This document shows, in pieces, positions 1-64,000 of a stretch of 64,000 nt of DNA. Positions within the stretch are counted from its first letter, which is position 1, and each line of letters starts with the position of its first letter. This DNA comes from an uncultured delta proteobacterium (GTDB lineage Bacteria > Desulfobacterota > Binatia > UBA9968), in the NCBI GenBank assembly GCA_963737905.1, contig CAVTUQ010000037.1, positions 189,164 to 253,163 on the forward strand. Reading direction: 5' to 3'. A program made the translations under genes and the position numbers. Below the pieces are notes generated by a model. It was not told the origin of the DNA. It was given only the letters and a program-made list of their open reading frames with translations, and ran no database searches.

Positions 1-406
1 TTCTCCTTCAAAATAGTAGCGGCTGGTGAAGCTGACTCGATCTAAAAGATCTGCGGCTTTGTAGGCGATAAAATAAAACGTTCCATCCTTTTGTACGACA
101 CGCGTCGCCAGCATAGACTACCCTCCCTCTGGGCGATTATAAATCCCTCGCTTGGCCTTTTGCCACTAAAAAGAACCCGCAGCGACCGCAAACAAAACCC
201 TTTAGCATTCACCCCTTGAGAGAAAATAAGTTGGGCTCGAGCCGGACCAAGTGACGGCGGCTCCAAACGAGCAAACCGGGCGAGCCATGACCCCTATTGG
301 ACTAAAGTCCAATAGGCACATGGACCTCTTTCAGGCTATTTTCATCCCCAAAAGCGACACACGAGAAATTCACATCTGTTTGTGGTATCTTTACTTGGAT
401 ATCCCG

Positions 407-3400
407 ATGGCCAGCAAACCGGTTTCTTTCGATCTGACGCAGGCGCTTTCATTTGCCTCCCGTCTTTTTTCTTTTGTCAACAAGAAGCGACTCCAATTCT
501 GGCTCTGGCTGGTCCTGATTGTCTTGATTTTGGTTGCTTGCGCTTACATCGAGTTTCAAACCTCGCTCCTACAATCGTGGTTCTTTACTCGCACCAATGA
601 GCAACTTTCCTATCAATTAACAAAGGGGCGTAGTGACGCCATCGCCTTTCCGCGCTCTGCTCCTTTTGATGACCGTAGGGGCTATTCAAAGCTACCCGGC
701 TTTCAGTCCCGCCTTGAGGCCCAGGGATATCAGGTTACACAGCAGGCGCGACAATCGGAGCAGATGGTGAAGCTTATTAAGCGGGGAATCTCACCCCCCT
801 ACGTGGAACCGCCAGAAACCGGTCTCGATATCCGTGGCGCTGACGGCTTGTCTCTTTTTCGCCATGCTCAATCAGAGTTTTTGTTCGCCAAGATGGACGA
901 CATTCCTCCCTTGCTGGTGAAAACGCTCCTTTTCCTCGAAAACCGGGATCTCGACCACCCTGCTTCCCCATGGCAGAATCCCGCCATCGAGTGGGACCGT
1001 CTATTCAAGGCCGCAGTGTTCTATATCGCTTCCAAACTTTACATCGAAGTGCCGGTACAGGGTGGCAGCACTCTCGCGGTACAATTGGAGAAGTTTCGCC
1101 ATTCGCCCAAAGGGCGCACAGAATCACCCGTTGAAAAATACCGCCAGCTTGTTGGCGCAAGCCTGAAGGCCTACCGCGAAGGGTGGAATACTCGCGCGTG
1201 GAGAGAACGGATCGTTGTCGATTATTTCAATACCGTTCCGCTGGCGGCGGCGCCGAGCTACGGCGAAATTCACGGCCTGGGCGAGGGACTCTTCGCTTGG
1301 TTCGGCATGCAGTTGACCGACGTTGTCAGCGCGCTGAAGGCTCCCGGACTGACTCCCGCTAAAGTGCGTGCTTTCAAGCATTCCCTGGCATTGCTTATTT
1401 CAGTACGCGCGCCATCCGTTTTCCTGGTGGATGAGCGAGCTTCGCTGGAAGAAAAGGTAGACCAGTTTACCCGGTTGATGGCGCGATCGGGAATCATCGA
1501 TGGGGATTTCGCCGCCGCATTGCAGGAGACCCCGATCAAGTTCATCCCCGCAGCACCGCTGCCGCCTCAACCTTCCTCGGGCAAAAACAAGGCGGCTAAC
1601 GCCATTCGCACGACCATGATGGAGTCCCTGGGTACCAATAATGTTTACGATCTGAATCGTTTCCATTTGGAGGTTCAGAGCACCATCGATGTCCCGTTGC
1701 AGAAAGCGATAACCGATTTCCTCCACAGTTTGGCGAATCCGGAAGTGATCAAAGCCCGGGGATTGAACGGCGAGCGACTTCTCGAGAACGCCGATCCTAA
1801 AAAAGTAATTTATTCTTTCCTATTGGTGGAGCCCACTCCGGAAGGAAACCTCGTACGGGTACAGGCGGACAATCTTGCCGCGCCGTTTGATTTCAATAAG
1901 AGCGTCAAACTGGAACTCGGCAGTACCGCCAAGCTGCGCACACTCACGCACTATCTTGAACTCATCGCGCGCGCTGCACAAAGAGCTTGCGACCTTGGAT
2001 GCCGACGGTCTGAAGACGAAAGCTCAGCAAGCGCGCGATCCACTGACCAAGTGGGCTGTTGAGACTTTGCAGAAGGAAAAGAACCTCACTCTGGAAGCCT
2101 TTCTCGATCTCGCCATGGAGCGCAAATACTCGGCCAGCCCCTGGGAAACTTTTTTCACCGGCGGCGGCATTCACCATTTCGAAAACTTCGAACCCGAAGA
2201 TAACAAGCGCAACCTTGAGCTGCGGGATGCGTTCCGCAACTCAACGAATCTCGTATTCATCCGTTTGATGCGCGACATCGTGAGCTATCATCGCGCGCGC
2301 TTGCAGTACAACTCCGATGCCGTCCTTTCCGATCCGACAAACCCGGACCGTAAACGCATGCTTCAGGAGATCGCCGAAGAAGAATCCCGCACTGTTATTG
2401 CGTCGAGCCTATCAAGCCTATCACGGGCAGACCGAACAACAGATCATTGCTCGATTGCTGGAGACGAAAAAGAACGCAGAGCGGCGACTGGCTATCCTCT
2501 TTTTCGCCTGGCGAATCGGCACTGATGAGCAAGCATTGGCGGCTTGGCTGGAACAGAACCAGATAAAAATTAAGGAACAAGACTTATCCAAGTTGTTCCG
2601 CGCTTACCAAAACCCCCGTTTGACCCTGGTGGACTATGCTTATCTTCTTTCGCTCCACCCGCTGGATCTCTGGTGTGCCAGCGAATATCGGAGAAATCCC
2701 GAGCTGTCATGGGAGAAACTCGTCGCCGACAGCAGCGATGCCCGGCGCCAGGGTTCTGCATGGCTCCTCAACCCGCACAACCGAAGGGCCCAGGACCTCC
2801 GCCTGCGTATCATCATGGAGAAGGATGCCTTTACCCGGATGCTGCCCTACTGGCAACGGCTGGGCTTTCCGTTCAAAACTATGGTGCCTTCCTACGCAAC
2901 AGCGATTGGTAACTCCTCAGATCGACCCGTGGCTTTGGCTGAGTTAATCGGGATCTTGGTAAACGATGGCGTGCGGCGGCCCAATACGGAGCTGAGCAAC
3001 ATTCATTTCGCCCGCGGTACGCCCTACGAGACGGTCTTCGAGCGGAAGACAGAGCCAGGACAGCAAGTGCTTGTCCCGGAAGTGGCCCGGGTCGTGAGAA
3101 AAACGATGGCCGCTGTGGTGGAGAGCGGAACCGCACGGCGACTCGCTGGTGTCTTTCGACTGCCCGACGGGAAGCTGATCACGGTCGGAGGAAAAACCGG
3201 TTCCGGTGACAACCGAATTAAGACCTTTAATCGATGGGGCAACGTAACCTCTTCGCGGGCGACCAATAGAACCGCCGCTTTCGTTTTTTATATAGGCGAT
3301 CGCTACTTTGGCGTCATCACCGCGTATGTGCAGGGACGTGAAGCCGAGCACTATCACTTCACCAGCTCGCTACCGGTAACACTTCTCAAGTTACTCGCGC

Positions 3401-3564
3401 CGACCATCATCGCAAAACTGGACAAGAATGGGGTCCAACACCCTGCGACCCCCAGCGAAGCAATTCAGAGCGAGGTGGATGCTCGCAAGATCGATTTCAA
3501 ACCTTTGAACTCCCCATCTGAAATCACAGGCCGCCAGGCCTCGGGCATGTCCAAGGGTCAGTGA
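407..3564 (+). CDS. Large class A penicillin-binding protein (transglycosylase + transpeptidase); split by ~2 frameshifts
   Basis: Three overlapping ORFs (251..2062, 1875..2525, 2317..3564) join into one protein: N-terminal TM anchor, GT51-like motifs (LLFLENR, GGSTLAVQLEK), transpeptidase motifs SxxK (STAK), SxN (STN) and KTG. Start ATG 407 is inferred. Confidence 0.85.
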
Positions 3565-3609
3565 TATCATCTAAATCTGTCATCTGACGATTCTGACGCG
3601 CAACGAGGA

Positions 3610-4299
3610 TCAAGTACCACGACGATTACCGAACAGCTCGATGTGGAGCCGTGGCGTGTAGCCGAAGCCGTACTCTTTGCACAGCTCGATGATCCACTTT
3701 ATTTTATTCCGTAGCTCTCTCATCGTCTTGCCCTGCCCCATGATCAAGACCCGAGAGCGGTCCACGTCTTCCAAGCGGCCAAGAATCTCTTGGATCTCAT
3801 CGAAATCCTCCCTCTGATCCACCACAAACTTTAGCTGGTAGTCGTAACCATCGATGAATTGCCGCATCACCTCGAAGTTGAGCCGCGCCGTCTCATGCAT
3901 TTTCGCGAATGTACCCTTGGCTCGTTGCCAAGGCGTAGAATGAGCGAGCTTTGGGCTCATGGAAACGAGATCACAGGTCACCGGCTTGAACAGGGTCGCC
4001 GCAGTTTCAATGGTGATGTGAGCTCCCAAGGCTTTGAGCTGCGCCGTCAGCTCTTCAATTTCTGCCGCCAGAAGCGGTTCACCTCCCGTCACCACAACGG
4101 GCCGACCCGCGTACTTTGCCACCTCATTCAGAATTTCCCCGACGCTCCACTTTCTTCCCTCAGGTGCCCATGACGTATAGGGTGTATCGCACCAGACACA
4201 GCGCAAGTTGCAACCCGACGTGCGGATAAAAACCGAAGGCATGCCGACGAACCTGCCTTCGCCCTGTATGGAATAGAAGATTTCCGCAATCTGCACCAA
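3610..4299 (-). CDS. queE: 7-carboxy-7-deazaguanine synthase (radical SAM)
   Basis: EIFYSIQGEG, CNLRCVWCDT (CxxxCxxC), TGGEP, SPKL and PRLH motifs. Confidence 0.92.
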   Translation of the reverse strand: MVQIAEIFYSIQGEGRFVGMPSVFIRTSGCNLRCVWCDTPYTSWAPEGRKWSVGEILNEVAKYAGRPVVVTGGEPLLAAEIEELTAQLKALGAHITIETAATLFKPVTCDLVSMSPKLAHSTPWQRAKGTFAKMHETARLNFEVMRQFIDGYDYQLKFVVDQREDFDEIQEILGRLEDVDRSRVLIMGQGKTMRELRNKIKWIIELCKEYGFGYTPRLHIELFGNRRGT

Positions 4300-4428
4300 A
4301 CCAACATTAACAAAGCCTTGACCGCTAAGAAAGGCGACCCGTCGAGCCGGACCGAAGTTGATTCTCGACCTCTAGCTTTGCTTGTGATAAATGTAAAAGG
4401 TTGGAATCTTTTGGAAACAACTCGATCG

Positions 4429-4671
4429 ATGAACGCAAATAAGGAAGCGCTACTGGCAGAGGAACGGAAACTTCGCAGGCTGAGCCGGGCCATGGACATC
4501 GCAGCGATATTGCTCTGGGAGGTCGATCTCACTTTGGAGGAAGCCCAGGAGATCGTAAACCACGCGAAGCACACCGCGCTTCAACTGTTTCCGGACAAAG
4601 AAGCGACCTTTGATTTGATCTACGGTCCTCGTTTCCGGCGCATCCTGGCGGAAAAATATCGCCTGCAATAG
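4429..4671 (+). CDS. Small conserved hypothetical helical protein
   Basis: 80 aa from ATG 4429, protein-like composition with LFPDKEATFDLIYGPRFRR; lies between queE and uvrA. Confidence 0.7.
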   Translation: MNANKEALLAEERKLRRLSRAMDIAAILLWEVDLTLEEAQEIVNHAKHTALQLFPDKEATFDLIYGPRFRRILAEKYRLQ

Positions 4672-4744
4672 AGCTTTAAACTAAGTTATGAGTGATTTTA
4701 ACGATACGATGAATAATGCGCTTCTGAAAAACCTTCATGGAAGG

Positions 4745-4863
4745 GCGGTCAAAAAGGCCTCAGATGCAAGGCGCGCGATGATCGACAAGCGGAGGCGTAC
4801 GTAAAATAGTACGTTGGAGCGAGTCGGGCAAGCGCAACGAAGCAGATGGGCCTTTTTCAGCGG
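4745..4863. repeat. REP/MITE-like palindromic element upstream of uvrA
   Basis: Terminal inverted repeats AAAAAGGCC (4751-4759) / GGCCTTTTT (4849-4857) and a central CGTAC-N8-GTACG. Resembles multicopy palindromic elements of deltaproteobacterial genomes. Confidence 0.65.
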
Positions 4864-4872
4864 ACTTGAGTC

Positions 4873-7800
4873 ATGAGCCAGAACTGGATCGATATCCGGG
4901 GCGCCAAACAAAACAATCTCAAGAATCTTGACTTGCAAATACCCCTGAACGCTCTGACGGTCATCACCGGCGTGAGCGGGTCAGGAAAATCGACCTTGGC
5001 CTTCGACATTCTCTATGCGGAGGGTCAGCGACGGTACGTCGAAAGCTTTTCCGCCTACGCGCGGCAGTTTCTCGACCGGATGGACAAGCCCGATGTGGAG
5101 AGCATTGAGGGCATTCCGCCGACCATCGCCATCGATCAGAGCCGGCCGGTCAGAACTTCGCGCTCCACCGTCGGCACGATGACCGAGCTCCACGATCATT
5201 TCAAGCTGCTTTTCTCCAAGATCGCCGTGCTCCATTGCCGCGGCTGCGACCGAATCGTCGAGCGCGACAGCGCTCAAACGGTTTTGGCGAAACTTTCTTC
5301 TCTACCGGAAGCCACGCCCATCGTTGTCACGTTTCCGCTCGCTCCTTCTTCCCTGCCGTGGGACGAAGTAAAAAGCGGTCTACAGCAAGCCGGCTTTCAT
5401 CGGCTGCTCATGGAGCGAGATATCCATGATCTCATTGAAATCGGCGTAGCGCCGCCGAGCGATGCAACGTTGGAAGTTATCGCGGATCGAGTCGCCTATC
5501 GTCCCGGCAACAAGAAGAGAATTTCTGATTCTTTGGAGCAAGCCTTTCACTACGGCAAGGGAAGGTTGAATCTTTTCTTCCCGCAAGAAAATTGGCGGCG
5601 GGAGCCCATCAGCAACCATCTCCATTGCCCACACTGTGACATCTCTTATCGTGATCCTGTGGCTAATCTTTTTTCGTTTAACAGCCCATTGGGCGCTTGC
5701 GAAACCTGTCGCGGGTTTGGCCGGGTCATCGATATCGATTTGGATTTAGTCATTCCGGATCCCGGCAAGTCCCTGAACGAAGGCGCCATCAAGCCGTGGA
5801 TCAATCGCACCCGTAGAACTCGCCGGCTGTTGGATTTCTGCGACCGCAAACGGATCCCCACCAAGAAGCCGTTCGGGGACCTTACCGAGAAGCAAAAGCA
5901 GCTGATCCTGGAGGGCGACGGCGACTACAAGGGGATTCGGGGCTGGTTTCGCCGTCTTGAGCGCAAGAGTTATCGCATGCATGTGCGGGTGCTGCTGTCG
6001 CGCTACCGCGCCTATCTTCTCTGTCCCGACTGTCAGGGCAGCCGTCTCAAACCAGACGCGCTTCAGTATCGGATCGAAGGCAAGGATGTCGCGCAAGTCA
6101 ACGCCATGAATGTCGGTGAGGCTCACCGCTTTTTTACCCAACTCAAGCCGGCCGGAGCTAAAGATCAAATCGCGAGCCTGATTCTCGACGAGATTCGCCG
6201 GCGTCTCAGTTATCTTGTCGGGGTCGGCCTTGAATACTTGACGTTGGACCGCCAGTCGCGGACGCTCTCCGGCGGCGAGTTGGAGCGAGTCGACCTCACC
6301 ACCGCCATCGGTTCATCATTGGTCAACACGTTGTATGTGCTGGATGAGCCCTCCATCGGGCTCCATCCCCGCGATAGCCGCCGGCTGGTGGAGATCCTCC
6401 ATCGTCTGCGAGCGAATCAAAACACCGTCGTCGTGGTGGAGCACGATCCCGAGATCATCAAAGAAAGCGACTACATCATCGACCTCGGCCCCAAAGCAGG
6501 CGAGCAGGGCGGGCAAGTGATGTTCGCCGGCTCCTACCATGATCTTCTGAAGAACGAAGAATCGCTAACCGCGGCTTACCTGAGCCAACGCAAGATGATC
6601 CCGTTCCCTTCCCGCAACCGTAAGCAGCTCTTGCAACGGTCCATCAAGATCACCGGCGCGCATGCGAACAACCTGAAGAATATCGACGTCGAGATTCCGC
6701 TGGGTGTTTTTGTCTGCATTACGGGTGTTTCAGGATCGGGGAAGTCGAGCCTCGTCGATGAAGTCCTTCACCGGAATCTGAAAAAACTCAAGGAAGCTCC
6801 CTCCGCAAATATCGTTCACTGTGCGAAAATTGAAGGGGTGGACAAGATCTCCGAGGTCGTCTTGGTCGATCAGTCACCGGTAGGGACCACGCCGAGGTCT
6901 AATCCGGTGACGTACATGAAGGTCTTCGACGCCATCCGCAGGCTCTTCGCCATCGCCGACCTCTCGCGCATGCGCGGTTACACGCCATCGACCTTTTCTT
7001 TCAATGTAGAAGGCGGACGGTGCGAAACCTGCCGCGGCGAGGGTTTTGAAAAAATTGAGATGCAATTCCTCTCGGACGTCTACACATCCTGTCCGGAGTG
7101 TCACGGCAGCCGGTACCGTGAAGAAGTTCTCGAAGTCACCTACCGAGGCAAAAACATCCGACGGATCTTAGATCTCACGGTCTCCGAAGCTATGGAGTTC
7201 TTCAAGGACCTGCCTGAAATAAAGGAAGGGCTCTATCCGCTGCGCGCCGTGGGGCTCGAATATGTTCGGCTCGGACAGCCCCTCACGACACTGTCCGGCG
7301 GAGAATCGCAGCGGTTGAAATTGGCCGCGCACATGGCCAAGGCCAAGAAGGCCGGAACGCTTTTCGTTTTCGATGAGCCTACCACTGGTTTACATTTCCA
7401 CGACATCGACCGGCTGCTTTGGGCGTTCAATGAATTGATCGATCAAGGCCACTCCGTCGTCGTCATCGAACATAACTTGGAAGTGGTCAAGTGCGCCGAT
7501 CACATCATCGACCTTGGGCCGGAAGGGGGCGACGGCGGAGGCTGCATCGTCGCCACCGGTACTCCGGAGCAAATTTCACGCGTCGAAAGCTCTCACACCG
7601 GCGTTTATCTACGGCCTTATCTAAAAAAAGCAGCCCCCTCTCCTTTCACGCCGCTGCTTGAAAAGCGTTCAAGGATTCAAGAGTTCAGGGGCTCAACGGC
7701 AGAGAACGCCATTACGATCGTCGGCGCCAAGGAGCACAATCTCAAGAATATCAGCCTCGCCATTCCCCGAGACCGTTTCGTGGTCATCACCGGCTTGAGC

Positions 7801-10554
7801 GGCTCGGGGAAATCCTCGCTGGCGTTCGACATCATCTACGCGGAAGGACAGCGGCGTTACATCGACAGCCTTTCCGCTTATGCGCGGCAGTTTCTTCAGA
7901 TCATGGCGAAGCCTAATGTCGATCTGCTCGCCGGTATACCCCCGACGGTCGCTATCGAGCAAAGGCTCAGCCAAGGCGGCAAGAAATCGACCGTTGCCAC
8001 GGTGACGGAGATCTATCACTACCTGCGGCTGCTCTACTCCAAAGTCGGAAAACAGCACTGCGTTCAATGCGGCCGGCAAATTCGGTCTCTCAGTCGCAGC
8101 CAAATCTTCGATCGCATCGGTCGTTCCTATCGCGGCAAAGAGGTGATGATCTTGAGCCCCATCGTGCGCGGGCGCAAAGGTTTCCACAAAGAAGTCATCG
8201 CCGGCGCGCGACGGTTGGGTTATCGCAGGGCGCGTATCGACGGCGAGCTGCTCGATCTCAGGGCGCCTCAGCTTACCCAGGGTTTGGAGCGGTTTAAGGA
8301 GCATGACATCGACATCGTGATCGGCAAAGCGAAAGCGGGCGGACGCGATGTTGAGGCGCTGGTGGATCAGGGGCTCCGCATTGGGAACGGCGTGATTCAT
8401 CTCATATCCGAGCGGGGTGAGCAAATCTTCAATCAGCGCCTTTTCTGTCTCCGGTGCGGCATCGGCTATGAGCCCCTCGATCCGCGGCTGTTCTCTTTCA
8501 ACAGCCGGCAAGGGGCTTGTTCAGAATGCGGCGGCATGGGCTTTCAATGGGACTTCGATCCTGGACTGCTCTTCGCCAATCCGCGGCAGTCGGTCAGCGA
8601 AACTTTAAACGGCATTTCCGCTTTCACCTCAGAAAATGGAACCAGCCTGCGCCGCTCTATGGAGCGTCTTCTGAAAGAATTGGCGGAAAAGCACAACATC
8701 GATATCGATAAGCCTTTCGGACGCCTGGCCAAGAAAACGCAAGAACAAGTGCTCTACGGCACCAGTGGCCGTTCCGGATTTGTCGGCTTCATCCCTCATC
8801 TGCGAGAGCTATGGCAGAATGGCGAAAAAGACGGAAACCAGGATCTCGCAGAGCTTTTGAGCGAATCTCCCTGCGATAGTTGCCATGGGAGAAGACTCAA
8901 TTCACGGGCTCAAGCCGTGCGCGTGGACGGTAAGTCGATTTGGCAGCTCACGGCGCTGTCGGTACAGGAGTCCAAAGACTATTTCGACTCATTGCAGCTC
9001 GCCTACGCCGATAATGGCGCTGCGGAACGCGACCGCGCGGTGGCGGACAAGATTCTTAAAGAAATCCAACAACGACTCACGTTCCTCTCGGAAGTCGGTT
9101 TGCCTTATCTGACCCTCGACCGCCGTGCGGACACGCTGTCCGGCGGTGAGGCGCAGCGCATTCGGCTTGCAGCGCAACTTGGATCGAATCTCCGCGGCGT
9201 CTGCTACATCTTGGACGAACCTACGATCGGTCTTCACCCGCGCGACAACGCCATGCTGCTGCGCACCCTGCGCCGGCTCGGGGCAGTCGGTAACAGCGTG
9301 TTGGTGGTCGAGCACGACGAGGCAACGATTGAATCCGCCGATCTCATCGTCGACCTCGGACCGGGCGCGGGTGTTCGCGGCGGGAACGTTGTTTCTATCG
9401 GATCGCCCACGGAGATCAGGAACAACCCCAATTCTCTTACGGGAATGTTTCTCAAAGCGGAGCGCAAGCGGCTCGGCCCGACGCGTGAACTTAGTAACAC
9501 TAATTGGCTCACCATCCGAGAAGCAAAAGCTAACAATCTCAAAAACGTCGACGTGCGCTTGCCGCTCGGCATGTGGACCTGTGTCACGGGGATCTCCGGG
9601 TCAGGAAAAAGCACTTTGGTCAAGGAAATCCTTTACAAGGGCCTGAAGACAAAGATCGGCCAATTCGCCGGACGGCCGGGCGCGCACAGGGAGATTATCG
9701 GCTGGCAGTCGCTGGAACGAATCGTCGAGGTCGATCAAACCCCCATCGGCAAAACTCCCCGTTCTGTCCCGGCCTCTTATGTCGGCTTGTTGGACGAGAT
9801 CCGCAAACTTTACGCGCTCGCGCCGGAGTCTCGGCTGCGAGGCTACACCTCGAGCCGATTTTCATTCAACGTCCGAGGCGGGCGTTGCGAGGAATGCGCG
9901 GGCCAGGGAAAAATTCGCAAAGAGATGAGTTTCTTGCCGGATGTCTTCGTGGATTGCGAGGTCTGCGGCGGCCAGCGGTTCAATGAAGAGACGCTCAGCA
10001 TTCGTTACAATGATAAAAATATCGCCGATGTTTTCCACATGACCGTAGAAGAGGCCGTGCCGTTCTTCCACGCCATTCCAAAAGTCGCCCGGCCACTCAA
10101 GATCCTCGATGACATCGGCATGGGCTACATCACACTCGGGCAGGCCAGCAACACGCTATCCGGGGGTGAAGCGCAGAGAATCAAGCTTGCCTATGAGTTG
10201 GGCAAGGAGTCCCATGGGAAAACCCTCTACGTTTTGGATGAGCCCACCACAGGGCTCCACTTTGTCGACGTGGAGAAACTGATTCACATTCTTCATCGTC
10301 TGGTGGAAATGGGCAACACGGTTGTCACCATCGAGCACAACCTCGACATCGTAAAGGACGCGGATTATCTAATCGACCTGGGACCTGAAGGTGGCGAACA
10401 AGGCGGCTACGTCGTCGCCTGCGGCCCGCCCTTGGAAGTTGCCAAAGATGGTAAGCAATCCCATACGGCTCGATTTCTCCGGGAGTACCTCAATGGCGGG
10501 CCGGCGAAATCATCCGGCGACGTTACGACGGTACATCATGAAGAAGTAGCATAG
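4873..10554 (+). CDS. uvrA: Excinuclease ABC subunit A, tandem-duplicated (two UvrA units, four ABC ATPase modules)
   Basis: 1893 aa uninterrupted ORF with four Walker A (GxSGSGKS), four LSGGE signatures, four DEP Walker B and repeated CxxC zinc fingers. Confidence 0.96.
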   Translation: MSQNWIDIRGAKQNNLKNLDLQIPLNALTVITGVSGSGKSTLAFDILYAEGQRRYVESFSAYARQFLDRMDKPDVESIEGIPPTIAIDQSRPVRTSRSTVGTMTELHDHFKLLFSKIAVLHCRGCDRIVERDSAQTVLAKLSSLPEATPIVVTFPLAPSSLPWDEVKSGLQQAGFHRLLMERDIHDLIEIGVAPPSDATLEVIADRVAYRPGNKKRISDSLEQAFHYGKGRLNLFFPQENWRREPISNHLHCPHCDISYRDPVANLFSFNSPLGACETCRGFGRVIDIDLDLVIPDPGKSLNEGAIKPWINRTRRTRRLLDFCDRKRIPTKKPFGDLTEKQKQLILEGDGDYKGIRGWFRRLERKSYRMHVRVLLSRYRAYLLCPDCQGSRLKPDALQYRIEGKDVAQVNAMNVGEAHRFFTQLKPAGAKDQIASLILDEIRRRLSYLVGVGLEYLTLDRQSRTLSGGELERVDLTTAIGSSLVNTLYVLDEPSIGLHPRDSRRLVEILHRLRANQNTVVVVEHDPEIIKESDYIIDLGPKAGEQGGQVMFAGSYHDLLKNEESLTAAYLSQRKMIPFPSRNRKQLLQRSIKITGAHANNLKNIDVEIPLGVFVCITGVSGSGKSSLVDEVLHRNLKKLKEAPSANIVHCAKIEGVDKISEVVLVDQSPVGTTPRSNPVTYMKVFDAIRRLFAIADLSRMRGYTPSTFSFNVEGGRCETCRGEGFEKIEMQFLSDVYTSCPECHGSRYREEVLEVTYRGKNIRRILDLTVSEAMEFFKDLPEIKEGLYPLRAVGLEYVRLGQPLTTLSGGESQRLKLAAHMAKAKKAGTLFVFDEPTTGLHFHDIDRLLWAFNELIDQGHSVVVIEHNLEVVKCADHIIDLGPEGGDGGGCIVATGTPEQISRVESSHTGVYLRPYLKKAAPSPFTPLLEKRSRIQEFRGSTAENAITIVGAKEHNLKNISLAIPRDRFVVITGLSGSGKSSLAFDIIYAEGQRRYIDSLSAYARQFLQIMAKPNVDLLAGIPPTVAIEQRLSQGGKKSTVATVTEIYHYLRLLYSKVGKQHCVQCGRQIRSLSRSQIFDRIGRSYRGKEVMILSPIVRGRKGFHKEVIAGARRLGYRRARIDGELLDLRAPQLTQGLERFKEHDIDIVIGKAKAGGRDVEALVDQGLRIGNGVIHLISERGEQIFNQRLFCLRCGIGYEPLDPRLFSFNSRQGACSECGGMGFQWDFDPGLLFANPRQSVSETLNGISAFTSENGTSLRRSMERLLKELAEKHNIDIDKPFGRLAKKTQEQVLYGTSGRSGFVGFIPHLRELWQNGEKDGNQDLAELLSESPCDSCHGRRLNSRAQAVRVDGKSIWQLTALSVQESKDYFDSLQLAYADNGAAERDRAVADKILKEIQQRLTFLSEVGLPYLTLDRRADTLSGGEAQRIRLAAQLGSNLRGVCYILDEPTIGLHPRDNAMLLRTLRRLGAVGNSVLVVEHDEATIESADLIVDLGPGAGVRGGNVVSIGSPTEIRNNPNSLTGMFLKAERKRLGPTRELSNTNWLTIREAKANNLKNVDVRLPLGMWTCVTGISGSGKSTLVKEILYKGLKTKIGQFAGRPGAHREIIGWQSLERIVEVDQTPIGKTPRSVPASYVGLLDEIRKLYALAPESRLRGYTSSRFSFNVRGGRCEECAGQGKIRKEMSFLPDVFVDCEVCGGQRFNEETLSIRYNDKNIADVFHMTVEEAVPFFHAIPKVARPLKILDDIGMGYITLGQASNTLSGGEAQRIKLAYELGKESHGKTLYVLDEPTTGLHFVDVEKLIHILHRLVEMGNTVVTIEHNLDIVKDADYLIDLGPEGGEQGGYVVACGPPLEVAKDGKQSHTARFLREYLNGGPAKSSGDVTTVHHEEVA
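7667..7698 (+). repeat. Four degenerate 8-mer repeats inside the uvrA inter-unit linker
   Basis: GTTCAAGG ATTCAAGA GTTCAGGG GCTCAACG. Confidence 0.5.
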
Positions 10555-10794
10555 CGGGGAATATTCATGAACCCAGGAAAAAGGCACCGCATACTGCAGA
10601 CCGAGGAACGAGCATCGGAGCGAGCGGGCACAGGAACGCAGTGCTCCACTGAGTTTTATGGGCTCAGCCATAAACTTGCCCTTCTTCATCACTCTCCGCT
10701 TCGCCATTCAATTTGCAGGCCTCCTCAAGGCACAGACCTATTGCCCGCGACCGGAGAGGCTTGCTCCTCGGTCACGTGAACAATGTAGGCTAGC

Positions 10795-11247
10795 ATGTCG
10801 AGCAAAATGCTATCGATGCTCGGCGCAGGCCTTCGGCTCAAGTGTCCACGCTGCGGCGTGGGTCCCTTGTATCGACGCCCTTTCTCTATGAATAGCCATT
10901 GCTTCCACTGTGGCCTGAAGTTCGAGCGCGAGCAGGGTTATTTCGTCGGCGCCATTTATATCAACTACGCAGCCACCGTGGCTATCGCGGTTCCAGGTTT
11001 TTTTCTTCTGGATACTTTCACTCATATGACGATTCACCGGCAGCTAGCCATCTGGGTTCCCTTCTCGGTGATCTTTCCGCTGTTATTTTTCCATCATTCA
11101 AGGAGCCTCTGGCTGGTGCTGGACCACCTATTCAACCCAGCAGCGAGTCTCTACCCCGTGCCGCCAAAGAAACCGGCTAGTCTTTCTTCCTCTGACAACG
11201 AATCGCCGCCTCTGCCCACGCGCCGAGCCGGTCGCCGTCCTCGATAA
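10795..11247 (+). CDS. DUF983-family zinc-ribbon membrane protein
   Basis: CPRCG...CFHCG followed by two TM segments; EQGYFVGAIY motif. Confidence 0.8.
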   Translation: MSSKMLSMLGAGLRLKCPRCGVGPLYRRPFSMNSHCFHCGLKFEREQGYFVGAIYINYAATVAIAVPGFFLLDTFTHMTIHRQLAIWVPFSVIFPLLFFHHSRSLWLVLDHLFNPAASLYPVPPKKPASLSSSDNESPPLPTRRAGRRPR

Positions 11248-11497
11248 TCTCCACAGGCACCTGGTAGTAGTTTTTTAGCGTCTGCTTCGGGTTGGGCCGG
11301 AAGGGTTTCATTTTTCGCCTGCGATATTCGCCAACCGTAGATTTATCAACTTTAAAATACAGCTTCCCCTTGTGAAGGATGCCGAAGAAAGTCTCGTCCC
11401 GATAGAGCCCGTAGCCGCCGAACATCCGTCGCGCCTCGACGCCGTCCAGGTCCTGCAACTGATCCAAAACAAAATCCTTGAACGACTCATCCTTCAC
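11177..11497 (-). CDS. TfoX/Sxy N-terminal domain protein
   Basis: RRMFGGYGLY, LYFKVD and YYQVP motifs typical of TfoX_N. Confidence 0.88.
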   Translation of the reverse strand: MKDESFKDFVLDQLQDLDGVEARRMFGGYGLYRDETFFGILHKGKLYFKVDKSTVGEYRRRKMKPFRPNPKQTLKNYYQVPVEIIEDGDRLGAWAEAAIRCQRKKD

Positions 11498-11530
11498 TTA
11501 ACTGCTCCCAACCAGCCTAGTATAATGTCG

Positions 11531-11575
11531 GTGAAACAGTTTGAACGTTTTGAACGGCTTGAACGTTTGGAACCG
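11531..11575 (+). repeat. 9-mer tandem repeat x5 (consensus ~TTTGAACGN)
   Basis: GTGAAACAG TTTGAACGT TTTGAACGG CTTGAACGT TTGGAACCG. Confidence 0.75.
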
Positions 11576-11701
11576 TCTTATCATCCCACCGCCGGCGCCA
11601 CATAGCTCACCGGCGTAAACTGCATCGCTGTGAGAACCAAGATAAGATATAGGAGAGCGGCACAGCAAGACGGTCACGGGCAGATTTTAGAGTCGCTTGA
11701 C

Positions 11702-12185
11702 TCAGCGCGCTGTCGGTGCTTGGAACTGAATAGTATCTCCGACGCGAATGGAGCCGCCCCTGATGATCTCCGCCCTCAAACCACCCCGGTGAACTAACCC
11801 TCGCAGCGCCCCTTTGACGGTTAGTTTCTCCATATGGGCGCACGGCTCGCACAACCGCGTACCGCGGAGAACGACATCACCGATGCGAAATTCTTGTTCG
11901 ACGAGATGATTGAGCGCAATGCCCCGCGTCACAATATTGCGCCTCGACTCGCCCGGATCTAATTGAACCTCATACTCTCTCTTTAGACCCTCGATCGCTT
12001 CAATTTCTATTAGAGTCACGTCGCGGCCGGATCCAGGTTGATTAGAGTAAGTTCCAAGCTTGCTGTAATAGCGATCTCCCTCCAGCTCCTCTGCCGACTA
12101 TTACTTGCGCATCGGCAACCGACCTCATGGGCGCGGCCCCGGTGGGCGCAATATGGATCGCAATGACAGTACCTTGTCCCGCCAT
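11702..12185 (-). CDS. MOSC domain protein; one frameshift near 12085
   Basis: N-terminus MAGQGTVIAIHIAP...GRG(L)EGDRY is recovered across a 1-nt indel; RRNIVTRG, CEPC and RGGLRAEI motifs. Confidence 0.85.
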
Positions 12186-12188
12186 TTG

Positions 12189-13061
12189 TCAGCCCGCCTT
12201 CCTTTTTGCGATCAGGGCCGTAATCTCAGGCGTCTGCATCCCCTCTTTGAGAGCTGTAATCGTCCCTTTTTCGAGAATTTCCTGCGCTAGCTTTCTTGTG
12301 CCACCGATGGCGGCCTTAAGAAAGGCCGAACCATAGCTGACTCTGGCGACTCCTAGGTCCTGTAATTCGCTCACACTCGGAGCCTGCGGTCCAGCAAGGA
12401 TGCTAATCGGCGCTTTGACCTCCTTGGCAAGGCGGCCAATGATCTCGCTCGAATGGACGAACAAGTAGAAGATACAGTCCCCACCGGCTTCTGCGTAGGC
12501 GTTGCCACGCCGAATCGCTTCATCCAGCGCTTTTTTTGGATCGTCAGTCATGAGATGGAATGCATCCACTCTGGCATTGAGAAAAAACTCGCTGTCGAGC
12601 GCGCGCTTGGTTTCCATGACGGCCTTGATCTTCCGAAGCTGTTCTGACAATTCCACTAGACCGCGCGCTCCGCCCGGCTTGCCACCCGCCCCGTCTTCCA
12701 GATTCATTCCCGCTACGCCTGCCGCAATCAATCGGTGGACGGTTTCTTTGATCTCATTCTCATCACCGTAACCCCGTTCACCGTCCGCGTTTAGTGGAAC
12801 AGAAACCGCTGCGGCGAACTTGCCTGTGATTTCGACAAACTGGTCCCGACTCATGATCTCGCCGTCTGGATAGCCTAACACAGCGGCGATACCGCCGCTG
12901 GTACCCTGGATCGCTTTGAAACCCATCTGTTCGAATAAAAGGGCGCTCAGTACGTCATACGCTCCCGGCATGACAAGAATTTCCGGCGCGCGAACGAGCT
13001 CTCTAAGTCTCCGACTTTTAGCATTGGCCGCTGCTACGGTGGCAAGTTTGATCGACTCCAT
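12189..13061 (-). CDS. Isocitrate lyase/PEP mutase family protein
   Basis: PGAYDVLSA, GYPDG, DGERGYG, NLEDG, NARVD and RVSYG motifs; SD AGGAGA before ATG 13061. Confidence 0.88.
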   Translation of the reverse strand: MESIKLATVAAANAKSRRLRELVRAPEILVMPGAYDVLSALLFEQMGFKAIQGTSGGIAAVLGYPDGEIMSRDQFVEITGKFAAAVSVPLNADGERGYGDENEIKETVHRLIAAGVAGMNLEDGAGGKPGGARGLVELSEQLRKIKAVMETKRALDSEFFLNARVDAFHLMTDDPKKALDEAIRRGNAYAEAGGDCIFYLFVHSSEIIGRLAKEVKAPISILAGPQAPSVSELQDLGVARVSYGSAFLKAAIGGTRKLAQEILEKGTITALKEGMQTPEITALIAKRKAG

Positions 13062-13191
13062 CGGGTTCTCCTGATGGCAAAATGGGCTAATTTCGCTAAC
13101 GGCGTGTATCCTAAATCCGAAAAATGAGCGAAGCAAGCGTGAAAAAACGAGGGCCGAAACGGGTCGATGGGACTGACCAACAGTTTTTAGC

Positions 13192-14873
13192 TCATAGCGA
13201 GATAGAAAGAATCCCCGCGGTTTGGAGTGCCTGTGCTATAAGCGCGACGCCGAAGACAAGAATAAAAGCCGACGAAGTCAACGGCAGCCACCGGGTCGTT
13301 AGCGGGCTATTAGTTTCGAAACGTGACATAAACTCGCGCGCATAAACCATCAAAAGACCAATGGTAATCAGAACCACAGCTAATCCAACGCTGAATGCGA
13401 CGATCAAAAGCAACCCAAAGCCAATTCGCCCCATCGAAACGGCACTCAAGAGTACCACTAGCGCCGCCGGGCAAGGAACGATGCCGCCACTAATACCCAA
13501 CGTCAAAAGTTCCCGGTAAGACACTTGTCGGTCGCATCGTGATCTGATGAAGCTGGCCATGAATGCAATGGCGTGACACGTGATGATGATGGTGATGGTC
13601 GTGGTCATCGGGCCATGAGAATGTTTCTATGGTGTTGGTGATAATGATTCGAGAGCCCGTCCTTGCCTAGATACCTCCGCACCAAGAGGACCGCACCTAA
13701 TCCGGTGATCAGGACACCGGAAACCACGCCTAGCCAGGGATAAAGCCGCTCCGGCACGATGTACTGTGAAGCGTACAAGGTCACCCCGCCAAGCAAATAT
13801 ACTCCAGCCGTATGCGCCGCAGTTACAATCAATCCGAGCAAAAACGCATGCTGCAAGTTCCCACGCGAACCCACAAGATACGCAGCAACTAAAGTTTTCC
13901 CGTGACCAGGCTCCAGGGCATGAAACGCGCCAAGGCCTACAGCAACGCCAAGAGCGATTAAGATAATCCCAGATCCAATTCTCCGTTGCTATCAACTCCG
14001 TAAACGAATTCCGTGGCGTCGTCTGTTGATTAGCTTGTAACTGAACTGCGCTCATTTTCTTTTGTCCGGTCGTATCGGCATCGATAATGGCGGGTTTAGA
14101 TTATTCGCGTAGGAATGGATTGTTTTACCGGCTCCGACCTGCTGGAATCGTGTGAAATCCTGCACGCGTCTATCTGAAGCTTGTTAACCGGGATCGCTTT
14201 CTCTCGGGAGCCTCGAATCAACTCCGAGAGCTCGCCGTTGATGCGACGGCGCAGGCGCAACCGCAGTGCTGAATGTCACATTGGCTTCCAGGTCCTGCGG
14301 TGGGCTGTTCAACAGATCGGTGGGATAGTTATTAACTGGGAGCTGCGATCGAGATCAGGAACCGAGCTGTCCGATATTCTGGCTCCCGGACGCTGCAATC
14401 GCGATGATCTCTTTCCAGCCCGCCCGTCCAGGGAAATTGCCGTCACGATAGCTGAGTAGATAGTCGGCGGGGTTCGAGTCGCCTATGAGCTTCGCTTTGT
14501 ACAGAAAACCGACTTTCATTGTCGGCAGACCACCGGCCCCCGGCGGGAAAATGATCTCCCTGGATTCTGCTCGCAGATCGAGACGTTTACCGTTGACCTC
14601 AAGCGCCAAGCCATCGCGAAGCAGTTCGGCCTTGCGCTGAAGATAAGTGCTTAGACTCGAATCTCCTGTCTTCGGTACAATCCCATTTTCTTGAATCTCT
14701 TGAAACGTCGGGATCTCGGCCATATCGATCAGGTAGCGCAATTCAATTTCATTCCCGCCAATACGGAGCGCGCTATATTGGCTGATGCTAAAGTTGCCGA
14801 GCGGATGGGCCGAGCCGCTTTCGGTAAAGGCGAGCAGCATGAAGGCAAGCAAACCGACAATCAGGAAGCGCAT
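13192..14873 (-). CDS. RcnA/HoxN-like nickel/cobalt transporter with N-terminal exported domain; several frameshifts
   Basis: Signal peptide then HPLGNFS; membrane part has HALEPGHGKTLVAAYLVG, HTAGV, a His-rich loop (13575-13640) and GISGGIVPCPAALVVLL. Confidence 0.82.
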
Positions 14874-14877
14874 GACC

Positions 14878-16194
14878 TTACCTCCTGTCCAGTGGTTGCC
14901 GCAGAGCAGCCACTTGATCTTCGGAATTTTCTAACTCTACTAAGGTGCGCTTGGCGTTATCGGCGAAAAAAATATGAAAGTGTGGATTGATCGAGAGCGC
15001 CCGACGGAGATGCTCCTTGGCTTTTCCTTTCTCCCCGAGGCGGTGATAAATCATCCCGGCATGGTAGTGAAGCTTCGCGTCTTGGGTGCCTAATTTGAGC
15101 GCCTGTCTCACGGCCTCGCGTGCTTCCTCAAATTTGCCGTTCTTGAATAGGTTCCAGGCCAGGACATCATAGGCATAGATATCGCGCCGGTAGTTTAATT
15201 CCCGCTGCGCCAACTCCAGTCCTTGTTGCAGCTTGATGTCGTGATCGGCATAGAAATAGGCCAACTCCCGATTGTAGAGAGCCTTATTGAGCGCGCTCAG
15301 TTGCCCGATGTACTCCACTAACTCGTATTGCTTGCGTGCCTCGTTTGGATTTCCGATCTTGGCGTAGACATCGCCTAGCGCAGCGACATATTCAGGCATC
15401 GGCACGGTGTTGATCGCTTCTCGATAAAGCTGAATAGCTTCCGGGAAACGCTCCCGCGCCGATCGCACCTGTGCCAGCCCAGCTAGAGAACGATAATATC
15501 CGGGGTAGGTCTCCAGCGCTTGCACGTATTCACTTTCGGCTTGAGCCAATTTGCCGATGGCATAATATTCCGCAGCAAGCTGCCACTGTGCCCAGGCAAT
15601 ACTTTCCTTCGGCTGGTTTTCTTGTTTGCCTAGTTGAATCGCCGTCTTCAAATCAGAGATCGCTCCAGGGGTGTCGCCCTTCAAGCTTTTTATGCCCGAT
15701 AGCCGGCTGTACGACGAGAGACTTTCCTTTAGAGTCATCATCCTCTTGTAGGTTTCTTCCGCTTGCTCATATTTGCCGGTTTCGAGATACGCATCGCCGA
15801 GAACGCCATGAGCATCCATGTCGGTTGGGTCCAGCGTGATCGCCTCTCGGGCTTGGGCTGCGGCAGCCTCAAAATCGTGACGCGAAGCCAATACATGAGC
15901 CAAATGGCGCCGAACACCGCTTAGCTGGGGATTGAGGCTTAAAGACTTTCTCAACGCCTGCTCCGCGAGATCGAGGTAACTGTTATCGCCGCTTTCTCGG
16001 GATTTTTGGAGATAGGCGTCTCCCAGTTGGTAATACGCAATCGGATTATTCGGATTGCGACGAATTTTGAATTGTGATTGAGCAATCGCCCGGTCAGAGG
16101 CCGAAGAGGCGGACCAGGCAAGTTGGGGTGACAGCGAGACGATCAAGAGAAAGAGAAATAGAGTTGGCGTGCTATATTTTGGTCGTTTTTCCAT
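14878..16194 (-). CDS. Exported tetratricopeptide-repeat protein
   Basis: Signal peptide and many TPR helices (AYYQLGDAYL, HGVLGDAYLETGKYEQA, YHAGMIY); SD before ATG 16194. Confidence 0.88.
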   Translation of the reverse strand: MEKRPKYSTPTLFLFLLIVSLSPQLAWSASSASDRAIAQSQFKIRRNPNNPIAYYQLGDAYLQKSRESGDNSYLDLAEQALRKSLSLNPQLSGVRRHLAHVLASRHDFEAAAAQAREAITLDPTDMDAHGVLGDAYLETGKYEQAEETYKRMMTLKESLSSYSRLSGIKSLKGDTPGAISDLKTAIQLGKQENQPKESIAWAQWQLAAEYYAIGKLAQAESEYVQALETYPGYYRSLAGLAQVRSARERFPEAIQLYREAINTVPMPEYVAALGDVYAKIGNPNEARKQYELVEYIGQLSALNKALYNRELAYFYADHDIKLQQGLELAQRELNYRRDIYAYDVLAWNLFKNGKFEEAREAVRQALKLGTQDAKLHYHAGMIYHRLGEKGKAKEHLRRALSINPHFHIFFADNAKRTLVELENSEDQVAALRQPLDRR

Positions 16195-16259
16195 ATCCCC
16201 TCCCGAGCGGTGAAGGGGCAGCCCCGTCGAATCGGTGAGGCCACCCCCTCGCATTAATT

Positions 16260-17891
16260 TTAGTCCACCGGACAGTCCGTTGCCGCAAAAGGAACGATTG
16301 GTTGGGCGCAGCCGGAAGTGCTGGGACTTTGATGCCGGCTATTGCGGCCACTGTTAGCAAAAGCCACGTAAGGGAACGTTTCCTGATAGGACCTATCGTT
16401 GCTATTCACGCCATCGCCGATCCGGTTGTTGGGAAAGCCGTCGAAAGGGGGGCCGGCTAAAACGCCGACCACGGCTCGCGCCGATATATCGGTCACATCA
16501 TCGGACACACGACGTCCATTGGGATATCCGGCGAGGTCTCCGACTAGTACTCCCAAGCGTTTCCGCTGGTCCTGGGGCGTGGGACCTATGCCTGTGTTCA
16601 GACGCAGCAAATCGGCGATCGGGCCGGATTGCAGACCGGAGCATCCGGGGCAAAGCACGGTCGTATATTGCACCAACGGCGCCAAATCTAGCCGTGGCGG
16701 AGAAGGGATCGGTACGGCTCCGCCGTAGGCCGCATTGATAACCCGTGCCAGAAGTGGATCTAACAAATAGTTGCTGAACTGCGCGTCATCTTCGGGCTCA
16801 CTCATGCTGAATTTGTCTTTGTCGCCAGTGCCGATGATCAACTCGTTGATCAGCGCATTTCCCATCCGCTGAATCTGCACGACGTTCGCCGACAGGACTG
16901 ACTTTCCACCGGGCGTTCCGGGCAAGGCCTTAACTCGCGGGCGCGATGTGGTACCGTAGGTGCCGATCAAAGCCATGGGATCGTTCACAGGATGGATCGC
17001 GCCATCTTTTGTGAGCATCGCGATCGGCACCTCGATGGCAATCGAGTTGACATTGAAGCCTGCCACGGCATCCGGGGCGAAGTTCTTGTTGTCGGCCAAG
17101 TCCTGATCATCCGTCAGTACTCCCGGAACCCCGGTCCCAAACGCACTCGGACGGAAATTGAGCGTATCAAAGGCGGCGCCGAGATCGATATAAAATGGAT
17201 CATCCACTGTGCCAGCAAAAACTCTAACGCCATTACCAAGGTCGTAGATGCCCTGGCGGGCCACGTAGTCGTAGTTCGGCATCGTCCTAGGACCGACATT
17301 TGAGGGAACGGCGATTAATTTTCTACCAGTGCTCAAATCGGTCGACCGCCAACGGTTGCCGACCTTTTTCAGCAGCGCGACAGTATAAGTCTGGCGCAGA
17401 CTCAAGCCTTCCGATCCTGGTCCGTCCAATGCCGTGATGGCCGGGGGAATCAGCGGAGTCCCGGGCGGCAGCGGGGATGGCGAGTTTACCGGTGTAGAAA
17501 CGCCATCGCCGACGCCGACAAACCCGGTGAAAACGTCAGGCAGTCGTACCTCCGTTTTGAAGCGGAACTGAATCTTGACATCTTCTTTGGCGTCTTGATT
17601 GTTATCGATTTTCATTTCGTAGAGAATTTCCGGGTCAAACGGAAAATAATTGGGCCCGTTGGCCGGCTCCAATAAAGGATCGACGTTCAAAATCATCGTT
17701 ACCTTGGTTGGGTCGTCATAGCTGACAAAGGCAAACCAATCGGTGATATCCGCTTTGTTGTCCAAAGCGGTAATCGGTGCCTCTCGATGGTTTGCCGCCC
17801 GAGCAACCGGCACTGTTGTCACAACGGTCATCAGGGCGGTCAGAAAAGTGGCGACACATTGATAGAATGAATTTCTCCGCAAACGTTTCAT
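16260..17891 (-). CDS. DUF4331 family exported protein
   Basis: Signal peptide then NHREAP, ADITDWFAF, FAGTVDDPFYID, RMGNALINE, GYPNGRRVSDDVTD and FPYV, the DUF4331 signature set. Confidence 0.9.
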   Translation of the reverse strand: MKRLRRNSFYQCVATFLTALMTVVTTVPVARAANHREAPITALDNKADITDWFAFVSYDDPTKVTMILNVDPLLEPANGPNYFPFDPEILYEMKIDNNQDAKEDVKIQFRFKTEVRLPDVFTGFVGVGDGVSTPVNSPSPLPPGTPLIPPAITALDGPGSEGLSLRQTYTVALLKKVGNRWRSTDLSTGRKLIAVPSNVGPRTMPNYDYVARQGIYDLGNGVRVFAGTVDDPFYIDLGAAFDTLNFRPSAFGTGVPGVLTDDQDLADNKNFAPDAVAGFNVNSIAIEVPIAMLTKDGAIHPVNDPMALIGTYGTTSRPRVKALPGTPGGKSVLSANVVQIQRMGNALINELIIGTGDKDKFSMSEPEDDAQFSNYLLDPLLARVINAAYGGAVPIPSPPRLDLAPLVQYTTVLCPGCSGLQSGPIADLLRLNTGIGPTPQDQRKRLGVLVGDLAGYPNGRRVSDDVTDISARAVVGVLAGPPFDGFPNNRIGDGVNSNDRSYQETFPYVAFANSGRNSRHQSPSTSGCAQPIVPFAATDCPVD

Positions 17892-17975
17892 GACTGATTT
17901 TCCTTTCTGTCTGTTTGTGTACCGATGCAGCCCACCAGGGCTGGTCACTCCAACCCTGGTGGAGTTCCGCGTCTA

Positions 17976-18626
17976 TTACCGGCTCGCAAAACGCTCGGGA
18001 AATTGTTTGACGATCGCGGCCGCGAGCGGGTCGGCGATCATCCCCATGTGGCCGGCGGCAGTGCGAATCGCCGTATAGCTCTTGTTCATATCGCCGGCCG
18101 CTTGGGCGTCGATCACGTCCTTGAGTGTCAAAACGTGATCCTTCACCAAGCCGGCGACGACATCCTTCGGAAGATTCGGATTCGCCGAGGCGAGGAATGC
18201 GCCAAAATCTTGCGTGTACTGGACCAAATCGTTGACCGCCTTGCTTTTCTTAGCATCGTCTTTGGTGGCAACACCGACCGTATAGTCCACGACAAAGCCG
18301 ATATGCTTGCGCCACAAAGGTAGGAACGCTTGTTCCGCGCCTTGGCCGTAGACCAAGCCGATGGCTTTGGAGATGTCGACGGAGTTGGCATCAAGCGACC
18401 CAGCGGCAGCTTTAAACTCGCCGTCACGGCCAGCCAGGGCTGCACCCGTAGCTGCTGCTGCCAGGAAGACATGCTCTCGGAACAACGAATTCAGACCGGT
18501 TCTCAGATCTGAACTCATCGCTCCGTGATGGTTCAGCTCCGCTGACTTCACATTCGCCGTGTAGCCAACGCCCAAGAGCGCCACCACTACGGCAGTCCCT
18601 ACGAATTTTCTTAAATTACTATTCAT
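17976..18626 (-). CDS. Exported helical-bundle His-rich protein (family often annotated 'copper amine oxidase-like')
   Basis: Signal peptide; helical protein with spaced His (REHV, WRKHI, KDHV, GHM); strong SD AGGAGG. Confidence 0.7.
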   Translation of the reverse strand: MNSNLRKFVGTAVVVALLGVGYTANVKSAELNHHGAMSSDLRTGLNSLFREHVFLAAAATGAALAGRDGEFKAAAGSLDANSVDISKAIGLVYGQGAEQAFLPLWRKHIGFVVDYTVGVATKDDAKKSKAVNDLVQYTQDFGAFLASANPNLPKDVVAGLVKDHVLTLKDVIDAQAAGDMNKSYTAIRTAAGHMGMIADPLAAAIVKQFPERFASR

Positions 18627-18677
18627 TTTCTCCTCCTATTGGATTTGTTAATCGGTCGCCGTCATTTTCTGATAACG

Positions 18678-19091
18678 TTACTTGACAAGGATTCGGCCAC
18701 GCATGGATTGGTGGCGTTCGCAAAAGTATTCGTACTCACCCGGGTGATCGAAAGTGAAGCTGGCCGTGGTACTTTTGCCGGAAAGGCTGAGACTCACTGA
18801 CCCATTCCGGTTTTCCGGTGTACCCAAGGTGACGGTGTGCTGGATGTCGTCTTCATTGACCCAGGTTACCGTCGTGCCGGCTTTAACCTCCAATTGTGCA
18901 GGCTGGTACTGGAAGAGTTGAATCGTAACCGCAGATCCCGACTGGAAACGTGGGCCCACACTTTCACCGCTCTCAGCACTGGCTGCTTGAGTCTGAAGAA
19001 TGTCGTCACATTCATCGTGTGCAAGCAGCGGTGAACTCCCCGCCAAGATTGCCGCGGTTAAGACTGCGGAACTCCGCCAATACCTCTTCAT
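18678..19091 (-). CDS. Plastocyanin/azurin-type cupredoxin
   Basis: Signal peptide; type-1 Cu ligands H (QHTV) and C-x2-H-x2-M (YFCERHQSMRG). Confidence 0.9.
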   Translation of the reverse strand: MKRYWRSSAVLTAAILAGSSPLLAHDECDDILQTQAASAESGESVGPRFQSGSAVTIQLFQYQPAQLEVKAGTTVTWVNEDDIQHTVTLGTPENRNGSVSLSLSGKSTTASFTFDHPGEYEYFCERHQSMRGRILVK

Positions 19092-19151
19092 GAAACCTCT
19101 CCTTGCCTGTCGGTTGTCCGTCAAACTGACCTTGACCTCTCATGTTTTCTC

Positions 19152-19177
19152 TACGCGTCTGTCTGGCGATTCGGATT
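19152..19177 (-). promoter_or_regulatory. ECF sigma promoter AATCC-N17-CGTA for the cupredoxin/DUF4331 operon
   Basis: Minus strand reads AATCC gaatcgccagacagacg CGTA, about 60 nt upstream of the cupredoxin ATG. Confidence 0.75.
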
Positions 19178-19222
19178 GCCGAAAAGAAAATTTTGTCGAT
19201 TAAAAAAATTCTTATAAGAGTA

Positions 19223-19248
19223 AATCCAAACCCATCGGCGCGATCGTA
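19223..19248 (+). promoter_or_regulatory. ECF sigma promoter AATCC-N17-CGTA (autoregulatory)
   Basis: AATCC aaacccatcggcgcgat CGTA upstream of the sigma gene; same boxes and spacer as the divergent copy. Confidence 0.75.
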
Positions 19249-19435
19249 TTAAGTCTGGGATGTGTTTGCGCAACGGGAATCGATTGGCCTAGAATGCCTC
19301 GCGACAAGGGAGAGGCCGTGACTCACGAAGCAGGGGTAGATCTGCCGTACCTACCCCGAAACGCAAGCTGAGGAAATGTTTCTTGTGCTGATCATGACCT
19401 CGACGCGAGGCGACATACGTGCATAGGTACTGTCA

Positions 19436-19996
19436 GTGACTGCCGATCCAACCATCGCCGTCCGTCTTATCCAGCAGGTCGCGAATCAGGACCGCGACGC
19501 CTTCAGCCAGCTTTACGATCGATTCTCGACCCTGGTCTTTACCATAGCCATGCGGATCCTGAAGGCTCGTTCAGACGCCGAGGATTTACTCCAAGAGGTT
19601 TTCGTCCAAATTTGGCGGCAAGCGCAGAACTACAAGGCCGAGCGGGGCAGTCCGGAAGCATGGATTGTTAATATTGCGCGCAGCCGGGCAATCGACAAAA
19701 TACGTTCTATACGTAGAATGGAAAAGAGCTTCGTCCTCACCGACGATCCAGCGCGCGCGGAATCGAGCGACAACGTAGAATCATCAGCGGCGGAGTCGGA
19801 GACCCGGTTGACGATGAGCAACGCTTTGGCAGACTTGCCCGAGGCCCAGCGCAAAGTGCTGGAGCTGGCCTATTTTGCCGGCCTGACCCAGACCGAAATT
19901 GCCGAACGCTTGGCAGAGCCTTTGGGCACAGTCAAGACCAGGATGCGCTCCGGGATTCAGCGTCTCCGCGAGATACTCGGAACACAGGCGACGTAA
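19436..19996 (+). CDS. ECF RNA polymerase sigma factor (SigK-like)
   Basis: Region 2 AEDLLQEVFVQIW and region 4 LAYFAGLTQTEIAERLAEPLGTVKTR. Confidence 0.93.
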   Translation: MTADPTIAVRLIQQVANQDRDAFSQLYDRFSTLVFTIAMRILKARSDAEDLLQEVFVQIWRQAQNYKAERGSPEAWIVNIARSRAIDKIRSIRRMEKSFVLTDDPARAESSDNVESSAAESETRLTMSNALADLPEAQRKVLELAYFAGLTQTEIAERLAEPLGTVKTRMRSGIQRLREILGTQAT

Positions 19997-20769
19997 TGAG
20001 TAACGAACACGAACATTGGCAAGAGCATAGTGAAATCTATGCCCTCGGCGCACTCGATGGGCAGGAGCTGAAAGAATTTGAAGCTCATCTGGCCTCCGGC
20101 TGCGCCATCTGCGAAGCCTACGTCCGGGAGACGCGCGAGACGCTGGCCGTGCTTCACAGGTCCCTACGTCCGGAGGTGCCGCCGCTAGCCATTAAGGCGC
20201 GCGTTCTGGAGCAGATCGCGCCCCAGGCGATTGCGCGACCGAGACAGGAAAAAGCTCCACGGTTCAATTGGAATTGGTGGGGTTTAGGTATCGGTGCCGT
20301 TGCGACTGCGGCAGTCGCCTTGGTTTTGACTTCCAACCTGACACGCACCCAAACCGAGCTTGAAAAGGCTAAAGCGCAACTCGCCGCCGCGCAAATCGAA
20401 TCGGCGCAAAAAGACGAGCTGCTTCAATTGCTCTCTTCCCAAGACGTCCGACTGATTGAGCTCAAAGGTCTCGAAGCGGCGCCGGCAGCCAGAGCTAAAC
20501 TATTCTGGAACCCCGGCGCACGCAGTGGAATCTTGCTTACCAATGGACTCCCCAAGACGTCAACCGACAAAGCCTACGAACTATGGGGAATCGTGGGCAA
20601 GGAACCGGTTCCCGCGGGAGTTTTCCGCGTCGACGATCAGGGCCAGGCAAGATTTCGTATGCCGGTCCTCGCCCAAGGAAAACAATTCGACAAATTCGCC
20701 GTAACTGTCGAACCTGCGGCCGGCGGGGAAAAACCTTCCGGCCCGATGGTTTTGTTAGGAAGCCTCTAA
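19996..20769 (+). CDS. Anti-sigma factor, zinc-binding N-terminus + TM + RskA domain
   Basis: YALGAL...HLASGCAIC, a TM helix, and C-terminal YELW...FAVTVEPAAGGEKPSG; coupled to the sigma gene. Confidence 0.9.
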   Translation: MSNEHEHWQEHSEIYALGALDGQELKEFEAHLASGCAICEAYVRETRETLAVLHRSLRPEVPPLAIKARVLEQIAPQAIARPRQEKAPRFNWNWWGLGIGAVATAAVALVLTSNLTRTQTELEKAKAQLAAAQIESAQKDELLQLLSSQDVRLIELKGLEAAPAARAKLFWNPGARSGILLTNGLPKTSTDKAYELWGIVGKEPVPAGVFRVDDQGQARFRMPVLAQGKQFDKFAVTVEPAAGGEKPSGPMVLLGSL

Positions 20770-20835
20770 GCCGTCCATCGAATCTTCTCAGCAACTGATA
20801 AATCGCCTCCCCCCAAGGCTCATTGGCGAATGAGC

Positions 20836-20875
20836 ATTATCTGGACCAGACCGCTGATGAAATCCTTGCAGTCTT
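20836..20875 (+). mobile_element. Possible IS630-family transposase C-terminal remnant
   Basis: Reads I-I-W-T-(K)-T-A-D-E-I-L-A with one indel, resembling the WTKTADEIL tail of IS630 transposases; very short. Confidence 0.3.
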
Positions 20876-21066
20876 CTCATGGACGCGCGTGCGCAAAAAT
20901 CTACGGGAATGTTGCCTTAGCGAATCCGATAGCTATACTCGGGGTGGATTTTAACGTGCATTTAATTCACTTTGAGTTCTCTCTTAGGTCTTTGGGCCAA
21001 GAAAAATCAAACGATACACAAGGCACGAGACAAAATGGGAACACAGTGTTCCAGCTCCAATAGATT

Positions 21067-23252
21067 ATGAGCCTGCTTACTATTATGTGGTCGATCGCTG
21101 GGGCGATGTGCCTCACCCTTGCTATCGTGCACGGTGTGATATGGATCCGCCAGCGACACCACGCCTGGGCCAATTTGCTATTCACTTTTGCAGCGTTGGG
21201 TGCCGCGGGCTCGTCGTTCATGGAGCTGTGGGGGCTTCACGCCGACAGCGTCGAAACATACGTATTGGTGGCTCGATATCAGAATATTTGCGTCTTTGCT
21301 TTATTGGTCGCGCTTATCTGGTTCGTCTATGTTTACTTTGAAACCGCCAATCGATGGCTCGCGCTGGCGATAACCGGCCTGTGGGTTATTTCGATCATTG
21401 TCAACTTTCTGTCGCCTCATAGTCTCACCTTCTCGGAAATCACCAGTTTGAAGCGCATCGCGCTGCCCTGGGGTGAAGACTTTGCGGTCCCCGTCGGCAC
21501 CACCAACCCCTGGACGTCTGTCGCTAATTTCGCTTCTGTTTTACTCGTAATTTTCGTGGCGGATGCCTCGGTGCGTTTGTGGCGGCGCGGCGACCGCCGC
21601 CGGGCTGGAATTGTGGGCGGAAGCATTCTGTTCTTCATCGATTGCTGCTGGCATTCATACCCCTTTGGTCGACGAGGGTATCATCCAGACACCTTACATG
21701 ATTTCGTTCGCCTTCCTGGCGATTATCTTTGCCATGGGATTCGAGCTCATCGACGATGTTCTTCGGGCGTCGATCTTGTCGAAGGAAGTTGCAAGCAATG
21801 AGCGTCGTTGGCGGGCATTATTGGACAACGTCCAACTTCTCGTTGCGGGCGTCGATGACCAGGGTAATTACAACTACGTCAATCCGTATTTCTGTTCGAC
21901 CCTCGGCTATACTCCCGACGAAATACGGCGGCGGCATTTCACTGACGTGATCCCATCCACCGCGAGCGAACCCATCGGGCAAGAATTTCAGCATGTAATG
22001 GATCAGGAGAAAGCGATACAACCGCGGCGCGATCTTGTAATGCGTACCAGGGGGGGCGACTTAAGAAAGATCGTCTGGTCGAACGTGACGCTGTATAACC
22101 GTGACGGTCGCCCGGCCGGGGTACTGAGCATCGGGGCCGACGTTACAGTTCAGAGAGAGGCGGAAGAAGGCCTGAAGACAGCCTTGGAGGAGATTCAAGA
22201 ACTCAAGGAAAAACTTCAAGCGGAATGCCTCTACCTGCGCGAAGAGATCAATGTCAAAAATAATTTTGGCCGGATTGTTGGCGAGAGCGATGCCTTAAAA
22301 TATGTGTTGATGCGGGTTGAACAGGTCGCCCCGACGGAATCTACGGTGCTGCTCTTGGGAGAGACAGGCGTCGGTAAGGAACTGGTCGCCCGTGCGATCC
22401 ACGATATGAGTCGCCGCTCTCGCGCGCCGCTCATCAATTTAAACTGCGCGGCGTTGTCTGAAACTCTCGTTGAAAGCGAACTCTTCGGCCACGAAAAGGG
22501 AGCATTTACCGGGGCGGAGCGTCAGCATAAAGGCCGCTTCGAGATCGCTCACGGCGGCACGATCTTGCTGGACGAGGTAGGCGAGTTGCCGGCGGCCACT
22601 CAGGCGAAACTGCTGCGTGTCCTGGAGGAAGGCGAGTTCGAGCGAATTGGCAGCGGCACCACGCTCAAGGTCAATGTCCGCGTCATAGCGGCAACCAACC
22701 GGAATCTGTACCAGGAAGTCGCTGCAGGCAGGTTCCGGCAAGATCTTTTCTATCGACTCAACGTTTACCCGATCACGATCCCGCCATTGAGACAGCGCCG
22801 GGAAGATATTCCGCTGCTGGTTGAGTATTTTGTCCGAGAAATTGGCACGCGGATGGGAAAGGAATTCAAAGCGGTGCCGGCCGTGGTCCTGCGTGAGCTG
22901 ATGGAATACCACTGGCCTGGAAATATACGAGAACTGGAAAACGTAATCGAGCGCGCGGTGATCATTTCGCCGGCCGGGGTACTGCGCTTGCCGGAGCCCC
23001 TCGTCCGGGATGAACCAAAGCTACTCCGACGAAGGTTACCAAAATGGTACTGCGGAAACTTTACAGAAGGTTGCGACACTGGATGAGGCGGAAAGGCAGC
23101 ATATTTTGCGCGCTTTAGAGGCCACGGGTTGGCGCATCAGCGGCCCCAACGGCGCGGCAGCGATGCTCAAGCTCAATCCCTCTACCTTAAGATTTCGCAT
23201 GAAGAAGCTCGGTCTAGGTCGAAATCGGAAAAACCAAGCAGAATACCATTGA
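21067..23252 (+). CDS. Membrane-anchored PAS-domain sigma-54 enhancer-binding protein; two frameshifts
   Basis: Multi-TM N-terminus, PAS, AAA+ with [28 protein letters not shown] and RQDLFYRL, then a Fis-type HTH in ORF 23010..23252. Confidence 0.9.
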
Positions 23253-23326
23253 GTGTTAACGCGCGAAAATCTGGGTGCTGCCCGATCGAATTTTAGTGAA
23301 AAGTTCGAAAAGAGAACTGGTACCGA

Positions 23327-24331
23327 ATGAAGACCAATTTGGCATTTGTCTTATGGGTCTTGTTGACGGCCACCGGCGCCGCCCATGCAAATTTGACTCG
23401 ACCGCTGGCAAAGGACGGCCCCACGCCTATTTTCGTATCGGTGTACGTTTTGGACATTGATGAAGTGAATAGCGCGGATCAAAGTTTCAAGGCAAACGTC
23501 TTCTACCAAATGCGCTGGCGCGATCCAAGCTTGTCGCATCGCGGACCCGGCAAAGTGCGCCGGCCGTTAAACGAGGTTTGGCACCCTGGGCTGCAAATCG
23601 TCAGTCAGCAGCGGGTCTTCCCCACCTTTGCGGAGCTGGTGGAGATCGCGCCCGACGGAGAGGTCTTATACCGCCAGCGCGTATGGGGGTCTTTTTCGCA
23701 GCCGCTTAACGTGCGCCGATTTCCGTTTGACCGACAGATTTTCAATTTGCATTTCGTGTCAGAAGCCTATCGACCCGACGAGGTCGAACTGAGACAAGAT
23801 ACGCAGGTCAAGTCCGGCATTGCCGACGTTCTTTCCTTCGCCGACTGGGATATTGTGCGCTGGGAGACACGGACAGAGGCCTATCGAACCAATCCGCAAG
23901 CTGAACCTATAGCTGGATTTGTCTTATCGTTCGAAGCCGCGCGACGCTACGGCTATTTCGTGCTGAAGATCATCTTGCCGCTGGTTTTCATCGTCGCCAT
24001 GTCATGGGCAGTATTCTGGATCGATCCGCACGAAGGAGCAACGCAAATTTCCGTTTCCATCACCACCATATTGACCCTCATTGCGTACCAATTCTCGATT
24101 GGTCATGAGGTTCCTCGTGTGTCGTATCTGACTCGCCTCGATATGTTCATCCTCGGTTCGACCATCCTCATCTTTGGAAGTTTGGTCGAAGTCATGGTCA
24201 CCACGGCGCTAGCAAAACGTGGGCAGGCCGAGAAGGCCCTTTTGCTTGACCAGTGGTCGCGTTGGCTTTTTCCGGCGGCGTTCGCAGTTGTGGTCGCACT
24301 GACGGTCCTTCGCGGCTACACAAATACATGA
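23327..24331 (+). CDS. Prokaryotic pentameric ligand-gated ion channel (GLIC/ELIC-like)
   Basis: Signal peptide, WRDP, WHP, Pro-loop FPFDRQ, four TM helices (ILPLVFIV; M2 ISVSITTILTLIAYQF; YLTRLD). Confidence 0.88.
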   Translation: MKTNLAFVLWVLLTATGAAHANLTRPLAKDGPTPIFVSVYVLDIDEVNSADQSFKANVFYQMRWRDPSLSHRGPGKVRRPLNEVWHPGLQIVSQQRVFPTFAELVEIAPDGEVLYRQRVWGSFSQPLNVRRFPFDRQIFNLHFVSEAYRPDEVELRQDTQVKSGIADVLSFADWDIVRWETRTEAYRTNPQAEPIAGFVLSFEAARRYGYFVLKIILPLVFIVAMSWAVFWIDPHEGATQISVSITTILTLIAYQFSIGHEVPRVSYLTRLDMFILGSTILIFGSLVEVMVTTALAKRGQAEKALLLDQWSRWLFPAAFAVVVALTVLRGYTNT

Positions 24332-24486
24332 TGGATGGATGCGTTCGAAACTCGATCCTTAAGCACCCCGTTGGCAGTGCTTAGCTATCCCAACCCCCTT
24401 AAATAGCTTGCCGCGTCGTTCGCAATAAATCCTGTTTGCTCAACCATCTGTTCCGCTTGCCGGGCTACCAATATTTCGGCATCTAG

Positions 24487-24502
24487 TCGCAGCATTTTGC
24501 GA
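24487..24502. promoter_or_regulatory. Candidate upstream activator site (palindrome)
   Basis: TCGCA-GCATTT-TGCGA about 120 bp upstream of a sigma-54 promoter. Confidence 0.5.
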
Positions 24503-24619
24503 GTTCCGCAACATACTACCAGCTGCGATCGCGGGTGTCATATCGTTTGAATTTCACTCCCTCTTGCAACTCCGCAACAAAGCAATTGTTTCGAAGCCAA
24601 TTAAGAAATCCTTGCAGAG

Positions 24620-24634
24620 TGGCACCAGGGTTGC
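24620..24634 (+). promoter_or_regulatory. Sigma-54 (-24/-12) promoter
   Basis: TGGCAC-CAGGG-TTGC, an exact TGGCAC-N5-TTGC match about 40 nt before ATG 24676. Confidence 0.85.
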
Positions 24635-24675
24635 CTGTAGGACCCAATAAGAACGGCGTCATAGCTCAAAGAAAA

Positions 24676-24984
24676 ATGCCAGCAATAGTGATTAAGGCGC
24701 AGGTCGACGCTGACCGGCGCTACGAATTGTTTCAGGTGCTCAAAGGCGCGACGCCAGCAAAACAATTGCCGGTTGGTTGTTTGGACCGTCGGGTTTACGA
24801 GGAAGTTCATGATCCCTTACACCTTCTAATGATTGAGCATTGGTCGGACGAAACGGCGATGAACGAGTATAAATCTTCCACTGGTTTCCGCGCGTTGATT
24901 GGAGCCATCAAGGTCCTTGGAACTCTAGAAAAACTTCTGACGATCGAGGAACGCGTCGATGAGCAGCTAACGACGGAAGAATGA
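24676..24984 (+). CDS. Antibiotic-biosynthesis-monooxygenase (ABM) domain protein
   Basis: GCLDRRVYEE...LMIEHWSD...FRALIGA pattern; start moved to ATG 24676, downstream of the promoter. Confidence 0.72.
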   Translation: MPAIVIKAQVDADRRYELFQVLKGATPAKQLPVGCLDRRVYEEVHDPLHLLMIEHWSDETAMNEYKSSTGFRALIGAIKVLGTLEKLLTIEERVDEQLTTEE

Positions 24985-25063
24985 CCATGACCAAGCGTTT
25001 GGGGAGTCTATTACGTTGTATCGATGCGATGAACATAAATTTATCCGCAAAGGGAGGTAAATC

Positions 25064-25450
25064 ATGAATCGAAAACTAGTGAGCATGTTGTTTTTGATGA
25101 CGTTTCTCAACGCTGGAGTCGCGGGTGCGGTCACGGCGGAGGATTTCGAAGTTAAGACCACACAGAGCTTACTAAACTTATGCGCGGTCTCGGCCAATGA
25201 CCCGTTAGCAAAGGAAGCAATTCAGATGTGTCAGGGTTATTTGGTGGGGGCGTACGACTATCATATGGCTGAAAACTCGGGGCCCGGAGGACAACCGCTC
25301 GTATGTCTCCCCAAGCCCGAGCCGTCACGCAACGAGGTGACAGCGATGTTCGTCGCATGGGTAAAGGCGCATCCGCAATATATGAAAGAGAGTCCGGTTG
25401 AGACGGAATTCAGGTTCTTAACTGAGAAATGGCCGTGCAAAAAGAAGTAA
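25064..25450 (+). CDS. Exported Rap1a/Tai-like small Cys protein
   Basis: Signal peptide; LC...CQGYLVG...CLP...WPC pattern; SD GGAGG. Confidence 0.78.
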   Translation: MNRKLVSMLFLMTFLNAGVAGAVTAEDFEVKTTQSLLNLCAVSANDPLAKEAIQMCQGYLVGAYDYHMAENSGPGGQPLVCLPKPEPSRNEVTAMFVAWVKAHPQYMKESPVETEFRFLTEKWPCKKK

Positions 25451-25473
25451 CCCGATGAATCCAAAGGGAGGAT

Positions 25474-25749
25474 ATGATGAATAAGATTGCAGCGTTTATG
25501 GTTGTATTCGTGCTTATCGTAGCGCTCAGCGGATGTACGATGTCGGAAACCGGGCAACGAACTGCCAGTGGAAGCCTGATTGGCGCGGGCGCCGGCGGGA
25601 TCATTGGCGCGATTGCGGGAAACGCAGGAATGGGAGCGGCCATCGGAGCAGGCCTCGGCGCCACCGGTGGTTTTCTCTACGGTAAGCACAAGGAAAGTGA
25701 GCAAGAAGCCTATCAGCGCGGGCGGACGGATGCGAGTCGGGGTCGGTAG
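25474..25749 (+). CDS. Glycine-zipper lipoprotein
   Basis: Lipobox LSGC; GAGAGGIIGAIAG...GAAIGAGLG. Confidence 0.82.
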   Translation: MMNKIAAFMVVFVLIVALSGCTMSETGQRTASGSLIGAGAGGIIGAIAGNAGMGAAIGAGLGATGGFLYGKHKESEQEAYQRGRTDASRGR

Positions 25750-25842
25750 CTTTGCTTGGGATTTTTACTTGAGCGCGGTGGCGGCGCCACGGTGCGAAGC
25801 GATATCTCGACTCCACTCGGGGTCAGCCACGAGTGCCAACGC

Positions 25843-26688
25843 ATGAGTCGGAGGAGCAAAACCTTGAAACTCGCGTACATCGTCCAGTTTTTTGCCGCGC
25901 TAACCCTATTTGTTTTCTTTACAATCGAATCAGCACCAGCCCAACAAGACGATCTGCGCGCCAAGGCGCAGAACCCGGTTGCTAACCTGATTAGCGTGCC
26001 GTTGGAAAGCACGTTCGACTTTGGCGCGCCCAATGGCAGTGCCTATTTCTTAAACGTTCAACCCGTTATTCCGGTCACAGTCGGGGATTGGAACCTTATC
26101 AACCGAATCATCCTGCCGCTCATCTATGTTCCCGGCGAGATCGCCGGCACGCCGGATATTCCCGCTGGCGGCAAAGGTGGGGCAGCGTTTGGTCTTGGCG
26201 ACATCAACTATTCGCTCTTCGCATCTCCAGCAAAACCTGGACAGGTGACCTGGGGGTTGGGTCCGTCGATCAACCTTCGCACCGCGACGGATACGCAGCT
26301 CGGTTCGGGTAAGTGGAGTGCCGGGCCAACGGCGGTTATACTCACCCAGCCGAAGCCCTGGAGCTTGGGCGTGCTCGTACGAAATATTTGGTCGTTCGCC
26401 GGCGACTCCAAACGCGACAAAGTGAACCAGTTTCTGCTCCAGCCCTTCATAACTTACAACCTCGAAAACGGCTGGTATTTAACGTCTAACCCGGTCCTCA
26501 CAGCTAACTGGGATGCCGGTTCCAGCAATCGCTGGACGGTTCCTCTGGGGGGCGGAGCCGGCAAACTCTTCACGATCGGAAAACAACCGATTAACACAAG
26601 AGTAGAATTCTATTACAACGTCGAGCGGCCAGAGCTCGCACCGGACTGGGCAATGAAGTTCACGATTGCGTTTCTATTTCCGAAATAG
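25843..26688 (+). CDS. Outer-membrane beta-barrel protein ('neuromedin U'-annotated family)
   Basis: AQNPVANLISVP, QPVIP, GLGD, LGSGKWSAGP and terminal FLFPK. Confidence 0.78.
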   Translation: MSRRSKTLKLAYIVQFFAALTLFVFFTIESAPAQQDDLRAKAQNPVANLISVPLESTFDFGAPNGSAYFLNVQPVIPVTVGDWNLINRIILPLIYVPGEIAGTPDIPAGGKGGAAFGLGDINYSLFASPAKPGQVTWGLGPSINLRTATDTQLGSGKWSAGPTAVILTQPKPWSLGVLVRNIWSFAGDSKRDKVNQFLLQPFITYNLENGWYLTSNPVLTANWDAGSSNRWTVPLGGGAGKLFTIGKQPINTRVEFYYNVERPELAPDWAMKFTIAFLFPK

Positions 26689-26864
26689 AGCCATGAACTT
26701 CAGCTCTGATTTGACAAGTGAGACCGTCATTACGCTATGAGAGCGCGGCGCTGGAACTCGCCGGTTGCGCTAGCACGGCATTCAAACGACAGAGCTATTG
26801 AAAATTTCTGATTAACCGAGTTTGAGATCAAATAAGTTCAAATCTCAATAGAAAGAAGGGAGAA

Positions 26865-28370
26865 TTGAAAATGGCTCAGGCAGGACAGGAGAAACCTAAC
26901 ATCCTCATACTCTGGGGAGACGACGTGGGGTGGTGGAACATCAGCTACAACAGCCGGGGTCAAATGGGTTACCGGACTCCCAACATCGACCGCGTCGGCA
27001 ACGAAGGCGTGGCCTTCACCGATTACTACGCGCAGCAGAGCTGTACCGCGGGGCGGGCCGCGTTCATTTGCGGCCAGAACCCGATCCGCACAGGACTGAC
27101 CAAGGTGGGGATGCCTGGCGCCGACGTAGGCCTTCAGGCAGAAGACCCGACCATCGCTGAGCTACTCAAACCTTTGGGCTACGCTACCGGCCAATTCGGC
27201 AAGAACCATCTGGGGGACAAGGACAAGTTTCTGCCCACAAACCACGGCTTCGACGAATTCTTTGGCAATCTCTACCACCTCAACGCCGAGGAAGAGCCCG
27301 AGGACCCGGACTACCCGAAGGACCCGGCATTCAAGCAGAAGTTCGGACCCAGAGGCGTGCTCCACTGCTGGGCCGATGGTAAGGGCGGACAGAAGATTGA
27401 GGACACCGGTCCTCTCACTAAAAAGCGCATGGAGACTATCGACGAGGATGTTACGGAGCACGCCTTACGCTTCATCGACGACGCGCACAAGTCTAATAAG
27501 CCTTTCTTCCTCTGGTACAATACCACGGCCATGCACTTCCGGACCCACGCCGCCAAGAAGCATGAGGGCAAGAGCGGCCAAGGGTTCTACAATGACGTGA
27601 TGGTCGCCCATGACGAGAACATCGGCAAGATGCTGGCGAAGCTCGACGAGTTGGGCATCGCCGAAGACACCATCGTCATGTACTCCACCGATAACGGTCC
27701 GCACTTCAACAGCTGGCCGGATGCCGGCATCACCCCGTACAGGTCCGAGAAGAACACCAACTGGGAGGGCGGCTGGCGGGTACCGGTTTTCGTGCGCTGG
27801 CCGGGAAAAATCAAGGCGGGCTCGGTCCTGAACGGCGTTGTGTCACACCAGGACTGGCTGCCGACCTTCCTGGCGGCCGCGGGAGAACCCGACATCAAGG
27901 AGAAGCTCCTCAAGGGCCACAAGGCCGGCGACAAAACCTTCAAGGTGCATATCGACGGCCACAACATGTTGCCCTATCTGACCGGCGAGGTAAAAGAGAG
28001 CCCCAGGCAGTCCTTCTTCTACATCAGCGATGACGGTGACGTCATGGCGATCCGAGACGGCGATTGGAAGTTTGTATTGATGGAGCAACGTGCAAAGACT
28101 ATGCAATGCTGGGTGGAGCCGTTTGTACCGCTCCGCATTCCGAAGATATTCAACCTGCGCCGCGACCCGTTCGAGCGAGCCGACGAGAACTCGAACACCT
28201 ACTGGGACTGGGTCATCTCCCATGTCTTTTTGATCTTCGGGATGCAGTCGCTTGTAGCGCAGCAGATTGACTCGTTCAAGCAGTTCCCGCCGCGCCAGAA
28301 GCCGGCCTCTTTCAATCTGGACGCGGTGCTGGCGCATCTGGAGGATGCGGGCGGCGGAGGCAGCCACTGA
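26865..28370 (+). CDS. Arylsulfatase (Cys-type, CxAxR)
   Basis: PNILILWGDDVG, SCTAGRAAF, GKNHLG, TDNG and EGGWRVP; no signal peptide. Confidence 0.93.
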   Translation: MKMAQAGQEKPNILILWGDDVGWWNISYNSRGQMGYRTPNIDRVGNEGVAFTDYYAQQSCTAGRAAFICGQNPIRTGLTKVGMPGADVGLQAEDPTIAELLKPLGYATGQFGKNHLGDKDKFLPTNHGFDEFFGNLYHLNAEEEPEDPDYPKDPAFKQKFGPRGVLHCWADGKGGQKIEDTGPLTKKRMETIDEDVTEHALRFIDDAHKSNKPFFLWYNTTAMHFRTHAAKKHEGKSGQGFYNDVMVAHDENIGKMLAKLDELGIAEDTIVMYSTDNGPHFNSWPDAGITPYRSEKNTNWEGGWRVPVFVRWPGKIKAGSVLNGVVSHQDWLPTFLAAAGEPDIKEKLLKGHKAGDKTFKVHIDGHNMLPYLTGEVKESPRQSFFYISDDGDVMAIRDGDWKFVLMEQRAKTMQCWVEPFVPLRIPKIFNLRRDPFERADENSNTYWDWVISHVFLIFGMQSLVAQQIDSFKQFPPRQKPASFNLDAVLAHLEDAGGGGSH

Positions 28371-28430
28371 CCTGCAGTCAAGTAAATTCGACGAATAGGT
28401 TTCCCAGGCGGACCCGCGGTTTAATGTACT

Positions 28431-29750
28431 ATGAGCCAGCGAGGAGAGCACCAGTCGCCACTTTTAGGTGTGGCAGCGGAAGTCCAAGACTTCTACGAAC
28501 GGTATCCCTATCCTCGGCCGATCGATAGCCTCGAAAAGTATCGACGGCTCTGGCAGGACCGACAAAGACGCCGTGCGGACTATCATCTGTTTTGGCCTGC
28601 CAGATCTTACCGCGAAGACTTATCCATCCTGATTGCCGGTTGCGGGACATCGCAAGCGGCAAAGCATGCCATGCGTTGGCCTGCGGCTCAGGTCACTGGC
28701 ATCGACTTCAGCGCAACGAGCGTGCGCTCTACCGAGGAGCTCAAGCGGAAATACAACTTGGACAATCTCCAAGTCCGCCAGCTTCCGGTCGAGCGTGTAA
28801 ACGAGTTGGAAACGAACTTCGATCAGATTATCTGCACCGGGGTTCTCCATCATCTTGCAGATCCCGATGCGGGGCTCAGCGCTCTGCGCGGCGTGCTCAA
28901 ACCGGACGGCGCGATGCATCTCATGGTGTATGCGCCTTACGGACGGACCGGCATCTATATGCTGCAGGAATTCTGCAGACGGATCGGCATCCATGCCAAC
29001 GACGCGGAGATTCGAGATCTCATCGATGCGCTCAAGACGTTGCCACCGGGGCATCCGCTGGAAGGCCTGCTGCGCGAGGCCCCGGACTTCGGGCAAGAGG
29101 CAGCACTTGCCGATGCGCTTCTACACCCGCAGGACCGCGCCTATTCCGTGCCGCAATTATTCGATTTCATCGAAAGGGCAGGCCTGACATTTGTCCGGTG
29201 GCTAAAACAAGCACCCTACACCCCTCATTGTGGAGTCGTAGCAAAGATCCCGCAGGCTTCCCGGCTAAAAGAGCTTTCCGTAGCAGAGCAGTATGCCGCT
29301 GTCGAACTATTTCGGGGCACAATGGTTCGCCACAGCATGGTTGCCTACCGAGACGACAGTCCCGGCGAGATGCAACCGATAAGTTTCGCCGGTGACGCCT
29401 GGCTTCGTTATGTGCCCCTTCGAATGCCAGACACGATCTGTGTTCAAGAGCGGCTGCCTCCCAGGGCCGCGGCCGTTCTAATCAACCGGACTCACACCTA
29501 CAGGGATCTATTCATGCCAATAGATTCAACAGAAAAGCGTTTGTTCGATGCCATTCACGGGAACTGTAGTATCGGAGTGATCGTCGACAGAACGTTGTCG
29601 TCCTCACAAATAAATTCGCAGCTCGACATGGCACGTGCCTTCTTTGAAAAGCTCTGGTGGTACGATCAGGTCGTGTTCGACGCGTCGCAATGTAGGGACT
29701 TGCTGCCAGGGAGAGCGGAAAATGACCGCAACGTTGCTAAGCTGGCGTGA
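28431..29750 (+). CDS. Class I SAM-dependent methyltransferase
   Basis: FYERYPYP, ILIAGCGT and CTGVLHHL motifs. Confidence 0.88.
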   Translation: MSQRGEHQSPLLGVAAEVQDFYERYPYPRPIDSLEKYRRLWQDRQRRRADYHLFWPARSYREDLSILIAGCGTSQAAKHAMRWPAAQVTGIDFSATSVRSTEELKRKYNLDNLQVRQLPVERVNELETNFDQIICTGVLHHLADPDAGLSALRGVLKPDGAMHLMVYAPYGRTGIYMLQEFCRRIGIHANDAEIRDLIDALKTLPPGHPLEGLLREAPDFGQEAALADALLHPQDRAYSVPQLFDFIERAGLTFVRWLKQAPYTPHCGVVAKIPQASRLKELSVAEQYAAVELFRGTMVRHSMVAYRDDSPGEMQPISFAGDAWLRYVPLRMPDTICVQERLPPRAAAVLINRTHTYRDLFMPIDSTEKRLFDAIHGNCSIGVIVDRTLSSSQINSQLDMARAFFEKLWWYDQVVFDASQCRDLLPGRAENDRNVAKLA

Positions 29751-29831
29751 CGGCGCGGCGATTCGCGGTTTCTGAATTTGGCAAGAACTCCGTTTGCTCT
29801 GTGTACTCCTGTTTAAGACCCAAGGAGAGTA

Positions 29832-30668
29832 ATGAACCTCCAGCAACTGATCATGCTCTGCCTGCAGGCGAGCATCTTTCTGACGGTGTTCGGTTACGGG
29901 TTGCAGGCAACCATGGACGACGCGCTTTATGTGGTGCGCAGGCCCGCCTTTCTGGCGCGGTCGCTCGTCGCGATGTTCGTGTTCATGCCGCTCATCGCCG
30001 TGACCATAACCGCCGTATTCGACTTCCACCCTGCCGTCGAGATTGCGCTCGTCGCTATCGCGATCTCGCCCATTCCGCCGCTGCTGCCACAGCGCGTGAT
30101 CAAGGCGGGAGGTGGGGCTTCCTACGCGCTCGGGTTGATGGCGACGGCAGCGCTCCTGTCGATTGTCTTTATTCCGTTGGCCGTACATTTCATCGGCCGA
30201 TTTTTCAATGAGCCCTTTGGGATTGCGCCCGGCGCGGTGGCGCACCTGGCGCTGCTTACCGTCTTGGCGCCGCTTGCCGCCGGCATGGCGTTTCGGGCGG
30301 TGGTGAGCACGATCGCCGACCGCATCCAGAAGCGTGTTGCGCTCATCGCGATCGCGCTGCTGGCGGTGGGTGCACTGGCGATTCTGATCGCGGCGCTGCC
30401 GGAGGTGCTCGCGCTGGTCGGCAACGGAACCATCGTGGTGATCGTCGCGTTCGTCGTGGTGGGGCTAGCCGTCGGACACGTGTTCGCAGGGCGGGACCCC
30501 AACGATCAGATCGTGCTCGCGATCTCCACCGCTTGCCGTCATCCAGCCATCGCGCTGGCCATCGCAAATGCGACCTATCCGCAGGAGAGACTGGTGGGTG
30601 GCGCCATCCTGCTCTATCTGGTGCTCAATATCCTCGTCTCAATTCCGTACGTTAGATGGCAGCGCTGA
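29832..30668 (+). CDS. Bile acid:sodium symporter (SBF)-like transporter
   Basis: About 9 TM helices; SPIPPLLP and STACRHPAIAL motifs. Confidence 0.78.
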   Translation: MNLQQLIMLCLQASIFLTVFGYGLQATMDDALYVVRRPAFLARSLVAMFVFMPLIAVTITAVFDFHPAVEIALVAIAISPIPPLLPQRVIKAGGGASYALGLMATAALLSIVFIPLAVHFIGRFFNEPFGIAPGAVAHLALLTVLAPLAAGMAFRAVVSTIADRIQKRVALIAIALLAVGALAILIAALPEVLALVGNGTIVVIVAFVVVGLAVGHVFAGRDPNDQIVLAISTACRHPAIALAIANATYPQERLVGGAILLYLVLNILVSIPYVRWQR

Positions 30669-30695
30669 TACGAGTGATGTGATGAGACCGTAATT

Positions 30696-31083
30696 ATGAA
30701 CGAGCCCGGGGTACCCAGCGGAGTCATGGAAGCGGTGCGCAATGCCATGGAGATTGCAGCGCTGGGAATTGAAGTTATGGCCGTAGCAACCATCGTCGTC
30801 GCCACCGTTCATGGAACCTCGCGCTATCTATTTCACCTTAACCGACAGGTGGGCGATGCTTACCGGCAGTACAAGATCGAGCTTGGCAAGGCGCTACTAC
30901 TGGCCCTGGAGTTCTTGGTCGCCGCCGACATAATTACGACCGTCGTGCTGGAACCGACTTTGGAAAATGTCCTGATATTGGCGGCCCTCGTCATCGTGCG
31001 GACATTCCTGAGCTTGGTCGTTGGTGGTGGAGATCGAAGGTCGGTGGCCGTGGAAAGGAACAAAGAGTGTCGAAGGGGAATGA
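30696..31083 (+). CDS. DUF1622 membrane protein; frameshift near 31015
   Basis: LGKALLLALEFLVAADII, RTFLS; the shifted frame continues WSLVVEIEGRWPW to TGA 31081-31083. Confidence 0.85.
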
Positions 31084-31215
31084 AGTGTCGAGGGTCGAGG
31101 GAGTAAGAGTGACGAGCGACGAGCGGAGGCTACTAAGGAGCAAATAGGTGCAGCCGGCGGTGTTCAGGTTTCAGTTGTCGAAAGGTTTGTCTGAAACCTG
31201 GCACCCGAAACCTGA
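31065..31215. repeat. Degenerate 7-mer repeat tracts, the second forming an inverted pair
   Basis: GTGTCGA/GGGTCGA/GACGAGC tracts, then TTCAGGT TTCAGTT ... TGAAACC TGGCACC CGAAACC. Confidence 0.55.
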
Positions 31216-31256
31216 TCCGTTTGTGTCTCGGTGGGGTGAAAGGAACCAATGTTGAG

Positions 31257-31652
31257 ATGGCAAACCAAACGGCACCAAGCACGATAGATCTCGATACCTC
31301 GACAAAACTTGCTTACGATCGTACCCGTCTCGCCTATGAAAACACCATGATGGGCTGGGTGAGGACGGGGACGTCGCTGATCACCTTCGGTTTCAGCGTT
31401 TACAAGTTCTTCCAGTTCGAAGTGGCGGCGACCGAGGAGGTCGGACTCCTGATCACGCCGCGCATATTCGGCGTGATAATGATTATCTTCGGCATGCTGT
31501 CGTTGCTGGCGGGAACCGTGCAACATGTGATGAGCGTTCGGCAGTTGAGGTCGCAGTATCCAGCTATTCCCCGTTCGCTGGCCGCAATGCTCGCCGGTTT
31601 AATCTCAATCCTCGGGTTGCTGGCGCTGATCGCGGCGATTTTTCAGAAGTAA
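31257..31652 (+). CDS. DUF202 (YidH-like) membrane protein
   Basis: RTRLAYENTMMGWVRTGTSLITFGF and three TM helices. Confidence 0.85.
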   Translation: MANQTAPSTIDLDTSTKLAYDRTRLAYENTMMGWVRTGTSLITFGFSVYKFFQFEVAATEEVGLLITPRIFGVIMIIFGMLSLLAGTVQHVMSVRQLRSQYPAIPRSLAAMLAGLISILGLLALIAAIFQK

Positions 31653-31792
31653 CTGATTGCCGCAACACTTACATTAGACGTAGCGCGGGCGATTTATACT
31701 CGTTCTCGTCGAGCCATCGGGAAAAAGTAACAGCGAATTTGCTTGCCCGGTGCGTCAGTTTGTGGTTTTTTATCAACCCTGGACAATCATGC

Positions 31793-33932
31793 ATGAGTTT
31801 ATCGGCACAAATATTCCTCGGACTAGGCCTGGGGATCGCGACGGGTATTTTCTTCGGCGAGATAGCGGCTCCACTGAAACTCGTTGGCGCAGGCTTTGTC
31901 CAATTGCTGCAGATGGCCGTGCTGCCTTACATCATCATTGCCCTGATCTCAGGGCTCGGTAAATTGAATTACGGCGATGCGGTCAAGCTATCGTTGCGGG
32001 TGGGCAGCCTGCTTTTGCTGATCTGGGCGTTGACCTTGGCAGTCGTCTATCTCTTGCCGCTTAGCTTTCCGCAATGGGAAGCGGTGTCGTTCTTTAGCAC
32101 GACCTTGCTGGTACAACCCGAGGAATTCAATTTCCTTGAGTTCATACCCAGCAACCCTTTCTACTCGATGGCCAACAATATCGTGCCCGCCGTGGTGCTT
32201 TTCAGCATTGCGGTAGGCCTGGCCCTGATGGGAATCGAGAGAAAGGATTCTTTCATCAATGACTTGGAAATCCTGGAAGAAGCGCTCAAGCGGGTCATGA
32301 AATTCGTCGTCCGGCTCACCCCGTACGGTATTTTCGCGATCGCCGCGAGCACAGCCGGCACCATGAATGTCGATGAATTGAGCCGCTTGCAGGTGTATCT
32401 CATCGCCTATGCTATGGCCGCCCTCTTGATGACCTTTGCCGTGCTGCCTGCTCTCGTTATGCTGCTGACACCGCTCGGTTACCGCGAGATCCTCGGAGCC
32501 ACGAAAGACGCGCTGCTAATGGCGTTCGCAACAGACAACTTGCTGATCGTGATACCGATGCTGACTGACCACGGAAAGGAACTGCTAAACAAAAGGATGG
32601 GCGGCAGCCCAGAATCGGTGTCTAGCGTTGACGTCATCGTTCCGGTTTCCTTTAATTTTCCAAACGTTGGCAGACTGTTGCAGCTCGTTTTTATCCTCTT
32701 TGCGGCCTGGTTCACCAGTTCAGCCATCAGCCTTGCGGGGTATTTCGGTTTAACTGTGTCCGGTCTATTAAGCCTGTTTGGCAAACCGGTTGCCGCCATG
32801 CCGTTTTTGCTTGATCTGCTTCGCCTGCCGGCCGATATGATGCAGCTTTACCTCGCCTCGGGTATTTTCGTCTCCCAACTGGGCACTTTATCCTCCGCGA
32901 TGCATCTTTTTTCCCTCGCAGTGCTCGGGGGCTTTGCGATGGCGGGGAGGTTGCGTTTTCAGTGGAAGCGCTTCATTCCAGTGACAGCGCTTGCGGTTGG
33001 AGTTGTCGCGATCACGATCGGCGGGGCCCGAGCTTACTTCTCATTTGCGGTTGAAAACGCCTACGACAAGGATAAAATCCTCGCGCTTATGCAACCTTTA
33101 TTCCCTGCCGGCTCAGCCAAGGTTTACAAATCAGCACCGCCTCCTAGACCGGTGGAACGGTCTCAGCCCGCATTGAAAAGAATCCACGATCGGGGAGCCA
33201 TCCGGGTCGGATATTTCACCGATAACCGCCCTTTCTCCTTTTTGAACACAGAGGGTACCCTCGTCGGCCTGGATGTTGAAATGGCGCATGTTCTTGCCGA
33301 CTCTCTTGGCGTGGGCCTCGAGTTCGTGCTCGTCGATCGCTCCAAGATATCGGAGCAAGTTAAATGAAGGTTACTGTGACATCGTGATGTCGGGGGTTGT
33401 GGTCACTCCAGAACGCGCGGAAACCGCCCGACTCTCGGCGCCCTATTTGGAAATGACCCTGGCTTTTATCGTCCAAGATCATCGACGAAAGGAATTTAGC
33501 AGCCGTGAAGCACTGCAGAATCTCAAAGCTCCGAAGCTAGCCATTTTAGACGTTCCCTACTTTGTCTCTTTTGTCCGAGAGCGCCTGCCCAACGCACAGC
33601 TGGTGATTGTGGAATCCGCCGAAGAATTTTTTGAATCCAAGGGAAAAACTCTTGATGGGTTTATCTATACCGCGGAAGCGGGATCGGCTTGGAGTCTCCT
33701 CCATCCGGAATACACCGTTGCGGTGCCGCCACCTCCGATCTCGCTACCGCTGACCTATGCGATGGCGCGCGGGGACCACGAACTGACCGATTACGTCAAC
33801 GCCCTGATCGATCTTAAGAAGAGGGACGGCACCTTAAAAAAACTTTATGACTATTGGGTCTTGGGTCGATTCGCCGCGAATAGGCAACCCCGCTGGTCCG
33901 TCATTCGCGACGTCCTTCATTGGGTCGAATAA
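31793..33932 (+). CDS. Dicarboxylate/amino acid:cation symporter fused to a family-3 solute-binding domain; frameshift near 33360
   Basis: GltP-like TM region (FIPSNPF, LTPYGIFAIAA), then RGAIRVG...PFSF...GLDVEMA; ORF 33273..33932 completes the binding domain. Confidence 0.85.
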
Positions 33933-33967
33933 GCGCGCTTTCTTTATTAGAGGATGCTTAGGATCAT

Positions 33968-34060
33968 TCTCGCGCCAAGACGCCGAGAACGCCAAGTTCG
34001 GATTCATTTCCTTTGCGGCCCCTCCGACGCTGCTCAGGACATGCTTTCGCGGGTATGACG
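33968..34060. repeat. Composite REP-like element
   Basis: CGCCAAGA-CGCCGAGAA-CGCCAAG repeat, CCTCCGACGCTGCTCAGGAC and CTTTCGCGGGTATGAC; the last resembles the CGGGAATGAC end at 54218-54227. Confidence 0.5.
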
Positions 34061-34129
34061 ATGGGGCGCTCGCTGATTTATAGTGCGAACTTTGGTGCCA
34101 GGACACTAGATCTAACATGGGATGAAACG

Positions 34130-34720
34130 ATGAAACATTTTTTGGATTTTTTGAAGACGACATTGCTGGGCGGTGCACTCTTTCTGGTGCCGATCGTTCT
34201 GCTTGCTTTCGTTGCCTACACTGCGTTGGACATTGTAGACGATTTCGTCGAGCCGGTGGCCGCCTTGATCCCGGTGGAATCCGTCGGCGGTATCGGGGTG
34301 GCGAAGTTACTGGCGGGCGCCGTGATTGTCCTCTGCTGTTTTCTCGCCGGGCTGCTGGCGAAGACTGCCCTCGCCAAAAACCTGGTCGATTGGCTGGAGT
34401 ACTCAGTGCTTTGTAACGTTCCCGGTTATGAAGTTATCAAGAGCATGGGCGAGAGCATGGTCGGTATTGAGAGAGAAGAGGCACACCAAGCTGTCCTCGC
34501 CCGGATAGAGGAAACATGGCAGATCGCGTTCCTGGTCGAACGCATCGACGGAGGTTTCGTTGCGGTCTTCGTGCCCGATGCTCCGAACCCGTGGTCCGGC
34601 TCGGTTTTTTTCATGACCGAAGATCGCATCAAGTCTCTCGATCTGCCGCGCGCCCAATTGCTGAAGTGTCTGAATCGTCTCGGTGTGGGCTCCAACTCGC
34701 TTCTTGCGGGACGGCTATAG
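34130..34720 (+). CDS. DUF502-like membrane protein
   Basis: TTLLGGALFLVP, VPGY and VFVPDAPNPWSG motifs. Confidence 0.8.
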   Translation: MKHFLDFLKTTLLGGALFLVPIVLLAFVAYTALDIVDDFVEPVAALIPVESVGGIGVAKLLAGAVIVLCCFLAGLLAKTALAKNLVDWLEYSVLCNVPGYEVIKSMGESMVGIEREEAHQAVLARIEETWQIAFLVERIDGGFVAVFVPDAPNPWSGSVFFMTEDRIKSLDLPRAQLLKCLNRLGVGSNSLLAGRL

Positions 34721-34793
34721 CTCTCTGCGCTCCGACTGTATCGGTGTGTTACGGATTGAGCATGTCTAACGAGCGAGAGGATCTGGCGTTAGC

Positions 34794-35321
34794 ATGAACG
34801 GCGAACAAGGTTTGCGAGAAATCGCGCAGTCTCCGGGACGTCTGGTTTTGGGCGGTACCATATTTGTTCTAGGGCAGCTAAGTCCATTGCTGATTCCCGT
34901 CATCATCTGGTTTGAATTCGCTGAGGCATGGACGGTCGCTATTTCGGGGTTGCTCTTATTCGGAGTCCCAGAACTGTGTCTGATCGGCGCAGTTGCGATA
35001 ATGGGCAACAGCGGTCTCGATTATCTTAAAAAACGCCTAAGCGAATTTCTCAAGAAGCACGGTCCTCCCGATGAAGTAAGCAAGACTCGCTACCGTGTGG
35101 GCCTCGTTATGTTTATTCTGCCCTTGCTGTTTGGGTTTTGCTCGCCGTATGTAGGCCATTTAGTTCCGCTGCTCCAGTCACACCCGGTTGTCATTGCCCT
35201 TATCGCCGATTTGATGCTGCTGTGCAGCGTGTTTGTGCTAGGGGGTCATTTCTGGGACAAGCTGCGCGCATTGTTTGTCCACGAAGCAAAAGTCCAGTTT
35301 TCGGACGTTCGCCCTTCTTGA
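34794..35321 (+). CDS. Small four-TM membrane protein ('transporter suffix domain' type)
   Basis: GVPEL...AIMG...G and the terminal [17 protein letters not shown] motif. Confidence 0.75.
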
Positions 35322-35412
35322 ATGCAAAGCGTTGACGGTGTGGCATATACTCGGGATTTCCCGAATGAATGACAGCACAAGAAACTCGAACTGAAGGCGA
35401 CGCTTTGCTAGG

Positions 35413-36219
35413 ATGGCAACAATGAAGTCATCGCCCAAGGCTCTTACCATTGCAGGCTCCGACTCCGGCGCCGGTGCTGGAATCCAGGCTGACCTTAAAA
35501 CCTTCGCCGCCCTCGGCGTCTATGGAACGTCGGTGATCACCGCAATCACGGCGCAGAACACCGTCCAGGTAACTAAAATATTGGAATTGAGCACGGAGCT
35601 TGTGGCGTCACAGATCGACGCGGTTATGCAAGACATCGGCACTGACGCACTCAAGACCGGCATGCTTCCCAATACGGCGCTTATCGAGACGGTGGCCGCG
35701 AAGATCCGCCACTATAACCTAAAAAATCTCGTGGTTGATCCCGTGATGGTCGCAAAATCTGGCGATCTGTTGCTGAGAAAAGATGCCATCCAGGCGCTGC
35801 GTTCGCGTCTTATTCCACTAGCGAAAGTTGTGACGCCCAATCTTCCGGAAGCCGAGGAGCTTATCGAAATGAAATTAACCCGGACCAGGGAAATAGAAGA
35901 AGCCGCGCGACGAATCATTGCGATGGGCGCAAAGAATGTCATCATCAAGGGCGGCCACAGAAGAGGCCCGGCCGTCGACCTGTTTTTCGATGGCAACAAA
36001 ATCCGCACACTTCGCTCTCCCCGTATCCGCACTCGCCACACCCATGGCACGGGCTGCACTTTTTCCGCCGCCATTACCGCATATCTGGCTAAGGGGGAAA
36101 CGGTCGAGAAAGCAGCTGCCTTAGCCAAGCAGTATATCACCCAGGCGATTCGCAAAGGCTTTGCCGTCGGTTCAGGTCACAGTCCCGTGCACCACTTCCA
36201 TCGTTTTTGGAAGAACTGA
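35413..36219 (+). CDS. thiD: Hydroxymethylpyrimidine/phosphomethylpyrimidine kinase
   Basis: [38 protein letters not shown] and HGTGCT. Confidence 0.96.
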
Positions 36220-36220
36220 A

Positions 36221-36250
36221 GATTGAGGGATGGAGGATAGAAGATCGAGG
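36221..36250 (+). repeat. 7-mer tandem repeat (GATNGAG)
   Basis: GATTGAG-G-GATGGAG GATAGAA GATCGAG between convergent thiD and pyrF. Confidence 0.55.
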
Positions 36251-36288
36251 CGGGGCTTCTACAACGGCCCGGCAGTTTATGCTCGCAC

Positions 36289-37044
36289 TTATCTTGCGCC
36301 GGACTCCATTTCGGCGACGATTTCTCGCGTCGCGGCGACAGGATCCTTCGCTTCTAGAATCGGGCGCCCGACAACAATGTAGTCAACGCCGGCTGTGATG
36401 GCATCCGCTGGGGACATCACACGCTGTTGATCGTTTCGGCTATTCGCAACCGGGCGAATACCCGGAGTAACGATAATGAACCGACGGCCACAGGCAGCGC
36501 GGATATCCGTCACTTCATGCGGTGAGGCGACGACACCATCCATGCCCGCTTCCTTCGTCAGTAACGCCAGCCGCACCACTTGATCAGCCACTTTACCATC
36601 CACGCCGACCCGCTTGAGATCATCTTGGCTCAAGCTCGTCAGAACGGTAACGGCTAACATGATCGGCTGTCGCCGCTTTTCTTGACGGCAAATCCGGTGG
36701 ACTTCTTTCACCGTCGCGCGCATCATCTCCAGGCTGCCGGACGCGTGGACGTTGAACATTTTGACGCCCAAGCGCGTCGCCTCCACCGCCGCTTTTGCCA
36801 CCGTAGTGGGGATATCGTGAAACTTGAGATCGAGAAAAACTTCGCCCCCAATTTCCTGAATGAGCCGCACCGCCTGTGGCCCGGCGCATGTAAAGAGCTG
36901 CTTTCCAACCTTGAACATTCCCACTTCCGTCGAAAGGAGTCGGACCAGCTGCTTGACGTGGTCGAGATGGTCGACGTCAAGAGCGACAATCAACCGCTCT
37001 TTCATCGATAGCCGGGAACGAACCAACTCGAGGTTGGATGCCAT
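36289..37044 (-). CDS. pyrF: Orotidine-5'-phosphate decarboxylase
   Basis: LIVALD, FLDLKFHDIPTT, VTVLTS, TPGIRP and VVGRPI. Confidence 0.97.
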   Translation of the reverse strand: MASNLELVRSRLSMKERLIVALDVDHLDHVKQLVRLLSTEVGMFKVGKQLFTCAGPQAVRLIQEIGGEVFLDLKFHDIPTTVAKAAVEATRLGVKMFNVHASGSLEMMRATVKEVHRICRQEKRRQPIMLAVTVLTSLSQDDLKRVGVDGKVADQVVRLALLTKEAGMDGVVASPHEVTDIRAACGRRFIIVTPGIRPVANSRNDQQRVMSPADAITAGVDYIVVGRPILEAKDPVAATREIVAEMESGAR

Positions 37045-37047
37045 GCT

Positions 37048-38775
37048 CTATGCCTGAAGCGATTGGGTAATGATGCTATGGATGGCTTGCGCGGCGTCGC
37101 CCAAAGGTATTTCGTCGGTTTTCCCGTCGCGGCGCCAGCGCAGCTCTACTGCGTTTTTCTCCAGTCCCTTGGCCCCGATCGTAAGCCGGAAGGGAATCCC
37201 TATCAGATCGGCGTCTTTAAACTTGACCCCCGGCCGCTCGTCGCGATCATCCAAAAGAACCTCAAGGCCGCGCTTCTCTAGCTCCTGATAAAGCCGATCG
37301 GAGGCTCCTTGGATCGCCTTGTCTCGATAGTTGATCGGAAGCAGCAAAACATGAAACGGGGCAATAGAGAACGGCCAAATGATACCGTTGGAGTCATTAT
37401 TTTGTTCGATGGCGGCTGCCACCAAGCGAGAAATGCCAATGCCGTAGCAACCCATTTCAATGGAACGCTCACGCCCTTCGGTATCGAGATAGGTAGCGCC
37501 TAAAGACTCACTGTATTTCTTGCCCAAGTAAAAGACCTGGCCTACTTCGATGCCGCGATGGCTTTCGAGAAAACCCTCGTCGCAGCGCGGACACGAATCG
37601 CCCGCGACGACCAATCTCAAATCGGCGAAGGCGCTGGGCGTAAAATCTCGCTCCTGATCAACTTCAATGTAATGCGCGTCGAGTTCATTAGCCCCCGTGA
37701 CCGCGCCGCGCATTCCTTGGATGGAAAGGTCCGCCACGGTTCGCAGCTTAAGACCCATGGGTCCCAGGAACCCGGGGCTTACCTGAGTCGCCGCCTTTAC
37801 TTCCGCTTCATCGGCCAAGGCGACTTCCCGGCAACCCAGTACTGCCTGTAACTTCAACTCGTTGATTTCATGATCGCCCCGTACCAACACAGCCACCAGC
37901 CGATTGTTATCGGTTCTATACACCAATGTTTTAATGAACTTCTCGGCTGGTAGTCTGAGATATTCCGCCACCTCCGCAACGCTTTTTTTACCGGGGGTTG
38001 AAACCTTTTCGAGCTTGGGTGAGTTCTCGTTTAGATCGCGGCCCGCAGGGCGACGCGCTTTGATTTCAGCCTTTTGCACGTTCGCGGCATATTCGCATTT
38101 GTTGCAGCTAACGATGGCATCCTCGCCGGACTCGGCTAGCACTTGGAATTCGTGGGATTGACTACCGCCAATGGCGCCGGTGTCCGCTTCCACGGCGCGA
38201 AACTGCAAACCACAGCGAGAAAAGATTCTCTTATAGGTTTGGAACATGTTGTCGTATTCACGTTGGGAGTCCTCCACATCGACGTGAAAGCTGTAGGCAT
38301 CCTTCATGATAAACTCACGACCCCGCATTAGACCAAAACGCGGACGGACCTCATCGCGGAATTTCGTTTGAATCTGGTACAGATTGAGGGGCATCTCGCG
38401 ATAGGAGCGCACGATTCGACGCATTAGGTCCGTGATCACCTCCTCGTGCGTCGGACCGAGGCAAAAGTCCCGCTCGTGACGGTCTTTGAACCGGATCAGT
38501 TCCTTACCGTAAGCCTGCCAACGACCGCTCTCCTGCCACAATTCTGCGGGACAGGCGATGGGAAGAAGAAGCTCCTGCGCTCCCGCTCGATTCATCTCTT
38601 CGCGAACAATGGCTTCTATCTTTCGAATGACCCTCAACGACAACGGCAGGTAGTCATAGATGCCGCGGCTCAACTGGCGAATGAACCCGGCTCGGACCAA
38701 TAACTTGTGACTCACCACTTCCGCGTCGGCCGGCTCCTCCTTGAGAGTAGGGATGAAGGCTTTGCTCCAACGCAT
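37048..38775 (-). CDS. proS: Proline--tRNA ligase
   Basis: LGPTHEE, FRDEVRPRFGLMRGREF, editing insertion and MGCYGIG. Confidence 0.97.
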   Translation of the reverse strand: MRWSKAFIPTLKEEPADAEVVSHKLLVRAGFIRQLSRGIYDYLPLSLRVIRKIEAIVREEMNRAGAQELLLPIACPAELWQESGRWQAYGKELIRFKDRHERDFCLGPTHEEVITDLMRRIVRSYREMPLNLYQIQTKFRDEVRPRFGLMRGREFIMKDAYSFHVDVEDSQREYDNMFQTYKRIFSRCGLQFRAVEADTGAIGGSQSHEFQVLAESGEDAIVSCNKCEYAANVQKAEIKARRPAGRDLNENSPKLEKVSTPGKKSVAEVAEYLRLPAEKFIKTLVYRTDNNRLVAVLVRGDHEINELKLQAVLGCREVALADEAEVKAATQVSPGFLGPMGLKLRTVADLSIQGMRGAVTGANELDAHYIEVDQERDFTPSAFADLRLVVAGDSCPRCDEGFLESHRGIEVGQVFYLGKKYSESLGATYLDTEGRERSIEMGCYGIGISRLVAAAIEQNNDSNGIIWPFSIAPFHVLLLPINYRDKAIQGASDRLYQELEKRGLEVLLDDRDERPGVKFKDADLIGIPFRLTIGAKGLEKNAVELRWRRDGKTDEIPLGDAAQAIHSIITQSLQA

Positions 38776-38813
38776 AAGTTTTGGAAACGGGGATAATTAA
38801 GAGACCGAAACGG

Positions 38814-39914
38814 TTAGCCGTCGAGCGCCGCCGTTGCTTTTTCTGTTTCCTTCTCGGCGGCCAGGTTCTTGACCTCTTCCATCAGCGCGTCAACAATCTG
38901 TGCTTCGGGGACTTTGCGTATCACTTCTCCTTTTTTAAAGATGAGACCGATGCCTTTGCCGCCAGCGACGCCAAGATCGGCGGCGCGCGCCTCCCCGGGG
39001 CCGTTGACCTCGCAACCCATAACCGCGACGTGGATGTTAAGGGTGCTGTAGGGACGCATTCGCTCCTCGACCGCCTTTGCCAAACCGACGAGATCCACAT
39101 CGGCTCGCCCACAAGAAGGACAGGCGACAAAGGTCATTCCATCTTTCTTGAGTCCAAGGCATCTGAGAATTTCGGCGCCGACTCGCACTTCTTCCACCGG
39201 ATCGGCGGCCAGCGAAACCCGTATGGTATCACCGATTCCTTCCGCGAGAAGGGTCCCAAGCCCCACCGCCGACTTGACCGTACCGATGGTCGGCGTTCCG
39301 GCTTCGGTTACTCCGAGATGGAATGGATAATCCACTTTGTCGGCGAGCATGCGGTAAGCTTCGATAGTCATCAAAGGGTCAGAAGCCTTCAGGGAGATTT
39401 TGATCTCAGGATAATTCAGTTCTTCCAGGATGCGGATGTGTCGCAAACCACTCTCTACCATTCCTGCAGCGGTCGGCCCGCCGTACTTTTGCAGCAGATC
39501 TTTCTCCAATGAACCGGCGTTGACGCCGATACGAATTGGAATTTTTCGTTCCGCGGCGAGCTTGACGACTTCCTCGATGCACCATCGGGCGCCGATGTTA
39601 CCGGGATTCAGCCTCAGGCCGTCGACTCCTTGTTCCAGTGCAATGAGTGCAAGCTTGTAATTGAAATGAATGTCGGCAACCAGAGGAATGCGTATTTGTT
39701 TCTTGATTTTTCCCAACCGCTCCGCCGCTTCACGGACCGGTACAGCCACACGCACAATGTCACAGCCGGCAACTTCCAAGGCCCAGATTTGATCGACGGT
39801 GGCATCGACGTCGCGGGTGTCCGTCTTGGTCATGGATTGGACAGTAACGGGTGCACCGCCCCCCACTTTGACCTTACCGAGCTGTATTTGTCTCGTTTTT
39901 CGGCGTTTAATCAT
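38814..39914 (-). CDS. ispG: (E)-4-hydroxy-3-methylbut-2-enyl-diphosphate synthase
   Basis: VQSMT, ADIHF, RLNPGNI, HLGVTEAG, CPSCGR and MGCEVNGPGE. Confidence 0.97.
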   Translation of the reverse strand: MIKRRKTRQIQLGKVKVGGGAPVTVQSMTKTDTRDVDATVDQIWALEVAGCDIVRVAVPVREAAERLGKIKKQIRIPLVADIHFNYKLALIALEQGVDGLRLNPGNIGARWCIEEVVKLAAERKIPIRIGVNAGSLEKDLLQKYGGPTAAGMVESGLRHIRILEELNYPEIKISLKASDPLMTIEAYRMLADKVDYPFHLGVTEAGTPTIGTVKSAVGLGTLLAEGIGDTIRVSLAADPVEEVRVGAEILRCLGLKKDGMTFVACPSCGRADVDLVGLAKAVEERMRPYSTLNIHVAVMGCEVNGPGEARAADLGVAGGKGIGLIFKKGEVIRKVPEAQIVDALMEEVKNLAAEKETEKATAALDG

Positions 39915-40004
39915 GCCTTCACTATAGGCAACCTAGAGAGCCGGGTCAACAAACTGTGGCTATCGGCCAGAGAAGGGTTATCGCGCCGGGCGGGCTCCGA
40001 CCAC

Positions 40005-40781
40005 CTACTTCGAGATCTTGGCTCCCGGCTTCTCTTGCGCAGGAGCTGCGGCTTCTTCCTTCCTTCTTCGATCTCCCTCTGGGATGATCAACAGCCGGCG
40101 ATAAGAACCTTGTCCCAGACTCTTGGTTGTTACCCAAGGATCGTCTTGCAGCGCCGCGTGAATAATGCGGCGGTCGGCGGCGCTCAAGGCATCGACCGTC
40201 ACGGTTTTCCTCTGGCGCTTCGCCTTCTCCCCCAAACGCAAGGCCATATCTTCCAGAGACTTGCGGCGACGCAGGCGATAATTTTCGATATCGACGACAA
40301 TGTGAGGACCTTCGGTTCCGCCTCGCTCGCCGGCAATGCGGCTGACCAAATATTGCAGTGCCTCGAGAGTCTGTCCCTTACGCCCGATCAGTAGGCCGCT
40401 ATTTTCGGTGCGGATCTCCACCACGGTTTCGTCGGTTTTTCCCGCCATTCTCAAGTCGACTTCTGCTTTGATTCCCATCAAATTCAATATCTCCGCCAAG
40501 ATTTCTTTGGCCTTCTGCCCCATGGCCGCCGCTTCTGCCGCGGTCAGAGACGGCTCTTCCACAGCGGATGGTTGCAACTCGGAGGCCTGGAAGTCGATGG
40601 CGGACTTTCTGAGCGTCGCCCGGATGCGCGCTTTCTGGGACCCGAAGCCCAGGATCCCTTTCTTGCCCTCCGATAAGATGTCGACGGTAATCCTGTCCCG
40701 CTCGACTCCCAGCAGCTTTAGCGCGTTCTCGATTGCTTTGTCTATCGTGTCGCCTTCGGATTCCACATGATCCATATTCAA
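40005..40781 (-). CDS. jag: Jag/KhpB (EloR) RNA-binding protein
   Basis: Jag_N domain, KH (LIGRKGQTLEALQ) and R3H (RRIIH). Confidence 0.93.
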   Translation of the reverse strand: MNMDHVESEGDTIDKAIENALKLLGVERDRITVDILSEGKKGILGFGSQKARIRATLRKSAIDFQASELQPSAVEEPSLTAAEAAAMGQKAKEILAEILNLMGIKAEVDLRMAGKTDETVVEIRTENSGLLIGRKGQTLEALQYLVSRIAGERGGTEGPHIVVDIENYRLRRRKSLEDMALRLGEKAKRQRKTVTVDALSAADRRIIHAALQDDPWVTTKSLGQGSYRRLLIIPEGDRRRKEEAAAPAQEKPGAKISK

Positions 40782-40802
40782 ACCTCGCCTAGACGGTTCA
40801 AC

Positions 40803-42416
40803 CTATTTTTGCATCCGGTTGATCCAATACTGCTGGCCAATGGTAAGAACATTGTTCACCAGCCAGTAAACGGTGAGACCCGCGGGAAACGATACGAACA
40901 TGAAAGTAAATACTAGCGGCATCATGAGCATCATCTTTCGCTGATTCGGGTCGCCCGCACTCGGCGTCATCCATTGTTGCACGAACATACTGGCACCCAT
41001 AAGTATCGTGAGCACCGGAATCCCGAGGTGCCAGCTCCCAAACGTGAAAGGCAGCGATTGCCAATCCGGCTTCGAAAGATCTTTGATCCACAAAAACCCT
41101 GCGTGTCTCAATTCAATAGGGGTACTCAAAGCGTTGTAGAGACCGATAAACACAGGAAACTGGAGCACCATAGGCAGACAACCGCCCAGAGGATTCACGC
41201 CATTGCGCCGGTAAAGCTCCATGATTTCCTTGTTGAGCTTCTCTTTGTCATCCTTGTATTTTTCTTTTAGCCGTTCCATCTGCGGCTGGAGCTTCTGCAT
41301 TTGTTTCATCGATACGAAACTTTTGTGGGTCAGCGGAGCCATGAGAAGCTTGATCAGGACAGTCAGCAGAATGATGGAGATGCCATAACTTCCGGTAAAA
41401 CCATGGAAGAAATGCAGGACGTAAAGAAACGGAATCGAAACGAAGCCGAAATAGCCGAGATCGATGGTGCGTTCCAGTCCCTTCCCCACCGATTTGAGGA
41501 TGTCAAGCTCCTTGGGTCCAACGAAGAGCGTGTAGTGATGAACGTTGCCCGGCGCTCCTGCCGGGCCACTGATTGCAGAAATGAAAGCCGGACCGGCCTG
41601 CTGCACCCAAACTCGGTGCTGAACACCGTTGTCAGGAAGCAATCCAAAGAAGAAATAGGTATAGCCGAAGCCCGCCCAGCCAACGTCGCCAACGAATTCG
41701 TGACCTTTGACTATTTCCGCGGGCGGTTCCCGATGGATCTTGTTATCCACGAGAGCAATAAACCCTTCGAAGTGCGCGTCCGGATTCGGGACGCTCTGGT
41801 CGCTTTTGACCGTCAGAATCAATTCAGGCATCGGAGCGCTACCATCAGCCGTTGCCACAGAAACCTCAAATTGGACGGGGTAAGTCGAACCGGAGAAAGT
41901 AAACGTCTTGGTAATGACCGTTCCGTTCCCTGCTCGACCACTGAAAACTAGAGTACCCTTGGAGTCGCCGGTTAACTTCAGGTCGCTCCCCTCTACCGAG
42001 TAAAGCAGTTCCTCGTCATCGAAGGGCGCCGGACTCTGCCATCGAATGCCCAAGGGAAACGGTACCCCGGGAGCGGACTGAATTATATCAAAAGGTGGAC
42101 TGTCCTCTTGAACCGAGCTTCGATAATTTTTGAACTTGAAGCTCTTGAGGCGAGCCCCCTGGTTGGTAAACAAAGCAATGTAGTAGTCGGTTTCAACGCG
42201 GATCTCCTTGGCCTCGCGGCTGACCGGAACCGCGACAGGCTTGGTCTGGGTAGGCGCGGCCGGAGCCTCTGGCGCAGCCGGCGGCGCTTTCTCCGGTGCT
42301 TTTTGCGCAATCTCTGGGGCAGACGGAGGCGGGCTATAGTATCGTGTCATCCACTCTTGGTAGATCACCAAAATAAGTATCGACAGGCCGATGGCTAAAA
42401 ATGCGCGCTTATCCAT
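40803..42416 (-). CDS. yidC: Membrane protein insertase
   Basis: Periplasmic domain, GPK, NPLGGCLP and PAGLTVYW. Confidence 0.97.
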   Translation of the reverse strand: MDKRAFLAIGLSILILVIYQEWMTRYYSPPPSAPEIAQKAPEKAPPAAPEAPAAPTQTKPVAVPVSREAKEIRVETDYYIALFTNQGARLKSFKFKNYRSSVQEDSPPFDIIQSAPGVPFPLGIRWQSPAPFDDEELLYSVEGSDLKLTGDSKGTLVFSGRAGNGTVITKTFTFSGSTYPVQFEVSVATADGSAPMPELILTVKSDQSVPNPDAHFEGFIALVDNKIHREPPAEIVKGHEFVGDVGWAGFGYTYFFFGLLPDNGVQHRVWVQQAGPAFISAISGPAGAPGNVHHYTLFVGPKELDILKSVGKGLERTIDLGYFGFVSIPFLYVLHFFHGFTGSYGISIILLTVLIKLLMAPLTHKSFVSMKQMQKLQPQMERLKEKYKDDKEKLNKEIMELYRRNGVNPLGGCLPMVLQFPVFIGLYNALSTPIELRHAGFLWIKDLSKPDWQSLPFTFGSWHLGIPVLTILMGASMFVQQWMTPSAGDPNQRKMMLMMPLVFTFMFVSFPAGLTVYWLVNNVLTIGQQYWINRMQK

Positions 42417-42428
42417 GAGCGATAGTTC

Positions 42429-42650
42429 TTAGTGGACGGGATCGTAGCCGCCTGGATTCCAAGGGTGGCAGCGACTAACCCGTTTGAGCCCGAGTGATAA
42501 TCCCTTTAGAATCCCATGTTTTTGGATGGCCTCAGAAGCATAGACGGAGCAGCTCGGAAAAAAACGGCACGCGCGGGGCAAAAAAGGCGATAGGAGCTTA
42601 TGGTACGCCGTCAAGATGATGGGGATAATGTTTCTAGAAACTCGATACAC
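42429..42650 (-). CDS. yidD: Membrane protein insertion efficiency factor
   Basis: CRFFPSCSVY...RCHPWNPGGYDPV. Confidence 0.95.
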   Translation of the reverse strand: MYRVSRNIIPIILTAYHKLLSPFLPRACRFFPSCSVYASEAIQKHGILKGLSLGLKRVSRCHPWNPGGYDPVH

Positions 42651-43012
42651 TATTTCCGGCGACCTCTGTTTTCAATGAGAATATCTCGAATTTCACTCTC
42701 GACCTCATACCAGGAAAGGTTCATCGCACCCTTCCTGGCGATAATGAGCACATCCTGGTTGGGGACAATTTGGTGGCGATGCCTGCGGAAACATTCTCTG
42801 AGAAGCCGCTTTACTCGGTTACGGACAACCGCATTCCCCACTTTCGAACTAACAGTTACGCCAAGCCGGGCCTCTCCTCGCTCGTTCGGTTTGATAATAA
42901 TCAAGAAATGGGGGGCATAGATTTTTTTCCCCCAACGCGACAGGCTCAGAAACTCTGGCCGTTTTCTCAGACGGGCTTGTTTCGGAAAGTTCGCTTTGCC
43001 TCGCGACGACAT
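42650..43012 (-). CDS. rnpA: Ribonuclease P protein component
   Basis: RLGVTVSSKVGNAVVRNRVKR. Confidence 0.96.
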   Translation of the reverse strand: MSSRGKANFPKQARLRKRPEFLSLSRWGKKIYAPHFLIIIKPNERGEARLGVTVSSKVGNAVVRNRVKRLLRECFRRHRHQIVPNQDVLIIARKGAMNLSWYEVESEIRDILIENRGRRK

Positions 43013-43021
43013 CCCCCGTTT

Positions 43022-43183
43022 TTACGTGCGAGCCCGTTTCGGCGGTACCTTAACAGTTAGCCTTTTGCGCCCCTTGGCCCTTCGTCTTTTCAACACATTA
43101 CGCCCGCCGGGGGTTTCCATCCGTATGAGAAAGCCGTGGGTTCGTTTACGTCGTACGTTACTGGGCTGATAAGTTCTTTTCAT
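43022..43183 (-). CDS. rpmH: 50S ribosomal protein L34 (absent from the ORF track)
   Basis: Manual translation gives [53 protein letters not shown]. Confidence 0.96.
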
Positions 43184-43255
43184 AGATGTAATACTCCCTC
43201 GGCCGAACAGACGGCCAAGAAGTTATTTCAATCATAGACTCCAGGTATTGTCAAT

Positions 43256-44263
43256 TTAGTAGAGTTCGGCCTTTAGAGAGCGCTGCATTAGGTCGCGCAC
43301 GGCTTCGGCGGGCTTTTTGCCTTCATAAATGACCTTATACATCTGCTCCACGATCGGCATTTCGGCTTCCAACCGCCTCGAAAGCAAGTATACAGAACGA
43401 GTGTTACGAATACCCTCGGCCACCATGCGAGTCTCTTGGCTAATCTCCTGCACGCTCTTTCCCTGTGCGATCTGGATACCAACCTTTCGGTTGCGGCTGA
43501 GGTCACCGACACAAGTTAGCACCAAGTCCCCCAAACCCGGCAAACCTGCAAGGGTCATTGAATCCGCCCCCATGCGAACAGCCAGCCGCGTCATCTCTGC
43601 AAGCCCCCGGGTGATTAGAGCAGAACGCGCGTTATGACCGAGGCTCAGACCGTCGCTAATTCCCGCGGCGATGGCAATAACATTTTTAATTACCCCACCC
43701 ATCTGCACGCCAACGACATCCGTCGAGGTATAGACTCTAAAATTCTTCGTGCTCAGGGTCTCTTGGACGTCTCTAGCTATCTCTTCAAGGCGCGCAGCTA
43801 CGGTAACGGCGGCCGGCAAGCCCCGAGCGACCTCAATGGCAAAAGTCGGACCGGACAGAAAGGCATGTCTTTCCTTTTGCGGTCCGCCGAAGACCTCGGC
43901 CAAGACCTCCCCCATAGTTTTCAGACTTCCCTCTTCGAGCCCCTTCGTGCCGCACAGAACGGTTGCTTTCGGGGACACATAGGACGAAGCGCTAACTACG
44001 ACGGCGCGCACCGTATGGGACGGAACAGCGCAAATGACCAAGGATTTGTCAGCGACGGCAGCTTCGATGGAACGAGTAAATTCAATGCTTGCCGGGAGGA
44101 CGACACCCGCCAGATAGGTGCGACTCACTCTGTTTTCTTGAAGCTCGCGAAAGCTTTCTGCCCCGTGGCACCAGAGCGTCACTGGCTCACCCTTATCAGC
44201 AAGCAACTTGGCCAGGGCGATACCCCAACCGCCCGCCCCAATAATTCCGATCGGCTTCAGCAT
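43256..44263 (-). CDS. gpsA: NAD(P)H-dependent glycerol-3-phosphate dehydrogenase
   Basis: GAGGWG, LSGPTFA, KNVIAIAAG, GDLVLTC and SRN. Confidence 0.96.
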   Translation of the reverse strand: MLKPIGIIGAGGWGIALAKLLADKGEPVTLWCHGAESFRELQENRVSRTYLAGVVLPASIEFTRSIEAAVADKSLVICAVPSHTVRAVVVSASSYVSPKATVLCGTKGLEEGSLKTMGEVLAEVFGGPQKERHAFLSGPTFAIEVARGLPAAVTVAARLEEIARDVQETLSTKNFRVYTSTDVVGVQMGGVIKNVIAIAAGISDGLSLGHNARSALITRGLAEMTRLAVRMGADSMTLAGLPGLGDLVLTCVGDLSRNRKVGIQIAQGKSVQEISQETRMVAEGIRNTRSVYLLSRRLEAEMPIVEQMYKVIYEGKKPAEAVRDLMQRSLKAELY

Positions 44264-44357
44264 AATGATAAAAAGATCCCGGAAGCAGGAAGAGAAATCA
44301 AGTTCGGAGAGGACGCGTCAGACGAGACTGCGAAAGACACCGTGGGTGGACGAAAAG

Positions 44358-46805
44358 CTACTCTTCCTCCTCCTCCTCTTTCTCCGCCAGGCGTGCCAAC
44401 GACACGACCCGTTCGCTTTCCTCCAAATCGATAAGTCGCACGCCCTGGGTGTTGCGACCGATAACCCGGATATCCTTGATGCGAAGACGTATGATCTTGC
44501 CCGCGTTCGTGACCAGCATGAGCTGATCGTCCTCGGTCACCTGTTGCGCGCCCACAACGCGGCCGGTCTTGTCAGTGGTTTTCATCGTGATGATGCCCTT
44601 GCCGCCGCGGGATTGGAGACGATACTCATTGGTCTCCGTACGCTTACCGAAGCCGTTCTCGGCGACCGTGAGCACGTCGCAGCCGAGGCTGAGTATCTCC
44701 ATGCTGACCACCAAATCGCCATCATCGAGCCGCATTCCGACCACACCATAGGTTCCCCGGCCCGTTGGCCGGACTTGTTCTTCTTTAAAGCGAATGGATT
44801 GTCCACCGGCGGTGGAAAGAATGATTTCCTGCTGTCCATCCGTCAGATGGACACCAATGACCTCGTCTTTGTCTTCCAGGGCGATGGCGCGAATCCCGTT
44901 GGAGCGCGGATTCGCATAGGACATCAGCTCGGTCTTCTTTACGAGGCCCTTTTTTGTGGCAAAGACAACGTAACGCCCTTCTTGGAACTCGCGGACCGTT
45001 AAGAAAGCCGAAACTTTCTCTCCCGGTTCGAGATTGAGCAAATTAACGATCGGTTTGCCCCTCGCGGCTCTGCTCGCCTGCGGCAGCTCGTGCACCTTGA
45101 TCCAGTAAACCTTGCCGATCGTCGTGAAGAAGAGAATGTACGAGTGCATGGAAGCGATAAAGAGGTACTCGACAAAATCTTCTTCTTTGGTGGTCGCGCC
45201 GATCTTTCCCTTGCCGCCGCGTCGCTGCGCCCGATAAAGAGTGACCGGATTGCGTTTGATGTAGCCCTCGTGCGAAATGGTGACCGCCATGTCTTCATCG
45301 ACGATCAGGTCCTCGATGGAGATCTCCTCCGATTGGGCGACGATCTGGGTTCTTCGCTCGTCGCCATACTTCTCCTTGATCTCCTTCAGCTCTTCGACAA
45401 TGATGCGATAGATTTCCTTCTCGTTTGCAAGGATCGCTTTCTGCTTGGCGATGAGCTCCACCGTTTCCTTGTGCTCTTCGAGAATCTTGTCGCGTTCCAA
45501 ACCTGTCAGTCTTTGCAGCCGCATGTCCAAGATCGCCTGTGCCTGGATGTCGGAGAGGCCGAAATTCTGCATCAAACCGTCTTTTGCGGCTTTGGGATCC
45601 TGGGAGCGCCGAATCAGCGTAATGACGGCATCGAGATGATCGAGCGCGATCTTGAGCCCTTCGAGGATATGGAGCCGCTCCTCCGCCTTGCGCAGGTCAT
45701 AGGCGGTCCGCCGCGTCACCACTTCCTTGCGGTGATCCAGGAAGGCCTTGAGGGCCTCTTTGAGATTGAGTACCTTTGGGCGGCCGTCGGCAATGGCGAG
45801 CATGTTGACGCCGAAAGAATCTTGTAAACCCGTGTGCTTATAAAGCTGGTTGAGGACAATGTCGGCTATGACATCACGCTTTAATTCGACGACGATGCGC
45901 ATCCCTTCGCGGTCCGATTCATCGCGGAGATCGGCGATCCCTTCGACTTTCTTCTCCTGCACTAAGGCGGCAATCTGTTCAATGATCCGATTTTTGTTGA
46001 CCATGAACGGGATTTCACTGATAACGATTTGCTCTTTGCCGGTGCGTTTGACGGTTTCGGTGAAAGCCTTGCCGCGCATCTGGATGATGCCTTTACCTTC
46101 GTTGTAAGCTTGAGCGATCGGCTCCTTCCCATGAATGAAACCGCCGGTAGGGAAATCCGGCCCCGGGATATACTTCATCAATTGTTTGATCGTAAGAGCC
46201 GGATCTTCGACCAGGGCAACGAGCCCATCGATTACTTCCCCCAAGTTGTGCGGCGGAATATTGGTCGCCATTCCGACTGCGATACCCGAGGCGCCGTTGA
46301 CCAGCAGGTTGGGAACGCGCGACGGCAGAACCGCCGGTTCTTTGAGGGAGTCGTCGTAGTTCGGAATGAAATCGACGGTCTCCTTCTCGATATCCGCTAA
46401 AAGTTCTTCGGCGAGACGGGCCATGCGGATTTCGGTGTAACGCATAGCGGCGGGAGGATCGGGATCGATGGAGCCAAAGTTCCCCTGGCCATCGATCAGC
46501 GGATAACGCATCGAGAAATCTTGCACTAATCGAACGATCGTATCGTAAACCGCGGCATCACCGTGGGGATGATACTTACCGATGACATCGCCGACGAGAC
46601 GAGCCGATTTCTTATAGGGCTTGTCCCAGCTATTGCCCATATCGTACATGGCGTAAAGCACCCGGCGGTGGACCGGCTTGAGCCCGTCGCGCACGTCCGG
46701 CAGCGCGCGACTGATGATAACGCTCATGGCGTAGTCCATGAACGACTGGCGCATTTCGTCCTCGATATAGACGGGGATCTTTTGCTGCTTCAGCGTCGCT
46801 TCCAT
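44358..46805 (-). CDS. gyrA: DNA gyrase subunit A
   Basis: [29 protein letters not shown], GyrA-box QRRGGKG and an acidic tail. Confidence 0.98.
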
Positions 46806-46814
46806 ATCTTTAGG

Positions 46815-46896
46815 CGTTCAAACAGTTCAAGTAGTTCAAATCGTTCAAGCCGTTTCGTCGTTTTGAACTTTTTAAACGAATTGAACGGCTTGAACT
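46815..46896. repeat. Inverted pair of 9-mer tandem arrays (hairpin) between gyrB and gyrA
   Basis: CGTTCAAAC AGTTCAAGT AGTTCAAAT CGTTCAAGC ... TTTTGAACT TTTTAAACG AATTGAACG GCTTGAACT. Confidence 0.8.
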
Positions 46897-46907
46897 TATT
46901 CCGTGGG

Positions 46908-49338
<2,431 letters not shown>

Positions 49339-49452
49339 TTTTTATCAACTGCTAACTGAGATTTACCTGAAAAGTTCCGGGGTTAGCTTGACTTTTGACT
49401 AACAAAGAATATTACCGGAAAAATGGCAAAAAGTAAAGCGAAAAATTGCCCA

Positions 49453-49465
49453 TAACATATTGATT
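49453..49465 (-). promoter_or_regulatory. IHF-consensus site in the AT-rich region upstream of gyrB
   Basis: Minus strand AATCAATATGTTA matches WATCAANNNNTTR. Confidence 0.4.
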
Positions 49466-49564
49466 TTTCGAGCAAAATAAAACTCCGAAAGGGCCCTCTG
49501 GCCTGGACGGTTAAAAACCGCCGCCGTATTGACAGTGGCAGAGCTCTGAGCGAAAAGGAGGGCC

Positions 49565-50269
49565 ATGAAAAATGCGCTTGCTGCGTTCAAATTTCTGACA
49601 TTTGCTGGCCGATTCCATCGGACGCAGGTTAGCGCCGAGCAAGTCAGTACGTCCATACTTTATTTTCCGTTGGTGGGAATTTTTTTGGGGTTGGTGTTGG
49701 TTCTTCTGAATCGCTTACTGGACCCCCGTCTTGAGTCGGAAATTCTCGACGTCCTTCTGATCGCGGTCCTCGCGCTCTTGACCGGAGCGATTCACTACGA
49801 GGGAGTGCAAAATACCTTTGATGCATTGTCCGTGAAACAAGGAAAAGAGAAAGGACATAGTCTCACGTTTGGAATTCTAGCAATCGTGTTTGTGGTTCTG
49901 CTCAAGGTGCGGGCCATCGAAGTGACCGGAGAAACGCGCAGCCTCGGTCTTCTGCTGACACCGTTGTTCGGACGTTGGTCGCTGGTGATTTTTCTTTACG
50001 GCTCGGCCTCTTTCGCTGAAGGCACCGCGAGGATCCTAGCCGGCAACGTTAGAGCCTGGCATCTCGCTTTGACAACAATCCTGACGCTGGCGCTAGCCAC
50101 TTTCCTGGTGGGGCGAACGGCGCTCTGGATTGGATTATGTTTGTCTCTTTTCGCTTTGCTTAGCCGGACCTATCTCCGAAGGAGAAATGGCTGCATCGGC
50201 TCCGATAATTTCGGAGCCGTTGTCGAGCTCAGTGAAACCCTGAGCTTCCTTCTCTTCGCATCCTTGTAA
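49565..50269 (+). CDS. CobS-like membrane protein with degenerate motifs
   Basis: FPLVG, LTGAIHYEGVQNTFD, GRW and SDNFGAVVELSE align with CobS. Confidence 0.75.
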   Translation: MKNALAAFKFLTFAGRFHRTQVSAEQVSTSILYFPLVGIFLGLVLVLLNRLLDPRLESEILDVLLIAVLALLTGAIHYEGVQNTFDALSVKQGKEKGHSLTFGILAIVFVVLLKVRAIEVTGETRSLGLLLTPLFGRWSLVIFLYGSASFAEGTARILAGNVRAWHLALTTILTLALATFLVGRTALWIGLCLSLFALLSRTYLRRRNGCIGSDNFGAVVELSETLSFLLFASL

Positions 50270-50296
50270 GACAACACCGATTTCGCCGCCGGCCCC

Positions 50297-51172
50297 ATGG
50301 AGCTCTTCAAGCCTTTATCGCCTGTTATTCCGGTTTTCCTGCTCGTCGCGGTGGGCTTCGTCTTCGCCCATTGGAAAAAGATCAGCCTCGCATCGGTAAC
50401 GGAAATTATCGTCTATTTGGGAACGCCCTCCCTGGTTTTCACCGCTCTCGCAAGCCGGCCTCTCTTTGCGGAAGACATCGCGGTTCTGTTCAGCGGCGTG
50501 GTCATAATCTTCGCTGGCGTCGGCTTACTGATCCGGCTCTATTTCCTGGTCTTTCAATTTCGCTCCCGTGGGTTCGCCTTGCCCGCCCTTTTTATGAACG
50601 CCGGGAATATGGGTATCCCGCTGGCGCTCTTCGCTCTTGGTCCGCCCGGCATGCAGCGAGCAACCTTGCTCTTTGTCATTATCACGTCTTTTCAATACTC
50701 GCTTGGGGTTTACATTCTAAGTGGTCGTGGTCATTGGGCAGAGATTTTTCGTCTGCCACTGATCTATGCCACCATCGCTGGACTATCTTTTAATCTGGGG
50801 CAAGTAAGGATTCCTGATCTGATCTTCCAGCCGCTTTCACTGCTCGGCCAATCTACGATTCCACTTATGCTCGTGAGCCTCGGTTATCGCCTGCATGACT
50901 TTCGGTCATTGCAATGGGGTCACGCCATCGGCGGAGCGCTGCTGCGAATTCTGGGCGGATTTATTGCCGCGACCATCGCGGTGAAACTAATCGACGCCGA
51001 CGGCATCAACCGCCAAGTGTTACTGCTTTACGGTTCCCTACCCGCAGCTGCCATGAACTTCGTTCTCACAGAAAAGTTTGGTCAGGATCCGAATCTCGCG
51101 GCGTCCATCGTGGTCTTGAGCACCTTTTTTTCTATCATCACGATTCCGCTGGTGTTCTGGCTCATCCTCTGA
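50297..51172 (+). CDS. AEC (auxin efflux carrier) family transporter
   Basis: PSLVF, NAGNMGIP, PLMLVSLG and LPAA; about 10 TM helices. Confidence 0.88.
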   Translation: MELFKPLSPVIPVFLLVAVGFVFAHWKKISLASVTEIIVYLGTPSLVFTALASRPLFAEDIAVLFSGVVIIFAGVGLLIRLYFLVFQFRSRGFALPALFMNAGNMGIPLALFALGPPGMQRATLLFVIITSFQYSLGVYILSGRGHWAEIFRLPLIYATIAGLSFNLGQVRIPDLIFQPLSLLGQSTIPLMLVSLGYRLHDFRSLQWGHAIGGALLRILGGFIAATIAVKLIDADGINRQVLLLYGSLPAAAMNFVLTEKFGQDPNLAASIVVLSTFFSIITIPLVFWLIL

Positions 51173-51235
51173 GGCGACGAGATTTTCAGAGCGGCAAACC
51201 GAAGGTCGTGAAATTGCGAGGAGCGAAAATAACGC

Positions 51236-51264
51236 TTGACAGGACATTGTTCACGATGTAATTT
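51236..51264 (+). promoter_or_regulatory. Sigma-70 promoter of the B12 operon
   Basis: TTGACA-N17-TAATTT about 20 nt before riboswitch 1. Confidence 0.65.
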
Positions 51265-51283
51265 CCGCTTCGTTATTTTGACT

Positions 51284-51500
51284 CTCTGGGCGTCAGGGAA
51301 GACCGGTCAAAATCCGGCGCGGTCCCGCCACTGTAAGGGCGACGAAAGCCGCAACGCAAGTCACTGCTCAGAAAAATTTTAGATTTGGATTGAGGATTTT
51401 GGATTCAATCTAAAACCGCAAATTTAAAGTCTGAAATTTTAATCTGGATGGGAAGGCGCGGCGAGTAGATTAAAGCCTAAGCCAGGAAACCTGCCTAGAG
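51284..51500 (+). ncRNA. Cobalamin riboswitch 1 (with repeat-hairpin insertion)
   Basis: P1 CTCTGGGC/GCCTAGAG; AGGGAA-CCGG..CCGG-CGGTCCCGCCACTGT; B12 box TGGGAAGG; AGCCAGGAAACCTG. Confidence 0.93.
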
Positions 51501-51567
51501 CATTTTTCAACCGGCCTCTCCGGAAGAGAGAGAAAGGTCTTCCAATCTTTCCCCCAATAGACCGTAG

Positions 51568-51607
51568 AGGCGACGGACTCGTTGGGATGAGTCGTGGCTT
51601 GTTTTTC
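51568..51607 (+). terminator. Probable intrinsic terminator (expression platform of riboswitch 1)
   Basis: Imperfect stem ACG-G-ACTC/GAGT-CGT followed by TTGTTTTTCGTTTT. Confidence 0.5.
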
Positions 51608-51667
51608 GTTTTCTCGAGCGAGCCAGCAAGGACGCGGTTTCCTTTTTCCGATGAGCAAACAACGAAT

Positions 51668-52027
51668 GATCGGATTAGGGAGGTAATAAAACAAAGATAA
51701 TCGGCTGCAGACGGATTAAGGGAAAGGGGTGACTCCCCCTCCCTGCACCCACCTCCAATTTTTGATTTTAGATTTTGGATTTTAGATTCGATACCAATCC
51801 AAAATCGGCAATCGAAAATCCAAAATGGGGGAGCGGGCATGGAGAGGGGGGAATGCCCCTGCTGCCCCGCAACTGTAAGGGCCACGAAGGCCGCACGCAC
51901 TAGCCACTGCTCAGAAGAATTTTGGATTTAGGATTTTGGATTCAGTCTAAAATCTAAAAATCTGAAATTTTAGGGTGGGAAGGCGCGGCGAGTAGGTTAA
52001 AGCCCGAGCCAGGAGACCTATCCGATC
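51668..52027 (+). ncRNA. Cobalamin riboswitch 2 (two insertions)
   Basis: P1 GATCGGATTAGG/CCTATCCGATC; AAGGGAA, AGGGGT..GCCCCT, GCTGCCCCGCAACTGT, GCCACTG, TGGGAAGG and AGCCAGGAGACC; the downstream hairpin overlaps the btuB SD AGGAGG. Confidence 0.92.
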
Positions 52028-52063
52028 TGCCTAACTTCCCCTTTCGCGGGAAAAGGAGGTTTT

Positions 52064-53983
52064 ATGGCTCGCTTCTGGTTTCTACTGTTTTTTACTTTGT
52101 TTCCGATCTTGTCTCAGGCCGCGGAGCCGGCACCCGCGGAAAGTCTTCCTCCAATGGTTGTAACCGCCACACGCACGGAAGTTCCTCTTAATCAGCTCAC
52201 AACATCCCTGACAGTCATCACAGCTGAAGACATTCGCGAGCGGCAAGGGGAACTGGTATCGGAGGTCCTGCGCGACGTCGCAGGCGTCAATGTCGTTCAA
52301 ACGGGTTCCATGGGAACGGCCACGTCCGTTTTCATTCGTGGCTCCGCATCAAATCAGGTGCTGGTTTTGGTCGACGGCGTTGAAATAAACAGCACGACCA
52401 CAGGTGCCTACGACTTCGCTAACCTGACCACCGAAAGCATCGAGCGCATCGAAGTCCTCCGCGGCGCCGGTGGAACTCTTTATGGCTCGCAAGCCATCGG
52501 CGGCGTGATCAATATCATCACCAAAAGAGGACAGGGGCCGTTGGATGTGGGGGTATCCGCGCAGGGCGGCAACGGTTGGACCAACCGTCAAGTCGCAACC
52601 CTGAGAGGCGGCGTGGGTAAACTCGGCTATGCGTTCAGCGTAGGCCATATCGGGAGTCAAGGCTTCAGGAGCGTCAACGACGATTATCGCAACCTCTCGA
52701 CGTCGGCGCGCCTGGACTATCAGCTGACAGAGAATGCCAGCCTCAAGGGTATCTTCCACTACATCAATAGCGATGCGGGCTTGTTCAATAACAACAACTT
52801 CGCCTCCACAGCCGACCCCAACGCTCGTCAGGCCACGACTCAATACGTGGGCAAACTTGAGTGGGAACAAAAAATCCTGGCGAACTGGGATTACCGAATT
52901 TCCGGATCCATTTTCAAAGAACATGACAATTTTACCGACGACGTCGATTCCTGCGTCTTTTTCGGTTCCCCTGCGATTCGCGCACTCGCGATATCTTTCG
53001 CCCTCAAATCGCTAGCGGCGAATTTCAAACCAACTATCGCCTCGAAGATTGGAGCACGTCGACTTTTGGCGTCCAATACAATCGCAGGTCGGCCAGCACC
53101 AACGGTGGAATCGACGAAGCCATCGGCAATGTCGGCTACTACCTGCAGCAACAATTTCAGTTTCTCGACCGCAGCCTGATCATGATCCCGGGAATCCGCC
53201 TGGACGATAATCAACAGTTCGGCACCGCTTGGACGCCTTCTTTCTCCGCGGCCTATCTATTCAAGGAGATCGGCACCAAGTTAAAGGGTGGCTATGCCAG
53301 CGGTTTTAGAGCGCCGACGTTGAACGAGCTGTTCTTCCCTCCGGGCTTCGGTTGCCCCGCTTTCGGTAATCCAAACCTCGGTCCGGAAAGAAGTTGGGAA
53401 ATAAACTTCGGCGTCGAACAGAATCTTCCTCGCCGAGCGATCAAACTAGGGTGCGAAACTACTTCCATCGCGAGGTGAAAGACCTGATCGAAGGAAGACC
53501 CATTCCCGGAGATCCAATGGGTTGTGTCCGCGCCGAGAACGTGGGAAGCGCCCGGTTTGACGGCGTCGAATTGACTTTGGGAATAAGACTCTTCGAGGGC
53601 CTCACTTTGAACGCCAATTACACCTATCTCGACTGGGATACTGCGGATGGGATCTTACCGCGCCGGCCGCACAATAGCGGGAACATGATCCTGAACTATC
53701 TACAGGATGCTTTGAACGTCAATCTCATCGTCAACATCGTCGGGCGCCGTCGACGATTTCAGAGCTGCCTCGCCGTTTGGCGATACGGTCACGGCGGGAT
53801 ATGGAATTGTCGATCTCGCATCATCCTACAGGCTTCCCTGGCGCATGCCCCTCGTCAAAGGAAATAAGCCTGATCGGCAAGATCCAAAACTTGTTCAACA
53901 AGAAGTACGATCAGGCGGACGGGTTCCGCGCCCCGCCGCTAAACTTTTTGCTCGGTTTTCGGGCCAATTTTGGAAATCAATAG
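52064..53983 (+). CDS. btuB: TonB-dependent cobalamin receptor; several frameshifts
   Basis: TonB box MVVTATR, plug domain (FIRG, LVDG, IERIEVLRG, LYGS), GFRAPT and terminal NLFNKKY...F; under B12 riboswitches. Confidence 0.88.
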
Positions 53984-53991
53984 GAAAGAAT

Positions 53992-54027
53992 GTTCAAAGT
54001 TCAATGTTCCAGGTTCAACGTTTCAAC
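53992..54027 (+). repeat. 7-mer tandem repeat (GTTCAAN)
   Basis: GTTCAAA GTTCAAT GTTCCAG GTTCAAC GTTTCAAC. Confidence 0.65.
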
Positions 54028-54116
54028 TCGTTTCCACACGAAGGAATTAACTTAAACTGACACACAGCAGGCTGACAGGGTATCGGATGTGTAGGGAGGA
54101 ATTGATCCTAAAGTTT

Positions 54117-54227
54117 GTCACCCCCGAATGTCTTAATCGGGGGTCCAGTCTTCTCACCTGGATTCCCGACGGTTCGAGAACTCACCGTCCCGAGGGAAAT
54201 CGAGGGATAGAAGTATTCGGGAATGAC
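54117..54227. repeat. REP-like inverted doublet with a nested second element
   Basis: GTCACCCCCGA..TCGGGGGTCCAG / CTGGATTCCCGA..TCGGGAATGAC; the second arm is interrupted by about 38 nt (54170-54207). Confidence 0.65.
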
Positions 54228-54588
54228 GGACTCTAAGAGGTCCAGAACAGCGCTCCTTACGCAGCAAGATATGCCTGATAACGAAATCATGGAGGTTACA
54301 GTAGTCGTCGATTTTAGATCGAGAACACAGCTTCCTATTGAAAAGACACTAACCATGCCTGAGAAAAGCACTGTGTTCGATGCTTTAAGCGCTGCCGTTC
54401 CGGTGGTCACTTCACGCAAGTTCGGTATGGATCACTTTGTCGAAGAGATAGCCGGAGTGAGAAATGATTTTGCCAGTGACCGTGGCTGGCATTTCGAGGT
54501 TAACGGCTATCGCTCCAACGTTCCCGCTGAACGATACCTCGTCAAAAGCGGCGATTTCATCAAGTGGCTGTTTCTGGCAGCGCCTTGA
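54223..54588 (+). CDS. DUF4430 (transcobalamin C-terminal-like) domain protein; start uncertain
   Basis: TVFDAL...FVEEIAGV.N...GWHFEVNG....AERYLVKSGDFIKW; inside the B12 operon. Confidence 0.78.
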   Translation: MTDSKRSRTALLTQQDMPDNEIMEVTVVVDFRSRTQLPIEKTLTMPEKSTVFDALSAAVPVVTSRKFGMDHFVEEIAGVRNDFASDRGWHFEVNGYRSNVPAERYLVKSGDFIKWLFLAAP

Positions 54589-54676
54589 GTAAGCACTGCC
54601 CAGCAGTTTTACGACACGCAGAGCGATGAAGTACCGCCTTGAGACCAAATGCTAGAAGCGTGAACAGCGAGGCGAA

Positions 54677-56262
54677 GTGATAACCCGAAAAAATGCTTTG
54701 ATGATCCTGGGAACGGCTTCCCACGTGGGAAAATCGATTGTTACCACAGGCCTCGGACGGGTTTTCGCCGAGGAAGGTTATCGGGTGGCGCCGTTTAAGG
54801 CGCAAAACATGTCGCTGAACTCCGCCGCGACACCGGATGGCGGCGAGATCGGCAGAGCTCAGGCGCTGCAGGCCGAGGCCTGCCGCGCGATTCCTCGCGT
54901 GGAGATGAACCCCGTTCTGCTCAAGCCTTCTACCGACACCGGCGCCCAGGTAATTTTACTGGGAAAGATTTGGGGACAAGTGACGGCTTGGGATTACCAC
55001 ACCCGGCGGGTGGAACAGCTTTTTCCCGAGGTACTCGACGCTTACAAGCGCTTGGCGAAGGACCACGATGTCATTTTGCTCGAAGGCGCGGGGTCGCCGG
55101 CGGAAATCAATCTGCGCGAGCATGATATCGTCAACATGCGGATGGCCCACGCCGCGGATGCGGCCTGCCTGCTGGTGGGTGACATCGATCGCGGCGGAGT
55201 TTTCGCTTCCCTGCTCGGCACCTTGGAGTTACTCGAAGCCGAAGATCGCGCGCGCATTTGCGGCTTCGTGATCAACAAGTTTCGCGGCGATGAAACACTC
55301 TTGCGGCCTGGAGTAACCGCGATGGAACATCGCCTCGGCTTGCCCTGCGTTGGCATCGTGCCCTATCTCGCCGACCTCGGTCTCGATGAAGAAGACGGCG
55401 TCGCCTTGGAAGACCGTGCCTCGGCGACGCGGCGTTGGAGAAATCTCGAACCCGGGCCGGCGCGCCCAATTCGCATCGGCGTCATCGCTCTACCGCACAT
55501 GGCGAATTTCACCGACTTCGATGCTCTAGCGATGGAGCCGTCCGTTTCTCTCGCGTTTCTCGAACACCCCGAAGAAATGGCCGCAGCCGATCTACTCGTC
55601 TTGCCTGGCAGCAAGCAAACCCTTGACGATCTGCAGTGGCTAGACCGTCGAGGTTTTACACCGGAACTGCGCCGGCTCTGTGAAAAGGGTACTCCAGTCG
55701 TCGGCATTTGCGGCGGCTTTCAGATGCTTGGCAGTTCCGTTGAAGATCCCCACGGCATCGAGAATGGGGGACAACCATGCACCCGAAAGGGACTCGGCTT
55801 CCTGCCCGTGCGAACGGTGTTGCATGCGGAGAAGACTGTACGTCGCGTCCAAGGCTGCATGCGATCGGAGTTTCTTGGCTTTAGCCCCAGTCCCTGAAAC
55901 CCATTTCCAAGGCTATGAAATCCATGTCGGCGAAACTTTTTACGAAGCGGGAGCTCGCCCGATTGCGGATATCGTACGCGCAAGGAATTTCCGGTTCCGT
56001 TCCGGACGGTGCTGTGAGCGCATCAGGCCGCGTGCTGGGCACCTACGTGCACGGTTTCTTCGACAACGATGACTTTCGCCATGCATTTCTTGCGGCCGCG
56101 CGCAGGGCCTTGGATCTCCCTCCCGCCGAAACCTGGGCTAATGTTGCGGCCGAACGCGAGGCGCGCATCGACCGCCTGGCGGATCATCTCAGAAAATCAC
56201 TGGATATGAATCTAATCCGGAGTTGGATAGCCCCTTCTCCTGCGCGACGACAGAATCCGTAA
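54677..56262 (+). CDS. cobQ: Cobyric acid synthase; ~2 frameshifts near the 3' end
   Basis: GTASHVGKS, PFKAQNMSLNS, EGAGSPAEINL, GICGGFQMLG, GYEIH and GTYVHG. Confidence 0.95.
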
Positions 56263-56374
56263 ATAGCTCGCATGGAAGGTTCGCGCGCTTTCATCGTTGC
56301 GAGATAAAGAGACTGGGAAGGTTCACGCGTTATCGTTTGCGAGCATTTAAAGATGACCTTGAAAAACATCGCCT

Positions 56375-57043
56375 ATGAACTCACTGTTTAATGTAAGCCA
56401 GCAACAGAATGTCCTGATTCTAAGTTTTTCTTCGCCGGCGCGCACCTTGAGCTGGGCGGTTCTAAACGGCGGTTTCTGTCATGCCGATCACGTCATCAAC
56501 CACCACGTGGACGGAAAGAATGCCTTGTTCTGCGCCCAACCCGCTCCATGGTTGGAACGTGCCGCTGCCGAATTAGGACTTCGGGGGAAAGTCATTGCTA
56601 TGGCTACCGCAGTGGAAATAAGGCATACGGTTCAAGTTGCAATGAACGGCGGCGGCGCGCGGGTCACATGCTTTACTACGGTGGGTTGCGGCAACGCTCT
56701 TTCGGTGGGGGACACGGCTACTGTGACGATTGAGGAACCGGCGGCGGCGCTTCATACCGTCAATATGATATTGACGATTCAACCGGGACTTTCAGATGAA
56801 GCTATGGTGGAAGCGGTACAGATCGTCACGGAGGGACGCGTGCGGGCGCTCTACGAGAGAGGCATCAAGAGTTGTCAATCGGGTCTGCCTGCCACCGGCA
56901 CGGGTACCGACTGCGTCGCCATCGTGTCTTTGGGTGATGGCGTGGAACGTTATTGCGGCAAGCATACCACGCTCGGCGAGCTCATCGGCGGCGCGGCCTA
57001 CATCTCTGTTGCAAAGGGCCTGGCACTCTCGACCGACAAGTGA
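56375..57043 (+). CDS. cbiZ: Adenosylcobinamide amidohydrolase
   Basis: LSWAVLNGG, MATA, TVG.GNA, TVN, ATGTGTD and GKHT.LGE. Confidence 0.9.
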   Translation: MNSLFNVSQQQNVLILSFSSPARTLSWAVLNGGFCHADHVINHHVDGKNALFCAQPAPWLERAAAELGLRGKVIAMATAVEIRHTVQVAMNGGGARVTCFTTVGCGNALSVGDTATVTIEEPAAALHTVNMILTIQPGLSDEAMVEAVQIVTEGRVRALYERGIKSCQSGLPATGTGTDCVAIVSLGDGVERYCGKHTTLGELIGGAAYISVAKGLALSTDK

Positions 57044-58024
57044 AAGTAGTCTTCATGGATTGGCAAGCCTTCTTAAATTCCTCTGCCTTGCTACTGTCGA
57101 GCGCTTTTCTTTTGGATCTCGCCGTCGGCGATCCGCGTTGGTTTCCTCACCCGGTGGTTCTGATGGGAAAGTTTATTTCCCGGGGCGAAAGTCTGCTCTG
57201 GACCGGCAAGGCTTGCCGAGACTTTGTCTCCGGAATGGTTCTTTCTGTGGCGTTGATCGCCCTGGCACTTGGAACGGCCTGGGCGCTGCTTTATTTTCTC
57301 ACGTTTCTGCCACGGTGGATCGCTTTTGTTCTCACCGCGGGACTAGCCTCCACCACTCTAGCCACCCGCGGACTGCTTGACGCCATCACCCGCATTGAAC
57401 ACCCCGCTGCGATCGGGTAATCTCGTTAAGGCACGAGAGAATCTTGCCCATATCGTCGGGCGGGATACCGCCGCTTTGAACGAAGACAAAATTGTCTGCG
57501 CCAGCTTGGAATCTTTGGGTGAGAATACCAGCGACGGCATTGTCGCCCCGTTGTTCTATCTTTTTCTGGGCGGCATTCCGCTGGCGATGGCCTACAAAGC
57601 CGTCAACACACTGGACTCCATGGTCGGCTATCGCACAGAGCGTTACTTCTACTTTGGCAAGTTCGCCGCGCGACTGGATGACCTGGCCAATTTCATACCG
57701 GCGCGCTTGACGGCATTGCTCATGGTCATTGCTACTTTTCTGGTGCGGCTCAACCCAGGCCTCGCCCTGCGAGTTCTACGGCGCGATCATGCCAACCACT
57801 TGAGCCCCAATGCCGGTTACCCGGAGGCCGCGTTGGCCGGTGCTTTGGGCATCAGGCTCGGCGGTCCCAGTGTTTACTTCGGCAAAGAAGTTTGGAAGCC
57901 CTATCTGGGTGATGATTTCACTTCGGTTAAGATTACCATGCTAAAGGAGGCTCGATGTCTGTGTCTGGTCACAGCCATTCTCTCGCTCGTGACATTTGTG
58001 CTGATCTCGACGGCCCGCTTGTAG
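57040..58024 (+). CDS. cbiB: Adenosylcobinamide-phosphate synthase; frameshift near 57400
   Basis: GDPRWFPHPV, IVGRDT, ENTSDGIVAP, NTLDSMVGY and SPNAGYPEA. Confidence 0.93.
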
Positions 58025-59116
58025 GACATGCTCTGGACCGAGAGCATGGTGGAGACATCCATAGGTGGGCGCAGAAAGCACGCATTGATCCTGCGGAGAT
58101 CATCGATTTCAGCGCCAGCATCAATCCCCTGGGCCCGCCGGTTTCAGCCCGCAAGGCTTTTCGAAACAGCTACAACGAGGTATCGCGCTATCCCGACCCT
58201 TACGGCGAGAAGCTGAAGGAGGCTTTGGCAAAGCACCATGACATGAAACCCGCGGAGATCTTGGTCGGCAACGGCTCGACCCAGCTCGTCTACCTCCTCT
58301 GCTTGGCTTTGCGTCCCCGCAAGGCGCTAGTGGTGGGACCCGCATTTTCCGAACATGCCAACGCATTGATATTGGCCGGCGCGAAAGTGCGCTTCCTGTC
58401 CCTCACGGCGAATGGCAACTTTAAATTCTCCACCGAAGATTTTATGGCAGCATGGGAAAAAGCCGATGACATGGCCTTTCTCACCACGCCGAACAGCGTA
58501 ACCGGCCAGTGCATTCCGGGAAAGGAGATCGAAAAGATTGCCCGCATGGCTCTTTTGAAAAGGCGGTTCTTGGTCATCGACGAGGCCTTTATCGACTTTG
58601 TCGAAGGGGAGTCCGTCAAACAACTGATTCGGGACAATGCCTATGTGATGATCCTGCGCTCCCTCACCAAATACTATGCTTTGCCCGGACTTCGTCTCGG
58701 CTATCTTCTCGCTCACTCTCGAAGAGTCGCACAATTCGCCAATTACTTAGAACCCTGGTCCGTCAACGGCCCGGCCCAGCATGTCGCGCTGGCTTGCTTG
58801 GCTGATCCGAGTTTCGGGCTAAAGACAGAGCGCTGGCTACACCGGGAGAGAATTTTCCTGACGCAAGCTTTGCTCGCGTTGAAAAGTTTTCAACCTTATC
58901 CCTCCAGTGCGAATTTCCTGCTGGTTCGTATTGCAAACAACGCCAGCGCCTCAGGGCTTCGTTCTTTTCTCTTAAATAAGAAAATACTCATCCGTGCCTG
59001 CAATTCCTTCTGCGGGGCTAGGGACCGATCATTTCCGCGTCGCCGTGCTGAAAAGAAAGGAGAATGTCCGGCTGCTCGAAGCTCTCAAAGAATGGACGCC
59101 ACAATCGCTTCCATGA
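58021..59116 (+). CDS. cobD: L-threonine-O-3-phosphate decarboxylase; frameshift near 59015, start approximate
   Basis: HGGD, DFSASINPLG, YPDP, DEAFIDF and RSLTKYYALPGLRLGY; the corrected tail FRVAV...EALKEW ends at TGA 59114-59116. Confidence 0.9.
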
Positions 59117-59649
59117 GCAAAGAGATCATTCTAATAACCGGCGGCGCCCGCTCCGGAAAAAGCCAATACGCCGAGCGGCGCGCAATAGAAATCGGCGGTA
59201 GACGGCTCTATGTGGCGACCGCCGAGGCCAAAGATGAAGAAATGGCCCAGCGAATAGCGGAACACCGGAAACGGCGCGGCAACCAGTGGCGCACTATCGA
59301 GGAGCCTCTGGAATTAACCCAAGCACTCCTGGCAGAGCGCGGCAAAACCGACTGCGCGCTGGTGGATTGTTTGACTCTGTGGACCAGCAATCTTTTGATC
59401 CGGCGCGACGAGAAATACGCGTCGCAGAAAGTCGAAGATCTCATCGAGCAGCTACCGCAGCTTGATTTCCATCTGCTATTCGTCACCAATGAGGTTGGCT
59501 GGGGCATCATTCCGGACAATCCCCTGGCGCGAAAGTTTCGCGACCTTGCCGGCCGGACGAACCAACGCCTAGCACAAGCAGCGAATGAAGTTATTCTGAT
59601 GGTTGCGGGAATGCCGATCATCGTAAAGAAGGAAGCAGCATGCTCCTAG
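59113..59649 (+). CDS. cobU: Adenosylcobinamide kinase/adenosylcobinamide-phosphate guanylyltransferase
   Basis: ITGGARSGKS, YVATA, EMAQRIAEHR, DCLTLW and NEVG. Confidence 0.95.
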   Translation: MSKEIILITGGARSGKSQYAERRAIEIGGRRLYVATAEAKDEEMAQRIAEHRKRRGNQWRTIEEPLELTQALLAERGKTDCALVDCLTLWTSNLLIRRDEKYASQKVEDLIEQLPQLDFHLLFVTNEVGWGIIPDNPLARKFRDLAGRTNQRLAQAANEVILMVAGMPIIVKKEAACS

Positions 59650-60695
59650 AAAAGACCCTCGAAAGAATCCGGCCGTTGGATCTCTCCTTCGAGGTCCAAG
59701 CCCAGATGAGGCTCGATTCTCTGACAAAACCGCAAGGAAGTCTGGGAAAATTGGAAGAGTTGGCGCGCCGCGTCGCCGTGATTCAGAGAAAAGTTCCGCC
59801 GCATCTCGGACGAAAACTGCTATTCGTCTTCGCAGCGGACCACGGGATTACCGCGGAAGGCGTCAGCGCCTATCCCAAAGAGGTCACCGCGCAAATGACT
59901 CACAACTTTCTGCGCGGCGGCGCCGCCATCAACGTTCTAGCGCGCCATTACGGCGTCGAAGTCGAAGTGATCGACGTGGGTGTGGATTACGAATTCGCCA
60001 ACCCAGCGGGACTGCGCAACTGCAAAGTTCGCCGCGGAACAAGCAATTTCTCCCGCGGCCCCGCCATGAGCCGATCGGAGGCTGTACAATCCATCGAAAC
60101 GGGAATTCGTCTCGTCGAAGAAGTAGCTCTGGAGAATCTCTTTTTGCTTGGCGCCGGCGAGATGGGGATCGGCAACACCAGCAGCGCCGCAGCCATACTG
60201 TGTGCCTTGAGTGGCGCTGCGCCCCGCGATGTGGTCGGGAGAGGCACGGGAATCGACGATTCGACCTGGAGACGAAAAGTTTCGGCCATCGAACGCGGTC
60301 TTGAGGTGAATCGGCCCGACTTGAAAGAGCCACTCGACGTTCTTACGAAAGTGGGCGGACTGGAAATCGGCGCCATGACAGGTGTGATTCTGGGGGCGGC
60401 GGCGTTTCAAATTCCGATGGTTTTGGACGGCTTTATATCCGGCGCCGCAGCGCTCCTCGCACAGCGGTTTTGTCCGCCGGTCCAAGATTTTCTCTTTGCC
60501 TCGCATCTGTCCCCCGAGACTGGGCATAAGTTCATGCTTGAGCAACTGAAGCTGACACCGGTTTTGGACTTGGAAATGCGCCTCGGGGAAGGGACCGGCG
60601 CCTGCATGCTCATGGGTTTCATTGAAGCTGCTGCAAAAATCCCCGCTGAAATGGCGACCTTTGAATCCGCCGGTGTAGAGAAAAAACTGTCGTGA
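59640..60695 (+). CDS. cobT: Nicotinate-nucleotide--dimethylbenzimidazole phosphoribosyltransferase
   Basis: LTKPQGSLGKLE, ADHG, GEMGIGNT, DGFIS and MRLGEGTG. Confidence 0.96.
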   Translation: MLLEKTLERIRPLDLSFEVQAQMRLDSLTKPQGSLGKLEELARRVAVIQRKVPPHLGRKLLFVFAADHGITAEGVSAYPKEVTAQMTHNFLRGGAAINVLARHYGVEVEVIDVGVDYEFANPAGLRNCKVRRGTSNFSRGPAMSRSEAVQSIETGIRLVEEVALENLFLLGAGEMGIGNTSSAAAILCALSGAAPRDVVGRGTGIDDSTWRRKVSAIERGLEVNRPDLKEPLDVLTKVGGLEIGAMTGVILGAAAFQIPMVLDGFISGAAALLAQRFCPPVQDFLFASHLSPETGHKFMLEQLKLTPVLDLEMRLGEGTGACMLMGFIEAAAKIPAEMATFESAGVEKKLS

Positions 60696-61414
60696 GCTCT
60701 TTCTTTGCAGCGCTACAGTTTTTGACTCTCTTCCCCCGGCCCGGGTGGATGGAGCATTCCCCCAACGAACTGGGACGATCTGTGATTTTCTTCCCTGTGG
60801 TTGGTCTTATATTGGGCTCGATCCTGGCCCTCGTGAATTTTCTGCTCGACCCCTTTGCAAGCGCGGGGCTCTTGAGCGTGATCCTTGTTACCCTGTTGGC
60901 CGTCATGACGGGCGGGCTTCATCTCGACGGTGTCGGAGATACCTTCGACGGCCTGGGCGCCGGTGGCGACCGCGACCGCGTTCTTAGCGTCATGGATGAC
61001 AGCCACACCGGAGTCTTCGGTCTCATCGCGATTGTTTTGGTGCTGTTTCTTAAAATCAACGCTCTTGAAAGCATGGACATTGACCGCTGGCGAACGTTGC
61101 TGGTGGCCCCTATCCTGGGGCGTTGGGCGATGGTGCTATTGGCCTATCGCTCCAAGGCAGCCAAAGCGGGACTGGGTTCCAATTTAATAGATCACCTGCA
61201 AACGAAGCATTTTCTTCTCGCCACGTTGCTGACTTTGGTTTTGGTAACGGCGATCTTTCTTAGGAACGGCATTGTCATGATGGCCTGGGTCGCGGTTTTC
61301 ACTATCGCAAGCAAAAGCTATTTTCATCGTCGCTTAGGCGGCGTTACCGGCGATATCTTCGGCGCTGTTGGAGAATTGAGCGAGACCTCGGTCATGGTCT
61401 TGTTGGCTCTGTGA
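60692..61414 (+). CDS. cobS: Adenosylcobinamide-GDP ribazoletransferase
   Basis: TGGLHLDGVGDTFDG, MDDSHTGVFG and GGVTGDIFGA. Confidence 0.95.
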   Translation: MSSFFAALQFLTLFPRPGWMEHSPNELGRSVIFFPVVGLILGSILALVNFLLDPFASAGLLSVILVTLLAVMTGGLHLDGVGDTFDGLGAGGDRDRVLSVMDDSHTGVFGLIAIVLVLFLKINALESMDIDRWRTLLVAPILGRWAMVLLAYRSKAAKAGLGSNLIDHLQTKHFLLATLLTLVLVTAIFLRNGIVMMAWVAVFTIASKSYFHRRLGGVTGDIFGAVGELSETSVMVLLAL

Positions 61415-62323
61415 GAAACATGAATCATCGGAAGCAGATCATCACTGTTTATTTATTTGCCGTAAGCCTAATCCTCCTGTACGGCCATAGTATCCGGGCG
61501 GCAGAAGGGCCAGGCCCGCAACGAGTCGTTTCCCTTGCGCCCAGCGTGACCGAAACATTATTTGCCCTCGGTTTTGGCGATCGTTTGGTTGGCGGTGACC
61601 ACTTATTGCGACTATCCAGCCGAGGCGCGGCGGATGCCGAAGATCGGCGGGTTTACCAGTCCGAGTGTGGAAGCGATCATCGCGACCGGCCGGAGCTCGT
61701 AATCGGCGTTAGCGAGCTCCAGCCGATCCGGTGAAAACAAAAGAGATTGAGCATCTCGGCATCAAAGTCACTTTGCTATCAGTCGCGAGCGTGAGACGAG
61801 ATCTTGAATTCCGTTTAAAGTCCGTTGCCCGCTATGTTGGGACGTCCCGGAAGCAGGGTGAAAACTCGCGCAAAAAATAACCCGCCAATTGGATCAAGTG
61901 ACAAGAGCGAGTGGCCCCGGCGCCGCGGCGCTCCACACTTTTGCGGTGGGGCTTCGGCCTTTGGTCGCGGTCGGCGGCAAGAATTTCATCGACGAGCTCA
62001 TTACCTTGGCGGGCGGTGACAATATTGCCGGCAATGCAGCTCAGCCCTGGCTCAACCTCCCTGACGAGTACGTGGTGGCCAAAGCACCGCAGGTCATCAT
62101 CCAGGCCGGCATGGGATCGGAGCGCGGAACGTCGCTCAAATATTGGGGAGATCTGAAGTCTATTCCCGCTGTGAAAGAGGGGCGCGTCTATTCGTATCCG
62201 TCCGACAAGATTCTCCGGCCCGGACCGCGGGTCGGCGAGGGACTGGAAGAAATCGCCCGCCTCGTGCATCCGGAGTGCTTCGGGAAATCCACACGCCGGA
62301 CCCAACAGAAGAAGTGCATGTGA
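61411..62323 (+). CDS. btuF: Cobalamin ABC transporter substrate-binding protein; multiple frameshifts
   Basis: RVVSLAPSVTETLFALG, FIDELITLAGG.NI, IPAVKEGRV and RPGPR. Confidence 0.82.
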
Positions 62324-63357
62324 AAGTTCTCGACCGTAAAAAAATGTTTTCGGTCAATGGACTGCTGTTGGCTTTGCTGGCACTATCCATTGTCGGTTGC
62401 ACTCTGCTCGGACCGGTGCGCCTCGATCTGTCGCGAGCTTTGCAAAATATATTCTCCGGGAATCCGGATGCCGAAATACTGTTTCGCGCCCGACTTCCTC
62501 GAGTTCTTTTGGGAGTCGCCATCGGCGGCGGGATGGCGGCTTGTGGCGTCGTGCTGCAAGCGCTGCTGCGCAATCCGCTGGCCTGCCCGCAGATGATCGG
62601 GGTTTCCGGAGGCGCTTCTTTGGGGGGAATCCTGGGCCTGATCTTTTTCCCGCATTGGCTGCTGCCCATCGCCGGCGGGCTTTTCGGTGAAATCTCTTGG
62701 GTGCCCCTCACTGCGTTTTTCGGCGCGTTGTTGAGCATGGTGTTGATTTATCGTTTCTCGCTGTTCCACGGGCGCCTCCACCCCTATCACCTGCTGCTGT
62801 CCGGAGTGATTTTTAACTCCTTCATCGCCGCCGTGATTATGTTTCTTAATTCGATCATTGATTTTTATCAGGCCCAGGGACTGCTCTTCTGGCTCATGGG
62901 CAGTCTTTCCACTCGCGCCTATCTTACCGTCGGATTCATCTGGGCCTACATCATTTTCGGTTTTCTCTGGCTCTGGACCAAGGGTCTTGCCCTCAATCTC
63001 ATCACCCTGGGGGAAGAAGCGGCTATGCAACTCGGGGTGGAGACCGGCGCGCTCCAGCGGCAGATTTTTATCGCTTCCTCGCTAATGATCGGCGCCATGG
63101 TCTCCGTAAGCGGCATGATCGGTTTCGTGGGATTGATGATTCCCCACGTCATGCGCTTGATCATCGGCAGCGACCATCGGCTCCTGCTGCCGGCGTCTTT
63201 TCTTGGCGGCGGAATTTTCTTGTGCTGGGCGGACACTCTCGCCCGCATCCTGCTGGCGCCAGCGGAGCTGCCGGTAGGAATCATCACCGCGTTCTTTGGC
63301 GGCCCCTTCTTCCTTTTCCTTCTCTACCGCGACGGCGCTAAAAAGTTGGCTCTATGA
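62320..63357 (+). CDS. btuC: Cobalamin/iron-chelate ABC permease (FecCD family)
   Basis: RLPR, LRNPLA, WLMGS, IGFVGLMIPH and ELPVG. Confidence 0.88.
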   Translation: MKVLDRKKMFSVNGLLLALLALSIVGCTLLGPVRLDLSRALQNIFSGNPDAEILFRARLPRVLLGVAIGGGMAACGVVLQALLRNPLACPQMIGVSGGASLGGILGLIFFPHWLLPIAGGLFGEISWVPLTAFFGALLSMVLIYRFSLFHGRLHPYHLLLSGVIFNSFIAAVIMFLNSIIDFYQAQGLLFWLMGSLSTRAYLTVGFIWAYIIFGFLWLWTKGLALNLITLGEEAAMQLGVETGALQRQIFIASSLMIGAMVSVSGMIGFVGLMIPHVMRLIIGSDHRLLLPASFLGGGIFLCWADTLARILLAPAELPVGIITAFFGGPFFLFLLYRDGAKKLAL

Positions 63358-64000
63358 ATCCGGCGATTCAAACCGAGAATCTGACGTTTGCCTACAAAGA
63401 TAAGCCCGTGCTCGATGGTGTCTCCCTCTCGATCGAGAGCGGCGAGATGGTCGGCATCCTGGGTCCCAACGGGTCGGGCAAAACGACCTTACTGAAGATT
63501 TTTTCCGCGGTCTTGAGGGGGCGGGGAGAGGTCAAAGTCAATGGCAGAAGTATTGAAACCTACGGCAAGCGGGAATTGAGCCGGCTTTTCGCCATGGTAC
63601 CGCAAGAGAGCCAAATCCTTTTTCCCTACACGGTGGCCGAGATCGTCTTGATGGGAAGGGCGAGCTATCACAGCCCTCTAGCACTCGAGGGAAAGAAAGA
63701 TCTCGAGGTCGCGCGAGCCAGCATGGAGTTGACCGATTCGCTATCTTTCTCCAACCGTTATCTCCATGAGTTGAGCGGCGGCGAGAAGCAGCGAGTGATC
63801 ATCGCCCGCGCCTTGGCCCAGGAACCCGAGATTCTCTTGCTCGACGAGCCTTCCGCCTTCCTCGATCTCAAACATGTGGTCCAAGTCTTCGAGCTCATGC
63901 GCCGGCTCAACCGCGAGCACCGCCTGACCATCGTCGCCGCGCTCCATGATCTCAACCTCGCCGCGCTGTTCTTTCCGCGCCTGGTGATACTGCGCGAAGG
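63354..64000 (+). CDS. btuD: Cobalamin/iron-chelate ABC ATPase (runs off the window)
   Basis: Manual translation gives GPNGSGKT, LSGGEKQR, LLLDEP and HDLN. Confidence 0.88.
   Translation, partial: MNPAIQTENLTFAYKDKPVLDGVSLSIESGEMVGILGPNGSGKTTLLKIFSAVLRGRGEVKVNGRSIETYGKRELSRLFAMVPQESQILFPYTVAEIVLMGRASYHSPLALEGKKDLEVARASMELTDSLSFSNRYLHELSGGEKQRVIIARALAQEPEILLLDEPSAFLDLKHVVQVFELMRRLNREHRLTIVAALHDLNLAALFFPRLVILRE

Follow-up and report, generated by a model that had tools for sequence, protein, structure and literature searches.

The DUF4331 gene set in the window (the whole 64,000-nucleotide stretch of DNA that was analysed, from an uncultured delta proteobacterium) is two modules and not one five-protein machine: a DUF4331-TPR-permease core, and a cupredoxin and a helical protein that form a separable, lineage-specific pair. 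Our preferred but tentative reading is that DUF4331 may be a secreted metalloprotein that is loaded outside the cytoplasm.

Organization of the locus

Five co-oriented genes form an operon on the minus strand, divergent from the genes for an ECF sigma factor and an RskA-type anti-sigma factor on the plus strand (Table 1), and the coordinates and domain matches bear out this gene order as given in the initial annotation. N-terminal His tips had also been assigned to the exported proteins. This part stands for three of the five, DUF4331 (His3), the permease (His1) and the cupredoxin (His1), for which ARA/ANHREAP, GSA/HPLGNF and LLA/HDEC (slash, predicted cut) can all be read in the sequence; it does not stand for the TPR protein, which has no N-terminal His, or for the helical protein, in which the His residues of 'ELNHH' would lie at mature positions 4-5 or 5-6, are His in 20/75 and 18/75 aligned sequences and are disordered in the model. 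Cut sites in the locus proteins were inferred from the conserved A-x-A pattern. As a rough genome baseline, 40 of the 806 proteins predicted to be secreted have His at one of positions +1 to +3, a count made with a crude signal-peptide predictor that is unreliable and placed the cut differently in four of the five window proteins.

Table 1 Features of the DUF4331 locus, in window coordinates
Feature	Position	Strand	Remarks
Permease	13192..14873	-	signal peptide; His1 head (HPLGNF, His at 14807); RcnA/NicO-type membrane domain; His-rich loop
Secreted TPR protein	14878..16194	-	longest ORF start 16254; start 16194 chosen from a signal-like stretch
DUF4331 protein	16260..17891	-	Pfam PF14224, E 2e-106
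Secreted six-helix protein	17976..18626	-	no Pfam/NCBIfam family
Amicyanin-like cupredoxin	18678..19091	-	type-1 Cu ligand pattern (His; C-x2-H-x2-M)
Predicted ECF promoter, five-gene operon	19152..19177	-	AATCC-N17-CGTA
Predicted ECF promoter, sigma/anti-sigma	19223..19248	+	AATCC-N17-CGTA; rank 1 of 1538 genome sites
SigK-like ECF sigma factor	19436..19996	+	186 aa, no Cys
RskA-type membrane anti-sigma factor	19996..20769	+	H-x4-C-x2-C motif

A conserved His at the predicted mature N-terminus of DUF4331

The window DUF4331 protein scores 356.9 bits against PF14224 (gathering cut-off 27). Its predicted mature form starts with Ala at 17795, and the codon of His3 spans 17789-17787. Xaa-Xaa-His at a free N-terminus is an ATCUN site for Cu(II)/Ni(II), and the predicted metal site of DUF4331 consists of the free N-terminus and His3. 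The initial annotation had put DUF4331 forward as a candidate N-terminal-His metalloprotein, and the conservation of His at mature positions 1-3 in homologues supports this proposal: the third mature residue is His in 111 of 115 distant relatives (the members covering the N-terminus among 150 representatives at 50% identity), His lies at +3 past the cut in 118 of 120 close homologues, and H3, E5 and A6 are invariant in 77/77 DUF4331 proteins of the surveyed loci. As judged from these alignments, the position of His after the predicted cut is more than chance. Two observations count against loading: the REAP stretch after His3 is as conserved as the His itself, and the model shows the tip as ordered, so that its role could be structural.

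A signal-less DUF4331 subfamily starts with Met-Ser-x-His ([MV]-S-x-H in 6/6 divergent loci; M/V/L-S-[NT]-H in 120/120 close homologues, that Met being the called start in 97). Because Met is removed before Ser in protein maturation, these proteins would reach the same His3 tip by a second maturation route. TPR and permease genes appear to occur only beside exported DUF4331; profiles found neither at the six signal-less loci. Of the genomes sampled, 41 of 201 from Actinomycetota and 9 of 301 from Pseudomonadota contain DUF4331; no main-text paper devoted to it was found in the literature searched.

The TPR partner and metal transporters

The next gene after DUF4331 encodes a TPR protein in 96 of 109 loci, supporting the TPR protein as a steady partner of DUF4331. 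The proposed link of DUF4331 to metal permeases likewise gains support from the neighbourhood survey, in which a NicO-type, HupE/UreJ-type or TonB-type transporter was found beside DUF4331 in 77/109 loci; a DUF4331-NicO fusion protein (P0107) also exists, and partner genes are swapped across phyla. The window permease had been read as an intact gene, and the frame breaks in this assembly had been missed: several frame shifts split it between different frames and a stop lies at 14357-14355, while an intact 558-aa orthologue is present at a locus of the same genus (L103). The broken permease and the 32/109 loci with none of these transporters within 4.5 kb count against loading.

Permease heads start with A-x-A/H in 39/39 NicO-type loci and, by pattern, in 12 of 13 HupE/UreJ-2-type loci, the 13th being visible by eye. 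Comparison of the two head-type profiles gave no match, neither these profiles nor the head sequence had a significant match among PDB sequences, and Pfam returned no match for the exported head of the window permease. The window permease fragment matches NicO/DsbD_2 and not PF13795, intact orthologues match NicO, and the L074 permease passes the NiCoT cut-off; HoxN/HupN/NixA (TIGR00802) gave no match for the L103 or L113 permease at E 0.001.

In the loading reading, the TPR protein and the His1-headed permease would load DUF4331 with metal outside the cytoplasm, and the adjacent SigK-type sigma factor is the predicted switch for the module, presumably responding to envelope or redox stress. 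Signal cleavage, metal binding, TPR contact and transport direction are predicted parts of this scheme, and a redox-protective or catalytic role is our most likely guess for loaded DUF4331. If a permease or a TonB receptor could each supply the periplasm, the two would be expected to co-occur rarely; an inner-membrane permease and a TonB receptor are found together in only 4/109 loci, with the permease alone in 50 and the receptor alone in 23. Against loading, this exclusion follows phylum, with TonB receptors mostly in Acidobacteria loci, and kin effects may explain it. A Fisher test on the exclusion (p 0.018, 70 non-actinobacterial loci) was discarded as evidence because kin are not independent.

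The main rival, possible if somewhat unlikely, is uptake into the cell: DUF4331, with the TPR protein, would scavenge trace metal outside and pass it to the His1 head for import by the permease, with the TonB receptor feeding in metal in diderms. HupE/UreJ-2 permeases in 16, a NiCoT permease in 1 and TonB receptors in 27 of 109 loci favour uptake, and HupE/UreJ-type and NiCoT permeases (L074) as importers fit it better than loading. In the anglerase paper (Franco Cairo et al. 2025, PMC12537917), these two permease types are described as known or proposed importers, and metal capture plus import is proposed for His1-head permeases; H. influenzae acquires zinc through ZevAB (PMC3417392). However, uptake sits less well with the rarity of loci that hold both receptor and permease, with signal-less DUF4331 proteins that retain the His3 tip without a permease, and with the apparent control by an ECF sigma promoter.

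Predicted fold of DUF4331

The DUF4331 model is a predicted DOMON-like beta-sandwich, with the best match to Sas6 (CBM74; chain 7uwu, Z 8.7, rmsd 4.4, 194 aligned) and further matches to the C-terminal part of glucodextranase (Z 5.5), 4jpq (Z 5.4), ethylbenzene dehydrogenase chain C (Z 5.3) and CBM9 (Z 4.9). The top Z is close to the tool background of 7-8, the next-best is 5.5 and identity is 12% or less, and the model only weakly suggests a likeness to DOMON/CBM74 sandwiches. A Foldseek search of the PDB with the model yielded no significant match, and a profile search of PDB sequences yielded no match.

That the best fold matches are sugar-binding modules counts against loading. They would suit a DOMON-type sugar- or haem-binding surface protein in which His3 has a structural role or ligates haem and the association with the permease is secondary, as would a second DUF4331 cluster in the same genome, which lies with a haem peroxidase, a GMC oxidoreductase and a cytochrome c-like protein. 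We consider this alternative improbable, given the near-background Z and low identity, and it leaves unexplained both a His that is exactly third under two maturation routes and the recurring His1-head permeases.

Sigma factor and promoters

The anti-sigma factor contains an RskA_C domain (83.1 bits; cut-off 29.4), whereas the sigma factor falls below the SigK model NF007228 (174.8 vs 226 bits) and passes the ECF superfamily model only. Because the sigma factor has no Cys, the SigK disulfide switch, which uses a Cys pair in sigma region 4, cannot apply. An ATCC-N16-18-CG(T/A)A motif was found ahead of DUF4331 in 88 of 124 loci compared with 41 of 790 controls, and this promoter pattern argues for the ECF control of the DUF4331 operon suggested earlier. 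By weight matrix, the two window promoters rank 1 and 5 of 1538 genome sites, and we infer that the sigma/anti-sigma genes may be autoregulated. Apart from the two window promoters, the 30 best-ranked genome sites gave no sign of a wider regulon; a match before a hydrogenase small-subunit-like gene on contig C25 was rejected (weight-matrix rank 436 of 1538).

According to the supplement of PMC7826278, DUF4331 is a conserved context of ECF18s13 and ECF214s1, and RpoP, an ECF18 sigma factor, is linked with resistance to Ni/Co; the signal of SigK-type sigma factors is still unknown (PMC7509140). The RpoP link would suit detoxification, in which surplus Ni/Co/Cu would leave the cell through an RcnA-like permease and be buffered outside by DUF4331, the head domain and the helical protein, as would the His-rich loop of the permease and its best NCBIfam match, the Ni/Co efflux family PRK10019. 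Nevertheless, we find detoxification quite improbable: the intact L103 permease reaches 140.7 bits against PRK10019, for which the cut-off is 195 bits, the slot is filled at other loci by TonB receptors and HupE/UreJ-2 permeases, and no RND pump or P-type ATPase recurs among the commonest DUF4331 neighbour clusters.

The cupredoxin and helical protein

The cupredoxin matches PF00127 above cut-off, and its ligands align with those of amicyanin (E 7e-11), although it scores below the amicyanin equivalog cut-off; fold and His, Cys, His and Met ligands in the sequence are those of a putative type-1 blue copper protein. Its tip, His1-x-x-Cys4, is lineage-specific. The helical protein has conserved internal His24, His80 and His136 (56-residue spacing), His165 and Met166; Foldseek found no significant match in the PDB, a wide structure search only common bundles (best Z 8.8) and the ESM Atlas only unnamed clusters. 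The cupredoxin and this four-His protein are a separate, sigma-linked and likely copper-related pair that was set before the core in this lineage.

The initial annotation's view of all five proteins as one redox machine, in which DUF4331 needs the cupredoxin as its electron partner, deserves very little credence: although the tip is conserved (His1 in 20/21 and Cys4 in 21/21 cupredoxins with a visible start, counted by eye) and close relatives keep the cupredoxin-helical-DUF4331 order (DUF4331 follows at 27 of 33 helical-protein loci), these 33 loci are close kin recruited with window peptides, the cupredoxin and the helical protein each lie near only 1/109 other DUF4331 loci, and the pair occurs with a sigma gene but without DUF4331 at L186, where the cupredoxin lacks His1, and L187, with no DUF4331 match in G019 either.

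Implications and comparison with known systems

A bolder form of the loading reading, which we regard as unlikely, would make DUF4331 a new metalloenzyme class with a DOMON-like body and a family-wide N-terminal x-x-His (ATCUN) active site, matured by its own TPR chaperone and His1-headed permease, and place it at the core of SigK/ECF18-type stress regulons across phyla; in this lineage, the cupredoxin and a new three-fold helical barrel lined with His would be added as copper partners. The DUF4331 gene set is widespread and unstudied in bacteria, and the pattern of a Cu/Ni site kept at the tip gives it a testable role, for which His3, the promoter motif and the two partner genes offer sharp tests. 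If loading is correct, DUF4331 would be a large bacterial protein with dedicated loading machinery and a genetically fixed ATCUN site, the set of N-terminal-His metalloproteins would be enlarged, and SigK-type sigma factors would gain a conserved output to assay.

As in SigK/RskA and ECF18/ECF19 regulons, the anti-sigma factor is RskA-type, and the promoter resembles that of ECF18 (-35 TGCATCTT, -10 CGTA) in the supplement of PMC7826278. Unlike SigK, the window sigma factor has no Cys and scores under the SigK model cut-off. The window permease shares a NicO-family membrane domain, HALEPGHGK and PCPAA segments and a His-rich loop with RcnA (PRK10019) and ZevAB, of which ZevB is NicO-type, but it falls short of the RcnA cut-off, has an exported His1 head and belongs to an ECF-linked operon.

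The anglerases Ang-1/Ang-2 are His1-head HupE/UreJ-2 permeases whose heads bind Cu/Ni in vitro; in the available parts of that paper and its source data, DUF4331 seldom occurs as a neighbour (two rows, with counts of 1 and 2) and no DUF4331/TPR/ECF module is described (PMC12537917). The window permease resembles them in its signal peptide, its soluble His1 head fused to a nickel-type permease domain and its predicted metal capture by a free N-terminus, but differs in having a NicO/RcnA-type membrane domain instead of HupE/UreJ-2 (PF13795). The Ang-1 head has an Ig-like fold; for the window permease head, PDB sequence searches with the head and its profile yielded no match.

The predicted DUF4331 core aligns over 140-190 residues with CBM74 of Sas6, CBM9, EbDH gamma and the CDH cytochrome domain, which we take together to be DOMON-like, but differs in its large insertions, low Z and identity of 12% or less. 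Metal sites with His1 are known from CopC, LPMO and NiSOD. Like these and ATCUN sites, the locus proteins would combine a free amine with a His, which is the third residue in DUF4331 and the first in the permease head and cupredoxin. Unlike ATCUN sites in general, the predicted DUF4331 tip appears fixed family-wide, has small residues only and runs into the conserved REAP of a folded domain of ~500 residues.

Gene layout of the cassette

Five minus-strand genes, in a region whose GC resembles the remaining window, lie opposite in orientation to an ECF sigma factor and its RskA-type anti-sigma. The gene set of the initial annotation was recovered, but not its intact permease: that reading frame is split into pieces, with a stop at 14357-14355. 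Because an intact 558-aa orthologue is present in a same-genus genome (L103), contigs of sequencing run X1 (93–97% alike over the permease) carry four compensating indels at 14390, 14333, 13978 and 13966, and a one-base insertion at 16214 is common to three runs, the breaks stem either from errors of assembly or from decay confined to one strain. Two overlapping ORFs encoding the sigma-54 activator likely reflect another frame shift.

Features of the window
Feature	Position	Strand	Remark
Cupredoxin	19091-18678	minus	
Helical protein	18626-17976	minus	216 aa, without family
DUF4331	17891-16260	minus	PF14224, 357 bits
TPR protein	ends 14878	minus	
Permease	14873-13192	minus	
AATCC-N17-CGTA	19177-19152	minus	promoter region of five-gene set
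AATCC-N17-CGTA	19223-19248	plus	promoter region of sigma/anti-sigma
UvrA-like protein	4873-10554		double length, 1893 aa (by eye)
Membrane-sensor/PAS/sigma-54 activator	21067-23086		
Pentameric ligand-gated ion channel homologue, prokaryotic	23327-24331		Neur_chan_LBD, Neur_chan_memb matches

DUF4331 carries a histidine at a fixed distance from its predicted mature N-terminus

The His proposed as third residue after the apparent cut of DUF4331 was borne out in homologues. Of 120 close homologues, 118 have a small-small-His pattern after the inferred A-x-A cut site; the other two are longer N-terminal fusions. Among 150 representatives at 50% identity the His is present in 111 of the 115 that cover the N-terminus, and Ala precedes the cut in 95. 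H3, E5 and A6 are unchanged in all 77 locus proteins. Homologues P0041 and P0046 have an additional region ahead of DUF4331, and P0107 is a 923-aa fusion with a NicO domain.

A shorter, signal-less subfamily (~330 aa; L179, L180, L182-L185 and P0391-P0510), common in mycobacteria by source names, starts [MV]-S-x-H in 6/6 divergent loci. Among 120 close homologues of one member, which are 79–94% identical to that single query and hence not independent, the called start is M-S-[NT]-H in 97, and M, V or L immediately precedes S-[NT]-H in all. Met is removed ahead of Ser at a protein start, so the His would again be third. This subfamily is the best argument that selection may act on the distance of the His from the free amine. 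The tip data point to a putative metal site on DUF4331, and all readings together make a functional N-terminal metal site probable.

The His tips of the partners fared unevenly. In NicO-type permeases, His directly follows A-x-A at the exported N-terminal head in 39/39 loci, a count that is partly circular because such starts went into the training of the head profile; a pattern search gave 12/13 for HupE/UreJ-2-type heads. Cupredoxin His1 recurs, by manual count, in 20 of 21 close relatives with a visible start; L186, which is more distant, lacks it. The proposed N-terminal ELNHH tip of the helical protein is poorly conserved (its two His present in 20 and 18 of 75); instead, His24, His80, His136 and His165 do not vary in the sequences aligned at those positions (75/75, 74/74, 62/62 and 61/61). 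In the predicted six-helix bundle (pLDDT 90.8) the first three, spaced 56 residues apart, fall on every second helix, from which we infer a central His triad. This family, with 1806 homologues, often tandem-duplicated and some wrongly labelled copper amine oxidase N-terminal domain, has no Pfam entry; its three L-x-x-x-H repeats and His-Met pair make it a candidate new metal-binding fold. One homologue with 81% identity carries the source name Candidatus Binatia, a hint at the lineage.

A widespread core and a separable pair

Using in-house profiles, we annotated 127 loci that contain DUF4331, with representatives confirmed by Pfam. A GTDB scan supplied 69; the others were ten of 35 plasmid hits, eight of nine Pseudomonadota hits (the ninth, L029, being already in the GTDB set), five loci of relatives and 35 actinobacterial loci. 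The actinobacterial tally of 41/201 genomes includes three flagged unpublished, on which nothing else here depends. Among the 109 loci with at least 4 kb downstream, TPR follows DUF4331 in 96. Counting transporters encoded within 4.5 kb gave a NicO-type permease at 37 loci, one of HupE/UreJ-2 type at 16, a NiCoT at one and a TonB-type receptor at 27, and none of them at 32; a SigK-like sigma is that close in 37. NicO and HupE types never co-occur, and a permease accompanies the receptor in four.

Cupredoxin, initially taken as an electron partner of DUF4331, is not supported as a fixed one: it and the helical protein are each near DUF4331 in 1/109 loci, and in two related genomes the pair occurs with the sigma and without DUF4331 in the fetched locus. 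The window thus joins a widespread DUF4331 core to a separable pair. Of 33 loci recruited by the helical protein (close relatives), 27 run on into DUF4331. In 20 of the 21 reaching the sigma, an extra ChrR-cupin anti-sigma gene lies upstream of it (L141:3105-3659 vs window 19124-19436). The window lacks this gene, and because an X2-run contig of 1,088 bases crosses the cupredoxin-sigma region gap-free, the shorter form is real.

L144, L146 and L163 have a matching cassette but another DUF4331 subfamily (ASHREAPLIALDP), ~47-49% identical to that of the window, with TPR proteins 54–59% identical; in-place gene replacement is possible. On two Roseobacteraceae plasmids (L085, L090), DUF4331 sits between A24 peptidase and type II secretion genes without TPR or permease, possibly as a secreted substrate.

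Readings of the module

Our leading, still tentative reading is that the partner machinery would deliver metal to DUF4331 outside the cytoplasm. It draws on partners accompanying exported forms, with no TPR or permease detected near the six signal-less loci, and on an outer-membrane receptor that mostly replaces, seldom accompanies, the inner-membrane permease. Uptake of metal into the cell, itself rather doubtful, is nearly as good a reading, since import is known or has been proposed for HupE/UreJ and NiCoT permeases and the receptor/permease exclusion tracks phylum.

The DUF4331 model (pLDDT 93.5, averaging 83 over residues 1-10) gave no Foldseek match; a wide structure search ranked Sas6 (chain 7uwu) first, close to background (Z 8.7, rmsd 4.4, 194 aligned), followed at Z 5.5-4.9 by a glucodextranase C-terminal part, 4jpq, ethylbenzene dehydrogenase chain C and CBM9, interspersed with antibody domains. 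The five named matches are DOMON-like; a similarity of fold is a lead. That DUF4331 is a DOMON-type ligand binder seems unlikely. Export with buffering of metal is less probable still, and the five-protein redox machine of the initial annotation, whose choice of DUF4331 as a candidate His-tip metalloprotein is supported, is very improbable.

Redox genes do occur near other DUF4331 genes. A second, divergent cluster of the window's genome (G000 C9:81037-95295; L174:3038-17296) encodes DUF4331 (SPA|ADH), TPR, a His1-HupE/UreJ-2 permease, a 908-aa protein with weak cytochrome c matches, DUF4331 (IKS|SDH), an unassigned 357-aa gene, a GMC oxidoreductase and a haem peroxidase; both DUF4331 proteins have an x-x-His tip, and genes and order recur in G023 over two contigs (L175, L176). 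Neighbours of signal-less or fragmentary DUF4331, chosen by eye with no control, include DyP peroxidase, molybdopterin oxidoreductase, SelR, pirin and encapsulin. At G000 C25:62000-74761 lies a [NiFe]-hydrogenase operon with maturation genes, presumably of the high-affinity type (by eye, from its motifs), which implies nickel demand in the organism; a promoter-motif match there was rejected.

Regulation and comparison with known systems

AATCC-N17-CGTA occurs four times in the window against 0.3 expected. Of 124 loci, 88 have ATCC-N16-18-CG(T/A)A in the 450 bases ahead of DUF4331, vs 41/790 control windows; among them are 57 of the 78 without an adjacent sigma. The excerpted supplement of PMC7826278 gives the ECF18 promoter as TGCATCTT/CGTA and places DUF4331 in the context of ECF18s13 and ECF214s1; it also describes members that respond to reducing conditions, light, solvents and Ni/Co. 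The disulfide switch described for SigK in an excerpt of PMC7509140 cannot apply to the window sigma, which, unlike SigK, has no Cys to form it.

The cupredoxin and the copper preference of the Ang-1/Ang-2 (anglerase) heads, His1 soluble domains on HupE/UreJ-2 permeases (excerpt of PMC12537917), would point to copper as this lineage's metal; the permease families would point to nickel. DUF4331, 'DUF 4331' and PF14224 gave no main-text match in the PMC/bioRxiv literature, subscription papers lying outside this scope; DUF4331 appears in three rows of the excerpted PMC12537917 supplement, with counts of 1 and 2 in two of them. The DUF4331 module would be a widespread variant, so far undescribed, of N-terminal-His metal handling, and one open to sharp tests.
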